DNA from: Camelus ferus
Lineage: Eukaryota
DNA length: 64,000 nt
Reading direction: 5' to 3'
NCBI RefSeq assembly: GCF_009834535.1
Contig: NC_045696.1
Coordinates: forward strand, 75,642,001-75,706,000
Shown here: piece after piece, positions 1-64,000 of the stretch
How the letters are laid out: the number at the start of each line of letters is the position of its first letter
How positions within the stretch are numbered: position 1 is the stretch's first letter
Translations under genes and position numbers: made by a program
The notes under the pieces: model-generated
Seen by the model: only the letters and a program-made list of their open reading frames with translations
Told to the model about the DNA's origin: nothing
The model's database searches: none

Positions 1-2224
1 TGTAAAGTGTCCAACTCCCATTACGTTATTTCATGATCATTGATATATTAGATATATTTTTCTATCATTTTGTTTTCATTTTTTTCCAGTGAGTGTTTTG
101 TATAGCACAGCTGAGAAGACCGGAGTTGTTGTTTTGTTTTGTTTTGTTTTGTTTTAATAGTCTTTATTAAAAGAGACTAGATGTCTGATGAATGGAGGCA
201 CGAGCTTATTGATAACTTGCAGGTGCTTTCCCTGTGCCACTCCTACTCACTGTCAGAATCGGGTGATTAGTCAGGCCTTCTTGGTGGTTACATAGTCAGC
301 TGACAATGACTTAAAGTGTTGAAATGACCATTGGGAGCCAAACATCTGGGTAGACCACTTTTCATTGCTGAGTTTATAAGCAAGACATTGTTTTTAAAGT
401 TTTGGAAACCCTTACACCTGCTCCTTTTATAGTCACTGGCAGCTGGACTCAGATGTCTAAATGCCCAGATACCTCCCTCATACAACTTCAGATCTTCTCT
501 TTCTTTAAAAAAGACCCGGCTACTATAGGTGAGTTAGAACAAAGTAATTTATGACTTGAATATTAAAGGAAGGATGTCTGTGAAAGTAGAGATTGGGACC
601 TTCAGACTCTATAGCTCCTTGGGATAAACATTTGTATTAAGGTGATATTAAGAGTGTTGCATGGTAGTGATATAGAGTAGTAGAAGGGCGTACTTTAGGA
701 AGGTAACTGAATTCAGGTAAGTAAAACTGAGAGGATGTGATAAGGCAAATTTTCCTGATTGACTCTTCCAGAACAGTAACTACTGAGCATCCAGCAGATA
801 CCCTGATTCTACCCAAAATCTTTGTCCTTTGGGGGAAGGTAGTGCAGCTCAGTGTTCTCTGAGGTCCTACTTAAAAGTTTCTGTCTTCAGCTATGACTGA
901 AAAGTAACTTTCTTCATAATTGCAGTACAAAGAAAAGTAAAATTAGATAACAGATCCTTACCTTTGCAGCACAGATCACAAACAAATCATTTGACCCCAG
1001 TACTTTGGGTAGGTTGTTCCCTGTTAAATTATCAAATTCTGGCCTTATAAAGTTAGAGCAAGGTTTCATTAAGGATTCTCTCCTTCCCAGCTCAACTGGA
1101 CTCTCATAGTCTTAATTGTATCTGCTATTATGCCTTTTTGTACTTAAGTTTCTCTATTTTCTTAAACAAGGCATACCAAAAACAGTGCCTTTCAACATAC
1201 ACCTTTAGGTTCACCAAACTCAGTGAGTTGCAAAGAGAGATGTGTCTGACTGTGATAGTCAGTTTTATAGTTCACGCCCCTTTTTGTCTTGAAATCTTTC
1301 TCAGCTCTTCTATTCCAATTTTCCATGCCCCATCATAGACCTCTTATGGTTGCTTCTGTTTCTTCGTTATCTGTCAGGCTTTCAAAAGTCGTATGAAAAT
1401 AACTGCTCACTTTCAGTCTGGAAGACCAATACATGCTTTTATTACACCCCTGGCACTTTAGCAGTGGAGTTTTCAGAAGCCCCTGGAAAGACTTTTCCCA
1501 TCAAACACCCACTGTTGGGGAGCTGATGTGAATCCCGCACAGCCGAAGCTTCGGGCTAATTGAGTGCTCCAGGACTCGTCATGCTGGCGTCCATCCAGCA
1601 AGATGCTTATGGAGACTAATGATTTATTATTTCACATCCTGTTTCCTTAAATTGAAATTGGAAACAAATGTTGTTCATAGATTCTACCAATTTTTTGGTA
1701 ATTGCACATCGAGCAAGAGTCTTGTGGGAGGTTTCGTTCTTTCTGACAGTGTTTTCTGTTGATACTTCATGGTGAACTGTGTGAGGAAAAAGAAAAAAAT
1801 AATGAGGCTTATATTTTCTAATAGCTAGAACAAAGTCTTCTTGTAGCAACTTTGTAAAGACTTGAAGCACAACAGAATCATGAATGTAAGAGAGATAGTT
1901 GTTATTGGAAATGTTAGTAATGGAACTAGTTTCACACTAAACATTTATTAGTGAATATTAATGCCAGTTTTACATAATTTTTTCTCACATTTTCTTTGAT
2001 TACCATGGCTTTCTCCTTATCATGAGGAATATCTAAATTGAAAAGTAATGCCCTATTATTTCCCCTAATTTTTAGATTTTGACTTCAGTGTATTTATGTT
2101 ATCAAAAAAGTTTCTAAAATTAGTATTTGATATTTCACTTCAGAATGTAAAGTTAAAAAAAAGGCAGATATTATTCATTATATAGTTTCAGCTTTGTTAA
2201 TAATTAGTTTTATACATCTGGAAA

Positions 2225-2300
2225 AATGATTTCAAATCCCTTAAGCTTCAGTTTCCTGATCTGTAAAATAAGAAGTTTATGAGAACTATAAACTTTTTTC
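2225..2300 (+). mobile_element. MIR core fragment
   Basis: CTTCAGTTTCCTGATCTGTAAAATA resembles the MIR core CCTCAGTTTCCTCATCTGTAAAATG. Confidence 0.6.
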
Positions 2301-2809
2301 TAGTGTCTATAATTTATGATTCTGTGTTGAAGAGCTTTGTTTTTACTCGACAGTATTTTATGCATGACATTATGAAAACATAATGGCAAAAAGTAACTGA
2401 TTCAAATGAGCAGAAGATTTGCAAATACACAAAACAGAAGACACAAGATAAACAAGTAGAGAAAGTATAAATACACAGCGCCTCCTGGCCTAAATGAGTA
2501 AACAATGGCAAAGTGTTTGCAATGAAGTAAGGGATAAATTCTAAATACAATGAGGATTGGCTCCTTGCATTCACTGACATATGTTATGAGTTGAGCGTTC
2601 TTTTAATAAATATTGCTCACTTCTATATTATGATACAGCAAAAAGAATATTGGATCTACTTTTCCCAAATTTGTTGCTTTAAAGACCTATGTGACCTTAG
2701 CTAAATTGCTTACCACAATTTTCTTTTATAAAATTAGCCAGTTTGGATTTATTTATCTCTAAAACTCCTTATGCTTGTGAAAAGTTTATGTTACAACTTA
2801 CAAGGATAC

Positions 2810-2915
2810 ATGGGGTGGATTGGTAGAGTCTGGGTTTTGGAGCCAGGCAAATCTGGGACAAAATCCTAGGCGCTGCCCCCTTTTTTCCCTAGCTGTGTGC
2901 ACTTGGTAAAATTAT
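2810..2915 (+). mobile_element. MIR 5' fragment
   Basis: TTTGGAGCCAGGCAAATCTGGG...CTAGCTGTGTGCACTTGGTAAAATTA follows the MIR head and core. Confidence 0.6.
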
Positions 2916-3029
2916 TGGAGACAATGAGGTCACTGGTTTTATAATCAGCAAAGCTTCAGGAGCAGTTTAACTAAATAAAAGTCCTCACTCCTGGAACCGT
3001 CCACTGCAAGTGTTCCTGGTAAGGAGGCT

Positions 3030-3341
3030 GATTTCCTCTCCGTGTGATTTGGGAACTTTGCTTCTTCCACCCTGTAACTATACAATCCTAGGACCTCAGA
3101 ATCCCCTGCACGCAGGTCTATGGAAAAGAAGACAACGGAGAAGCCTTATCTTCTTTTTAAAAGTCTTGGCCTGGAGATAGTGCACATCACTTTTGTTCAC
3201 ATTCCTCTGCTGAGAATCCGTACCTGTTTATTCTTAGATGCAAGGAGAGCTACCAAGTATAGCCTCTGTCTCATCAGCAGTCTCATAGAGACCATTCCAG
3301 AAAGAAAAAAATTTTGTGGACAGCTAACAGACCCTGCCACA
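3030..3341 (-). mobile_element. ERVL-MaLR LTR fragment (MLT1J/K-like)
   Basis: CACATCACTTTTGTTCACATTCCTCTG...ATGCAAGGAGAGCT and terminal CTGCCACA (TGTGGCAG on the minus strand) are typical of old MLT1 LTRs. Confidence 0.7.
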
Positions 3342-4344
3342 GTAGGCATTCAACATTTTTTCATTTCCATCCCCCCTTTCCTGATTTAGAGATACATCTT
3401 TCAGATCTTAGCAGAGGAATGAGAAGAAACATCAAAAACACTCTGATAGGCAAAGTTGCTTCTTTCTTGAACATCATATTCTGAAAGGCATATATAAGAT
3501 ATTGGTACATGGCTATATGTTAATATCTAGGAAATACTTGAAAAGTACTGTTTTAATATAAAGTAAACTAGAAGTGTTTTGGTATGATGCCAATAATATT
3601 TTTCCTTGAAAATGTTTCTGGCATACCATGCATTTCATTATTATAGCAAGGTAATTTCTTGATTTATTATAATTTCACAAATCATTTTGTATTTATCATT
3701 TTATACCTTTATATGAAGTTTGCTATTCATCCAAGTGCTCTTGGAAGTGAACTGACAAAAAATGTTTCAGTCCGATAGGGATGAATTTAGAAGCATGGGA
3801 CATGACTGTCTTAGGATGCTTCTGAGCCAAAGCTGTGTTGTTTTTTTGTGTGTGTGTTTAATATGTCACTAGAGCAATAATATGCTTCAAGAATTTCATT
3901 ACGTTTCTTGGGGATTACGGCATACGAATAAAACAGCCTTTAGCATACAGCTTCATGCTGTTCTTCAGGAAATAAAATACCCTTTGTTATTCCCTGGAAG
4001 TTGTGTTTTACTTTCTGATTATTGTCCACATATAGTTGTCTGTAGTATCTATTAGCAGAAGGCCAGATGGATGAAATAAAATTGATAAGGACAACTTGAA
4101 ACTTTCATCTCATAGGCAAGTTTTCACTCTGTGATATATGTCTAAGTATTAGGCAGAGTAGGCTGCCTGCCTGTGTCTGTCTTCAGTGGGAACAGGCCTG
4201 CTGTTTTTCCCCACTGTGACTGTCATTCTTCTGTGTACTCATACTGCCACTGGCCAACTGAGCCCCTAAAAAACGAAGAGAAGAGGAAAGAGAAGCTTCC
4301 ATGCTGACTTTGCCACTGATAGAATTGCCAGCAGGAAAACGTTT

Positions 4345-4530
4345 GATTCAATTAAATTAAACCAGCATTTATTGAACACAGTCACTGGGCTAAATGCTAG
4401 TGCAAAAATAAAGAATACTGAAACACGGCCCCTGTCTGTAAGGAGTTTATGCTAGGTGAAGAGACAAATTTACAGACTAGCAATTGCAATCTTCTGTTAA
4501 AAGTGCTATAATATTGTTTTAGATGAGTGT
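4345..4530 (-). mobile_element. L2 3' end
   Basis: CAGCATTTATTGAACAC...CGGCCCCTGTCTGTAAGGAGTTTA matches the reverse complement of the L2 3' terminus. Confidence 0.7.
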
Positions 4531-4589
4531 AATGGGTGGTTACCTTCTGATACCTCAAAATAAACACCCCCCCCCAGTTGTTAGCACAG

Positions 4590-5510
4590 TGGGACACTAC
4601 TATACACCCAGCAGAATAGCAAGACCAAAAATGTCCGATAAGAGAGAGGCTCTGGAGAAAGTGGAGCTCTTGAACATTATTGGTGAGAGTGTAAAATGGT
4701 ACAATTACTTTGGGGAAGAGTTTGCCAGTTTCTTTGAACATACCACTACCACAAAACCCAGGAATTCTGCTCTTAAATATTTATCCAAGATACACGAAAA
4801 TGTATGTTTCCAAAAAACAAAAAAAACAAAAACCTTTTACAAAAACATTGACAGCAGCTTTAGTTGTACTAGTTACGGGGTGGATGGCTAAACAATGGAA
4901 TACTACTCAGCAATAAGGAGGAATATTCTACAGATCCATCCAGCAGTGTGCATGACCGTTGAAAACGTTCATCAACGAGGGCCTGGGCAAATCCATCGAT
5001 ACTGTACTATCCCGTTTATATGAAGTTCTAGAATAGGCAGATATAATCTACTTGAAAAAAACATCAGAACATCACAGCAGTGGTTGACTCTGGGAGTGTG
5101 TGGGTGAGGACTGACTGGGAATAGACATGAAGAAACTTCCTGGAGTGATGGGAAGGGTCTGTATCTTGACAGGGTTTGGGTCATACAGACATACACATTT
5201 GTCAAGACTCGGCAAACATACATGTGAGATTTTTCATTTCATGGCATATAAATTTTACCCCAAAGAGAAATGTTGTAAACAAATGACGAACTCTAGTCAG
5301 TTCAAGTCATGATACAGATTTTAGTGGAAAACAATTTACGTTGAAATGCATCAAAAATAAATGAAAGAATTGAGGGGTAGAAAGTTGGGTAGACATGTAA
5401 ATAACAGGGTAAAATGTTCATGGTAGGAATAGTGGTGAGTATATAGATATTCACTGAAAAAATTCTTTCAACTTCACTATACATTAAAGTTTTTTCATAT
5501 AAAATAGTTG
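4590..5510 (+). mobile_element. Old L1 (L1ME-like), end of ORF2 and 3' UTR
   Basis: TGGTGAGAGTGTAAAATGGTACAATTACTTTGG, ATGGAATACTACTCAGCAATAA and TACTGTACTATCCCGTTTATATGAAGTTCTAGAATAGGCA are L1M 3' landmarks. Confidence 0.85.
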
Positions 5511-5529
5511 TCATTCATGGAAAAGAGTA

Positions 5530-6330
5530 GAAATGATCATGTTCTTTCCACCCACCTCCTTGACGTTCCTATAGGAACTAGTTCCATCATAAACTCCCTT
5601 ATTTTTCACCTCTCAATCTTTCTGGTTTTTTTTTTAAATGTTTTTCCTCAAAGTTTTCCTCCATTTAATTTTTTTTTTAATTGAGGGGGAAAATGTCCTC
5701 AGTTTAAAATTGTTTTGTTTTCATCAATTAAAAATTTTGCTTTGTTTTCTACCACCTTAAAAAGAAAAATTCATCCCTAAACCTGGTACCTCTTCAAATT
5801 ACTTCTTTTTCCCTCTCTCTCACAGAAAACTTTTCTTTAGCGTGAAAGAGCATCTAAATTTGCCATCCTGCTCGCTTCCCTTTCGCACCCAGGAGCAGTC
5901 TGGTGTTCAGCCTTAACACTAAATTAAAGCCACTCTCTCCACGGTCACCAATAACGGCCTAATTGCCGAATCCAGTGTTCCTTTCTCAACCCTCATCTGT
6001 TGCATTTGAGGTCACAGCAACAGGCCGAGGCAGCTGGTTTGGCTCAGAACGTTATTATGGCTATGAAATGACATAACCCACCTAACTGCTTCCTGTGACA
6101 GACAAATAACCTGACAGATAAAGAAGTGCCTGGAAGTCACATTGCAACATCTCCTCAAACACATTTTTTCCTGCTCCTCTTCTCCGAATGTTTACTTCCG
6201 CTTACCATCCACAAGTGGGAAAACCTTTCTTCCTCTAGTTTCTACGATTTAGTTTTGGGTTAGTGTTCTTCCTTCTCTGTTCCTCCATTTGCTGACCATT
6301 ATCAAGCTTTTATTAGCCTCCCTTTTTGTC
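5530..6330 (+). mobile_element. Degraded L2 internal fragment
   Basis: CTCTCTCCACGGTCACCAATAACGGCCTAATTGCCGAATCCAGTG resembles L2 ORF2; pyrimidine-rich flanks. Confidence 0.5.
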
Positions 6331-6757
6331 CTTTTTAAATTTCTACTTTTAAATGAATGTGTTTCACTAATTTTAATAGCATTTACATATAATTAGTGTA
6401 AAATATCAAGAATTGCAGCTCCAGACAGAACAGGTGTATGTATCTATATCTATATCTCTATGGATCTACCCACCAAGAGTCCCAGCCTGCAGGATAGAAA
6501 ACACTCTAGGCTACTTTTGAACTTACCATAGTTCTGTTTGCCACACAGCAATGGTTTTCATATTTTCTCTAAGCAAGATACTACATTTTTAATGTTTAAC
6601 ATGGAACATCAACACTTAAAAAAATCAGACCAAAGCTGAACTATTCTCATGTTGAGGAGGTAGGAGAGGGTTAGGTGACCCCCCCTTGCCTTGGGTCTTG
6701 CAGAAGTGCTCATTGTCCCCGAGGCAGGCAATGGGGTTGCTCTTTGCTACTCTGTAA

Positions 6758-6912
6758 TAATGCTTCTGAAAATCTGTGTGCTTACTAATCACCTGGGAAT
6801 TTTATAAAGAGGAGGATCCTGATTCAGTAGGTCTGCAATGGGATCTGGGAGTCAATAGCTCTAACAAGCTCCCAGGTGATACCGGTGCCCACAGACCACA
6901 CTTAGGGAGCAG
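6758..6912. mobile_element. MER5A (hAT-Charlie) DNA transposon fossil
   Basis: AATCACCTGGGAA...TGATTCAGTAGGTCTG...CTAACAAGCTCCCAGGTGAT...GACCACACTT. Confidence 0.85.
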
Positions 6913-8544
6913 GACCAGAGGCGATTTCCTCTGTGCCAAGTCTGGATGCAAGGTTTTAAGCTGATTATATTCTAGAGAACATTCTGATTATTTTGTCCCT
7001 TAGGAGATGAGTATTTGTTTCTTCAGAGAGCAAGAGAGCAGATATTTTATTCTCTGTAACATATAATTATTCCTCTAATATGTCTTCAATTTTGAATATT
7101 CCATTTGGAATTGGACACTGGCCAGGTAGAATAATCACGGAGATTACATCATAAATCCTCTTTCAGGAAGCAAAATAAATAGGAGACCTAGAGACAACAA
7201 AGTTTAAGAACAGATACAAAATCAAAACTCTTCAAAGAAACTCAAACCCTGTTTGGGACTAGTAACCTTCAAGTTCAGTCACAGGACGACACAGTAAAGT
7301 TACCAAAATTATAATGGGTAGTTAGCAGCTCCACTTGGATTCAGATATTTCTTCCCTATCTTACCACGGCAACCAAAAAAATCTGTTCAGTGGAGAATGA
7401 CTCGATGCAAACAGTTTCCATGAGGCAGAGGTTAGGGCAAGCATCAGCCTGACGGTAAAATGAGCAGAACTGATGGATTCTGCATGCAACAGCAGAGAAC
7501 TGAATCTTTCACTCCCTAACATAATAGGGCTATTCCCCAACATGAAGGCCTCCTTCTTCTCTGTATGGCCTTTTCTCTTTTTTCTGCAACTCATTTTAAA
7601 TTCGAAGTAGATGACCTCCATATCTGTATCTTCAGATTTGATCTTTCTGGAGTCTTTACTTCTATTCCAAAGGTTATTTATTATCTCATTCATTCATTCA
7701 TTCATTCATGATATGTCAACACAGAGACAGGAGAGAGAAAGCATAAACCAGTCCTTAGAGGTCCAGTGGGGAAGATAGAAAACCCAGTAATTTCAATTCA
7801 CTGTGGAATTGTCAGTCCCTAATTCCTCCAGCCTTTGGGGTCCCACCCACACTTTCCTTTAATCTCTAGACAATATAGCTGTGGCCCTCATCCCACAGCA
7901 TGTAACCCCCCGCATACCCCAATTTTGAGCAGTCCCAGGGCTCTTTCATATACCAGGTGAGTACTCGCTCCAAATTCCCGCCTAGTGTTGATGACCTCAC
8001 GTTCCTCCTGATGCTGCTGTCCTGTCTCCACACAGCTCCGTCCTAGTGATCATCACTGCCTCACCTCTCCTGTTTCATTCCCCCGAGCCCTACAAACATG
8101 GGCTCTTGCCAGTAGTGGACTTTTATGCAAGTACTAGTACAGCGGGGAGGGGGCTACAGAAACCAGAAGAGGACGCAGTGAGCTACCGGTTGCTCTGTAG
8201 GTGCTTTCCCATTGGTGTCATTCTCCGCAGGGCTCGGCCTGCAGCTTAGTCCTGGGGGCTTCCTCTCCCCCAAGGTGCGGTCCCTCCCCAGCTCTTGGCC
8301 CCCAGCCCCCCCCCCACCCCATCCCAGTACAAGGAAGGCAAAATAGCCCTTTTTTCTCAGTCTCCCCTTTCCTGATCTTGCACAGGGGTTTCTCCTTTTA
8401 TAATCAACAAAGGTCAATCACGGTGTCATTCTGAAGAAAAGTAAGGAGATTTTTTTTTGCCCTCCCTTTGAAGAATTTCTGTCTTTCTAGGGTAATCACC
8501 TCAAACTTAATTAAAATTGTTTTCTCCTCTGTCATATGTGGAAA

Positions 8545-8905
8545 ATACTACGGAAACAATAAACGTGAAAGTACTATAGTTATCAACAACTCAGGTAAAT
8601 ATATTGGCAACATCACAGTCAGTGTAAAAGGGAGGGAAAACGTATAATTCCATTTTCTACAGGCTGAAAGTGAATTTAAAACCATATTATATAGGCAGAC
8701 ATACATATATGTGAAGTATTTTAAATTTTGTGTTAAAAAATAGCTCTTAATCACAAAACAGGACACTGTTATCAGTAGGGGCTGGGAGAAGCAGCAGAAT
8801 GAGACGGGACAGGAGCCTGCCTCAGGTAGCCTCAGTGTTAATGGTGATATTCCAGTTCAGAACTTGGGTAGGAGTAATAAAGTTTTATTTTATTTTTATT
8901 CCTCA
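8545..8905 (+). mobile_element. Old L1 (L1ME-like) 3' UTR fragment
   Basis: TATAATTCCATTTTCTACAGGCTGAAA and a downstream GGGGCTGGGAG...CTTGGGTAGGAG...TTTATTTTATT pattern. Confidence 0.5.
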
Positions 8906-9160
8906 TAAATGATACCAAAACACACAGATTCTTTGTCAAGTGATATGATGGGGTGTGCATAGGGTTCTCTGGTCCCTCAGATACTAACTTCAGATTTGGA
9001 GTAGGGGATTAGAGGAAGCTCTCAGAGAGGGTCATTCTTGAGTTCGTATTGAAAGGCAAATAACCATTTCTGTCTGTAAGTTATACCTGGAACTCAAATT
9101 TAGTTGTCTGAAATAAACCTATGTTTTCTTCTGGTTTAATCTGAGTTAACTTCCCCTATC

Positions 9161-9682
9161 TGTCAAAGCTAGCTTCCCCAAATATCACCAAAATAACCTG
9201 CTGATAAGACGAAGTTGTTTACTGTGTATCACGGTAAGGGCGAACACTACCTTAACAATCTTAGTAGCATCTCATGTTGGAGAAGAACAGCACTGAGCTC
9301 TTTGTTGAGGTTCTGGAGTCTGGTGCATTATTCTGAAATCGTATTGAAAGACTTGTCTTTCAGTGTGGAGTAGGGCTGTGGGGGACGGATGTTTCATTAG
9401 GACTGGGTAAAGATCACGATTAATATTTAGAAATGGTAGATGTAGGAAGAGGAGGGTTTTGATGCTAAGATGCAGTAACTCAGAGCTTTGGAGTGCAAAC
9501 TATTGTTTGAGGCTTTCTACTGAAAACTTGAAGTTCCTGGAATGAGCAATAAAGAAATTTTCCAACTTTTATCTTCGTGAGGAAGAGTCTGCTAGAATAC
9601 GAAAGTTTCGTTGATGAGGGCAGTGAGACAGTAAAGTCATGTTAATGTGGACAGCAGGCTGCATGGATGACTTTGATTCTCA
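9161..9682 (-). mobile_element. Old ERV1 solo LTR (MER110-like)
   Basis: TG...CA termini. The minus strand starts TGAGAATCAAAGTCATCCATGCAGCCTGCTGTCCACATTAACATGACTTTACT, resembling my recall of MER110; the family name is uncertain. Confidence 0.5.
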
Positions 9683-9744
9683 ATCATCCTTTCTATGTTA
9701 CTCAAAGCCAGTATTTGTTGTCCACTGGGAGGGAGACGATTAAA

Positions 9745-9900
9745 TTTAGAATCAGAAATGTCACATCTGCTTCCTGGATTTGCCTTTGGTGACTTGGATG
9801 AGTCATTGCACCCTTTTAAATCTCACTTCTGATGCCTCTGGAAAGGGGGACCATGTTTTCCTTTAAGCATCAGCACTGGAGTTAAATGAGAAGAGGGTAT
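9745..9900 (+). mobile_element. MIR fragment
   Basis: TTTAGAATCAGAA...GTGACTTGGATGAGTCATT...GAGTTAAATGAGA. Confidence 0.55.
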
Positions 9901-9931
9901 TAGTGCTACTATATGAGTTCACTTTAGATCC

Positions 9932-10427
9932 TATAGTGGAGAAAAATATCTGTTTCTTCCACTTTGCTAAGTTCTCAGCTGGAGTCCCTCTAACAAAAGT
10001 CAGTTTAACAAGAGGAAAGAGGACAAATTTATTTAATATAAATTTTATGTGATATGGGAGGCTTCATAAGGAAATGAAGACCAGAAGAATAGGTTAAGCC
10101 TGAATGTTTTTATGTTAGATTTGATGAAGAGTGGAAATTTGTGGGGAAATGTGATAGGACAAATAAAAAAGGGTGTGAGTTAAGTGCAGTAAACCGGGGG
10201 AAACAGCAAGGCCTGTTTGTTCAACTTCCTCTCGGCACCTTGGAGATGAGGATGTGCCCTTTCACCAGAGATAAGAAGGGCACCTCTCACGTGAGGATTT
10301 TATGATCTACTTCAGGGAAAGATCAGAAAGTCTTTCCAGTACACACGATTTCTCAGATTCCTTCAGCTTATAATATTCAATATGCCAAGTTGTCATATTT
10401 TGGGGTGGTGTATCCTGAACCCCATCA
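9932..10427 (-). mobile_element. ERV1 solo LTR (MER34/MER39-like)
   Basis: The minus strand begins TGATGGGGTTCAGGATACACCACCCCAAAATATGACAACTTGGCATATTGAATATTATAAGCTGAAGG. Flanks ATCC and AGCC form a degenerate 4-bp TSD. Confidence 0.8.
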
Positions 10428-10686
10428 AGCCCAGAAATTCAACCCTGAATGCAGACACCTTTCCCAGCATGGTGTAGTATAGACAAGTTTCATGCTACCA
10501 TGTTCAAGACTTTTGCATAATGATGAAAATTGGGGGAAAAAATTAGTCTACTTACAACAGAGTTAAAAGCAAAGGATATTGATCTTAGATTTAAATTCTA
10601 CCTGGAATTTGGCCTTTCTGTCAATGCAGTCAGCTTACTCAGTATTATAATTGACTGAGGTTCTGTGTATCTCTCTTCTTGCTTTT

Positions 10687-10708
10687 GTGTGTGTGTGTGT
10701 GTGTGTGT
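10687..10708. repeat. (TG)n microsatellite
   Basis: About 11 TG units. Confidence 0.95.
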
Positions 10709-11377
10709 AATTTTAGTATTTAGAATGAGCTAATTCTGCTTCAGTCACGCTTGACGGGAACTGGTGATTCAACTGTTGCAAAACTTTGAAAGTGTTCATT
10801 AATTCAGGCTTAATTAATGCAGACTGACAATTAAACTTTTATGGAGTATATGTCATCAACAGGAATACCATGCATTTATTATACTTTTGAATATTGAGAT
10901 GAATACAAATGAATTCTATGGCCAAAAAACTTAAAAAGTTACCCCAATAGGATAGCTGTGGATATATATGCAATGTACCTCATGTTACTGAAAGAGACTT
11001 GAAACATTTTATAATCTATGATGCAAGTGCAGAGAAAGCATTATATTTTTATTAATATGATGATGGCTTTTATAAAATTAGCTTCTAGAAAAGACATAGA
11101 TAATTTCCTTAACTTCTTGCTCAATAATTTATGTGCCCTAAAATATTAGAATTCTAGATTCATGGTATTAAAAATTAAGTCTGTGATTTTAAGAATATTT
11201 AGTTTCTTAAATTCAAATGTCAGTTCTCCTGTGTTAAATGTAACAGCTGTACATTCTAGAATCTAAACCAGCACAAGGTGAATGGCTATGTAAATACGCC
11301 TATTCGTTTCAAAATTACATAGTTTCATCAAATCCTAGGCTTATACACCAGCTTCCCATATTCAGCAGAGCCAGAAG

Positions 11378-11418
11378 TTTGCCATGGCAACTGCTGTATC
11401 CTTTTTTTATATATAAAG
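11378..11418 (+). promoter_or_regulatory. Candidate RFX X-box followed by a TATA box
   Basis: TTTGCCATGGCAAC (13/14 to GTTGCCATGGCAAC) at 11378-11391 and TATATATAAAG at 11408-11418, in sequence I do not recognise as repeat. Confidence 0.4.
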
Positions 11419-11686
11419 CTACAGACTAACAGGAAAGAACCATCATGTCAGGTTGCTTTTTCAATTCATATGTAGCTAGATTTTTGTCTCTGTTTATTTC
11501 TTAAAGACAATTTAGGTCTTTAAGAAAAACAAAAAATCTTTGTTTTTGATTAGAGTTTATAATCAGTGTACTGATACTACCCTAGACTAAACATGCAGTA
11601 CATAACTTTTTAAATGGCTGTGGAATATTGTGTTCTGTATAGGTTAATATTATATTCCATTTAATTGGTGGCCAACCCACTTTTTT

Positions 11687-11847
11687 TAAAAAATTATTTT
11701 TATTTTGTTTATCTTTTTTTTGGAGGAGGTGGAAGTAATTAGGTTGATTGATTGATTGATTGATTTTAGTGGAGGTACTGGGGATTGAACCCAGGACCTC
11801 ATGCATGCTAAGCATGCACTCTACCACTGAGCTATACCCTGCCCCCA
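11687..11847 (-). mobile_element. tRNA-Ala(AGC)-derived camelid SINE (Vic-1-like)
   Basis: Minus strand GGGTATAGCTCAGTGGTAGAGTGCATGCTTAGCATGCATGAGGTCCTGGGTTCAATCCCCAGTACCTCCA plus (AATC)n and an A-rich tail. Perfect 15-bp TSD CCAACCCACTTTTTT at 11672-11686 and 11848-11862. Confidence 0.93.
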
Positions 11848-12322
11848 CCAACCCACTTTTTTATAGGAAAACAAAGACTTGGAATCTGTACCTTAGTTTC
11901 CTCCTAAAACATTTAAATGCCTCCAAATACCTTGATCTCTTCATTACTTTTTTGCACCAATACCAGTCTCACATATACCATCTAGTAACAAGATCATAAA
12001 TCATTTTATCAGCAGACTTTTTAAAAACACTTGGGCATAATTGATAGTTACTACAAAGAAATTCATCAGAGCAGAATAGACTTGCAAGTGAAGCTAAAGC
12101 ATTTTTCTGAAAATTCACATAGGTGGAAAATGTTTCACAAAAGAAAAGAAAAATTATTTCAGAAATAAATTTTTATTAGAAATATAAGAAATAAGATATG
12201 TTGAGTGATTGGCAACAGTAAAGCCCTTATTAAAATAATTGTTTAAAATGACATCTTTCAAAATTTAAATCTGAAATGGATTCTGGCTCTCCAGCTACAA
12301 ATAATAAAAATCACTATTTTGA

Positions 12323-14855
12323 GCCCTCCCTCACCATTCTTATTCAACATCACACTATAAGTTGTGTCTAGCACAAAAGACAAAAAACAAAAATAAAAGT
12401 TATATAGATTAGAAAGAAAGAAAGAAAATTGCATTTCTTCACAGATGACAGATTGTGCAGAAAATTTCAAAGAACTGACCAAAAAACTCCTGTAACTAAG
12501 TGATTATAGAGGTTGTGGAATATAAGTTTAATATACAAAAGCTAATTGTTTTTCTATAAACCATTAGAAATTTGAAATTACAAATACATTAGAATTTACA
12601 ATAGCTCAAAAAAAAAAAAAAAACCCTCAGGTTTAAATCTAACAAAATATGTGCAGGATCTATATGTTAAAAACTATAAAACTCTGATGAAAAAAAAAAA
12701 CCAAAGATCTAAATAAATAGACAGATTTTCTGTATTCCTGATTAGGAAAACCTGATATCTTCAAGGTGCCATTTCTTTCCAACTTGATGTATTAATACTT
12801 TCCCAATCAAAATTCCAGAAAGCTAGTTTGTGGATATTGACAAACTTGTCCTAAAGTTTGTATGGAGAGGTAAAAGATCCAGAATAGACAACAGAGTCCT
12901 GAAGAAGAACAAAGCTGGAGGGCAGATACTATCTGACTTCATCTGACTTCAAAACTTAGCATAGAACAGCAATGATTAAGACAGCATGCTATTGTCAGAA
13001 GAGGAGATAAATAGACTAATGGAAGAAAATAGAAAGTCCCAAAGTAAGCCCACACAAATACATTCAGCTTCTCTGAAAAAGGGGCAAAAACAATTCAATG
13101 GAAAGAAAATAAATGATGCTGGAACAATTGTATGTCCACACCAAACAAACAAATAAACAAACATACAAACAAACAAAACCCAAAGCAAAGAACCCTGACA
13201 CAGACCTTACATCTTTCACAGAAATTAACTCAAAATACCATAGTCCTAAATACAAAAGTCAATACTATAAAACTTCTAGAAGTAAAAAAGGAGAAAATCT
13301 GTTACTTGAGTTTGGACAATGAGTTTTTAGGTTCAACAACAAAAGTATGATCCATGAAAGATAAAGTGGATAAATTAGACTTCATTAAAATTTTAAAATA
13401 TCTGTCCTATAAAAGACATGGTTAGGAAAATCAGGACAAGACACAGTCTGAGAGAAAATGTTTGTACATCACACTTCTGATAAAGAATTTTTATCCAAAA
13501 TATACAAAGAATACTTAAAACTCAGTAATAAGAAAACAAATAATTAAGAAATGGGCAAACATCTCACTCAACATATACAGAAGGCAAATAAACATATAAA
13601 AAGATGATCAAAATCAAGTCATCAATCAGTTACAATCTTAAAATAGTAAGATAACACTACCTACCTATTAAAGTGGCTAAAATTTTAAAAATCTGCAATA
13701 TTAAATGCTGACAAGGATGTAGGGTAACAAGAACATTCATTTCTGAACATTGATTTAGAAGATAGATTAGCAGTTTCTTCTAAAATTAAACATAGTCGTA
13801 GCATATGATCCAGCAATTACACTTCTTGGTAGTTACCCAAAAGAATGGAAAATTAATGCCCACTCAAAAACCTGCACACAAATGTTTATATAAGCTTTAT
13901 TAAAAATGACCAAAACTTGATGTCCTTCAGTAGGTGAATGGACAAACTGTGGTTCATCCAGACAATGACATTATTACTCAATGATGAGGAAAAATGAGCT
14001 TTCAAGCCATGACAAAACATGGAGAAAACTTAAATGTATACTGCTATTGAGAGAAGCCAATTTGAAAAGGCTGCGCTTATTGTATGCTCTAATTATATGA
14101 CATTCTGGAAAAGACAAAACTATAGAAACAGAAAAATAATGAGTCATTCCCAGGGTTCAAGGAGAGTCAGAAAAGAGATTGGTAGGTAACACCTAGGGGA
14201 TTTTGAGGGCAGTGAAAACATTCCGTATGATCCTGCCATAGTGGATACATGACATACACTTGTCAAAACCCATAGAGCTGTACCTCACAGACAATGAACC
14301 TTAATGTATGCAATGTAAGAAAAAATCATGTAGGAAATCAGGGTATGTCAGGAAGGAATGCGGAGTGTGACAAGACAATTTAACTGTATTACAAATGCAT
14401 AAAACAATCTCTGTCTTCCTCCCAATAACTGATGACTCCAGTCTTATCATGAGAAAAATCACCAAATTTCAACAGTGGGGTGTCCTACCGAATACCTGAT
14501 CAGTACCTTCCTCAAAACTGGTGAGGTCATCAAAAGTAAGGAAAGTCTGAGAAACTTTTACAGCCAAAAAGAGCTAAGGAGATACAAAAACTAAATGTAA
14601 TGTAGTGCCCTGGATGGGATTCTGAACAAAAAAAAACACACTAGGTAAAGACTAAGGAAATATGAATAAACTGTGGACTTCAGTTAATAATAATGTGTCA
14701 TTATTGGTTAATCAATTCTAAAAAATGTACCATAGTAATTTAAAATGTTAATTGTAGGGGAATCTGAGTGTGGCGTATACAGAAATTCTCTGAAATATGT
14801 TCTCAATTTTTCTGTAAACCTAAAACTGTTCTAAAAACTAAAGCCCATTTAAAAA
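12323..14855 (+). mobile_element. 5'-truncated old L1 (L1MC/L1MD-like), from the RT domain to the poly(A) tail
   Basis: Starts in the RT region (CTCACCATTCTTATTCAACAT, and TTCACAGATGAC as an FADD remnant) and is colinear through ORF2 and the 3' UTR to the A-tail. Degenerate TSD AAAAATCACTATTTTGA (12306-12322) and AAAAAACCCTAGTTTGA (14856-14872). Confidence 0.92.
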
Positions 14856-15510
14856 AAAAAACCCTAGTTTGATGCAGTAAAGCCTTTGTAAGTCACAGAG
14901 TGCTTTGTGTTTTTCAAAACATTATTATTTTTATAATAATACTCCAAAGCAATTTTTAAATTTTTTATAGAATAATTATTGATTAAAGCCCAATTTCTGT
15001 TTTCACAGTGACAGTTTCTATAGTTTAGAGGCCTAGAGATAGAAAGAACTTCAAATACTTTGCAGAAATAAATAAATCTGTGTTAAATCCTGGAATTTCA
15101 TGTTTTCTCTATGTACTTCTCTTCCCCATCCTCTTTCAGTGTTTTTAACAGATCGCTTCTCTCCATCACCAGGGCTGCTTAAAGAATGTCCCTTTGGTGT
15201 AGCCACACTTGATATCTCACTATCTCAAGGACTTACCAGTAACAATGCTCTATCCTAGTTTTCTAGTAATTGTGTGTGTCCTGTACCACACAGTCAGTGC
15301 TTGAAGACAGGGACACTCTTTGTGTTGATGACACTGTGTCCCCGCAGACCTGAATGAGCATATCACATAGTAATCATTCAACATATGTTTGAGGAAAGCA
15401 ACGCAAACCATGACTCTAACTGCAAACTGCTGGGGGAACTGTGTGCTAATACAATTGGAAAGGCTTCCCTGTACCTATTAAATGTCACATATGAGTGTGT
15501 GGCACACAGG

Positions 15511-16132
15511 GTGTCGCTTCTCATTATTTGTGGTGGTTATTTTCTGTAAAGTCACTGCAAACACTGAATTAGTGGATACTGAATAATTGTTTGGGGGAAG
15601 TACAAGTTTATGTTTCCTGAGAGACTCTGGTCACAGTATCTTCATCAACTGATCAGTACATAACCTTGTTTTAATTTGTGTCTCTGTTTCAATATACTTT
15701 ATTTAATATAAGTTGTGATTCATTAACATTGAACTATGCACTATAAGTCATGCCTGAATGATAGTATTAACGCAGGTATTTTCTCCCTAAGGCACATCAC
15801 AGCTTTGTGCTTAGGAAATCTAGCCAGCAGTTCCGAACTATGCTTGGGGGCCATTTTAAACAGCAAAATAACCAAGAGAAAAGCACGAAGATGTGAAAAA
15901 CATCGCGCTACATAGACAATGTGAGAGCTGAAACAAGAAGGCAGAGTGTTGTCCTGTCCCACGTCACCTGGGGACGTGCTTGTTAAGTGAATCAAATTTT
16001 TCACTGCTCTAAGCCCATCAGCAAATGACCTCAATATCTCGTACGCACTGATTTTGAGGTCACAAATACATTTTACTGAGTAGATGAACTTGCAAATACA
16101 AAACGGAATCTGTTAACGATGAGAATTGACTG
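15511..16132. mobile_element. MER82-like TcMar-Tigger non-autonomous element
   Basis: Termini GTCGCTTCTCATTATT and GATGAGAATTGACTG-TA. The minus-strand remnant KMAPKHSSELLARFPKHKAVMCLREKI resembles a Tigger transposase N-terminus. Confidence 0.85.
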
Positions 16133-16379
16133 TATTTCACAGGTCCTAGAACCTGACTGCCCAGACAGTAACTTCCCACTTGCTATTTAATGGACCTTTG
16201 AAAGACAATTAGGCTGCTGGGTGGCTGGAATCTGATCCTTTGCCACCTATTCCCTAAGTAGATTAGACAGCTCTGAGACACTCCATCTCCTATATCCCAG
16301 TTTGTGTCTGCCCTCCTCATGTTCTAGGGATTTTTGGAGGAGAGCAAATGTGGTGCAGCATTATTCATGCAGGATATTG

Positions 16380-16550
16380 TTAAGCCATAGAATCTTGTAA
16401 CTGGACAGGCTCTCAGAGTTCATCTGGTTTATTTCCAACATATTCCAAATGTGGAGACTGAGACTCAGATATTTTAAGTGACTTGCCCCAAATTAGTAGC
16501 AATACCAGGATAATAGCCCATCTTACAGGTTTCAGTTTGCCAGCGTACTG
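16380..16550 (-). mobile_element. MIR/MIR3 fragment
   Basis: AAATGTGGAGACTGAGACTCAGA...AAGTGACTTGCCC. Confidence 0.7.
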
Positions 16551-16889
16551 TGTTGCATGTTGACAGATTTCTTGGTTTACTTATTTAGTTAACATTTACT
16601 GAGAGTTTACCATATGCAAGGAAGTGTGCAGGGAATTGTAGGGCTGCCTGTCCTCAAGAAGCTTCCAGTCCAGAGATTCTATGCGTAGGCTCTCCCTAGA
16701 TTCAGATTTTGACTTTTGATACTGGGTCAAGTTGTTGGCTTTAGAGTTTTAGTTAACAGTTTAATTCATACATCTCGGGCTCTGTGCACCAGGTAGCTAA
16801 CATGTTTTAAAGGTTAGCCGGTAGCTACTTCTACCCATGTACTGATTTTGGCCCCTCTTCAGTTTTCACTTCATGACCCCCCTCCCTAA

Positions 16890-17960
16890 GCTAATGACTT
16901 GAAAATTCATATTCCAATTCAGATTTCCTTTCTGAGCTCCAAACTTGTATATACAACTGTCTACTTGGCTTCCCACTTAGATTTCTTAAGAGCATGTCAA
17001 ATTTAACATATCTCAAACTAAAATTGTACTCTCCACCCCTCACCCACTCCCAACACACTCTAGAAAAGTTGGGCTCTGTCACTCTTATGTTTCCCTATAC
17101 CACCCATGTTCAGTCACCAAGAGCTACTGAGCATACCTCCAAAATATATTTTGAATTCACCTAGTTTTTTCCATCTCTGTGTCAAACACCCTAATCCAAG
17201 CCACTACTAATGTTGCTTAGAATACGGTGTGGCTTCATAATTGCTTGTCCCACTCCATTATTGTTTTTCCTCCAAAATATTCTCCAGTCAGCAGCCAGAG
17301 TGAATTTTTTAAACTGTTAATTATATATTACTTTCTAGCTTTAAAAATGTCCAGTAGCGTCCACTAAGTTCAGAAAAAGTCCTTAAACTTCTTGTGATGA
17401 TGATCGTCAAATATTTGTACGTGCTGGTCCCCCACCTGCCTTTTGAGTGTCAGCTCTGCCCATTCTTCTTCTTATTTGCTGTACTTCGCATATCAAGGCC
17501 CTATTCTGTGTTCACAGATGCCCTGCACCTCTTCCCAACTCAGCACCTGTAAAACATGCCATGCCTTCTGTGAAAAATTATTTCCTAGACTATTCATCAA
17601 GAAAATCCTTGCGTATATTTTAGATCTCAGTTTGTCATTTCTTCATTGAGACCTTTAGACCTTTTCTGACTCTCTCAATTTAAATTAGACTTTCTAGTTA
17701 CATACTGCATGTATGTTCTTTCCTCTCACAGCACTTAGTCCAATTATAATTGGAAGCTCGCTTTGTGATAGTTTGTGTGTACCTATCTCCATTTCCTGAC
17801 AATACATTCTGTGTGCAAAGGAATCTTTTTTCTCAATATTTCTCTCTCTCTCACTCTCCTTCCCTCCCTCCCTCTCTTTCTTTAGTGCTCAATCCTCAGT
17901 GTCCAGCACAGAACTCTTTCAACGTACATGCTCTGAAAGGAGTTGTTGAATTGATAAATA
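16890..17960 (+). mobile_element. L2 3' portion
   Basis: CTGAGCTCCAAACTTGTATATACAACTGTCTACTTG, CAGCAGCCAGAGTGAATTTTTT and a terminal GTTGTTGAATTGATAAAT. Confidence 0.85.
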
Positions 17961-18146
17961 TGCTGACAGATCTATTATTTTTATTTAGATATACCTATGA
18001 TGAAGAGTGCATAAATTGACCAATATATATATATGCACACATATCTATATCTGTGTAACCACTACCCAGATAAAGATATAAAACATTATAAATTTTGATT
18101 ATGATATACATTCCTTAATTCAGCATTTTTAGTGAAGAACTCCAGT

Positions 18147-18565
18147 TGTGTAGTATGGTGGTTTAGAAACAGTGTTTCTCAAGTTTTAATGAGCAGATGA
18201 AGTCACCTGGGGATCTTGTGAAACTATAGATTCTGATTCATTACATTTGGGGTTGGGCTTGAGACACTAAGTCTCCAACAAGCCTTCTGATGATGCCTGT
18301 GTTGTCAGTCCACCAACCACACCATGAGTAGCACCCCTTTAAAGAAGGGACACGTGAATCAGAGAAGGACTGGATTTAAGCCCTGGCTCCGCTCTTTGAT
18401 AGCTCTGTGAACCTCGATCAATTACTTAACTTCTCCATGACACACTTTTATTATTTGTAAAATAAGAGCAATAGTCTCTACCTTGCCAGGATTGTTGTAG
18501 GGTTAAATGAGATGATGTTATGCATAGTGTCTGGTGTCCAATATGGTAAGTGTCACGACTGTTGT
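18147..18565 (+). mobile_element. MIR interrupted by MER5A
   Basis: Head GTAGTATGGTGGTTTAGA, resuming after 18335 with TTACTTAACTTCTC...TTGTAAAATAAG...GGATTGTTGTAGGGTTAAATGAGAT. Confidence 0.8.
18170..18335. mobile_element. MER5A nested in MIR
   Basis: CAGTGTTTCTCAAGTTTTAATGAGCA...GTCACCTGGGGATCTTGTGAAA...GATTCTGATTCA...ACCACACCATGAGTAGCA. Confidence 0.85.
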
Positions 18566-19289
18566 ATCTGGCCATGGGACATTGACAAGTACCCAACACC
18601 CAACACCCAACACCACTGGATGAAATTTCTCACATGCAAAGTTAGATGGCCCTTCGATCACTACACCTTTGTAATTCTCCTCTATAACCTATCCCCCTAT
18701 TATTTTATTTCACTTACTTTTTGTACTTAAGAAGAACTTGTGGAGGAAGTCAAGAATGCTGCTGAGTAGAGGGAGGTATGGAGAGAGATGAAGAAAAATC
18801 TTGAAACAATAGTGAAAGATGCAAAGCATCCAATCAATAGATGCCTTTTCAGAGTCAGGCCTGGTCCCGGCCCTGAAAGAGCTCACAGCCCAATGGGGAG
18901 ATAGATGGTAAATATTTGAGCTGGTAGTAGTTTGCTGAGGGAACTCAAAACTTCAGGAAATCATCCCTGTTCACTTTGATTTGAAGAGCTTTCTGTGATA
19001 CAGGCTCAGCAGAACAATAGCATCCCGAGACTCGTGCGGAGCCAATTTACTTCTGGCTCTTGGCCCATTTCTGTCAATTAAGCATAAGGTCTTAAGTTCT
19101 TTTTTATTTTCCTAATTAGGTTAGTTGAAAAAGCTCTGCGGTCTTTGGGGTGAAGTAGAAATCCCTCAGGCTGACAGAGATGGACTACTGCCCTCTCTGG
19201 TTGGCTGCCCCCTACTGCTCCATCTGCAGCTCTTGGCTTCAGCTTTATCATCAGCATCCATTCCCACAACAGGCCCGTTCTCTCTACTA

Positions 19290-19610
19290 TTCCCAGGACT
19301 TTGGGTTTAGTTTTCCCTTTGCTTGGAAGTCCCTTCCCCCTAAATCTGACTCATTCTTCAAGAGTCCTATTAAGCATCTCCTCTAGGAAATGTCCCCAAA
19401 TTCCCAGTTTGAGTTAATTATGCACCTTCCTTTTGCTTTTGTGTACATTTATATCATGGCACTTACATTCTCCTCTGACCATTAGTTTATTTGACCCTCC
19501 TCTCACTTTCAAAGTACAGGCCTGAGTCCTAGACTTCTATGCCACCCATACAGGTGGCAGTGAATCTCACACACAAGGGTTCCATAGCCATGCTTGTAGA
19601 AAGAGTGAAA
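19290..19610 (+). mobile_element. L2 3' fragment
   Basis: TTCCCTTTGCTTGGAAGTCCCTTCCCC...CTCATTCTTCAAG...CATCTCCTCTAGGAAA. Confidence 0.65.
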
Positions 19611-20178
19611 AAAAACTTATTCCTCAGTTAACCTGGAAATATGTGAACTTACTAATTTTTTACATTCAATTAAATTCTACAAAAATTTGTGTTGGCAGGT
19701 TATTATGTTATGTGGAATGGTAAAATTTTAAAAGACAGGCATTTAAAAAATAAAGTAGAGGACAATACACAGGAAATACGAGATAAAACAGCAAAGTTGG
19801 AAGGATTCTAAAACTAAGGCTATTGAAAGAGCTGGAGATCTCAAAATTAGGTGTGTGTGCAAGCGAGGGTACAGGATACGGGTGTATCAGAAAGTGGGCA
19901 TGGACTCCGGATTTTTTTTTTTTTAAAGCTTCTTGTTTAAAGGTGCTTGTTCTAGACGGTTGAGTCCCAGAGGAGCTGTCCAGGTGGAATTCAGCGGAGA
20001 GCTAACTAATGAGAGCAGAAGGTGAGACAACATCGTGTTTCCTTCTAGGTTGGTGAGACTAGACCTCCAGAGAAACAGTCTCATAATGAAGAATGTAATT
20101 CTCTTGAGTTTCATTTTGCTGGGTCATCCATCATCCTGAGATTCATCTTCTGGAGCTGAGGAGTCCCGTATTCCATTG

Positions 20179-20396
20179 CAGAGATCAGCACCTGTGACTT
20201 GCTGGCCAAATGAGCCTGTAGCATCTTTTTGTAAATAAAATTTTATCAGAACACAGCCATGCCCATTCATTTACATGCCGCCCATGACCTTTTTCACAGG
20301 ACAACAGTAGAGTTGAGTAGGAGTGAGAGAAATCGTATGTCCTCTGAAGCCTAAAATATTCATTTGGTCCCCTGCAGAAAAGTTTGCTGCCCCCTG
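20179..20396. mobile_element. MER58A (hAT-Charlie)
   Basis: TTTTTGTAAATAAAATTTTATCAGAACACAGCCATGCCCATTCATTTAC...GAAAAGTTTGCTGCCCCCTG. Confidence 0.9.
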
Positions 20397-20629
20397 TTCT
20401 AGTCTCACGTACTTCCTTTTTCTGTCACAACACAGACAGAATGTTGTTGTCCTGTAAAAGTGATAAAACACAACTCGAGTTGCAGTCCATATACTGTATG
20501 ATGTGTTTTTGTCTCTCAGATCATTGACAAATATTCACTGGTTCATGAAAACTATCTGTGTTAATGTAAACTGCCACCCAAACAAGTGCTATCCTGTTTC
20601 ATTTTACCAATATGAGGAATTTAGATAAA

Positions 20630-21060
20630 ATGATGATCAGTACCAGTGTGGGGAGAGTTCATGGCTTGGGCACTTTGAGATGATAATTTCCAATAGATAA
20701 CAAAACCACAAAACCTTAATGTGTACATATACTCAGACTAAGTAAAGTTGAATCTTGTATTTATCCTAAGGAAATTAATGTGGCTATGCAAGAAAATTTA
20801 GCTATCAGAAAAATTTTATAGGATAAAAAAGATTTGAAATACAGAGGATTAAATTGGTAAATTAAAGTTCACTCATATACTAAAATTGAAACCATTAAAA
20901 GATTTTAAAATGAATATTTATAAACATAAGAGATTACCTATCAACTTGCTATTTACTATTAGGGAAAGTATAACACTGGAAGGGAATATAGCAAAATACT
21001 AACTCGTGTTATTAACAGATGGAAAATTACTAATGAATTAGTTTTTCTTTTTTCTAATAC
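20630..21060 (+). mobile_element. Very old L1 3' remnant
   Basis: TACCAGTGTGGGAGAG...ATTTATCCTAAGGAAAT...ATAGCAAAATACTAAC. Confidence 0.5.
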
Positions 21061-21242
21061 ATACTCCCACAGTTAATACATATATTTGAAAAATAATTGA
21101 AAAAAATTATCTGAATACACACATTTCATAAACATAGTGGATAGCCTTGAGGGGAGACAATGTCCAAAAAAGGTGCTCTGGAGTTTATACCAATCTCTCC
21201 AACTCCCAAGATTTACACTCCTTAATAATACGAATATTGAAT

Positions 21243-21270
21243 ACACACACACACACACACACTCACACAC
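21243..21270. repeat. (CA)n microsatellite, interrupted
   Basis: Run of AC units with one CT interruption. Confidence 0.9.
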
Positions 21271-21869
21271 GAGATAGTACCATTCTTTTTTTGGTCTTTC
21301 TCTAGAGCTCTGACCCTTGAAGTCTTCTGTTACCTTTCTTTCCTGTGAACACAACCTATTCCTATTAAAAAAAAGGCTGAATATGACTTATTCATGTTCT
21401 TGTCTATAAATAGTCCTGAGTAAAGCCATATTTCCTATTTCCATACTTTCTAAAACTTATATGAGTTGTTATTTACTTTCTACCATTGAATGAGATAAAT
21501 CTCATGAGTTATTACCTCATTTCCATATAAAAACATCTAATACATAACTAAAGATAAAAAAATATCAGGGAAAAATAAGGCAGTTTGGGGTGAAATTTTT
21601 CCACTTTTTTTTCTCATAAATCAGCATCATGAGATAGTTATTAAACTGTTCATGATATTTTGTGCTTTCAGAAATTTCTTTGAGATAAAACAGAGCATCC
21701 TACTATAATTTCATTTCAACTGTTGTGAAATGAAATTAGTGTGAAATATTTTAGTGATAAAACAATGTTCTCTTTGTGTGTAGGCCTTTCTACTTTATAA
21801 AATATTTATTCCAAGTAAAAATTTAAAGAGCCTTCTTAAAAGTTGAGCACATATTTATGAAATAGCACT

Positions 21870-22010
21870 GTATCCTTACTGCCTCAAATTCTGAAATTTC
21901 ATTGTCATTTATGCTGTAAAGTTATTCTGAGGGTTAAATGAAATAATGTGTTTAAGATGCCAAGAGTGTTCCTTGGAAAACTATGTCACTCAACATATAG
22001 TTGCTAATTT
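21870..22010 (+). mobile_element. MIR 3' fragment
   Basis: TTATTCTGAGGGTTAAATGAAATAATGTGTTTAAGATGCC...CACTCAACATAT. Confidence 0.6.
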
Positions 22011-23409
22011 TGCTGCTCCTTATTTTTAATCAAACCTGTTATCTGGCAAAATATAAACAGAGCAATTAGAATGTTGACCAACACTTTCATTTTGAACTGA
22101 TTATTGTGGGGAACAACTTAAATCTAAGGTACTTAGTTGGCTTCTAGGGAACAATTTCTAGGTGGCAGTTTCAAAGCTAAGACTCAGCTTAGATTCCTCT
22201 TCACCTTTGTTCTACTTCTCTCCAAGGTAAACATGGAAAGTCACCCATCTCTTGCAATAGTCCAGGAAGATTGAAATAAGAAGCAGGACATGATTCTAAG
22301 TAATACACGGTTATTAGTTTCTGAGGGAGTGTGCTTTATGTATGACTTTGAAGGTCTTGTGTGTGTTCAAACATCTGCAGCAGAATTCCTGCAAGGCACT
22401 GTCACCAGGGTCTATTTAATGCAGGAGCAAACTTGTTTACCAAATTCTGAAATGAGAAACAAGATGTTCTTGCGCAGGATTGCAGAGAATCGCAGTTCCT
22501 GTTCAGCCTGAACCTCAGCTTTTTCCACCCACGTGAAGTTTAGAAAGTCTTACAGCATGAGGTTCAAAACAGAAACACTAATCACCTCCACACTTTTTAA
22601 TGCCTTGTTTTTCTCCACCACAAAAATGTTGACCTGAAATACTTCTTCTCCTGAAGCCCAGATTTGGTATTTGCTTCCTCAACCTCTGTGTGTTAAATGG
22701 TTTCTTATGATCCTTGGGTGAATATGAGCATGACTGCTTAATACAAAGATCACCTAGAGATTGAGCAGAAAGTTTGAAGTGGTGGTACATAAATGGCTTA
22801 TTTCCTTTAAGGCTTGTCTCTTGGTACATAAAATCGGATGAGTTGAGTACTCTGATCATTCTAAAAATTTTTTTGTGGCTTTGAAGCACTTATCAAGTTT
22901 CACTTTTATCTGTATAGTTAGACTGATCTTTCCATTACTTGAATTAAAGGAATGTATAATATGCCACCTACACACTACATAAAAGTATTGTCACTCTGGC
23001 CTGCAAAGTCCCTGAAAATCAAGCAGGGCACTGTAAGTGGCTTATGGATTACTGTCTAGGAGGGGAATATGTATATATATATATATATTCATACAACAAA
23101 CTCTCACACAAGTAGATACATTTTGAGAGAAAGGAAGATTCAGGCCCTTAACTGGGAAAGAAGTAGAATAAACATATAAGAAGAGGTATCAGATATGAAG
23201 GTTTTAGATCATCTGAAGAGGAAATGTCTGATTGCAAAAGAAAAACGTGAAATACCAAGACCATCTGTTATGACTTAATATTGCTCTGATGTGGATAAAT
23301 CTACTTACCATTATTTTGTTTTACAGAAACTGGACATAATGATTCATGATTCTCTGAGAGCTGTTAACCAAGAAGGTCTGTGTTCTGTCAACTCATTCTC
23401 CAAAAGGGA

Positions 23410-23680
23410 GAGGCCATTCTCTAAAAACCTTTGGGTAGAAGAACTGGGTAAATGGAGGTGCCATTTTCCCAAAATAGGAACTATTGGGAGTGGACTAGAA
23501 AGGGGAGCTCATTTTGGGGAGATGTGAAGTTTGAGATGCCTGTGAAGCTTCTAAGCAGCAAAGCCAAGTTAAGTCTTCAGGTTGGGAGCTCAAAGGCAGT
23601 ACTGGGGCCGGAGGTAGCGATTTTCAAGTCATTGGCATATAAAGAGTTTTCAAAGCCAACAAAATGTATGGAAGCAAATA
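23410..23680 (-). mobile_element. L2 fragment
   Basis: ATGGAGGTGCCATTTTCCCAAAATAGGAA...TGAAGTTTGAGATGCCTGTGA. Confidence 0.75.
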
Positions 23681-25664
23681 CTTCTTTGAGGTCCAAGAAT
23701 TCAAAATAATACCAAGACTTTGTGGGTTAGAATAACAGGGAAAAGCTTTTCTAATTCCTTCTGTAAGAAGTAATGGATTTGTCAGGGCTCTGTTATTCTC
23801 TCAGTGACACCAAAAAATAGAATATTTCCAGAAACCAATAGTTGAATGAATTCAGTATTCAGGCCTCAGTATCCTGCAAAATGAGACGTTTGGACTAAAA
23901 GGTCCTAATACTCTCTTCTCTCTCTCCTACCTTAAAATGTATAAAATTCAGATGTCTCATACACTTTTTCAGTTTACTTGACAGAGCTTTCTGTTCCCAT
24001 TGTACATAGAGCCTGCAGGTGAGAACCAGACCAACTGCAAAACAATCTACTAAGTTAATTTTTAATAAACATATTTTACCCGTGAAAGAGTCTCTTGCCT
24101 TATTTGCTTCCCCCTAGCCACATGAATCAGGATAAGCCCACCTTACCTGAAAACTATCCTATTTTCTGAGTGGCTCTGCTCTCTTTGCCTACTCAGAACT
24201 AATGCACTCATGAGATGCACACAGTACTATACAACTAATTTAAACTGTAATTACTGTTAATTTCCCCCTCCTATTACGGCAGAAGCAATAGCCAAAGTTC
24301 AGAAGACATGGCTTCAGCCTGATGTCTATGCCATGGCTCTGTAAATTTCCAACCCTGTAATATGGTGACGGATTTCACTTAAAGGCAGGTTTAATTAACT
24401 TAGAAGTCCTCAGGAACTGTCAGGTGGCAGAAATTTGTTACCAGTTTCACTCAAAACAGCACAGAGGGATTGAAAACAAGAGAGATGAATATTACAGTTT
24501 GTTACCTAGCAGGATAGATAATAAACTTGGCTTGTTTTTCAGCTGAACTGTAAAAATGGTAATCTCTCCCTTGACAGAGATTCACCAAATCAGTCTGGCA
24601 ATCTTTGGATAGCCTTGAACCCAGGGTTACTGGCAAGGATAAATGAAGATTGCATGTGGCTGGGATTGATCTATTGACCTGTCTTCCAAAGCCTTGCTTT
24701 GAGGAGGAAGATACTTTTCCTTTTATAGAGAAAAAAATGCAGTTTTCAAGGACCATTTTCATGCAGAAAGACCCTGATGTTGATCAAGTCAGAGGCCCCA
24801 GATCCTTAGGCAGGGAGATATTTGTAATAAAAACGTGTATTTTAAAGTATAATTGAAATTGGAATTTGAAAGGAATGAGATGAATATTAGTACTTTGCTT
24901 TGGTGCATAACCTGTTAAATTACTTTATATCCATTGTAAGTGTATCACATCTCAGTAGCATCATTTTCATTGTGATACTGGACAGAGAGTTGGGAATGGA
25001 TGTGAAGACTCTCTTTGAATGCTTAACCTAAGCTCACAGACAACTAATATGCAGACTGCTATGAGACAGATTTTTTAGATTGTGCAAAAGCATACATATG
25101 GTGACTTCTGAATGTAGTTGCTTTTTAATATGCATATGCACTTGAACTGTTTTAGGCACAAACTCCTTCTGTCAATCTTCATGACTTCTGCTTTCCTAAA
25201 ACTCTACCCCAGGTCACCTTTTCCTTTATATTAAATATCCACAGGCATGGGCACTATTGTGTAAATTTCATCATGTATGCAAAGGGTTGTCATGTAAATC
25301 TGAATGCATGCACACAAAAGAGAAACCTTACACTGCCCGTGGGCTACTGCCTAGAGCTAATGTTTATGGGAGGAGTCTGGCGTCATGCAGCATGTTGGCC
25401 AGATTAAGGTAGATTCCAATCTACCTGTTTGTTAGCTAGGAGACAGTGGTGACATTCCAGGGGGGAAGCCTGGTAGTGAGTCCCTCTGAAACTCATTCCC
25501 TTAACCAGTAAGTTACAATGTTTCACATACAATATGTAGATCAGATCTCTACACCAGGATAAATGAAACACTTTCTGAATATTCCTCCTACTTCAATTCC
25601 AAGAAGATCTTTATTTAATGCATACTATATGGGCCGTAAACGTAGGAAGAATTCTCTTACAGCC

Positions 25665-26880
25665 CTCCAGTGAGGCTTTCTTCCTCCGCTCTATCAAATC
25701 TGCTCTCAATAATGACATTTATTACCTCCATGTTGCCAAAGACAAAGGTCGTTTCTTCGTTTTCAAAAACAGCTTTTAACAGATTGATTTCTCCATTCTC
25801 CTTAATATACTTTCTTCACAAGGCTCTGAGGACACCACACATTCCTGGTTCTCCTCTTACCTCACTGGGTATCTCTTCTCTCAGTCTCTTGGGCTGACCC
25901 CTCCTTGTCTTCTTGACCACAGACGGCCCACGGCTCAGTGCTCAGCCCTCTTCTGTGTCTGCCCTCACCTCAGGTGTACGCACGCCATTCAAAAGCAAAA
26001 TAGCACAAATTTCTGTTTCCAACCCAAGCCTCTCCTGAACTCCCAGCCTAGATATTCACCAGCCAGCTGAACACATCCATTTGGATGTATAGCAGGCAGC
26101 TCAAGCTCATCAAGCCCAGCCCTGACTCTCATTTTTATCCCAAACTTGCAGACTTCCACCTAATCAATAGAGACTCCTCCCTCTAGGTGCTCAGGCCCTG
26201 ACATCATCTTCTTGTGGTCTCTTATCCTGCATCCACCAGGAGATCATGTTGGTTCCACTTTCAAATAGAACCAGAATCCAAGCATGTCCCCTGCTATCAC
26301 CCTGGCCCGAGAAGTCATCACCTCTCACTCCCTTACAGGTCCTATAAAACTTAAGACGGTTCATGCTAATGTGTCTGCTCAAAACTCTGCAAGTTCTCCA
26401 TATGCATCAGAGGAAAAGCACAGCCCCTACTTACAAAGGCCAGTGCAGCGCTCTGTCGTCTCCCCTCTCCTCCACTTCTCAGTTTCTCCGCTGCCCTCTT
26501 TTCCTGCTTCCCACCTTGCTCACGGGTCATCCTGCTCCAGCCGCTCTAGCCTCCTAGTTATCTTCCCACACACGGGGTCCGTCCCGTCCTGAGGCCTTTG
26601 CTCTCGCCCTTCCCTCTGCCTGGCACACAATTCTGCCAGTTGTCCTCTCGGCTCCTTCCTCACTTCTTTCACCTTCTAGTTAAATCTTCCTTTTTACTCC
26701 TGATTATCCTTATCCTGTCCTACAATGATGGGTTTTCTTCCATAGCACTACTACCTCTAACATACTATGTAACGTACTTGTGTATTAACTTTATGATTTA
26801 TTGCCTAAGATCCACAAGAACCGGGATTTTTGATTATCTTTTCCATTCATTAATGTAGTGCGCGTACCTAGAACAGGTGA
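25665..26880 (+). mobile_element. L2 (L2a-like), end of ORF2 and 3' end
   Basis: CCTCCATGTTGCCAAA, GGACACCACACATTCCTGGTTCTCCTCTTACCTCACTGG, CATCCATTTGGATGT, TGAGGCCTTTGCTCTCGCCCTTCCCTCTGCCTGG. Confidence 0.88.
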
Positions 26881-27239
26881 GCTATATGAACTATATGACT
26901 ATTCATTTATAAAATAATTCATGTAAAGTACTTTGCCTGGCACTAAGTAAGTACTCAATGAAAGCTATTTATTATGACTTAGCTTTTACAAATGGGATGT
27001 TCTTTGGATCTATCCCCCTGAGAATTCTGTGGGAATTAGTTTATAGAAAAAGCAATATATTCCAAGGAAATGAATTTTAAAGTGCACATTAGTACATTAC
27101 TGTTACTGTTTTTTTATAAGAAGATTGGCTGCTAGGAGCACTGCAAAACAGCAGAAACCTACCAAAGCCCTCCTCCTACATTCCCACCCCGCCCTCCTCC
27201 TCTTTGCAAGAGCATGTCCATTTCAGCTCATTTTGCTGG

Positions 27240-27709
27240 TGTCGACTGAAGTAAATGCACAGCTTAAAAGTTGAGACTTATGTTTTATTTAGTGGGAGGA
27301 CTTGAGCAGGGATGACAGCCTCTCAGATCGCTCTAGGGGACTGCTCCGAAGAGGTAGGGGGGAGCTAGGATATATAGGAGCTTTAAAACAAAAACCAGAT
27401 AGTTGGAACATTACTTGTTAACTAAAGAAAACCAGGCATCTCAAGTTAAAGAATTTAGTGCTCTTCTTTGTATGGGAGGAAGCAAACATTTGGGCTCATT
27501 GAATTCATTCCTTTGACAAGCACTTAACTATCTAGGGCCAGTATCCTGTCCTTTCTCATTCTGAGTCCCCTCAGGGTGCACCATTGTGAGTGGCTGCAGA
27601 GGCTGGGCTGCAGGCCTGTCTTCACTGAGGGGTGGCGGCAGCTGCTGATGACTTGATGGCTTCAGCATTCTTTGTTTACTGATATGGGTCGCAGTACTTT
27701 TCGTTCACA
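27240..27709 (-). mobile_element. Young ERV1 solo LTR (probably MER41-related)
   Basis: 470 bp with TG...CA termini and a perfect 4-bp TSD CTGG (27236-27239 and 27710-27713). On the minus strand, TATATA near 27371-27376 precedes AATAAA near 27285-27290. Confidence 0.9.
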
Positions 27710-28744
27710 CTGGGAATTTGATGAGATTGTGTGATCTTCATACATTTATCACCAAAAGTACTTCTCATAAAATTGTGTGATAGAGTAATTCCTAAAGAAA
27801 GTATAAAATATCGATGAGGCTTAATTTGTCTCCTCTTCCAGACCCATTCACTTTTTAAATGGGGATTGAGTATGAACTATGCATATGGTACAAAGAGACT
27901 GGAGAGGAAAGGTGTCTTCCCTTCTATGCAGAATTTACTCTACTTAGGTAACCAAATCACCTTCTCTTAAGACCAGCCCTGAAAACTAATGTTTAAGAGA
28001 GTATTTAAGACAGATATTTGGGGGCATTGCTGGTTATAACTTCATCTGTATTCCACTCAATATTTCTCCTTTACACATAGATTCACGTTACTATGTCTGT
28101 TTGAGAGAATAATCTTGATGAAAGAAAATGGTCGGCAACCCATTCTAAGCAAGATGGAAGTAATGCTTGTTGGCAGTAGGGAGTTATCTAATGACATGGA
28201 AAATGGCCATGTCTTCTTAAAGATGTTTCATAGCTTCCTTGAATCCATCACCCTTTGGCAAGTGAACTCTTCTTTCTGTTAACTGCCTGTCACCCAGGAA
28301 GACTGAAACATCAATTGAAATTTAAATTTTAGAAACTGTTCATATTCAGAGGAGCACAAAAGCAGTTGCCACCTGTCTAGTAATGCAAAAAGAACTTAAC
28401 CCAAAGTTAATAGATGCAAATGCATCTTAGCTCATGTCCTGGCTGATTAAGGAGGATTTTTTTCTTGTGAATCTTATCACTATAGTAACTGCAGTATAGG
28501 GAGATAGTCCCATTTTCTCATTAGTGCAGAGATTTAAGAGCAAAACCAAAGTTCTATTATTTATGTAGCAAAAATGAACATGAGCAACACAGGAAAGCAT
28601 GTGCTTAATTAAGGGTAAGTTGTTTTCTAGTGATCACTAAAACTTCCTTTTACCTTTTTTCCAAGCTTCACATAATAAATTGTAGTGAAGCATCCATTAC
28701 ATACAATGCACAGAGCTGGGTGTGTGTTTTATACAAAGATACTT

Positions 28745-29050
28745 ATTTCAATTCAATAGACACTTGTGAGTACCTACCATGTTCCAGGAATCTCACCAGG
28801 TGCTGGTGATGCTGTGGTGAATGAAGTGGTCCCTTTACCCCCAGAAACTGATGACAGCGTAACAAGACATTGACATATAATCAAATAATTAAAATAAAAT
28901 TGATATCCCACCAATAGAAACATACCCAAGTTCTAACTATGGTACACGAAGAGGAGATATTAACTCAGATGTTAGAAATGGCTTCACAGAAGAGGACAAA
29001 TATTTTGAAGGATCTGCTAAGAGTTTACCAGGCAGGAATGGGAAGAAGAG
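28745..29050 (-). mobile_element. L2 3' end
   Basis: ATTCAATAGACACTTGTGAGTACCTACCATGTTCCAGG...GGTGCTGGTGATGCTGTGGTGAATGA. Confidence 0.75.
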
Positions 29051-29510
29051 AAATTTATTTAGTTTTGGGATGGTTGCCTTTTAGTCTTTAAAAAGATCAT
29101 GTGCCAAAAAAAGTACAAGGAAGGAAAGGCATAGATGTCTAAATCAAAAGTGATAATGATGCAATGTTTATAGAGGTGCAGAACAGTATTTATTGGTCAT
29201 CAATAATATGAAACAAACTGTACCAAGCACCATGACATATCCAAAGCTGAGGGAGACATAGACCCTTTCTCATTCTTGCACTTTAGTGCAAAAAATATGT
29301 AGAGAATTATTTTTAAAAGACAGAATAATATAGTGCTATGCTAGTCAGAAGTGTAAATTGCAGCAGGAGTAGGTTGTCTATTGTCACTTGGAAATTGATC
29401 AGGGATAACAGGGTTAGATGTGGCTGGTGCATTAGAAGTAGGATGTTAGTGTTTGCTCATGTCTAGGATCCTGATCCTTTGGAGCACCCCCATAGAGCCT
29501 TTCTGCCTGC

Positions 29511-29513
<3 letters not shown>

Positions 29514-29540
<27 letters not shown>
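29514..29540. repeat. (AC)n microsatellite
   Basis: About 13 AC units. Confidence 0.95.
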
Positions 29541-29541
<1 letters not shown>

Positions 29542-30154
29542 CCCTCATTATCTTCCTTGGCTCCCCTAAGCTCAATAATTCCTTCCCAGCTCCTACACTG
29601 CTCCCTTCTCTCCATCAACTAGGTGACATTCTGGACCTTCTTGCTCTCACATCTTAGTTTCCCTTCTTTTCCTATAGCATCTGGATTTGTTCCTTGATCT
29701 GTTTCATGAAAAAATCACAGAAATCTCCAAGATGACTGCTATGATCCATGTTCCGTGACTAACTCCATGAGACAGTGTACTCCAGAAGGGAACCTGGAAG
29801 CTACCCCATAGTCTGATAGTTATTGCTGGGTCACAGAGTAACATCATGTAGGAAAGGGACTGGTACTATTTTGTGCTCTCTTGCAAGGATTGGTATAGTC
29901 TTGTCCTTTCCTTCTCTTTTTCCTTTCTTTTAAATTAACGTTTACTAACAACTTCTTTTCTTTAAGTCTTGATTTCTTAGAAAATGTAATAAATTGTAAA
30001 CTCTGGAGCTGTGTCCAGGCATGCAGCTGAATGTGCTACATGCTCCACAGGCGATTCTAACGTCTGTGGAGTGTGTGACTCCTACCTTAACTGCTGTGGT
30101 GTACCACCAGTGACAATGTCTCTCCAGCCCCCAAGACTGGAATCTAAACCAAGG

Positions 30155-30350
30155 GTAGTGTGATCACACTGACTAATCTTAATCTTAGTTTCACATTTGA
30201 ATCAGTGAGAGTTCTGTTTTGTTTTGTTTTGTTTTTTTAAGTATCAGTGTCCCTGCTTTACTCCAAAGCTAGCTATTAAATCAGACTGCAGGATGGGTCC
30301 TGGATTTTATACCTTAAAGAACTCTAACATGCAGCCAGGGCTGAGAATCA
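30155..30350. mobile_element. MER5-like hAT fragment
   Basis: CACATTTGAATCA...CTCTAACATGCAGCCAGGGCTGAGAATCAC. Confidence 0.55.
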
Positions 30351-31624
30351 CACATCATCTGAACTTCATGTTTGTAGAACAGTCTGGGGATTAGCTAAGG
30401 AACTAATCTGAGCAGACTTTGCATGTGAACCACAGGCAGATATACGAAGTTTCTAGGGTCAGAATGAACGTTTTCATGAAGAAATGACCAAGAAATGCAC
30501 CCACGAACAAATGGTGTTAGATAATTGGACAGATGGATGGATGGAATTTCAATAAGAAGAGGTCAAGGTAGAGGGCATTCAAGTTGGAGGTCATGTGGAG
30601 GCAGGAAACCCCTTGTGGAAGGTAAGAGGTCAGAGCCTGCCACGTAGGACATCACAGGTTAAATTGTAAGGCTTTGCTGTTCAGAGTGGTCCTCTCATAT
30701 GTAGCATCAGTTTCTCTTTCTTATTAGAAATGTGGGATCTCTGACCCCATCTGATGCCTGTGTTTGTGCAGGAGATAACACTAAAAAATTGAAGCCAGAA
30801 TAAGCAAAACTTCGCATGCAGGCTAATGTATCCAGTGGGCACTAATACTGTTTGTTACGTACCAGGCAATGTCTAATTATTATATGCCCACCTGCTTGAT
30901 ATATGAGACTACACAGAACAATGGAAGGAACTTTAACTGAGAATACATAGGATTGTTTATAGACCTAATGTGCTCTTTCCTTAACTATGTGACACTGGGA
31001 AAAGTCATTTAACTTTTAGGTTTTTTGTTGTTGTTGTTGTTGTTGTTTTTACTGAAAAGGAAGGTATGATGGCTAATTTTTTAGCTCTAAAAGAGTAATT
31101 AAGCATAATCATCACAAATATATACTTATATGTAAACCAAATATATTGGAAATAGTCCTTAAATTCTTAAACTTTTCAGAGTTTATCATTGTCTAGTAAC
31201 TCTGCTTGCTAGCCCATTACAATTTAGGTTTTCCTCTTTCATCAGCCAGATTGTAATTTAAATTTGGTGCTCAAATAGGAATTAATTTAAATTCAATAAG
31301 ACATTTATTACATAGTGTGCTAGCCAAATGTCATCCAGTTATTTAAAGCATATTTAATGAGGTTTGTCATCCAAGTAATTATTGCACTGTATTGCTTAAA
31401 CTAGAAAATATGTACTTGCAAATCATCTTTTAACATGGAAATTATGGCAATTAGATGCATCTCCTTAGATTTACTTTAAAATAATTTCATCTGTCTAGTT
31501 ACTACTTGATCCCAACATACCTGTTTTAGACCATTAAGGCTAGTATTCATATAACTTTGCCACCAAAGTCTGGTAGTAATAACACTTCCTCCAAGGAGAG
31601 GAAACACAATATTGGACAGAGACT

Positions 31625-31815
31625 CCGGTTTTCAAAGCAGGTCAGAACAACATGGTTTCAAGCCTAAATCTGATGTCAAGTGAACTTAGATGAGAGTCTT
31701 AAATTTCTGCATTTTCTCATCTATAAAGTAAGGATGAATTGATAGCTAGGAACTAAATGAAGCATATAAAGTACAAAACATACATAGCAGACAAAAAAAA
31801 GGGATTATTATTATC
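31625..31815 (+). mobile_element. MIR fragment
   Basis: TTAAATTTCTGCATTTTCTCATCTATAAAGTAAGGATG...AACTAAATGAAGCATATAAAGTAC. Confidence 0.55.
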
Positions 31816-33599
31816 TTTGTCATAGTTATTATACAAAATCTAAGCTAAACAAAAATGTGGTTAAACCCCAAAAAATTAACTGATGTTTCAAATATATTTT
31901 TTGGCATGTGTGTGCACATGCATCATTCAATTTATTATTTAATAATTACTTATAGTAAAAGGTCAAGGAATATTTGTTGATTTATTTATTCAGTTTGACT
32001 TCTGATAAATCATTGTGCTCATGACCTCATTGTGATATTTATAAAGTGGTATTTCCCAATGCCAAGTAAATCTCTGCATTTTTTTTTCTGTTTTACATTT
32101 TGGATTTTCATGTAATAGTTTTTCAAAAAGTAAACCACAACCAAATACCTATATTCCTTTTTCCCCTTTAATGTACCAATGATCTATTTTTACTTCTAAT
32201 TTCAATTTCTAATTCATACTCACTGAAAATGCCTCAGTGCAACTGACTTGTCCCTTAGCACCTTTCCCAAATTACTTTCTCACTCTCAGTTTATGGATAA
32301 GAAACAGAATCCTTTTTTTTTTTTTTTTTTTTTTACCAAATTGCCCCCTTTCCTCTGAAATCCAGAATTAATTCCTTTCTGTAGGATAAGAATCACACAG
32401 CTCTATGAGACAGTGTTGAGGAGAAAAGGAGGAAGAGATCATTTGATTTTCAGAATCCAATCACTATAAAAATACGCAGATTAAACTGGTTGAAAAATGA
32501 AACATTTAATCAGTCCCCTGCTTGATAGGGAACATGATGTTAAATACCCTGTTCTGACTCATTCTGTTTCAGAGAGTAATCCAAAATTAACTCTTCATAG
32601 GCTTTATTCATTTCTGGTCAAATTAATTATTATTTATTCATCCTATTTGTTTATTCATATATCACAAACACATATATGTTATGCACACACACATACACAA
32701 CACAGATAGATAATTGCTGAAAAATACGAAATTGTATCTAGAATTCCTGTAACTAAGTCTCTAGAAAAAATAACACCTATAAATGATGCATCTCCAAGAA
32801 TTATACATATCAGACTTCAAATGCTATAATATCTACTAATTCTTAGGCATATGCAGGCATTTGACAATCTTCTGATTAAATCTTTCTCTTTCTCCTTTTT
32901 TGTTTGGATCTAAATCAAAATATTGACAGAAACAATTTCAGAAAGGAAAATGGGAAAGTACATAGGATAGTTGGAGTTGCATGCGTGTCTGTGCATTCGC
33001 ATGATTTATATTCTGTTTGACTTCCATAATGCAAAATAAATAAGAATTCCAGGCCCCTTTTTACTCTGAACTATGATTTTTGGCAAAGTAGAGGAAAAAA
33101 TTTTGCTATATAAAATGATGATGTTTTATTTGGTAACATTCTATGTTATCCTGTAAACATTCACCATATAATTGCACTGACCCCTACAATAATGCCTTAA
33201 GGACAAAAAGTAATTACTGAATCAGAGTAAGAACACTTGATATGAGCATCTGAATAAATACATAAACCACCTATAATACATATACATTCATCTATCCATT
33301 CTTTTCTCCCTTTCAACAAACATGTATCCAGAGTTTCTGGTGCGACAGGGATTGCTATATAGACCAGGTCTGTAATGAAAGGAGAAGTGGGGTCATGAGA
33401 TCAAAAGGTGATATGTTGAAAACATTAGATTCAAGAAAACCAAGGAAGACAGTGGGGTAACAGCTTGGCTGAGCTGAACCTATGAAGTTTCTAGGTTCCC
33501 ATTAGAGCCAGGCCACTCCCTATAAAAACAAGGAAAACAAAACCAAGCAAAAAACAGAAGACACAGAAGGAGACATGGCATTTTAGGGAAGGGGCGCAA

Positions 33600-33735
33600 C
33601 ATCTCCACTCTTAGTTTCCTCATCTGTTAAATTAGGGAATAGTCCCCAGTTCACAGATGGAAGAGGGATAAGACAGGATAGTGCACATGAAAGCGGTTTG
33701 TAAATAATTAGGCATTGCTCAATTATAGGCTGTCA
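33600..33735 (+). mobile_element. MIR fragment
   Basis: CTTAGTTTCCTCATCTGTTAAATTAGGGAATA...ATGAAAGCGGTTTGTAAAT. Confidence 0.7.
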
Positions 33736-34994
33736 TATCTGCCCCTGCTCCATCCTTAAAATTGGTATTTAAGGATGAGGGGGACTAAACCTGAGCAAGC
33801 TTAGGATATGTGGAAGGTGTTATCTTTTGCAGGACAAACTGAAGCCAGAAGTTGTGATTTGGCGAGAGTAAAATGGGAGTGTGGCTTTATGAGGAACGAC
33901 ATACAGATGACAGTGATTCCTATCACGGTGAAAAATAAGTGTTCCCCAAACAATGTAGAAGCAGAAAGCTGAGAATCTGTTTATCAAACCTGTTTTTTTT
34001 ATCAGTAGCCATTTCAGAGACCTATCAGTTTGTCAGCGCGTTCATTTCACCCACTGCATAAAATTCTCCCTTCAGACATAACAAAAGCATGAACAGAACC
34101 AGTATTCTGGCAGTATTAGTGGCCTTCGGTGTGATGAGCTGCGTGGGAAGCTACTTGTCAAGGCCCCATGATAATGAAAACGGTTCTCTTCACATTACAA
34201 AGATATTACTTATCTCCCATGGTTTGAAAGCCATACAATTCTTACACTTCTCATATTTACATTCTAGGCTTCCACATACTGGTTAAGTGCATGATATTTT
34301 GTTTCTGCTATTCTTGCCAGAATATATGAAAGGATGTGTGGGTTGCTGTTATGTTTTTGTTTTAGGAACCAGTCAAAACGTGGTTGCCTGTAACTTTAAA
34401 AGACTTTTAAAAACTTCAAACTTCGCTGTTATTGTTGACCGTTTTTCCTCAGCCTGGAGACGATGAAAATCCGTTCCAGGTGTTTACTGTGGCACTGACA
34501 AGGAGGCTTCCAGATAATAGGCTTCTGTGAAAGCTCGGTCTCACCGTGAACGGGGGTGGAAAGGGTATCTGCCAGTTTATTTGAAAGGAAGCAACCATAA
34601 GAAACAAAGTGTAGTGGATGGTTTTTTAAAGCAAGATCAAAGGAATGAACCCATAAGAGACTTCACACTGTCTTTTGGAGAATTCTGCTCTTTTTGAGGC
34701 GGGCTTTTTATTTCACACGGTCACCACCTCTATATAGGTAGAGAAGGGTATTATTTGAAATAATATAATTGAACTCAGTGCATCCCAGGTAATGTTTGTG
34801 TAAACTGTTACTGTTTCCTAGTGTCCCAAGCTATGAGAATTATTGGCAAAAACAAATACACAAGCAAGTAAATAAAAAGATGAAAAGTCATTAAAAATAA
34901 TGTCATATTTGTCTAATTTTTTATATGAAAATTGAATTAATTAATTGATGAATTACATATTAAATTTCCTGAATAGGACTATTTAAATTAGAGC

Positions 34995-36600
34995 AGTTAG
35001 TATTTTTTGAGGAATTGGTTTATTTTGTCTAAGTTGTCAAATTTATGTGTGTGGAGTTGTTCATAACCTTCCTTCCTCGTCCTTTTGACCTCTGCAGAAT
35101 CTGCAATGATACCCTGTTTCATTCCTAAAATTGTTAACTTGTGTATTGTCTCTTTCTTTGTCAGTCTTGGTAGAAGTTGGTCTATTTATTGTCCTTTTCA
35201 AAGAACCATTTATCTGTTTCACTGATTTTCTACTATTTTTCTGCTATAAATTTTATTGATTTCTATTCTTATTTTTGTTATTTCCTTTCTTTTTCTTGCT
35301 TTATTTTGTTCTTCTTTTTCTAGGTTCTTGAGGTGGAAGACTAGATGATTGATTTGAGACTTCTCTTTTTGTCTAACGTATGCATTCAGTGCTATAAATT
35401 TTCCTCTCAGTGCTACTTTAGCTGTGTTCTGCACACTGTGGTGAGTAGTACTTTCATTTTCTTCTGTTCAAAGTATTTTATTTCCCTTGAGACTTCCTCT
35501 TTGACCCAGGGATTACTGAGTGTGTGGTGTTTGTTTCCTGTTTTCTTTATGTCACTGATTTCTAGTTTGATTCTGTGATAGTTGGAGAGCACACCCCTTG
35601 AGATTTGTTTGATGATCCAGCATATGTTCTATCTTGATATATGTTCCATGGGACTTGAAAAGAATGCATATTTTGCTGTTATTGGGTAGAATGTTCTATA
35701 AGTGTCAATTAGATCCTGTTGTTTGTTGGTATTGTTGAGCTGTTCATATTCTTGCTGTTTATATGTCTATTTATTCTGTCAAGAATGAAGGGTGTTGAAG
35801 TCTCTAACTATAATTGTAAACTTTAGTCTTTCTCCTTTCCAGTTCCATCACTTTTTACTTCAGATTATTTTACAGCTCTATTTTTGGTGCATAGAGATTA
35901 AAGATTGTTGTGTTCTCAGTGGATTAACACTTTTATTATATATCCTGTCTCTCTCTGTATTTGATAATTTTCTTGCTCTGAGTCTCCTTTATCTGGTATT
36001 ATTATAGACCCTCCTACTTTCCTTTGATTAATGTTTGTGTGATATGTCTTTTTGCATTCTTTACTTTAAAACCTACCTATATTGTTATATTTGAAGTGAG
36101 TTTCTTAGAGACAACATATAAGTGAGCCATGTCACTCTAATCTCCATCAATCTGTCTTTTAATTGCTATATTTAGATGACTTACATTGGTAAATGTTAGT
36201 ATTTTAGGGCTTATGCCTGCTTTTTTCCCCTGTTTTTCATCTCTCTTATCCATTTTGAGCTAATTTTTGAATGTGGTGTGAGGTATAAATTGAGGTTAAT
36301 TTTTTACATTGCTACACAAATATGTCACATATAGTCAGATGACTATTCTTTCTCTACTGATTTGACTTTTTACTCTTGTTAAAAATAAATTGTCCAGAAA
36401 TGTGTAAGCATACTTTTGAACTCTCAATTCTGTTCCATTCATCTTTTTCTATCTTTTGCCAGTACCATGCTATTTTATTACCATGACCTTATAATAAGTC
36501 TTGAAATCAGTTGTTAGCCATTCAATGTTGTTCTTGTGTTTCAACATTGTTTTGGCTATTCTTTGTCCTTTATATTACCATATGAATTTTAGAATCAGAT
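34995..36600 (-). mobile_element. Old L1 ORF2 fragments (endonuclease and adjacent region, plus a piece from further 3')
   Basis: The minus ORF TAKVALRGKFIALNAYVRQKEKSQINHLVFHLKNLEKEEQ...RKEITKIRIEINKI matches L1 ORF2p just after the endonuclease domain. 36240-36600 resembles a later ORF2 segment. Confidence 0.9.
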
Positions 36601-36629
36601 GTTTTATAACTTTAGTTCCAGCTTATTTT

Positions 36630-36667
36630 CACACACACACACACACACACACAAACAGAGAGAGAGA
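36630..36667. repeat. (CA)n(GA)n microsatellite
   Basis: Directly visible in the sequence. Confidence 0.9.
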
Positions 36668-36977
36668 TTTATATATACCAACAATATAAAATTGTCTCTC
36701 TGTTTACTTCTGTAACTTGCAGCATAGTCTTCCCTTTGGCTTTATTTTCCTTATTATAGATGTAAGATCTTTAGTAGTTCATTCAATAAGAGTCTATTTT
36801 TAATAAAAATTTCTAGTCTTTGTCAAAAAATATTTTTATTCATTCTCAAAATATAATTTTTCTTGGCATAGAATTTGATGTTGATGGCTAATTTTAAGTA
36901 GCATTTTGATAATATTTTCCACTCTCTTCTGGAAACTTTCATTATAGACATAAAGTCTGTACTTAATCAGTACTTCC

Positions 36978-38362
36978 TATATCATCAGGGTCCAGAACCC
37001 ACACAGTAATTTGAATAGACAAAGTTTAATATAAAGAATCATTAATTTTGACAGGGGATTGGAATATCAAGGAATGAGATAATGAGAAGAAAAGCAAAGT
37101 ATAAAAAGTCTAGAAATAGCAAATGTAAGAAGTGGTTTCTACAAATGTAAGAAGTGGTTTCTAATGCCAGGGCTGACATTCAGAACTTTGCTGAAATGTA
37201 CACAACTGCTGAATGCCAGAGAGGTTTTCATGGTGCCACACTGGTGGAACTTTCTGGAAATCCACCTTCTAGGATGCTGAAGAAAGCTGTTCATAGGGAA
37301 TTATGTCATCAGTTGCAATCTGCAATGAAACCATCAATGTGGCAGTGTGGTCTGGCCTTTGCCCTTGGTTCTTGGTATATATTCTTTAAGACTTTGAAAT
37401 GCCCTGTCTGACAAGAGTATCTTTGTTACCATATTGGATGGTAACAAAGTGTGAAGCCAAGTGTGATGGCCATGTGTTATCAGTTCAACCTCCATGCCCA
37501 AGGTCAGCCACACAGATGATCAACTATGTCTGTGTGACCCAGTAAAATCTCTGGGCACCAAAGCTTGGGTGAACTTCCCTGATTGGCAATACTCATAGCA
37601 TATTGTTGCACATCATTGCTGAAAGAAGTTAACACTGACCATGACTTTACTGGGAGAAGACCCTGGAAGATCTGTGTTTGGAACTCTCCTGGAATCTGCC
37701 CCATGCATCTCTTCCCTTGGTAGATTTTAATCAGTATCCTTTTGTTTAATAGGCCATAACTGTGAGTATAATAGCTTTGAGTGAGTTCTGTGAGTACTTC
37801 TGGTGAATTATCAAATCTAAAAGTGGTCTTAGAGCTCCCCAAACTTGCAATTGGTATAAGAAGTGAGGGTGATCTTGGGGATCTTAAACTTTGCAGGGCT
37901 AACAGAAGTGAGAATAGTCATGTGAATTGTTCTCTAACTTGGCATGACCCAAGAGGCTTGCCAAGGGAAGCTGTTGGCTGTTGGGTGTAGCTGACAACGG
38001 GATACTGCAGAAGCTCGGTGCTGGTGAAGCTATCTGTAATGTAGAAGTACAACACTGAAGAAGCTACCTGCACTGCACTGCAGACGCTGGGATCTGGGGA
38101 AGCTGCAGCTGTTACAGGAGCCACTTTCTGGGGAAGCCCTCTGTATTGCAGGACCTGGGCTGTACTGCAGGAACCTGACAAGACATTGAACTGGGAAGCA
38201 AAACTTCTATTTCATCCCATGTCTCTCCAGTGCTTTTTACCAACAAAGCTCAGCATCATGTCAACTGGCCAAGAAAAATATTAAAAGGGTCCACCTCTGT
38301 TTCTAAATAGCAGGTAATGAAGAGTGAATTTGGAGATAGAGACCATAAATATATATGTAACA
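36978..38362 (-). mobile_element. ERVL LTR (LTR41-like) interrupted by a MER21-like LTR
   Basis: The minus strand starts ...TTTATGGTCTCTATCTCCAAATTCACTCTTCATTACCTGCT...GGACCCTTTTAATATTTTTCTTGGCCAGTTGACATGATGCTGAGCTTTG, resembling the LTR41 5' end. Confidence 0.6.
37338..37944 (+). mobile_element. MER21C-like LTR
   Basis: GGCACCAAAGCTTGGGTGAACTTCCCTGATTGGCAATACTC...CCATAACTGTGAGTATAATAGCTTTGAGTGAGTTCTGTGAGTACTTCTGGTGAATTATCAAA. Confidence 0.8.
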
Positions 38363-38364
38363 AA

Positions 38365-39100
38365 ATTTTAATTTCTCTTTAGATTACATGTCTTTTTTCT
38401 TTAAGATTTTTCCTAAAATTCTGCAGTTTACTATAATATTTCTAGGCCCCCTTTGTCCTTCCTCCCTCCCTTCTTTCCTTCCTACCTTCCTTCCTTTTTC
38501 TTTCCTTTCTTTATTGTTCAGTCTTGCTTGATGAGCCAGTTCAACTTGAGGATACATATTTTCATTTATCTCAAGAAAACAAATATATATTACCTTTTTA
38601 CTTCAATCCTTTCTATTCATATCTTCAAGGACTACCTCTAGATGGACTCAAGACTTCTCTTTCTATCTTCAATGTCTCCTAAATTTTTCTTTACTTTTTC
38701 TAGTATTTTATCTCTCTATGATGCATTTTGAAAGATTTTCTCAGTCTTTTGTTCCAAGTACAAATTTTCTGTTCATTCTACTATGTATAGTCTACTGAGT
38801 TCTAATTTTTAATGACTATTTTTCACTGGACTTCACATTAGTTCTTTTAAAAACCAATCATTTTTGTTAATGCATCTAATTGTGTCTTCTTGGATGTCTT
38901 CACTAATTAGCAATTTAAAATACATGTAATATCTCCGTTACATTGATGTAAAGTCTTCAGATTATTGCTGTGGGGTGTTTTTGCAGCATTTGTCCTCCTT
39001 AAATGCTCTATAATTTTTGTTGTAGAGCTTGAGCTTCAAAAATAATTTTCCCAATAGTGAACCTTCCTGTAGGATAATTACCTATAGGCTTCCATATTGA
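38365..39100 (-). mobile_element. Degraded L1-like 5'/ORF1 region
   Basis: T-rich plus strand with an L1 ORF1-antisense character, apparently continuing the segment at 36680-36975. Confidence 0.45.
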
Positions 39101-41063
39101 CCCACAGGATGCCATGCCTGAATAAGCTCTTATGCTTAAAATTTAAGTTGCAACTTCAAGTGCATGTGCAGAGCAGTGGTTTTTAAACTTTTTTTTTCTC
39201 ATTGGAAAATCAGTTTATTCAAATGCATGTAGGAAACTCCAGTAATCAAATATTTGAGCTTTTCTTCATGGAGAGAAAGGAATGAGACTAAGAGCTTTTT
39301 TTTTTTTTTTTCTTACCTCTTCACTTGTAAAAACTTATAAACTACTGTCTAAAGAATTTTGACTATATTGCAAAAAAATTTGCAAAATACATATATACAT
39401 ATAAAATATATAAAACATGTTTAATGTGTTGACGTGACTGAAACATTCTGAAATTCCTGGATGACAGGCATCACATTGAAATATGTGTGGAGAATTGTTG
39501 TTAGGAAATCATATCAAGATAAGCAATTTTTCATATTTAGAATGAAATGTTAGGAGAATAGATGTATCTAGATATTGAGTTTACAACAATATTAATGAAG
39601 TCTCATTTCTCAAGGCTATATATTAGAGAAAGAAAAGCAGGCAGAAAAAGTTGTTTAGTTGCCAAAATTGTGTAACTCAAATATTTAGCAAAAGTTAAGC
39701 TTTCATAAAATCTACCACATTGATATATTTTCTCATTGCTGTTTTGGGTGAACACTGTATAAATAACTCTGTGGTTTGTTTAGTTATAAAAACTGATGCG
39801 AGGTGAGTACTGTCACATAGCTTTGCAACAAGGTGAGGAGATAGGTGCTCCTTCTGTCTGATAATGAGGAAAGTGTAGCTTCAGTTTGAGGATTCTCACA
39901 TAATGAAAAGTGACACATTTGCCCATTAAGTCTGAGATCTCTAATTGATTAGGTTCCATTGGTAAATTTAAAATAAAAAGCAGGATTCAGATCTTAGCTC
40001 TAAAGTTTTCTAGTTCAAATGATCTTGTCTTGCTAGGACTTGTGTAATAGCCTCCTGACTATTCTCCCTTCTATGAAATGAATCCTTCCCTGACTGCATC
40101 AGCCTGCTTCCAAAAAAAAAAAAAAATCACTGTACTGAATTAAGTGTTTATTATTACAGTTGTATGGATTTATTGATAATTATACTATAGATATATGGAT
40201 ACAGATACAATATACAGTTGACCCTGGAACAATGCAGAGATTAGGGGCGCTGACTCCTGCACAGTTGAAAGTCCACATATAACTTTTGACTCCCCCAAAA
40301 CTTAACTATTAATAAACTACTGCTGACTGGAAGTCCTACTAATAATGTAAACAATCAATTAACAAGTATTTTGTATGTTATTTGTATTATATACTGTATT
40401 CTTACAATAAGCTAAGCTAGAGAAAAGAAAATGTTATTAAGAAAATCATAGAGAAAATACATCTACAGTACTGTACTGTATTTATCAATACCTTAAGTTT
40501 GCATCATCTGTTTACAAGATGAATTGCCTGTCAATACCTACATCAATATTGTCTTATATAATAAAAACACTGTAATGTGATGCATATTACTAACACTAGA
40601 CATCAAAAGTGAAAAAGAAATTCATATTTATTTATGGGTATAATGATTCGTGCACTGATAATGAAGAAACAGCAATGACTGCATTATGATAGCCTAGTGT
40701 AATCGATACAACAGCTTCATGGTAGCCTGGCCTAGACACTAATGAGTGAATTGTTACAAAATGTTTATAATATACAGTAGTACAGTCATATTTGTAATAC
40801 AGTATTGGAAACATTGTTACTTTTTTTTTTTAAAAACCACTTCCTTGTGATGATAGGCTGATATGTGGTCTCTCCAATTATAAGGGAGAGAGGGATACTG
40901 TATAGTAACATTAATTCTTTGAAAGCAAAATTATAAACAGTAAGAAAAATAACACATGATTGATTTTATATTAAATACCACTTCCATACAAGTCTTGCAC
41001 ATAATGTTCTACATGATGAATACTTAGGTGATAATGATGATAACACAAAAGTGTCTCATATTT

Positions 41064-41229
41064 AGGGGGAGGTTATAGCTCAAGTGGTAGAGTGCATGCT
41101 TAGCATGCACAAGGTCCTGGGTTCAGTCCCTAGTACCTCCCCCAAAAGTAAATAAATAAGTAAATAATTACCTCCCTCCTGCTGCCAAAATAAAGAAATA
41201 AAATAAAAATAAATAAATAAAAAAATTTG
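41064..41229 (+). mobile_element. Vic-1-like tRNA-Ala SINE nested in Tigger
   Basis: GGGGGAGGTTATAGCTCAAGTGGTAGAGTGCATGCTTAGCATGCACAAGGTCCTGGGTTCAGTCCCTAGTACCTCC plus an A-rich tail. TSD core TGTCTCATATT at 41052-41062 and 41233-41243. Confidence 0.93.
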
Positions 41230-41399
41230 AAATGTCTCATATTGTTCTTGCCATACCATTATTAGGTTTTCACATGAAGATACGCATATGCATGATGTTT
41301 ATTTATTAGTCAGTAAGTGGAAGTGGATCATTATAAAGGTCATCATCTTTATTTTGAGTAGGTTGAGGAGGAGCGGGGAGAGGAAAGGTTGTTCTTGCT

Positions 41400-43137
41400 G
41401 TCTCAGGGTGGCAGAGGTGGGCAAGGTGGAGGAAGTGGAAAGGATGGCAGCAGAGGCAAGCACACTTGCTGTAACTTTATGGAAATACATTGTAATTTCT
41501 GTCTGACTTTTTTGCTTTTTCATTTCTCTAAAAATGTTTCTAAATTTGCTTTGGTTTCTGTGCCCATATCATAGAAGGGTCCATCTCATTAAAAAAGTCA
41601 AGAGCAGTCTTGAGTAACTGGAACCCTTCTGCCAGATTGTCTAATGTCAGTTTGTTTTCTGGCACTGCTTCTTCTACATTGTTTTCCTCAGCATCTTGCA
41701 CTGGCCCAGAAGCGCTCATCTCCATCAGGTTGTCTTCTATGAATTCTTCTAGTGTAGTTTCTATTTGACTTTGAATTTCTCCCAAGATGCACATCTTGAA
41801 ATCCTTTGGTTCCCCCACCCCAATTTTTTTTTCTTTTTTTTGCCATATCCATTGTCTCTTTCATGATTTCCTTGACTGGCTCTGCCATAAATCCTGTGAA
41901 GTCATGCACAACACCTGGACACAGTTTTCTTCAGCAAGAATTTATTATTTCAGGCTCAATGGCTTTCAAAACATCATTTCTGTAGCAATGGTGGCATCTT
42001 CAATGGTGTAATCCTTCCAAACTTTCATGATGTTGTCTCTGTCGGGGTTCTCTTTGGTAACAATGACAATCTTTTCTATGAATATCATGTGTAATGAGCC
42101 TTACAGACCTTAAGACCCCCTGATCTAGAGGCTTAAATTAGAGTTTGAGGAGAGAGTAGACCACTTTGACGGCTTCCAGTGTTGAACTCATGGGGTTCTG
42201 AGTGGCCAGGGGCATTGTCCAATATCAGAAGAACTTTAAAAGGCAATACCTTACTAGCAACATACTGTCCTGACTTCAGGGACAAAGCATCAATGAAACT
42301 AATCCTGCAAAAGGGTTCTTATTATCCAGGTCTTCTTTTGCACAACTAAAAGACTGGCAGCTGGTGTTTGTTTTTTTTTCCTTCAAACTCCAGGGTTAGC
42401 ATCTTTATAGACAAGGGCAGTCCTGATCATAAACCCTACTGCACGTGCACCGAAGAGTCGAATTAGCCTGTCCCTTCCTTCCTTAAATCCTGATGCTCAC
42501 TTTTCTTCCTTACTAACAACTGTCCTCCTGGAAATATTTTTCCAGAATAGGATACTTTCGTTTGCATGAAAAATTTATTCACGCAGATATCCTTTCTCCT
42601 CAGTGATTTTCTTCATGGCATCTGGGAACTCTTTTGCTGCCTCTTGGTCAACAGAAACTGCTTTTCCTATTATCTTGACTTTTTTTTAAGTCAAACCTCT
42701 TTCTAAAATTATCAAACCATTCTATGTTGGCATTAAATTCCCTAGCTTTACATCCTTCTCTTTCCTTTTGCTGTAAGTAGTCATATAATGACTTCACTTT
42801 TTCTCATATTGTATTAGAGTCCATACGTTTGTCTTTCTTATAGCAATCCTGCATCCACATAAAAGCTGCATTTTCAATGCAAGTAAAAAGGTATTTAACA
42901 AGAGGTACAAAATTTTCACATCTGCTGGCATAGCTACAGTGACAGCTTCGAGAATTTCTTTTTCCTGTTTTTATATTTGTCCTTATGCTGGCTTTATCTT
43001 GAAGTGGTGGGCAAATGCAGCTGCAGACTTCCATCTATGGTCCATATCAAACAACTTAAGTTTTTCTTGAATGTCATGACTTTTCTCTGCTTCTTGGGAG
43101 TGCCAGCATCACCAGTGGCACTTCATATGGGTCCCAT
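41400..43137 (-). pseudogene. Decayed pogo/Tigger transposase (CENP-B-like HTH plus DDE_1)
   Basis: ATG at 43137 followed by PKKQRKVMT. Fragments CIENAAFMWMQDCYKK, HDFTGFMAEPVKEIMKE and EEAVPENKLTLDNLAEGFQLLKTALDFF lie in different frames, with many stops and frameshifts. The 3' end is approximate. Confidence 0.85.
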
Positions 43138-43430
43138 GGTGCTATTCAAGATTTATGGCATTACACTTAACATGATGAAAAATACATAAGAACCGTGAGA
43201 GATCACTTTTTACTGCCATGTACAATTTACTGGAGAGAAAACTGCTCACAGAAAACTGTGATTATTAACATCACACCACATTTTAAGCAGTTACTCCCAA
43301 CACTTGAACTCACCGCAACAGCAACAGGAAGTGGCTGTGAAATTATTACAGAAGTACAGTATGTACTCCAGTTAATTTTATGCAGTTATGATTTAATACT
43401 GTGTCCTTTCCACTTGTTTACACTTCTCTT

Positions 43431-43857
43431 TTTTCTTTTTTTTAGTATGTGTATATTTTTATTAAAGTATAGTCAGTTTACAATGTTGTGTCAATTTCTG
43501 GTGTACAGCTTAATGCTTCAGTCATACATGAACACACATACATTTGTTTTCATATTCTTTTATACCGTAAGTTACTAGAAGATATTGAATATAGTTCCCT
43601 GTGCTATACAGTATAAACTTGTTGTGTATCTATTTTACATATGGCAGTTAGTATCTGCAAATCTGGAACTCCCAGTTTATCCCTTCCCACCCTCTTCCCC
43701 TCCAGTAACCATAAGTTTGTTTTCTATGTTTGTGAGTCTGTTTCTGTTTTGTATATAAATTCGTTTGTCTTTTTTTTTTCAGATTCCACATATAAGTGAT
43801 ATCATATTGTATTTTTCTTAAGCATGCACTCTACCACTGAGCTATACCCTCGCCCGC
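43431..43857 (-). mobile_element. Chimeric retro-insertion: 39-nt SINE 5' half fused to an L1 3' UTR of about 390 nt
   Basis: Minus strand GCGGGCGAGGGTATAGCTCAGTGGTAGAGTGCATGCTTA joined to AGAAAAATACAATATGATATCACTTATATGTGGAATCT...GACTATACTTTAATAAAAA. One perfect TSD TACACTTCTCTT at 43419-43430 and 43858-43869. Confidence 0.88.
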
Positions 43858-44184
43858 TACACTTCTCTTGACTGCAAATGGTGCCATATAGAGTCTGTAT
43901 TTGTGTGCATAAGTTTTGAGAAAGTTTCCCTTTTTATAACAAATTTGTATATATTTTATGGTAGCAAATGATAAAACAGACTAGTATCTATGTATATTTT
44001 ATGCATTCATGACACATCTAACTTCTTAATTTTTTCAGTATTTCTAGGGTAGGCCAGTGCATCTGTTTATTTTTTTAATTGTTGCAAATTTCCAAAAAGT
44101 TTTCCTATGTATTTATTGGAAAAAAATCCCCATATAGCTGGACCTGCACAGTTCAAACCCATGTTGTTCAAGGGTCAAGGTTTT

Positions 44185-45100
44185 ACTACATGTTTTCAAG
44201 TTTTATATAAATGCAGCTTGTGTTTTGTTTGGTGTTATGTTTTGTGAGATACACCTATGTTGATCTCTAAAACACCTGTTTCAATTTTCATTTTCACTGC
44301 CATATAATAGTCTTTTTTATGAAGATAACATAATAGATTTATTCCCTTCAATGATGTTTTTCTATTACTAACAACACTGTAGTAATTATTCTTATGCATA
44401 TGATATTGTGCATTTGTGCAAGAGTTTTTCTAGCTATATGTCTGTAAGTAAAACTCCTGAAGAGTAGCATATTTGCATCTTAAATTTACCTGATATTGCA
44501 AAATTGCTGTCTAAAGTGTCCTTTACGAATTTACTTCTCATAATAATACATGAGTTCCATTAATTTTCATTCTTACTAAAATGTGATCTTGTCAGGTATT
44601 TTAATTTTTGCTAATCTTATGGAAATAAAATGCTACTTTACTGTGGACTAATTATAATCTCTTTGATTATTAATGGATGATATATATTTGCCTCTTAATT
44701 GACCATTTTTGTTTTCTCTTCTATGAGTATCTGTTCATATCTTTTCCTTTGAACTAGTTCTTTTTTACTTGCTGATTTTTAGGAGTAGTTTTAATTTTCT
44801 TCTCTTAGTTTGTGAATTATCTTTTATGTGTTTTCTAATATTTCTTGATGCAAAACAGTCTAATTTAAATGCTTATTTATCTGTTATTTCTTAACTATTT
44901 CATTTTTAGTGCTGTCTGGGTCTTGTTTTAAAATAAGACATATGTCTTCACTTGAAAGGTAAAGTTTCCATCCCTCCTCATATGCTTTTAATCCAGCTGG
45001 TATTGGGGTGTGTGTGTGTGTGTGTGTGTGTATAATCTGAGAGAATCCAAATATATATATTTTTTCCATTACTGCATTCCATGAGTATTTGTTGAATAAA
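44185..45100 (-). mobile_element. Old L1 (L1ME-like) 3' region
   Basis: GATATTGCAAAATTGCTGTCTAAAGTG...AATTTACTTCTCA, TTTAATTTTTGCTAATCTTATGG and GAGTATCTGTTCATATCTTTTCC. Confidence 0.8.
45009..45030. repeat. (TG)n microsatellite
   Basis: About 11 TG units. Confidence 0.95.
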
Positions 45101-45399
45101 TTAACTCTATCATTTCATCAAATTATTTGTAAATCATTTAATCATTTGTGTCATCCTTGCCCAGAAGTTAAAAAAATTACCATTGTATCCTATTTTTTTT
45201 AGTATATCTACTGATGAAACAAGCACAATTTAAAAATAAATAAAATATATTAAATGTGGATGAAAATTTCTAAAATCCTGTTGGTAAATGGATAAATATG
45301 TCAGTAAGGGAAACTCTACTTTTGCTCAAAATATTTTCTCTAGCTGGAGTTAATATAACCTAATATGAAATGCAGAAACTTTGCAATTTAGGCCATTTT

Positions 45400-46950
45400 C
45401 TCCCTGCCTTTCTGATGTCCATTATAAATTTGCTGTAAATAGTCATGGGTATTTTAAAGAAATAGCCTGTCATTTACTAAGATTCTTACCATTTCTGGTG
45501 CTCTTCGTTTATTTCTGAAGATCTGAGTTTTGCCCCAGTTCCATATCCTTTCAGCCTGAAGAATTTTAGAAATTTTTTCTAGTGTTGGTATACTGGGATT
45601 AATTCTCCTAGGTTTCCTTTATGTAAAATGTGTTTCTTTCTCTTTCATTCTTGGGAGATATTTTTGCTGGATGTAGAATTCTGGATTTTTTGTTGTTGTT
45701 TTCTTTGTTTTGCTTTGGTAAGTTAGAGATACTGTTCACTGTCTTCATCCTCCAGAGTTTCTGATGAAAATTCCATGCTATATATGTATGTTTTCTGGCT
45801 CTCAAGATTTATTTTCTTATCTTCTGCCTCCCAACAGTTTGACTATGATGCACCTGGCAGGGTGAGGAGTGGTGAGGTACTTTTTGGACTCATTCAGATT
45901 GGGATTTGCTGAGCTTCTTGAATCTGTCTTTCTCCAAATTTGTGAACTTTTCAGTCATTATTTTTTAGATTTTTTTTCTGTCCACTTCAGTCTCCTTCTC
46001 TTTTGGGACTACAGCTTCACATATGTTAGATATTTTGATCTATCTCAGGTCTTTATGTGTCTTTATTTTTATTTTTAATCTATTTTCTCCTTTATTAAGT
46101 CCAATTAGTGACATTTGAACTTCTAATATTGTATTTTTTGCTTCTAAAATTTCTATTTGGTTATTTTTTATGTATTCTATTTCTCTGCTCACATTTTCTG
46201 TCTTTTCATTTATTAAAGGTGTATTTTATTTTACCTCTTTGATTTTATGTTTATATCACCTGCTTTAAAGTCGTCTGCTAATGCCAACTTCAGATCATCT
46301 CAGAGTTGGGCTCTGCTGATTGTCCTTCCCCATGAAGATGGCTCATATTCTCTTGGTTACCTGCATGTAACATAATTTGGGCTGCATCCTAAACATTGTG
46401 AATGTTATCCCGTGTAGGCTCTAGATTCTGCTATATTCCTCAAAATGTATTGCTTTTTTTGTTTTTGCAGGCAATTAACTTGTTCAGATTCAAGCTGCAA
46501 ACTCTGGCTCACCTGTGGTGGGTGACAGCTCAAATCTAAGTTTAATTCTTTTCCATTTGACTGGTCTGCTGGTAGCTTTCTTCATGCATCCATCATTCAG
46601 GATTATCCAGAGACCTGGGCAGAGTTTATTCACACAGTTTGAAGATTCCCCTGTCTGGATCTGTCTTTTCCATGATTCCCTCCCATTCTCCATCATCTTT
46701 GGTTGCTGGCTTCATTCCCTGATTCCTCAGGACATAAACACAGTGGGCTTCCTATCAGAATATAGGGACAGAAGGCAGTACTATTTGCATTTTTCTAGTG
46801 ACAACTTCTTTTCAGAATCTGCCTGCCTTATTTCCTCTCCAGAGCCCTCAAGATATTGTTTTTTAGTATTTTGTTCAGAGTTTATAGTTGTCATTAGCAG
46901 AAGAGCTGTTTGAAGCTATTTTGGAGCTTATTCAGCCATTGCAGAAGGGC
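45400..46950 (-). mobile_element. Old L1 ORF1/5' region
   Basis: The minus peptide SRILHPAKISPKNERERNTF resembles the ORF1p C-terminal PRILYPAKLSF motif. Confidence 0.8.
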
Positions 46951-47069
46951 ATCAACATTTTTTCTCTTGAATAATGAAGCACTGGTAAGATATAAAGTTG
47001 GTTCAAAATGAACAAATAAAAATGATTAATTCTTATGACTTATTCTCTCTAGGTAAGAATATAGTCATT

Positions 47070-47850
47070 TTAGGAAGCTATTTATTTAATCTGTTACATT
47101 TTCCAACATGTGTCTAGAACTTCTTTTGAAATTGCCTTAAGAGCCTGTGATATATTTTTCAATTTACTAAGAATTGGCACTTATCTAAATAGTGAGTGTC
47201 ATCCACCTCAGAGGAAATTGGATATTTTTTATATAGGCAAAAAAATTGGGGGGATTAAGTCAAAAAAATAAGATGGCTGCTATGGACTATGAATTGTGTT
47301 CCCCCCAAAATTCATTTTACAGTCCTGACCTCCCAATGTAACTATATTTGCAGGTTGGAACTCTATGGAGGTAGTTAAGGTTAAATGATGTCGTAAGAGT
47401 GGAGTCCTAACCTAATAGGACTTGTGTTCATATAAGAAGAAGCGATGCCAGAGTTCATGCTCTCTCTGTGCACACACAGAGGAAAGGCCACATGAGGACA
47501 TGGTATGAACGTGGTCATCAGCAAACCAGGAAGACAATCTTCACTAGAAACCAGCCCTGCTGGAACCTTGATCTTAGACTTCCCGCCTCTAGAACTGTGA
47601 TAAAATCTCTCTGTTGTTTAAGTCACCTAGCCTGACCTATTTTGTTGTGGCAGCCTGAGCACACTAATACAATAACACAACTTGTTCATATCATGTTTTG
47701 AGGGTAAAAATGCTGTAAGTATATAAAACAATGGGAAAAAATTGAAGAAAGAGTGGAATACATTAAAAAACCATTTTGTGCAATGGCAACGTGCTTATAA
47801 TTGGCAGTGTCCTAATGCAGTGCCATTTAAGAGGAAAGTTCCATGATGAC
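47070..47850. mobile_element. Possible ancient mariner-like (MARNA-type) fragment split by the MLT1 LTR
   Basis: AACTTCTTTTGAAATTGCCTTAAGAGCCTGTG on the left and AAACCATTTTGTGCAATGGCAAC on the right. Recall-based and weak. Confidence 0.35.
47278..47671 (+). mobile_element. MLT1A/MLT1B-like MaLR solo LTR
   Basis: TGCTATGGACTATGAATTGTGTTCCCCCCAAAATTCA...ACCTTGATCTTAGACTTCCCGCCTCTAGAACTGTGA...GCAGCCTGAGCACACTAATACA. Confidence 0.9.
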
Positions 47851-50484
47851 CATCTGGAGCTTTGGAGAGGAAATGGCTTCATGATTTTAAACCAACAACT
47901 TCTATGTTGTTTACCTTTTGGTAACACTTTATTAGACTACTCCAAAATTACACATTTTTTCAAATTTATCTTAAACTATAGAAAGGTCAAAAAAGCTTTT
48001 TGCAAGCTTTCAATATGCATGAGTTTCTATTTTCAACAAGCATTTATTACCATGTTTAGGAACCCTTTGACCTTAAGGTGAAAAGATACCATTTATTTGG
48101 CTTAAATCTACAGGACTGTCATGAATCCACAAGAGAAGTTACTTACAGAGCTTAGGAGAGATAAGAAAATAATCACTCATTACTTTACCATCTAGCAGCT
48201 GTGACCCCAGCGGTGAGTGTTTATGTGCGTGCATGTGTGTTTAAATTTGCTAAAGCAATGGAACAGTAAATCACCAACAATAACAGGTGGATCAATACTC
48301 TCACCTCTTTTCTGACATCTGGAGCATGGCCTGAATCTGTCAGACAGAATTAAAGGGCTCAGGATGTCAGGGAGAATGCCAACAAATAGACCTGCCATGC
48401 TGTCCATTAACAAAAGCCCCCAATCACCACCGTTGCCATTGTTACCACTTTAAAAGGGGGACATTTGGGACCTGCCACTTTTCAGTGAAAGGTGGTCTGG
48501 ATATTCACAGCAGAGATGACTTATATTTCTAACAAATAAAATGTACACCAATTTTGTGATAACATTGAATAAATTCCGTGGAAAGGAGGAATCATTGTAT
48601 TTTACCATGACGAAGGAAATGCCATTTGATCAAAAAACAGATAGAGGAGGCTGCTGTGAGACTCAGGACCACAGCTCATGACTTGCTTGAAAGTTTCCAT
48701 CATGTGCACAGTCTTTCCTTTGGCAAAGGCTAATGCCTAAGGCTCTCTGGGTTCTTTTGTCTTTGTACAACAACAGCAGTGCATCATGCATCTGGCCAAT
48801 TGTGCAGAGGGGTACCACAGGGAGGGTTTCCATCCCAGCACCAGCTGGTGATGATTTTATGGCTACCAGCATGAGGATTGATAGCTTCCATAAATTCACA
48901 TCCAGCTAGTGTACCCACAGATGCCATTCTTATTCTTATCTTGAAACTTTACTAAATTTTAGCCTGAGAAATATCCTGCAGCAGTGAATTCTGAAAGCTG
49001 ATTATACATCGCATAAAAAGTCTTTTTATCCATTTTCAATCTGCTGCCTTTTGAATTCCATCCAGTTTCTGCTTTTTCTCAAATTAAGGTGAATGGGAGT
49101 ATGGTATATAATTAGGCTGTGTTATACTATTCATTACTACATTCACCTTAATCTTATTATCTCTGCAGACATGCTAGGTCAATTCCAGCAGCATCTGAAC
49201 AGAAGATGTGGTTAATTTTAAATGAACTGAATATAACTAATGATACGTTTGATTGAGATAAACTGCCAAATTGAAAGAAATTGTCATAGGGACTTTATTG
49301 TGTTATTAACATGGGCAGGAGGGAAGCAGGTATTTTACAGGCACAGGGCTGGGGCTGGGGTGTCTCCGTATTTGTGAAAGGCTGTGAAGACATGGGAAAA
49401 CTTCTATAGATCCTCTCTTCACTTTGCATTTGTTGTAGGTGAGTAATAGACTGTAAATTTTCAGTTGTGTGATTGTGAGCCTTCCAAAGGATGAACCCGT
49501 AGCAAATGTTTGTGACAGATGAAGAGTATGTAGTCAGCAACTTCTGAGACTTGGCGTTTCCAAAATAGAATGTTAACAAGGAAATAAATGGAAGTATTAT
49601 AGAGAACTGCAGTCTGAAAAATATAATAAATGTGTACACACTCCCATAATGTAAATAGAATATAGATTGTTCTTCTGCTGGAAAATGAAAGGGATGTTTT
49701 GTAGATAGCAAGCATTGTAGTTACTACAGATATTCAACACATATAATCTAGTGTTTAACATAATTCTTCTTCTTTCATCTATAATAACATTTTAGATCAC
49801 ATGCTTGTGAATAAGCTACAGTGCAGGTCTACAGAGTCCCAGGGCCCTGACTTCTGCACTGGTTTGTTCCTTTACCCAACAATTTTCAGGGACCCTTAAG
49901 CTCATTCTCTGTCTGTCTCCCTCCCTCTCACTCTTTCTTTCTCTCCCCTCCCTTCTTTCTTCTCCGATGTTGGCTACACAGGAGATTACTGGAATCCACG
50001 CCCCCTCTTTGTCCTTTGCTTGTTGGGTTTGCCAGTTTACCTGCTTTCCTAGAGAGACTCTGAAGTGGCCAAATCCTCAGGCTGGTTTCTGTTCTAACCC
50101 AGAGCATGTATGACGTTTTCTGCTGAAGGAACTCACCCTGAAAATCTCTTTGCCCCCCAGTAATGTGATTTTTATTCTTTTCTTGTTTCTGACTTTCTAC
50201 TTGAATATTTGACCACCTACCCTGTTTTATCCATCTGATTTTCCTTTGCTTATATAGCTCTGGTCGATGACTGACAGTTTTCTGGTTTCCCTAAATCATG
50301 AGTGTCCTGACTCTGACATTACTAGCCATAGGGGCCTGGATTTTTTGATTCCCTGTAGTTTCTGATCCACTGTTGCACCTAGATTTCAACTTCCCACCCA
50401 CACCTCATTGCTTTAGCTGCAGCTCACAGCTGGAGATAGTCTAGTTTTTTTGAGGAACCATGTTTATTTTTCTACCTTTCTTCC

Positions 50485-50970
50485 TTTTTTTAAATTATAA
50501 AATAAGACATAATCCTTTTGAAATATTTGCAAATTACCCATAAAGTAAAAGAAGTCAGAACTAAACAAAGCAAAACAATAATTCCACAACCCAGAGACAA
50601 GCAGTATGGACATTTGGCATTTTCTTTCCAGTTTTTTTTTTTTTTAACGTAATTCAGACAATGGTAATGGTAACTTTTTAAATTCAACTTTATACCATAA
50701 ACATTTTCAATTATCATTAAAAAGTTTTGACACAAATGATTTTTAGAGTTTAATTTTTTCACGTCATAAATCTCCCATAGTCATTTAATTATGCCTGTAC
50801 TTCTGCCATTAATATTATTTCTAAAAATTTTGTGTAAGTAAAACTCTGATAAATACCTGTGTGTAAATATTAATCTGCATTTCATATACTTTTCTTGGGC
50901 TAAATTAATCAAACTGAAATTATTGTGTTAAAGCACATAAATATTTTATAGTTTTTTGAAATAATAGCTA
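50485..50970 (-). mobile_element. Very old L1 3' UTR fragment (L1ME/L1MC-like)
   Basis: ATAATCCTTTTGAAATATTTGCAAAT...CCACAACCCAGAGACAA...GAAATTATTGTGTTAAAGCACATAAATATTTT. Confidence 0.65.
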
Positions 50971-51269
50971 TATCATACAAACGGAGCAGAACTAGGATTA
51001 GAGAACGACTCCTCTTAGACAGATGAACGTGCCTGTGCAGTTAGGGAAGGGGAGCGGGCAGAGCACACGGCTTCTTTACGTGATACCACCGTATGGGAGA
51101 AACAGTTTGTGCGAGTTCAAATTACGGTCTGACCGTATCATAACACGTGCCTATTACCCTATGATGATGTGTGCCACATTAATGTGTATCATTCTCTATT
51201 TGTGTTTTACGGCTCATGGTGGAATTTTCTCTTATATCTCATCTTTGTAATGTTTGACTGCATCATATA

Positions 51270-52690
51270 ATCTCGAGAGTCCAGTATTTTCTCCATTATC
51301 ACCTCTGTGGATGGCTCTGTTAAATCATTGTATTTTCCCCTATTCCCACTCCCATGTCTATTTCTGGACCATCTTCTGTACATATTAGTTATCTTTGGGT
51401 CTCAGTTGCTTCTGATAAGAAGCAAATGTTTGGTTGAATTGTTGTTTTTCTGTATTCAATGTGTCATTTTTTTTCTGGCTGCTTTCAAGATTTTATTTTC
51501 TCTTTATCTTGGGTCTTTAGCACTATGACTAATGTACTTGGAGGCATTTGTTGGTGCCCACTCTATTTAAATCTTTATAAATTTGTCTTTCATCAAATCT
51601 GAGAAATTTTTGACTCTTGTATTTTCAAATATTTCATCTGAAAGTCCTGCTGGGACTCCAGTAATATGCATTTTATACCTTTGGGTATAAATTCTCACAG
51701 ACTCCTGAGACACTATTAACTTATTAATATCTTTCCCTTCTGCACTTCTTCAGATCAGATAATTTCTATTAGAGTATCTTTGAATTCAATGACTCTTTAA
51801 AAATTTTTATTCTGCTATTAAGCACGTTCATTGAATGTTTTATATTAGACACTGTGTTTCTGTTTTTATTTCAAGAAATTCCATTTCGTTTATTTTCAAA
51901 ATTTCTATTTCTCTGCTGAGATTTCCTATTTTTTCACACAATACAATCATAGTTTTCCCTTAGCTTATTGAGCATATTTAAAGCTGTTTAAAAATCCTTG
52001 CCTGGTAATTCCAACATCTGCATTATCTTGAGATTGGGCTCTGTAGATTGTTTTTCCTTTGAAAATGGGTCATATATTTCTACTTTTAATTTATCATGAG
52101 GTTTTGGAATGTACACTGGATATTGTGAATCATGTATAGTACAGACTTTAGATTCGGATATATTCCTATAAAGAGAACTCAAACTCAAACCCTGAACTCA
52201 TAGTTCAATTTTTGTTTGTTTGTTAGTTTATTTTTGTTTTTAGCCTTAAATGGGCTGCTTGGGAGCTGCCCTCTTGAATGTGTAGTTTGGGGGTGAGCCA
52301 GAGATTTGAGCAGAGTCATTTATAGAACTGGGGACTCTCCCACTCTCTCCTTTTTCTAGGATTCTCAGCTTCATTCTCCAGTTATGATGGTTGCCCCATA
52401 TTCTGTATTCTGGTTCCTCAATAACCTGGAGGAATTTTTCTGTGTTTTAGCCATTTTGCATGCCAGCTATGTCCTACTCTTAGGCTAAAAGCCTTTAAAA
52501 ATAAGAAACTTACCACATGCTATTTATTTTTTCTATATATTGACTGCCCTCTAGTATCTGGAAAAAATTGTTTTCTCTGCTGCCTTGGGCAATTTTTTTC
52601 TACAGACTGTCCAGAGTTTATAGTTGTCATTTACAAGAGCTTGGTCTAATATGAGCTACTCAGTCATTACCAAGAGTGGAAGGTTACCCA
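51270..52690 (-). mobile_element. Old L1 ORF1/5' region
   Basis: TTTTTTCTGGCTGCTTTCAAGATTTTATTTTCTCTTTATCTT and TCCTTGCCTGGTAATTCCAACATCTGCATTATCTTGAGATTGGGCTCTG; colinear with the similar block at 45400-46950. Confidence 0.8.
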
Positions 52691-53094
52691 TGGTTTTCTG
52701 AAAGAAATTCATATTTGTGTATGTCTGACTTTCCCTCATTTGCGACTAAGGTGCAAAGAAGCTATTTTACATGTGGAGTAACTGACCCGAGACTCCAGAT
52801 TTATGACCAGTCAAGGGGAAATACTCCTAGAGTGGCTGCACTTTCCCTCCTGCGGCTGAGTCCAGCTGCTGGAGGAGCGATTGCTCACCGCCACCCAGAG
52901 TGCTGCCAGAGACAGCTAGAGTGGGTCAGGATGTTGTTCTTAGAATTTTAGAGTAATTTAAAGCCCCTTGTGTCTGAAAATAGAGGTGGAATGGGGGTTC
53001 CATGGACACAGTTGGAACACCACTCTGTTTTCCGGGAGATGGATTCTTGACTAACTGTCACGAAGCAGGCAGAATGGTAGGTTCAGCCCATATC

Positions 53095-53263
53095 AACATA
53101 TTTCAGAGTGTGGCCATTGAGGAACTGCATCAAAATCATCTGGAGTGTTTGCTTTAAAAGAAAGATTTCTAGCTCACCCCAGACCTTCTTAATAATAAGC
53201 TTTGCAGACATCTGCATTCATATGCGAGTGATGCCTGCATTCATTAAAGTTGGAGAACCACTG
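53095..53263. mobile_element. MER5A-like hAT element
   Basis: CAGAGTGTGGCC...CTGCATCAAAATCATCTGGAGTG...TAAAGTTGGAGAACCACTG. Confidence 0.75.
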
Positions 53264-53271
53264 CTCTGTGT

Positions 53272-53440
53272 CAGTGGTTCTTAAGCCTGGCTGCACATTA
53301 GAGTCACCTGGGAAGCTTTTAAGTCTTCCAGATTCCCAGACATCCTCAGACGCTCTCTTAATTGGTATGGTTTGGGGCATTGGTATTTTTTAAAAGTTGC
53401 CTGAGTGATTCTAATGTGCTGTCGACTTTGAAAATCACTG
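53272..53440. mobile_element. MER5B-like hAT element
   Basis: CAGTGGTTCTTAAGCCTGGCTGCACATTAGAGTCACCTGGGAAGCTTTTAA...TTTGAAAATCACTG, with 8-bp flanks CTCTGTGT and CTCTTTGT. Confidence 0.85.
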
Positions 53441-54627
53441 CTCTTTGTGAATAGTAGTTGCTTTCTAGAGGGTCAAGAGAATGATTTCTAAGACTTTGAG
53501 GACAATGGGACATAAGATAACACCAACTAGTAACCCTTCCTGGACATGCAGACAGAAAATACACCTTTGAATATGGCACTAATTTCTGGATACTCTTGAC
53601 ACATATAAGGGGACCAAAAGATGCTGTGAGGTCATTCCACAGTGGTATTTCTGATTCGTAAATCCTAAGTCAAGACTAAACATGTTTCGTTACTACTGAA
53701 GTTTGTAGAACCCAATCTGTCAGCATCCCAGATAGAGACATACTATGCCCCATTTCTCAAACTGATTTAATTCTGTGATGCTTTTACTTATGCAACACTT
53801 AACATCTTGCACAAACAAACATGGGAAGTATTTGTTCTACGAAGCATTCATGTCAAACAAATATACTGGCTAATCAGACCCTGGAACACTATTATTTATA
53901 ACTGGCAAGTTTTTAATATTTGCATTTTTCATGCTGGAGGTTTAATTATTTTATTCACATAGCAGTCTCAGCATTAGTACTCTCCCTCACTTGAGGAAGA
54001 TGTTACCTGCATGTGCAAAGGGGGTTTTACACTATAGATGAGGAAGCTGCAAAATTATAGATTTCAGAGCTTCTATAGGATCTTCCCTCCTAGAGACAAA
54101 GGGAGAAAACTTTGCTCTCTAATGGAAACAAATTCTGTCTTGGAGGAGAGAGGGGAGATTCCCAGGTTTATAACAATAATCCTTTAAAGTGTAAACAAAT
54201 AGCTCCAGAGTTTATCACTCTATGAATTATAAATGTAAGAGTTCAGGAAAATAAATCTCTATATTTTTCCAATGGTTTTTATCTATTTTTCTAGAGAATT
54301 TCTGCTTAGTCATTCTTTAACTCAATGTTGCTGGCAGTCATTGCTCAGAAAGCCCTGAATGGGCAAAAACATTGAAAATATTCATATTTTCTTCACAATA
54401 CCATCTACTATCAACTTGGAACAACATGACCAACTCCAAATATGTTCCTGATTCAACAATATTTCTACTATCCATCCTAGCAAAGCACTCCCTTCATGGA
54501 ATGACTACCCGGAATAACTCCAGGACATGCAGACAGACTTACAAAGTAACTTGTTACATGAAAAACATAAGTAAAAATTAGATTCTAGAATAGAGTATCC
54601 CTTAGTATTTAGCACTTCATAAATATT

Positions 54628-54796
54628 TCTGTATATAATTTTTTATTGAAGTATATTCAGTTTACAATGTTGTGTCAATTTCTGGTGTACAGCATATGGT
54701 TCAGTGATACATGAACATACATATATTCATTGTCATATTCTTTTTCACCATCAGTTACTAGAAGATATTGAAATTAGTTCCCTGTGCTATACAGTA
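54628..54796 (-). mobile_element. Young L1 3' terminal fragment, same family as the one at 43431-43818
   Basis: TTTTTTATTGAAGTATATTCAGTTTACAATGTTGTGTCAATTTCTGGTGTACAGC...AGTTCCCTGTGCTATACAGTA is near-identical to 43456-43613. Confidence 0.9.
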
Positions 54797-54797
54797 C

Positions 54798-54964
54798 ATA
54801 TTTTTAAATATTTTATTTATTTATTATTGTATTATTTATTTCATTTTGGCAGGGGAGGGGAGTAATTAAGTTTTATTTATTTTTAAAGGAGGTTCGGGGG
54901 ATTGAACCCAGGACCTCATGCATGCTAAGCACGTGCTCTACCACTTGAGCTATACCCTCCCCTC
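54798..54964 (-). mobile_element. Full-length Vic-1-like SINE directly abutting the L1 fragment
   Basis: Minus strand GGGGAGGGTATAGCTCAAGTGGTAGAGCACGTGCTTAGCATGCATGAGGTCCTGGGTTCAATCCCC plus an A-rich tail. Confidence 0.92.
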
Positions 54965-55817
54965 AGTACTCCGTAAATGTTAACTATTACAACACAAACT
55001 ATGTCTAGTTTGTTCATTTTATCTGCGTATATGGTGATGTTGCTATTGTTGGCTTCCGTATTTGTAGCACTTTTTCCAGATAGTGTGGAATGAACTAAAA
55101 CCGAGGCGGAGTTTTGGAGGCTTGAAATGTAAACAGAAACCAGAAATGTGGATGGAAATTTACATATTGGGTATCAGGTCTAATTCACTGTGTAAGTATT
55201 GGATAGGTGGATGGTAGCAAAGGATGGAAGATGGGGTAGGGATCAACTAAGACAGACAGCAAGTCAGCAATAGATTTTTCCATGAAAAGAAATTAATAGG
55301 ATTTAAACAATTTGAACCATAAATCTCAAGTCAAGGGCCAAGAGTTAACCTGGGATGAAAGGGAATCAGTTATGACAGCGGCTGTCAGACGAGAGACTGT
55401 GTTGATAAACGCTGACAACTGAGAGCACTGCTATTTCTGCTGGCTCTTACTGTCCTAATAGTGCAGAAGACACGTTGGCGCCTAGCTTTTCTTACAGGCA
55501 TTTCAAGGATTTAGAACCTGCTGGAAAGATCATTTGGTAGAGAGATCCTCGACAATATTTTCTCCCATGAGGAGAAAAGCATTCGCATGCCTGTCTGCTT
55601 CCAGCTGACTAGTCCCCAGGGCACTTTGCCTGCTGTGATCCTGACTGTCCTCTCCACACCTATTCTGTAGCTGATAGCCTCCTTTGCTTTTATTTAAAAA
55701 CGTTTTACACCTTTCATTCTGTGAGTTCATTCTGGGATAAATGACCGCTTTATTGTAAGAGTTTATGTATGTAGGTATGTAGGCATGTATACATGTATTT
55801 ATTACTGTCTTAATTTT

Positions 55818-55964
55818 GGGGGGAGAGTATAGCTCAGTGGTAGCATGTGTGCCTAGCATGCATAAGGTCCTGGGTTCAATCCCCAGTACCTCCATTAAAG
55901 ATAAATAAATAAAAACCTAGCTTTACCTCCCACCAAAAAAAAAAAAAAAGAAGAAGAAAAAAAG
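55818..55964 (+). mobile_element. Vic-1-like tRNA-Ala SINE
   Basis: GGGGGGAGAGTATAGCTCAGTGGTAGCATGTGTGCCTAGCATGCATAAGGTCCTGGGTTCAATCCCCAGTACCTCCA plus poly(A). TSD ATTYATTACTGTYTTAATTTT at 55797-55817 and 55965-55985 (2 mismatches). Confidence 0.93.
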
Positions 55965-57671
55965 ATTCATTACTGTTTTAATTTTTAGTTTGCCTTTGAA
56001 CTTGATCAATTTGGGGGTCTTTCTCTTCCTTATGGTAAAGCACTCCTGTACTTTAAAGGCTTTTCTTCTCCTTGACAATCTCACTTGCTTTTATCGATAA
56101 GTCACACAAAGCTGATCCATTTATTTACTTATGTTTATTTATAGATGTCATTTTAATTCCCATTTTGTTATTTCTAATTCATGTGCCACAAAAATGCTAG
56201 GCCTCCAAATGGAGGCCTGGAAATGATCTCCAAATTTTCTGTGTATCTTTCACTTTTTATGTTACTTCCTTTTAGATAATGTAGCGCACCAATTTAAATT
56301 GCTGTTCAGTGGAATAATTTAATTTGTCCATTTTTCTCAAGTAAGAAAGTAGCTCACTATACACATAATAGGAATTTACTGACTTTACAAAACGAGTTTA
56401 CACTGCACTCGTATTCCATTTAATAGTTATTGTAAGCTATCTTTAAACTTCATATGTAAATAGTTAATGATATAAATTAAAGTTAAGAAATTACTTAAAA
56501 ATTGTACTCTGGGAAGTGGTAAGCAGAATGTTCATTAACTAAATTTAATTCTGAAAAGGGCCATAGCTGCCATGGAAGTGGCCAAAGGCATGGCCTGAAT
56601 ATTCCATATCTCTGTGATGCAGAAAGCCAGATGGCTATACACTGATAAAAAGCTGCAACAGAGCAGCTTAAAAATAGGGTTGAGAAAGGCCACTGACGTG
56701 GGCTGTGCATACTTCCACTGACCAGCCACAGGTGACCCAGCTAGTTCCCAAGTAGTGTTAAATTTAAATTGCAGACTGGTTAGCAACTGTATATGTAGGA
56801 ATACGTATGCTGTGTGTGTGTGCATGTGTGAGTTTGCCCGTAAGCATGTGTGCCTCTCAGGGGAAAAGAGCAGGGAAGAGATTATAGTACAGCTGGTCGA
56901 AGAAGTTGTATTTTCCATGACTGCTTTCATTTGAGAGATGGGCTTTCAAACATACCGTTCAATGAATCTGGCCTGGCAATTTGCTGGATACAATTTTTCC
57001 ATATCAGTTTAAACTCTGTGTCCCAAAACATTTGTGCTTGCATCCTCTGGCTCTAAATACGTCTCCTGTTTTCATACCTCCACCACAGCAGTTAGCCAAC
57101 TGATACTTCAGAAGAGCATTAGATGGCCAAATAAGTAGCACCATCTGCTGCAATTTAGAGGAATCCTCAGTGGTGCTGTGACAGCTGTCTTGTTTTGAGT
57201 CCTGAACACCAGAATTCATTTGTCAAAGAGGACACATATCCAGTGGTAGAATGGCCATATTCTATAACAGGAATGCTTTTTCTAGCAAGCAATACCCTAT
57301 TCTTATGGCGGCTAGACTTCTGGAAACCATTGTTTAATCTTCAAAATACTACCCCAAATGTGGATGCTGACAAAATAGTCCTTCTAGGCAATTAGATTTA
57401 AAGCCCGAAGTCTCAAGCCATGCTTTAATGTATGAAAAGTCATTACACCCTCCCTAAGTGCCTAATTACATTTACTTAATGTACAGTCTTTAATAAGCTT
57501 GATTATCTGGCTTGTGAGCATGGAGCATCATAGGAGCTGCAAGCTAGAATTAGATATGGTAGGGTTATAAGTGACTCAAACTCAATAATTACAAGTAGAG
57601 AATTCAGTGAATTTTAATAAAATATTAAAATGTAGACCATGATTATATACAGATTACAATGACATAGTCAT

Positions 57672-58040
57672 GTATTCATTCATTTAATAAATACCCATTT
57701 ACTATGACCCAGGCACTTTTCTAAATGCTAGCACACATAGAGAAGTTAGTAAGACAAGGTCTTGCACTTAAAGAGTTTGAATTCTGGTCAGATGGGCTAC
57801 TTCATGAATAATGCAAGGTAGGTTATACAAATACCATTGGAGGAACAGACAATTTAACATAAGAGCTCAGACTAGGCTAAGATTACTTCAAACACAGGAA
57901 AGATTCATGGGAGCTGTGGCATTTAAAATTGACTTTGAAAGAAAAAACGTGGTGTGTAATTTGAATATACTGATAGAGGAGCATGGCATTCCGTGTAAAT
58001 AAAAGAGTGTGAGAACACCTGAAAGCCCAAAGAACTATGG
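57672..58040 (-). mobile_element. L2 3' end
   Basis: TATTCATTCATTTAATAAATACCCATTTACTATGACCCAGGCACTTTTCTAAATGCTAG...AAGACAAGGTCTTGCACTTAAAGAGTTT. Confidence 0.8.
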
Positions 58041-58289
58041 GAAATAGGACCACCAGGGGACTGAAAGCTCTCCCAGACAGGCTGTACCTGTCCGTGGCTT
58101 CTGTGGGTACAGACGCCCAACAGTACTTTAAAAGGGTCACATAAGTAATTTTTGGTATACTTTTAGTTAATATTGAACCAAATTAGAAAAAAGTATTTTT
58201 TACAGGCAATAAGATGCACTGATTTAAAAATATAAGTCACCATGTTTGACAAACGTATAGAACACTTTCATTATTTCAAAAAGTGACTT

Positions 58290-61000
58290 CCACCTATTTG
58301 GGGAGTTTTCAGGTATCTTTCTTAAAATTTATAATCTATATCCACAATGGTCTGATTAAATAGTGTCAATTTGATTGTTTAAAAATTTATTGAGATTTGT
58401 TTGTAACCTTAGTAAAGTTTTGTGGACACTTGGAAAAAATGTGTATTTTGCTATTGTTGTTTAAAGTGTCCTATAAACGTGCATTAGGTCAGTGGGTGGG
58501 AAGTGCTGTTCAAATCATCTGTACCTGTGCTGATATGCTGCCTGCGTGTTTCACTGAGGAAAGAGTGTTGAAGAGCCACGTTGTAATTGTGCATGTCTAT
58601 TTCTCCTTTCAGCTGTTCAGTATTTGCTTATATGTGTGTGTGTGTGTGTGTGTGTGTATGCATGTGTGTGTATATATATATATACACACACACACACATA
58701 TATATATATATAAATTTTGGAGCTTTTCTGTTAGGTACATATACCATCTAGGATTTTTATTCTTCTTAATGAATTGGTCCCTTTATTGTTATTAAACATG
58801 TCTCCTTAAGAATGATCAAATTCCTTGCTCTGAGGTCTACTTTTCTAATATTTAATAGCCAATGCTGCTTTCTTATGATTAGTAAATTGTATTATTTATC
58901 ATTTTCCATCATTTTACTTTAAAAATATAGTTTCTATATTTTAAGTGCATTTCTTGTAAACAGAACATAGTTGAGTATTGCCTTTTTATCAGTCTAACAA
59001 TCTGCATTTTATTTGAAGTACATTGACTATTTGTATTTATTTTTTGATCTGGATGTGTTTACTATTAGCATCATTCTATTTGTTTCTTGTTTCATCTGCT
59101 CTTCATTTATTTTCTCCTTTTCTTTTTTTTCAGATTGAGTATTTTTAATTGTTTGGTTTTATGTCTATTCTTATAAGCTGTATCTGTTTTGCTGTTTAGT
59201 AGCTGAACTAAGATTTACAATATGCAGTTTTAATATATCATTGTCTTTCTTCAGATATTATTACAGCACTTCATGTATGATGCATGAATCTTATAATATA
59301 CTTCCATTTCACCCTCCTATTCTTTGTGCAATTGTTATCATATATTTTACTGCTGCATATCTTACAATTCATTATTATAAGTCTAATGTTATGGCCTCAA
59401 ATTGAAGGAATTTTTTAAATGAGAAAAAAATTTTTTCACACCTTTAACATTTCTCATACTCTTTATACCTTTTTGAAGAGCCAGCTTCCCATTCGAAGAA
59501 TTTTCTTTAATGTATCTTATAGTGCAGATCTGCTGACACCAAATTCTCTTAAGCATTGTTTGTATGAAAATGTTTTTAGTTTTATTTTTGCTGCATGTAG
59601 AATTCTGAGTGTTTTTAGTAATTTAAGGATTGTCTTTTTCCATTGTCTTCTCATTTACCTTTTTTTTTTTTTTTTTTTGGATGAAAAGTCAGGGATCATT
59701 CTTATCTTTGTACTCCAATATATATTGTGATTTCTTCCTCTGGCAGCTTTGAAGTTTTCTCTTTATCACTGTTTCCCAGCACATTCTTTGGTATGGTTTT
59801 CTCTCTGTTTATCTCGCTTAGTGTTCATCAAGCTTCTTGGATTTTCATCAGTTTGAAAACAATTTTAGCCATTATTTTTTTACACATTCTTTTGGTCCTC
59901 TTTTTCTTTTTTATCTGTACTTCAAATGCCATGCATCTTTGACACTTGATATCACTCTACAAATCACTGAGGCATTTTCTTTTCATTTCTTGTCTTTTTT
60001 TTTGTTTTATTTTTCTCTGCCTTTGCTTAAGTTTAGATGGTTTTTACTGTTATGTCTTTAAATTCACTGATCTATATACTTCAGTGTCAAATATAAATGT
60101 ACTATTAAGTGTACTTGGTTAATTTTTTCATCTTATATATACAATTTTAAAGTCCTTGTTTATTAATTCCTTTGTTTCTGTCATTTCTGTGTCTGTTTTT
60201 ATGTACAGATTTTTCTGTCTTCACATGTCTATTAATTTTGGATCAGCTGCTCGCCATTATGATGTCATGTATTATGTGAAAATAGATATATAGACAGATA
60301 GATAAAAATCCATATAAACGTATATGGATTTTGTTGTTTTCTTTTAAAACTTGTTGGCGTTTATTTTGGCAGGCAGATAAGTTAGTTGACAATCAACTTG
60401 ATCCTTTTAGGTTAGTTTTAATCTTTGTTCGGAAGGTTTTACAATATCCTTTCTTGCAGAACTAGTTTAGCATTACAGTTAAGGTCTGATCCTCTGCGGT
60501 ATCTAAGGAATACCCTGAGTTATGAATACCTCTCACCCCTATGTAAGTTCAGGAATTATGTAGCTGACGACCTCCCAGTAGTTGATAGTTTTTGGTTTAG
60601 CTGGTTCATTTTTGCTTGGGATGACAGAGCTTTACTTGATGCACGCACAGCTTGGTGTTTAGCGACAGACCCAAGTAGACCCCTGCACAGATTTTTGGAG
60701 TACTCTCTCTGCATAAATCACCTCTTCTAGTTCCCTGGCCAGAAAACTCTTCCTGCCTCAACTTTCTTACACTGGAATCTCTATTTCCTCAACCCAACAC
60801 TGCCTTGCTCTGCTTCATTCCATCCTCCCAGAACTGAGTTCTTGGAAGTACCTACAGAAGTAAAGCCAGGGAAGTTGTAGGAGTCACTCTCTGTGCTTCT
60901 TCTCTGACAAGAGCACCTTGTTTCCTAATATCCAGTGCTTGGCAATAGTCTCATATACTTTCATTAAATTTTCCCATTTTTTTAGTGAAAGGTGATTTTT
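58290..61000 (-). mobile_element. Old L1: 5' region, ORF1 and ORF2 endonuclease portion
   Basis: GGACACTTGGAAAAAATGTGTATTTTGCTATTGTT, ATTTCTTGTAAACAGAACATAGTTGAG and TTTTTGCTGCATGTAGAATTCTGAG (antisense of the ORF1 RILHAAK-like motif). Confidence 0.85.
58629..58712. repeat. Compound (TG)n(TA)n(CA)n(TA)n microsatellite
   Basis: About 80 bp of alternating purine-pyrimidine sequence. Confidence 0.95.
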
Positions 61001-61409
61001 TAAAAAAAATTCCAGTTAAGTGTAATATATATGGTGCCAATAAGAAAAGATACATACATTGCGTATTTGATTCAGAATTTTAAAAAATGATTTGGTTTTA
61101 AGAAATTACTAATACAGAGGGAGGGTGGGGAGGAAGGAGGGGAGACGGTTGTAGGGCTCGTGCTGGTGCCGGAACCTGGGCGGCCCGAGGGGCGCGGAGA
61201 CTCGCGGGAAGGGAGACGGCAGCAGCATGGCGGCTGGGCACGAGCCGCTCCACCGCCTCTTCCCGGCTGTCGCCGCCGCCGGAGTCGCTGGGGCCCTTTA
61301 GTCTGCGTGTTTTAGTGTAAGACCGCTGTCTACCCTTCAGTCCTCCGATCTACCCGTCCTGCTACCTCTCACCGCCACTGCCAGCTCGAGGGTCGGGCCG
61401 GCCGGGTAA

Positions 61410-61445
61410 CTCCCACCCCCCCCCCCCACCCCCCCCCCCCCCCCC
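61410..61445. repeat. Poly-C tract in the STYX retrocopy leader (G-quadruplex-prone on the minus strand)
   Basis: Two long C runs separated by single A residues. Confidence 0.85.
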
Positions 61446-61462
61446 AAGCTCGCGGCCGGACC

Positions 61463-62125
61463 GTGGAGGACGTGAGGCTGGAGTTGCCCGCGCTCCCACA
61501 GTGCAAAGAAGCCGCCGACGAGTGGACCTATACTGTGAGACGAGAGATGTAGGAAATTTTACCTGGACTGTTTTTAGGCCCATATTCTTCAGCTATGAAA
61601 AGCAAGCTACCTATAATAAAGAAATATGGAATAACTCATATAATATGTATAAGACAAAATATTGAAGCAAACTATTAAACCCAACTTTCAACAAGTATTT
61701 AGATATTTAGTCTTGGATATTGCAGATAATCCAGTTGAAAATATAATACTTTTTTTTCCCCATGACTAGAGAGTTTATTGATGGGAGCTTACAAAGTGGA
61801 GGAAAAGTTCTTGTCCATGGGAATGGAGGGATCTCCAGGAGTGCTGCCTTTATTATTGCATACATTATGGTAACGTTTGGAATGAAGTACAGAGATGCAT
61901 TTTGTTCAAGAAAGAAGATTTTGTATTAATCCTAGTGCTGGATTTGTCCTTCAACTTCAGGAATATGAAGCCATCTATTTAGAAAAATTAACAATACAGG
62001 TGATGTTGCCACTTCAGATAAAAAGGTCGTTATCTGTTCATTCTGGTACCACAGGCAGTTTGAAGAGAACACATGAAGAAGAGTATTTTGGAAACATACA
62101 AGTGGCGACTGCGCAGAATGGCTGA
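61463..62125 (+). pseudogene. STYX: Processed pseudogene of STYX (serine/threonine/tyrosine-interacting pseudophosphatase), former coding region
   Basis: Intronless translation VEDVRLELPALPQCKEAADEWTYTVRREM*EILPGLFLGPYSSAMKSKLP...YLVLDIADNPVENII...KVLVHGNGGISRSAAF...VQERRFCINPSAGFVLQLQEYEAIY...SLSVHSGTTGSLKRTHEEE...QVATAQNG* matches STYX end to end. Lesions: ATG>GTG at 61463, TAG at 61550-61552, frameshifts near 61673 (-2), 61760 (+1) and 61903 (-5), and one in-frame codon loss near the C-terminus. Confidence 0.97.
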
Positions 62126-64000
62126 CTCAAGAGCAACGTTATAGAGGATGTGAATTTCTATTTGGGAAGGAGAAAATACTAGAGACAGTAATAATGTAAA
62201 ATGGTAAAAACACAAGTAGTTTCTTTTCAATTACATGTTGCTTCCAGACGTGTTTCTCTGCAACTTGTTGAGCAACATTTTAAGAGGCTGGACTTCTGCA
62301 ATAGATGGCACTGATGGTTTTACTCCCTTTTTTTTTTTTTTTTTTTTAAATTCTTTACAGTTTTATTATAAACCAAGAATTTTGGACTTGCAAAGAGGTA
62401 TTATTGTGATAACGCACTTTTCATACCTGAAATTTATTTGTATGATATAAAATTATTACTTTAAACAAAATGTAAGTTAGGGGGAATTTGTTTATAAAAT
62501 CTGGGTAATTTATAACAAAAGAATTTCCTAACATTTGCTAAAAATTCATTTTGTGTTCTACATATTTAAAAATAATTTTACAGTTCAGTTTTATGATGGA
62601 GCCTCTTACATAAACATTAACAAAGGCAGGGATCTGCCACATTTCTTTTTTAGTATAATTCAATAGCTTAATTACCTTTATTTTTTTAAACTTCTTGATC
62701 CCTTATTAATAATCTTTAGATAATGACATTAGCCAACTATCCTTACTTTAACATGATCCAAGGATTGCTTCCTTTCCTATTACCTTCCTAATTTTATTCT
62801 ACAGTAAAAAAGTTTAATGAAAAAAGGAAGGTATTTTGCTTTATAATACCAGATGCTCAAAAACAAGGAGTTTTAAACTTTCAAGTGACTTTCCTTTAAC
62901 ATTCTTAAAAGCCACATGTTGTGTTTGTTCATTTCAGAGTTATGTAGACTGTTTTTTCTTTGTCCAAAATGGTTCTAAGTAGTAAATATAATAAGCCAAT
63001 GTAATACTATTTTTTCTAAACCAAGCCCCCCCCAAAGTGCCTTGCCTCATTAGAAAAAATTTTAAAAAAAATCCTCATGACCTCTAAATTAGTATGTAGA
63101 ACAGTGAAAAGTTTTGAACGTTTCCCTGCAATTTCTGTTTTGTTTTTTTTTTTAAATCATAAATTAGCTCAAACTGAAAGTCTTTAAGGCTTGAAGAAAC
63201 CTTGGTAAAACTATTTGGAATATTGGAATATGGAACATTTACTCCATTTTATATTGTCTTAATGATTCTGTGAGTTTGTTCTGACTTAGAAGCTTTTCTT
63301 TGAGGTTGCAGTTATTGGAGAAAGTGATTGTGGAAGAGTTTGTTGTATTATAAATTAGTATTGTAATCAATACAATGTAATCTTTACATTGAGTTAATCC
63401 AAATTTCCCCGCATAATTTACATTAGAGTCATTTTATGGATCCTAGGTTCTCCATGTTTTTATTTATACATATAAAAATTGTTCTAAGAAAAACTTCTGC
63501 TATTTTAAGAATGATGTTGGGGAGGAGAGGAGTGTTTTTAACATTTTATATGTGATGACTTAGGGTAGCACAAACAAAACTCCTTTGTATCTCACTTTTC
63601 TCAGTCCTCTCTCTGGAGGTGCTCTACTGATGGAAATGTTTTCCATACATTCCCTTAGTACCAACAGGTACTATGCAAGGTAACCTACTACAAGTTACCT
63701 ACTTTGCTTTCCTCCCTGAGATGTAACAACACAGTGTAAGCTTTTTTTATCCAGCATAGCAGGAGAGTGGAAGTGAATCAAAATTGCTTTGTTAATTAAT
63801 TGTTAATTCCTTTTGACCCAGGTGGTATTCCTTTTCTGATTTCCCTTCCCTTCTCCTGTTTTTACCACCCTGACAACAGCATATTGTTAATCCCATGTGG
63901 TCTCATGCTCTGTTGTGTGACCAGGTCACTGGGTGTGGTGGTCTAGTATAGTTAAGATTTGCATTGAGTGCTGTGAAATTCCAGTTGGTAAAGTGCCAGA

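Follow-up and report, generated by a model that had tools for sequence, protein, structure and literature searches.

How did the first 38 to 39 nucleotides of a tRNA-derived SINE come to be joined to the 3′ end of an L1 element in this camel genome, and what does the position of the join, in the part of the SINE that corresponds to a tRNA anticodon loop, say about the RNA from which it was copied? The first-pass annotation of the window (the whole 64-kb stretch of DNA analyzed here) had read this locus as a fossil of SINE RNA being processed like a tRNA. In the following, the anatomy of the insertion, the predicted fold of the SINE RNA at the join and the routes by which the two RNAs may have been connected are described.

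Anatomy of the insertion and of its surroundings

On the minus strand the element is composed of a 5′ copy of a target site duplication (TSD, 43869-43858), a SINE head (43857-43819), an L1 3′ end with an A tail and a 3′ copy of the TSD (43430-43419). The TSD is an exact 12-bp repeat, TACACTTCTCTT, whose copies at 43419-43430 and 43858-43869 were both found on one strand. It occurs twice in the 64-kb window (43419 and 43858) and 0 times on the other strand, its extension past 12 bp fails, and none of 1500 random 40-mers of the window gave an anchored match as good, which confirms the earlier observation of one perfect duplication round both parts. The pre-insertion nick site reads TC/AAGA in element sense, a motif of the ORF2p endonuclease that is also counted as such (“Yes”) in Table S4 of Law and Burns (2026; PMC13174262). 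SINE head and L1 end lie in sense to each other and are joined without added bases. The locus thus shows a TSD of at least 7 bp round both parts, the ORF2p motif and an L1 end with an A tail, as they are known from 5′-RNA/3′-L1 chimeric insertions. Because of the single TSD, the sense orientation, the L1-type nick site and the A tail, a 5′-RNA/3′-L1 chimera made by L1 is the best reading of the locus, and it probably arose in a single event. The same four features bear out the annotated role of the L1 machinery in fusing a 5′ small RNA to L1, but not the route by which the RNAs were joined. The product lacks the B box and is probably an inert fossil. Among the 23 sequencing runs listed, from three organisms, 20 contain 59-74% of the words of the 1.5-kb junction surroundings, a share that concerns the surroundings and does not by itself show the junction; in the other three the share is 0.02-0.03, which gives no evidence on the allele.

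The L1 part has a length of 389 nt (43819-43431, minus strand) and opens with EKYNMISLICGI*, the last 12 codons and the stop codon of the L1 ORF2 (43779..43819). These are followed by the L1 3′ UTR (43444..43778), with an AATAAA at 43463-43458, and by a short A tail of 13 nt including one G (43431..43443). Together with the 38-39 nt of the SINE and 1 nt shared by both, this agrees with the annotated L1 end of about 390 nt joined to a 39-nt SINE head. The 3′ UTR is 88% identical over 168 nt to a further L1 end at 54796-54630, and no second copy of the junction region is present within the 64-kb window. A pattern scan for L1 gave 0 matches in viral contigs and a single contig among the bacterial genomes, L005, which has a length of 937 bp, is mammalian and was taken as L1 reference. 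The whole contig (L005:1-937) is mammalian DNA in a bacterial genome assembly, comprising two L1 3′ ends and the C terminus of ORF2p, and its mammalian origin makes it a contaminant of that assembly. Its ORF, with the end of which the ORF2 codons of the camel element were aligned, matches residues 1151-1273 of human L1 ORF2p in a PDB sequence search (E 2e-50), while a Pfam search of its ORF2 end gave no match. On the DNA level, L005 and the element are 84% identical over about 92 nt at the junction. Because L005 is no camelid reference, we infer the bases upstream of the L1 break from a relative.

The SINE head (43819..43857, minus strand) consists of 38 nt plus the shared A and is derived from tRNA-Ala(AGC). 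It contains a 6-nt 5′ extension, the A box (about 43844-43834), the D arm and the 5′ strand of the anticodon arm. The B box is absent, so that the annotated retention of the A box and loss of the B box was confirmed by the alignment with four full copies. In a sensitive search of the window five SINE heads were identified, of which only the one at 43819-43857 is truncated. The tRNA regions of the four full sister copies are located at 11770-11841, 41068-41144, 55823-55894 and 54887-54959. These copies have tRNA-Ala(AGC)-like heads and A-rich tails; all four were called tRNA-Ala(AGC) by ARAGORN, and three of them score above the Rfam tRNA threshold. Over tRNA positions 1-33, with a one-base insertion taken out of two copies before counting, the head is identical to them at 32, 32, 30 and 27 of 33 positions. 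Its G-rich 5′ extension and the A at model position 2 are common to all four copies and its GAGTGCATGC variant is found in two. From the extension and the identity to the copies it follows that the head derives from the SINE, and from a subfamily with GAGTGCATGC.

A candidate name for this SINE, to be taken as a lead, is vic-1. Reportedly, vic-1 was described as a SINE of camels by Lin and colleagues in 2001. In SINEBase it is listed as a simple SINE of camels (PMC3531059), which resembles the present one in being built of a tRNA part plus a tail, the truncated copy at the junction comprising the first quarter only. The search for camelid SINE copies outside the window gave 0 matches in viral contigs and four SINE-query matches in metagenome contigs, all of them microbial tRNA-like loci and 0 of them a camelid SINE. 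The metagenome contigs L001 (789-923) and L003 carry dense clusters with 13 tRNA genes in 1.8 kb, in which an uncalled tRNA-like gene with an apparent insert after the anticodon was observed.

The SINE/L1 element lies within a decayed DNA transposon of the pogo/Tigger type (40215..44180, minus strand), presumably a Tigger, at a distance of about 310 bp from one of its ends. This host transposon has a length of about 4 kb including inserts, is near-complete with transposase remnants, and shows terminal inverted repeats (15/23). An HTH_Tnp_Tc5 match (E 9e-4, below the Pfam cut-off) was found in one of eight frames scanned. The transposon also holds a SINE at 41065-41225. Other copies of it were sought with 0 matches in viral contigs and none in phages or plasmids, and genome G001 gave no host-transposon match beyond the L1 contig.

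A second SINE/L1 pair is located at 54609..54981 (minus strand), where a full-length SINE (54962 to about 54800) is followed in sense by a 170-nt L1 3′ end within a decayed 19-bp duplication. The copies of this duplication (54963-54981 and 54609-54627) agree at 14 of 19 positions and differ by five transitions. As a flank repeat of SINE plus L1 it is equaled by 2 of 1500 random 40-mers; the SINE alone has no TSD, 456 of 1500 random 40-mers being as good as its best candidate. The locus is probably an older full-length chimera of the Alu/L1 type, the decay of the repeat leaving some doubt, and SINE and L1 are joined in it without any loop break. Of the five SINE heads identified, two appear to be connected to L1 ends, a hint that chimeras of this kind are frequent in the genome.

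Position of the junction and predicted fold of the anticodon arm

The junction base (43819, minus strand) is shared by the SINE, as tRNA position 34, and by L1, and is located at the apex of a predicted GTGCATGC-UUA-GCATGCAY hairpin. In comparison to both L1 copies in L005 and to all four SINE copies the overlap at the join is exactly one A. An overlap of at least 1 nt is expected in about 42% of random joins, for which reason it was not counted in favor of any model. The break comes after tRNA position 33 or after 34, the first anticodon base, so that the non-L1 part ends inside nt 30-40, the anticodon loop of the tRNA model, as in tRNA-half/L1 chimeras. A uniformly placed break would hit the 7-nt loop with a chance of 0.04-0.13, by the length allowed, for one breakpoint; at one locus only, the break in this region is suggestive, no more.

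The term anticodon loop denotes a position in the tRNA model here, as the predicted fold of the subfamily is a triloop hairpin. In in silico predictions for decayed genomic copies, treated as unmodified and protein-free, the anticodon arm of three of the four copies forms a hairpin of 8 bp that is closed by a UUA triloop. In the two copies most similar to the head, the triloop is more stable than the 7-nt loop by 4.1 and 8.4 kcal/mol, and opening the 7-nt loop by force costs 4.1, 8.4, and 4.2 kcal/mol in the three triloop copies. The copy at 54887-54959, which is least changed from a tRNA-like arm, alone keeps the 7-nt loop as best isolated-arm fold. In the full-length folds of all four copies U32-U33-A34 is unpaired with a probability of 0.99-1.0, whereas for the four loop bases that follow this probability is about 0.3 in 54887-54959 and about 0 in the other three. 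The annotated stop in the anticodon loop, at the first base of AGC and with about 1 nt of ambiguity, is thus right as to position 33/34 and the one shared A, but the loop itself is predicted as a UUA triloop in three of four copies. The anticodon arm is palindromic in the copies at 11770-11841, 41068-41144 and 55823-55894 and the tRNA-like loop is retained in 54887-54959; in the former three a subfamily shift away from tRNA structure is possible, judged by the predicted folds.

According to these models the junction would lie at the sole exposed spot of the arm. Such a location is in keeping with a nuclease as well as with a priming cDNA end or a DNA hairpin, and tRNA-like processing is not thereby shown. 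As in tailless retropseudogenes, the 3′ truncation falls into a predicted single-stranded stretch (UUA, 0.99-1.0). The TSD does not directly follow the truncated end: four contiguous bases after the head match the TSD, and then L1 sequence continues. A TSD abutting the head is given only if two successive insertions are assumed, a possibility that is discussed below.

Relation to published chimeras

The class of tRNA-half/L1 and SINE/L1 chimeras has already been published, and the camel locus is a real example of it. The tRNA-half/L1 type goes unmentioned in the first-pass annotation, which names U6/L1 as the classic case. For human L1, 21 tRNA/L1 chimeras, typically halves, were described (Law and Burns, 2026; PMC13174262). 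The 13 halves among the 21 are antisense in ten cases and sense in three, namely Tyr-TAT 1-37, Tyr-TAC 1-35 and Arg-AGA 1-38 (Table S3). The authors connect the tRNA/L1 breakpoints with cleavage by angiogenin, RNase L and RNase T2; twin priming is their proposal for the mechanism, given that most of the chimeras are antisense (PMC13174262). The camel element resembles them in that a 5′ half is fused to a 5′-truncated L1 within one TSD, but theirs are derived from tRNA genes and mostly antisense, whereas it is sense and originates from a tRNA-derived SINE. The tRNA isotypes Tyr and Arg-AGA have introns, and their 5′ exons are therefore natural RtcB substrates. The confinement of the sense halves to these isotypes suggests RtcB mis-ligation of 5′ exons to L1 RNA, a point absent from the passages of PMC13174262 considered here. 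The pattern supports ligation as a source of sense halves and shows no sense half of an intron-less tRNA.

The same study comprises 452 Alu/L1 chimeras, mostly sense (83.2% in the legend, 88.5% in the text) and full length. Cut sense Alu heads on L1, like AluSp:1-84 with an exact 19-bp TSD, AluJo:1-260, AluJr:7-258, and AluSp:1-80, the TSD of which is doubtful, are among 88 of the 452 rows of Table S4 (PMC13174262). In these chimeras a sense SINE is likewise located 5′ of L1 in one TSD, and a few heads are 5′-intact and 3′-cut. Alu, however, is 7SL-derived and lacks an anticodon arm, and most of the Alu parts of these chimeras are of full length, whereas the camel head is cut.

Furthermore, U6/L1 chimeras with TSDs of 6-19 bp are formed by RtcB ligation and their junctions are without an L1 motif, while both routes are left open for 3′-cut small RNAs (Moldovan et al., 2019; PMC6789731). 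As in the camel element, a Pol III RNA is connected directly and in sense to an L1 of variable truncation, and a TSD is present. U6 is joined in full length and has a natural cyclic phosphate, whereas the SINE RNA is cut short here. A sense direct join without added bases is found at the camel locus and is equally expected from a template switch.

Finally, the ends of tailless retropseudogenes fall in single-stranded regions, and SINE RNAs are among their sources (Noll et al., 2015; PMC5322556). These copies are 5′-complete and 3′-truncated with an end in a single-stranded loop, as predicted for the camel head, but they abut the TSD with 2-18 nt of complementarity, whereas here the L1 end intervenes before the 3′ TSD. 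Tailless retropseudogenes were reportedly treated by Schmitz and colleagues in 2004, as cited in the 2015 work of Noll and colleagues. No fusion of L1 with a tRNA-derived SINE head truncated at the anticodon arm came up in the literature search, a weak negative given that most subscription papers were outside its scope; in titles and abstract openings no report of loop cleavage of SINE RNA was found.

Routes to the SINE/L1 junction

The route which we tentatively favor, without calling it probable, is a single L1 insertion during which reverse transcription switched to an intact SINE RNA as template. As the anatomy shows, ORF2p cut the target at TC/AAGA, and some 390 nt of L1 RNA, beginning at the A tail, were turned into cDNA. 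Copying would have halted in the A-rich stretch at the end of ORF2, where the cDNA end reads ...TTTTTCTT-3′ if the shared base is that of L1. This T-ended cDNA may then have primed again at A34 in a co-packaged SINE RNA, at the sole spot of the arm that is predicted as unpaired, and 38 nt would have been copied up to the SINE 5′ end and then joined to the target, a cut RNA being unnecessary.

The single exact TSD, the nick motif, the A tail and the shared orientation are in line with a template switch, as is the predicted exposure of U32-U33-A34 in all four copies next to four bases that are paired in three of them. Tailless retrocopies, too, end in loops and have SINE RNAs among their sources, and for them internal priming is preferred and cut intermediates were not found (Noll et al., 2015; PMC5322556). 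The L1 part opens with AAGA, equal to the four bases of the target, which is seen post hoc at 4 of 357 and 7 of 657 L1 positions (about 1%). T-richness of the primer end should be of consequence for priming but not for ligation, in which no L1 motif was observed (PMC6789731). SINE and L1 are in sense both at 54609-54981 (probable) and in the 452 Alu/L1 cases, some sense, 5′-intact and 3′-cut Alu heads being present among 88 of the 452 rows (PMC13174262), and template jumping by purified ORF2p was observed with Alu and with poly(A) RNA (PMC7617806). In the L005 homologues a purine precedes the L1 break, so that this side is not a cut of the RNase A type or of RNase L. Against a template switch, the pairing would be limited to a single Watson-Crick pair plus a G-T wobble and would reach at most the lower end of the 2-18 nt cited for tailless priming (PMC5322556), and a T-rich primer should rather favor the long A-rich 3′ part of the SINE. 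Moldovan et al. doubt switching onto RNA without poly(A) and class 3′-cut U6/L1 cDNAs with overlaps of 1-3 nt as RT-PCR artefacts (PMC6789731). All three human sense tRNA halves (PMC13174262) are Tyr or Arg-AGA, which points to ligation for sense halves, the folding was done in silico for unmodified, protein-free RNA, and the template jumping in vitro is not shown to be internal. Two further candidates were rejected: twin priming gives antisense heads and the head here is sense, and for a SINE inserted into a longer L1 the L1 sequence 5′ of the head is missing.

The most serious competitor, which we consider possible and somewhat doubtful, is a SINE RNA cleaved in the loop and then ligated. 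An endoribonuclease, either RNase L (UU^A or UA^G) or a member of the RNase A family, would leave a 2′,3′-cyclic phosphate, RtcB would join the 5′ half to a 5′-OH L1 RNA, and the product would be retrotransposed in one step; in a variant, the cDNA would jump onto the free 3′ end of the half. RtcB links cyclic-phosphate RNA to 5′-OH L1 RNA, a route allowed for 3′-cut small RNAs (PMC6789731), 13 of the 21 human tRNA/L1 chimeras end at nt 28-39 (PMC13174262), and an overlap of 0-1 nt is compatible. The RNase L site is UN^N and angiogenin cuts tRNA-Ala between loop nucleotides 3 and 4 (10.1101/087106), the latter cut being one of the two join registers here, so that both registers fit reported nuclease sites. 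Cleavage also predicts the position of the join most sharply and has a sense precedent. In the human halves, sense copies are three of four in intron-bearing isotypes and zero of nine in the others (Fisher p 0.014, post hoc), which speaks for ligation and leaves intron-less tRNAs without a sense half. The sharp prediction meets a single breakpoint with a chance of 4-13%, a tRNA-like 7-nt loop is not predicted for the arm of the subfamily, and the homologues show no pyrimidine or UN cut site on the L1 side, U6/L1 junctions being without an L1 motif as well. In sum, a join in the old anticodon loop fits enzymatic cutting, a template switch fits about as well, and the locus cannot separate these two.

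Under two successive insertions, which appear unlikely and are absent from the first-pass annotation, a tailless SINE head would have made the 12-bp TSD, and L1 would have inserted at the recreated TT/AAGA, since the 3′ end of the head (..TT) beside the TSD start (AAGA) forms a canonical nick site; the second duplication, of at most 4 bp, would be masked as microhomology with the L1 start. This would account directly for the AAGA match, as the L1 start equals the first four bases of the TSD and matches 8 of 12 overall, a level reached by about 1% of L1 12-mers (5/349 and 5/649), and both SINE copies of the tailless kind and repeated insertion into 3′ ends are known from the literature. The figure of 1% is post hoc and comes from A-rich sequence, and two independent insertions at the same base with an unusually short second TSD would be needed. 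The TSDs of L1 range from 7 to 20 bp. Less likely still is a later deletion, by which the 3′ portion of the SINE and the 5′ portion of the L1 would have been removed from a full SINE/L1 chimera or an adjacent pair, perhaps starting at an 8-bp inverted repeat with the junction at its apex. A full-length SINE/L1 unit does lie 11 kb off, and the break is centered on an 8-bp palindrome with a 3-nt spacer that could form a DNA hairpin too. The overlap is just 1 nt, the exact TSD and the identity of 32/33 to sister copies suggest little time for a second event, and events inside a 450-bp insert that spare both TSDs should be uncommon. Very improbable, finally, is an origin of the head as the 5′ half of a pre-tRNA-Ala with its leader, that is, as an ordinary tRNA-half/L1 chimera. 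Simple SINEs are little beyond tRNA and tail (PMC3531059), and two C bases in the 5′ extension of the head differ from the sister copies. However, all four SINE copies likewise have the G-rich extension and an A at model position 2, and two of them have GAGTGCATGC; the SINE 5′ extension and these diagnostic bases speak against a tRNA gene transcript as source, in a comparison made with the SINE copies.

The template switch onto intact SINE RNA thus remains our tentative choice. The proposal of a loop-cleaved SINE half ligated to, or switched with, L1 RNA keeps the fit of both join registers to reported nuclease sites, but loop ends are also given by internal priming and one breakpoint is at hand. 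The wider claim, a fossil of SINE RNA processed like a tRNA, is not supported in view of the one breakpoint (4-13% by chance), the triloop fold, the loop ends typical of tailless retrocopies and the 3′-cut heads of Alu, which has no anticodon loop.

As a single locus the element is an inert fossil of a described class and matters only as a pointer. The choice between cut RNA with RtcB and template switching for 3′-cut small-RNA heads is left open in PMC6789731 and in PMC13174262, as far as the parts considered here go. Far more junctions than the 21 human tRNA cases would be expected from a simple tRNA-Ala SINE that has a high copy number and exposes a single triloop, and a breakpoint count in camelid assemblies could therefore separate the routes cheaply. 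It is rather unlikely, yet conceivable, that camelid SINE RNA with its refolded arm was still cut at the exposed UUA in the germ line, RNase L-like cutting at UU^A fitting best, and was ligated to L1 RNA by RtcB, which would have left a family of sense SINE-half/L1 chimeras that share a junction at 33/34 and can be counted. If true, these would record, in dated form, how anti-retroelement RNA cleavage and mis-repair acted on a SINE.
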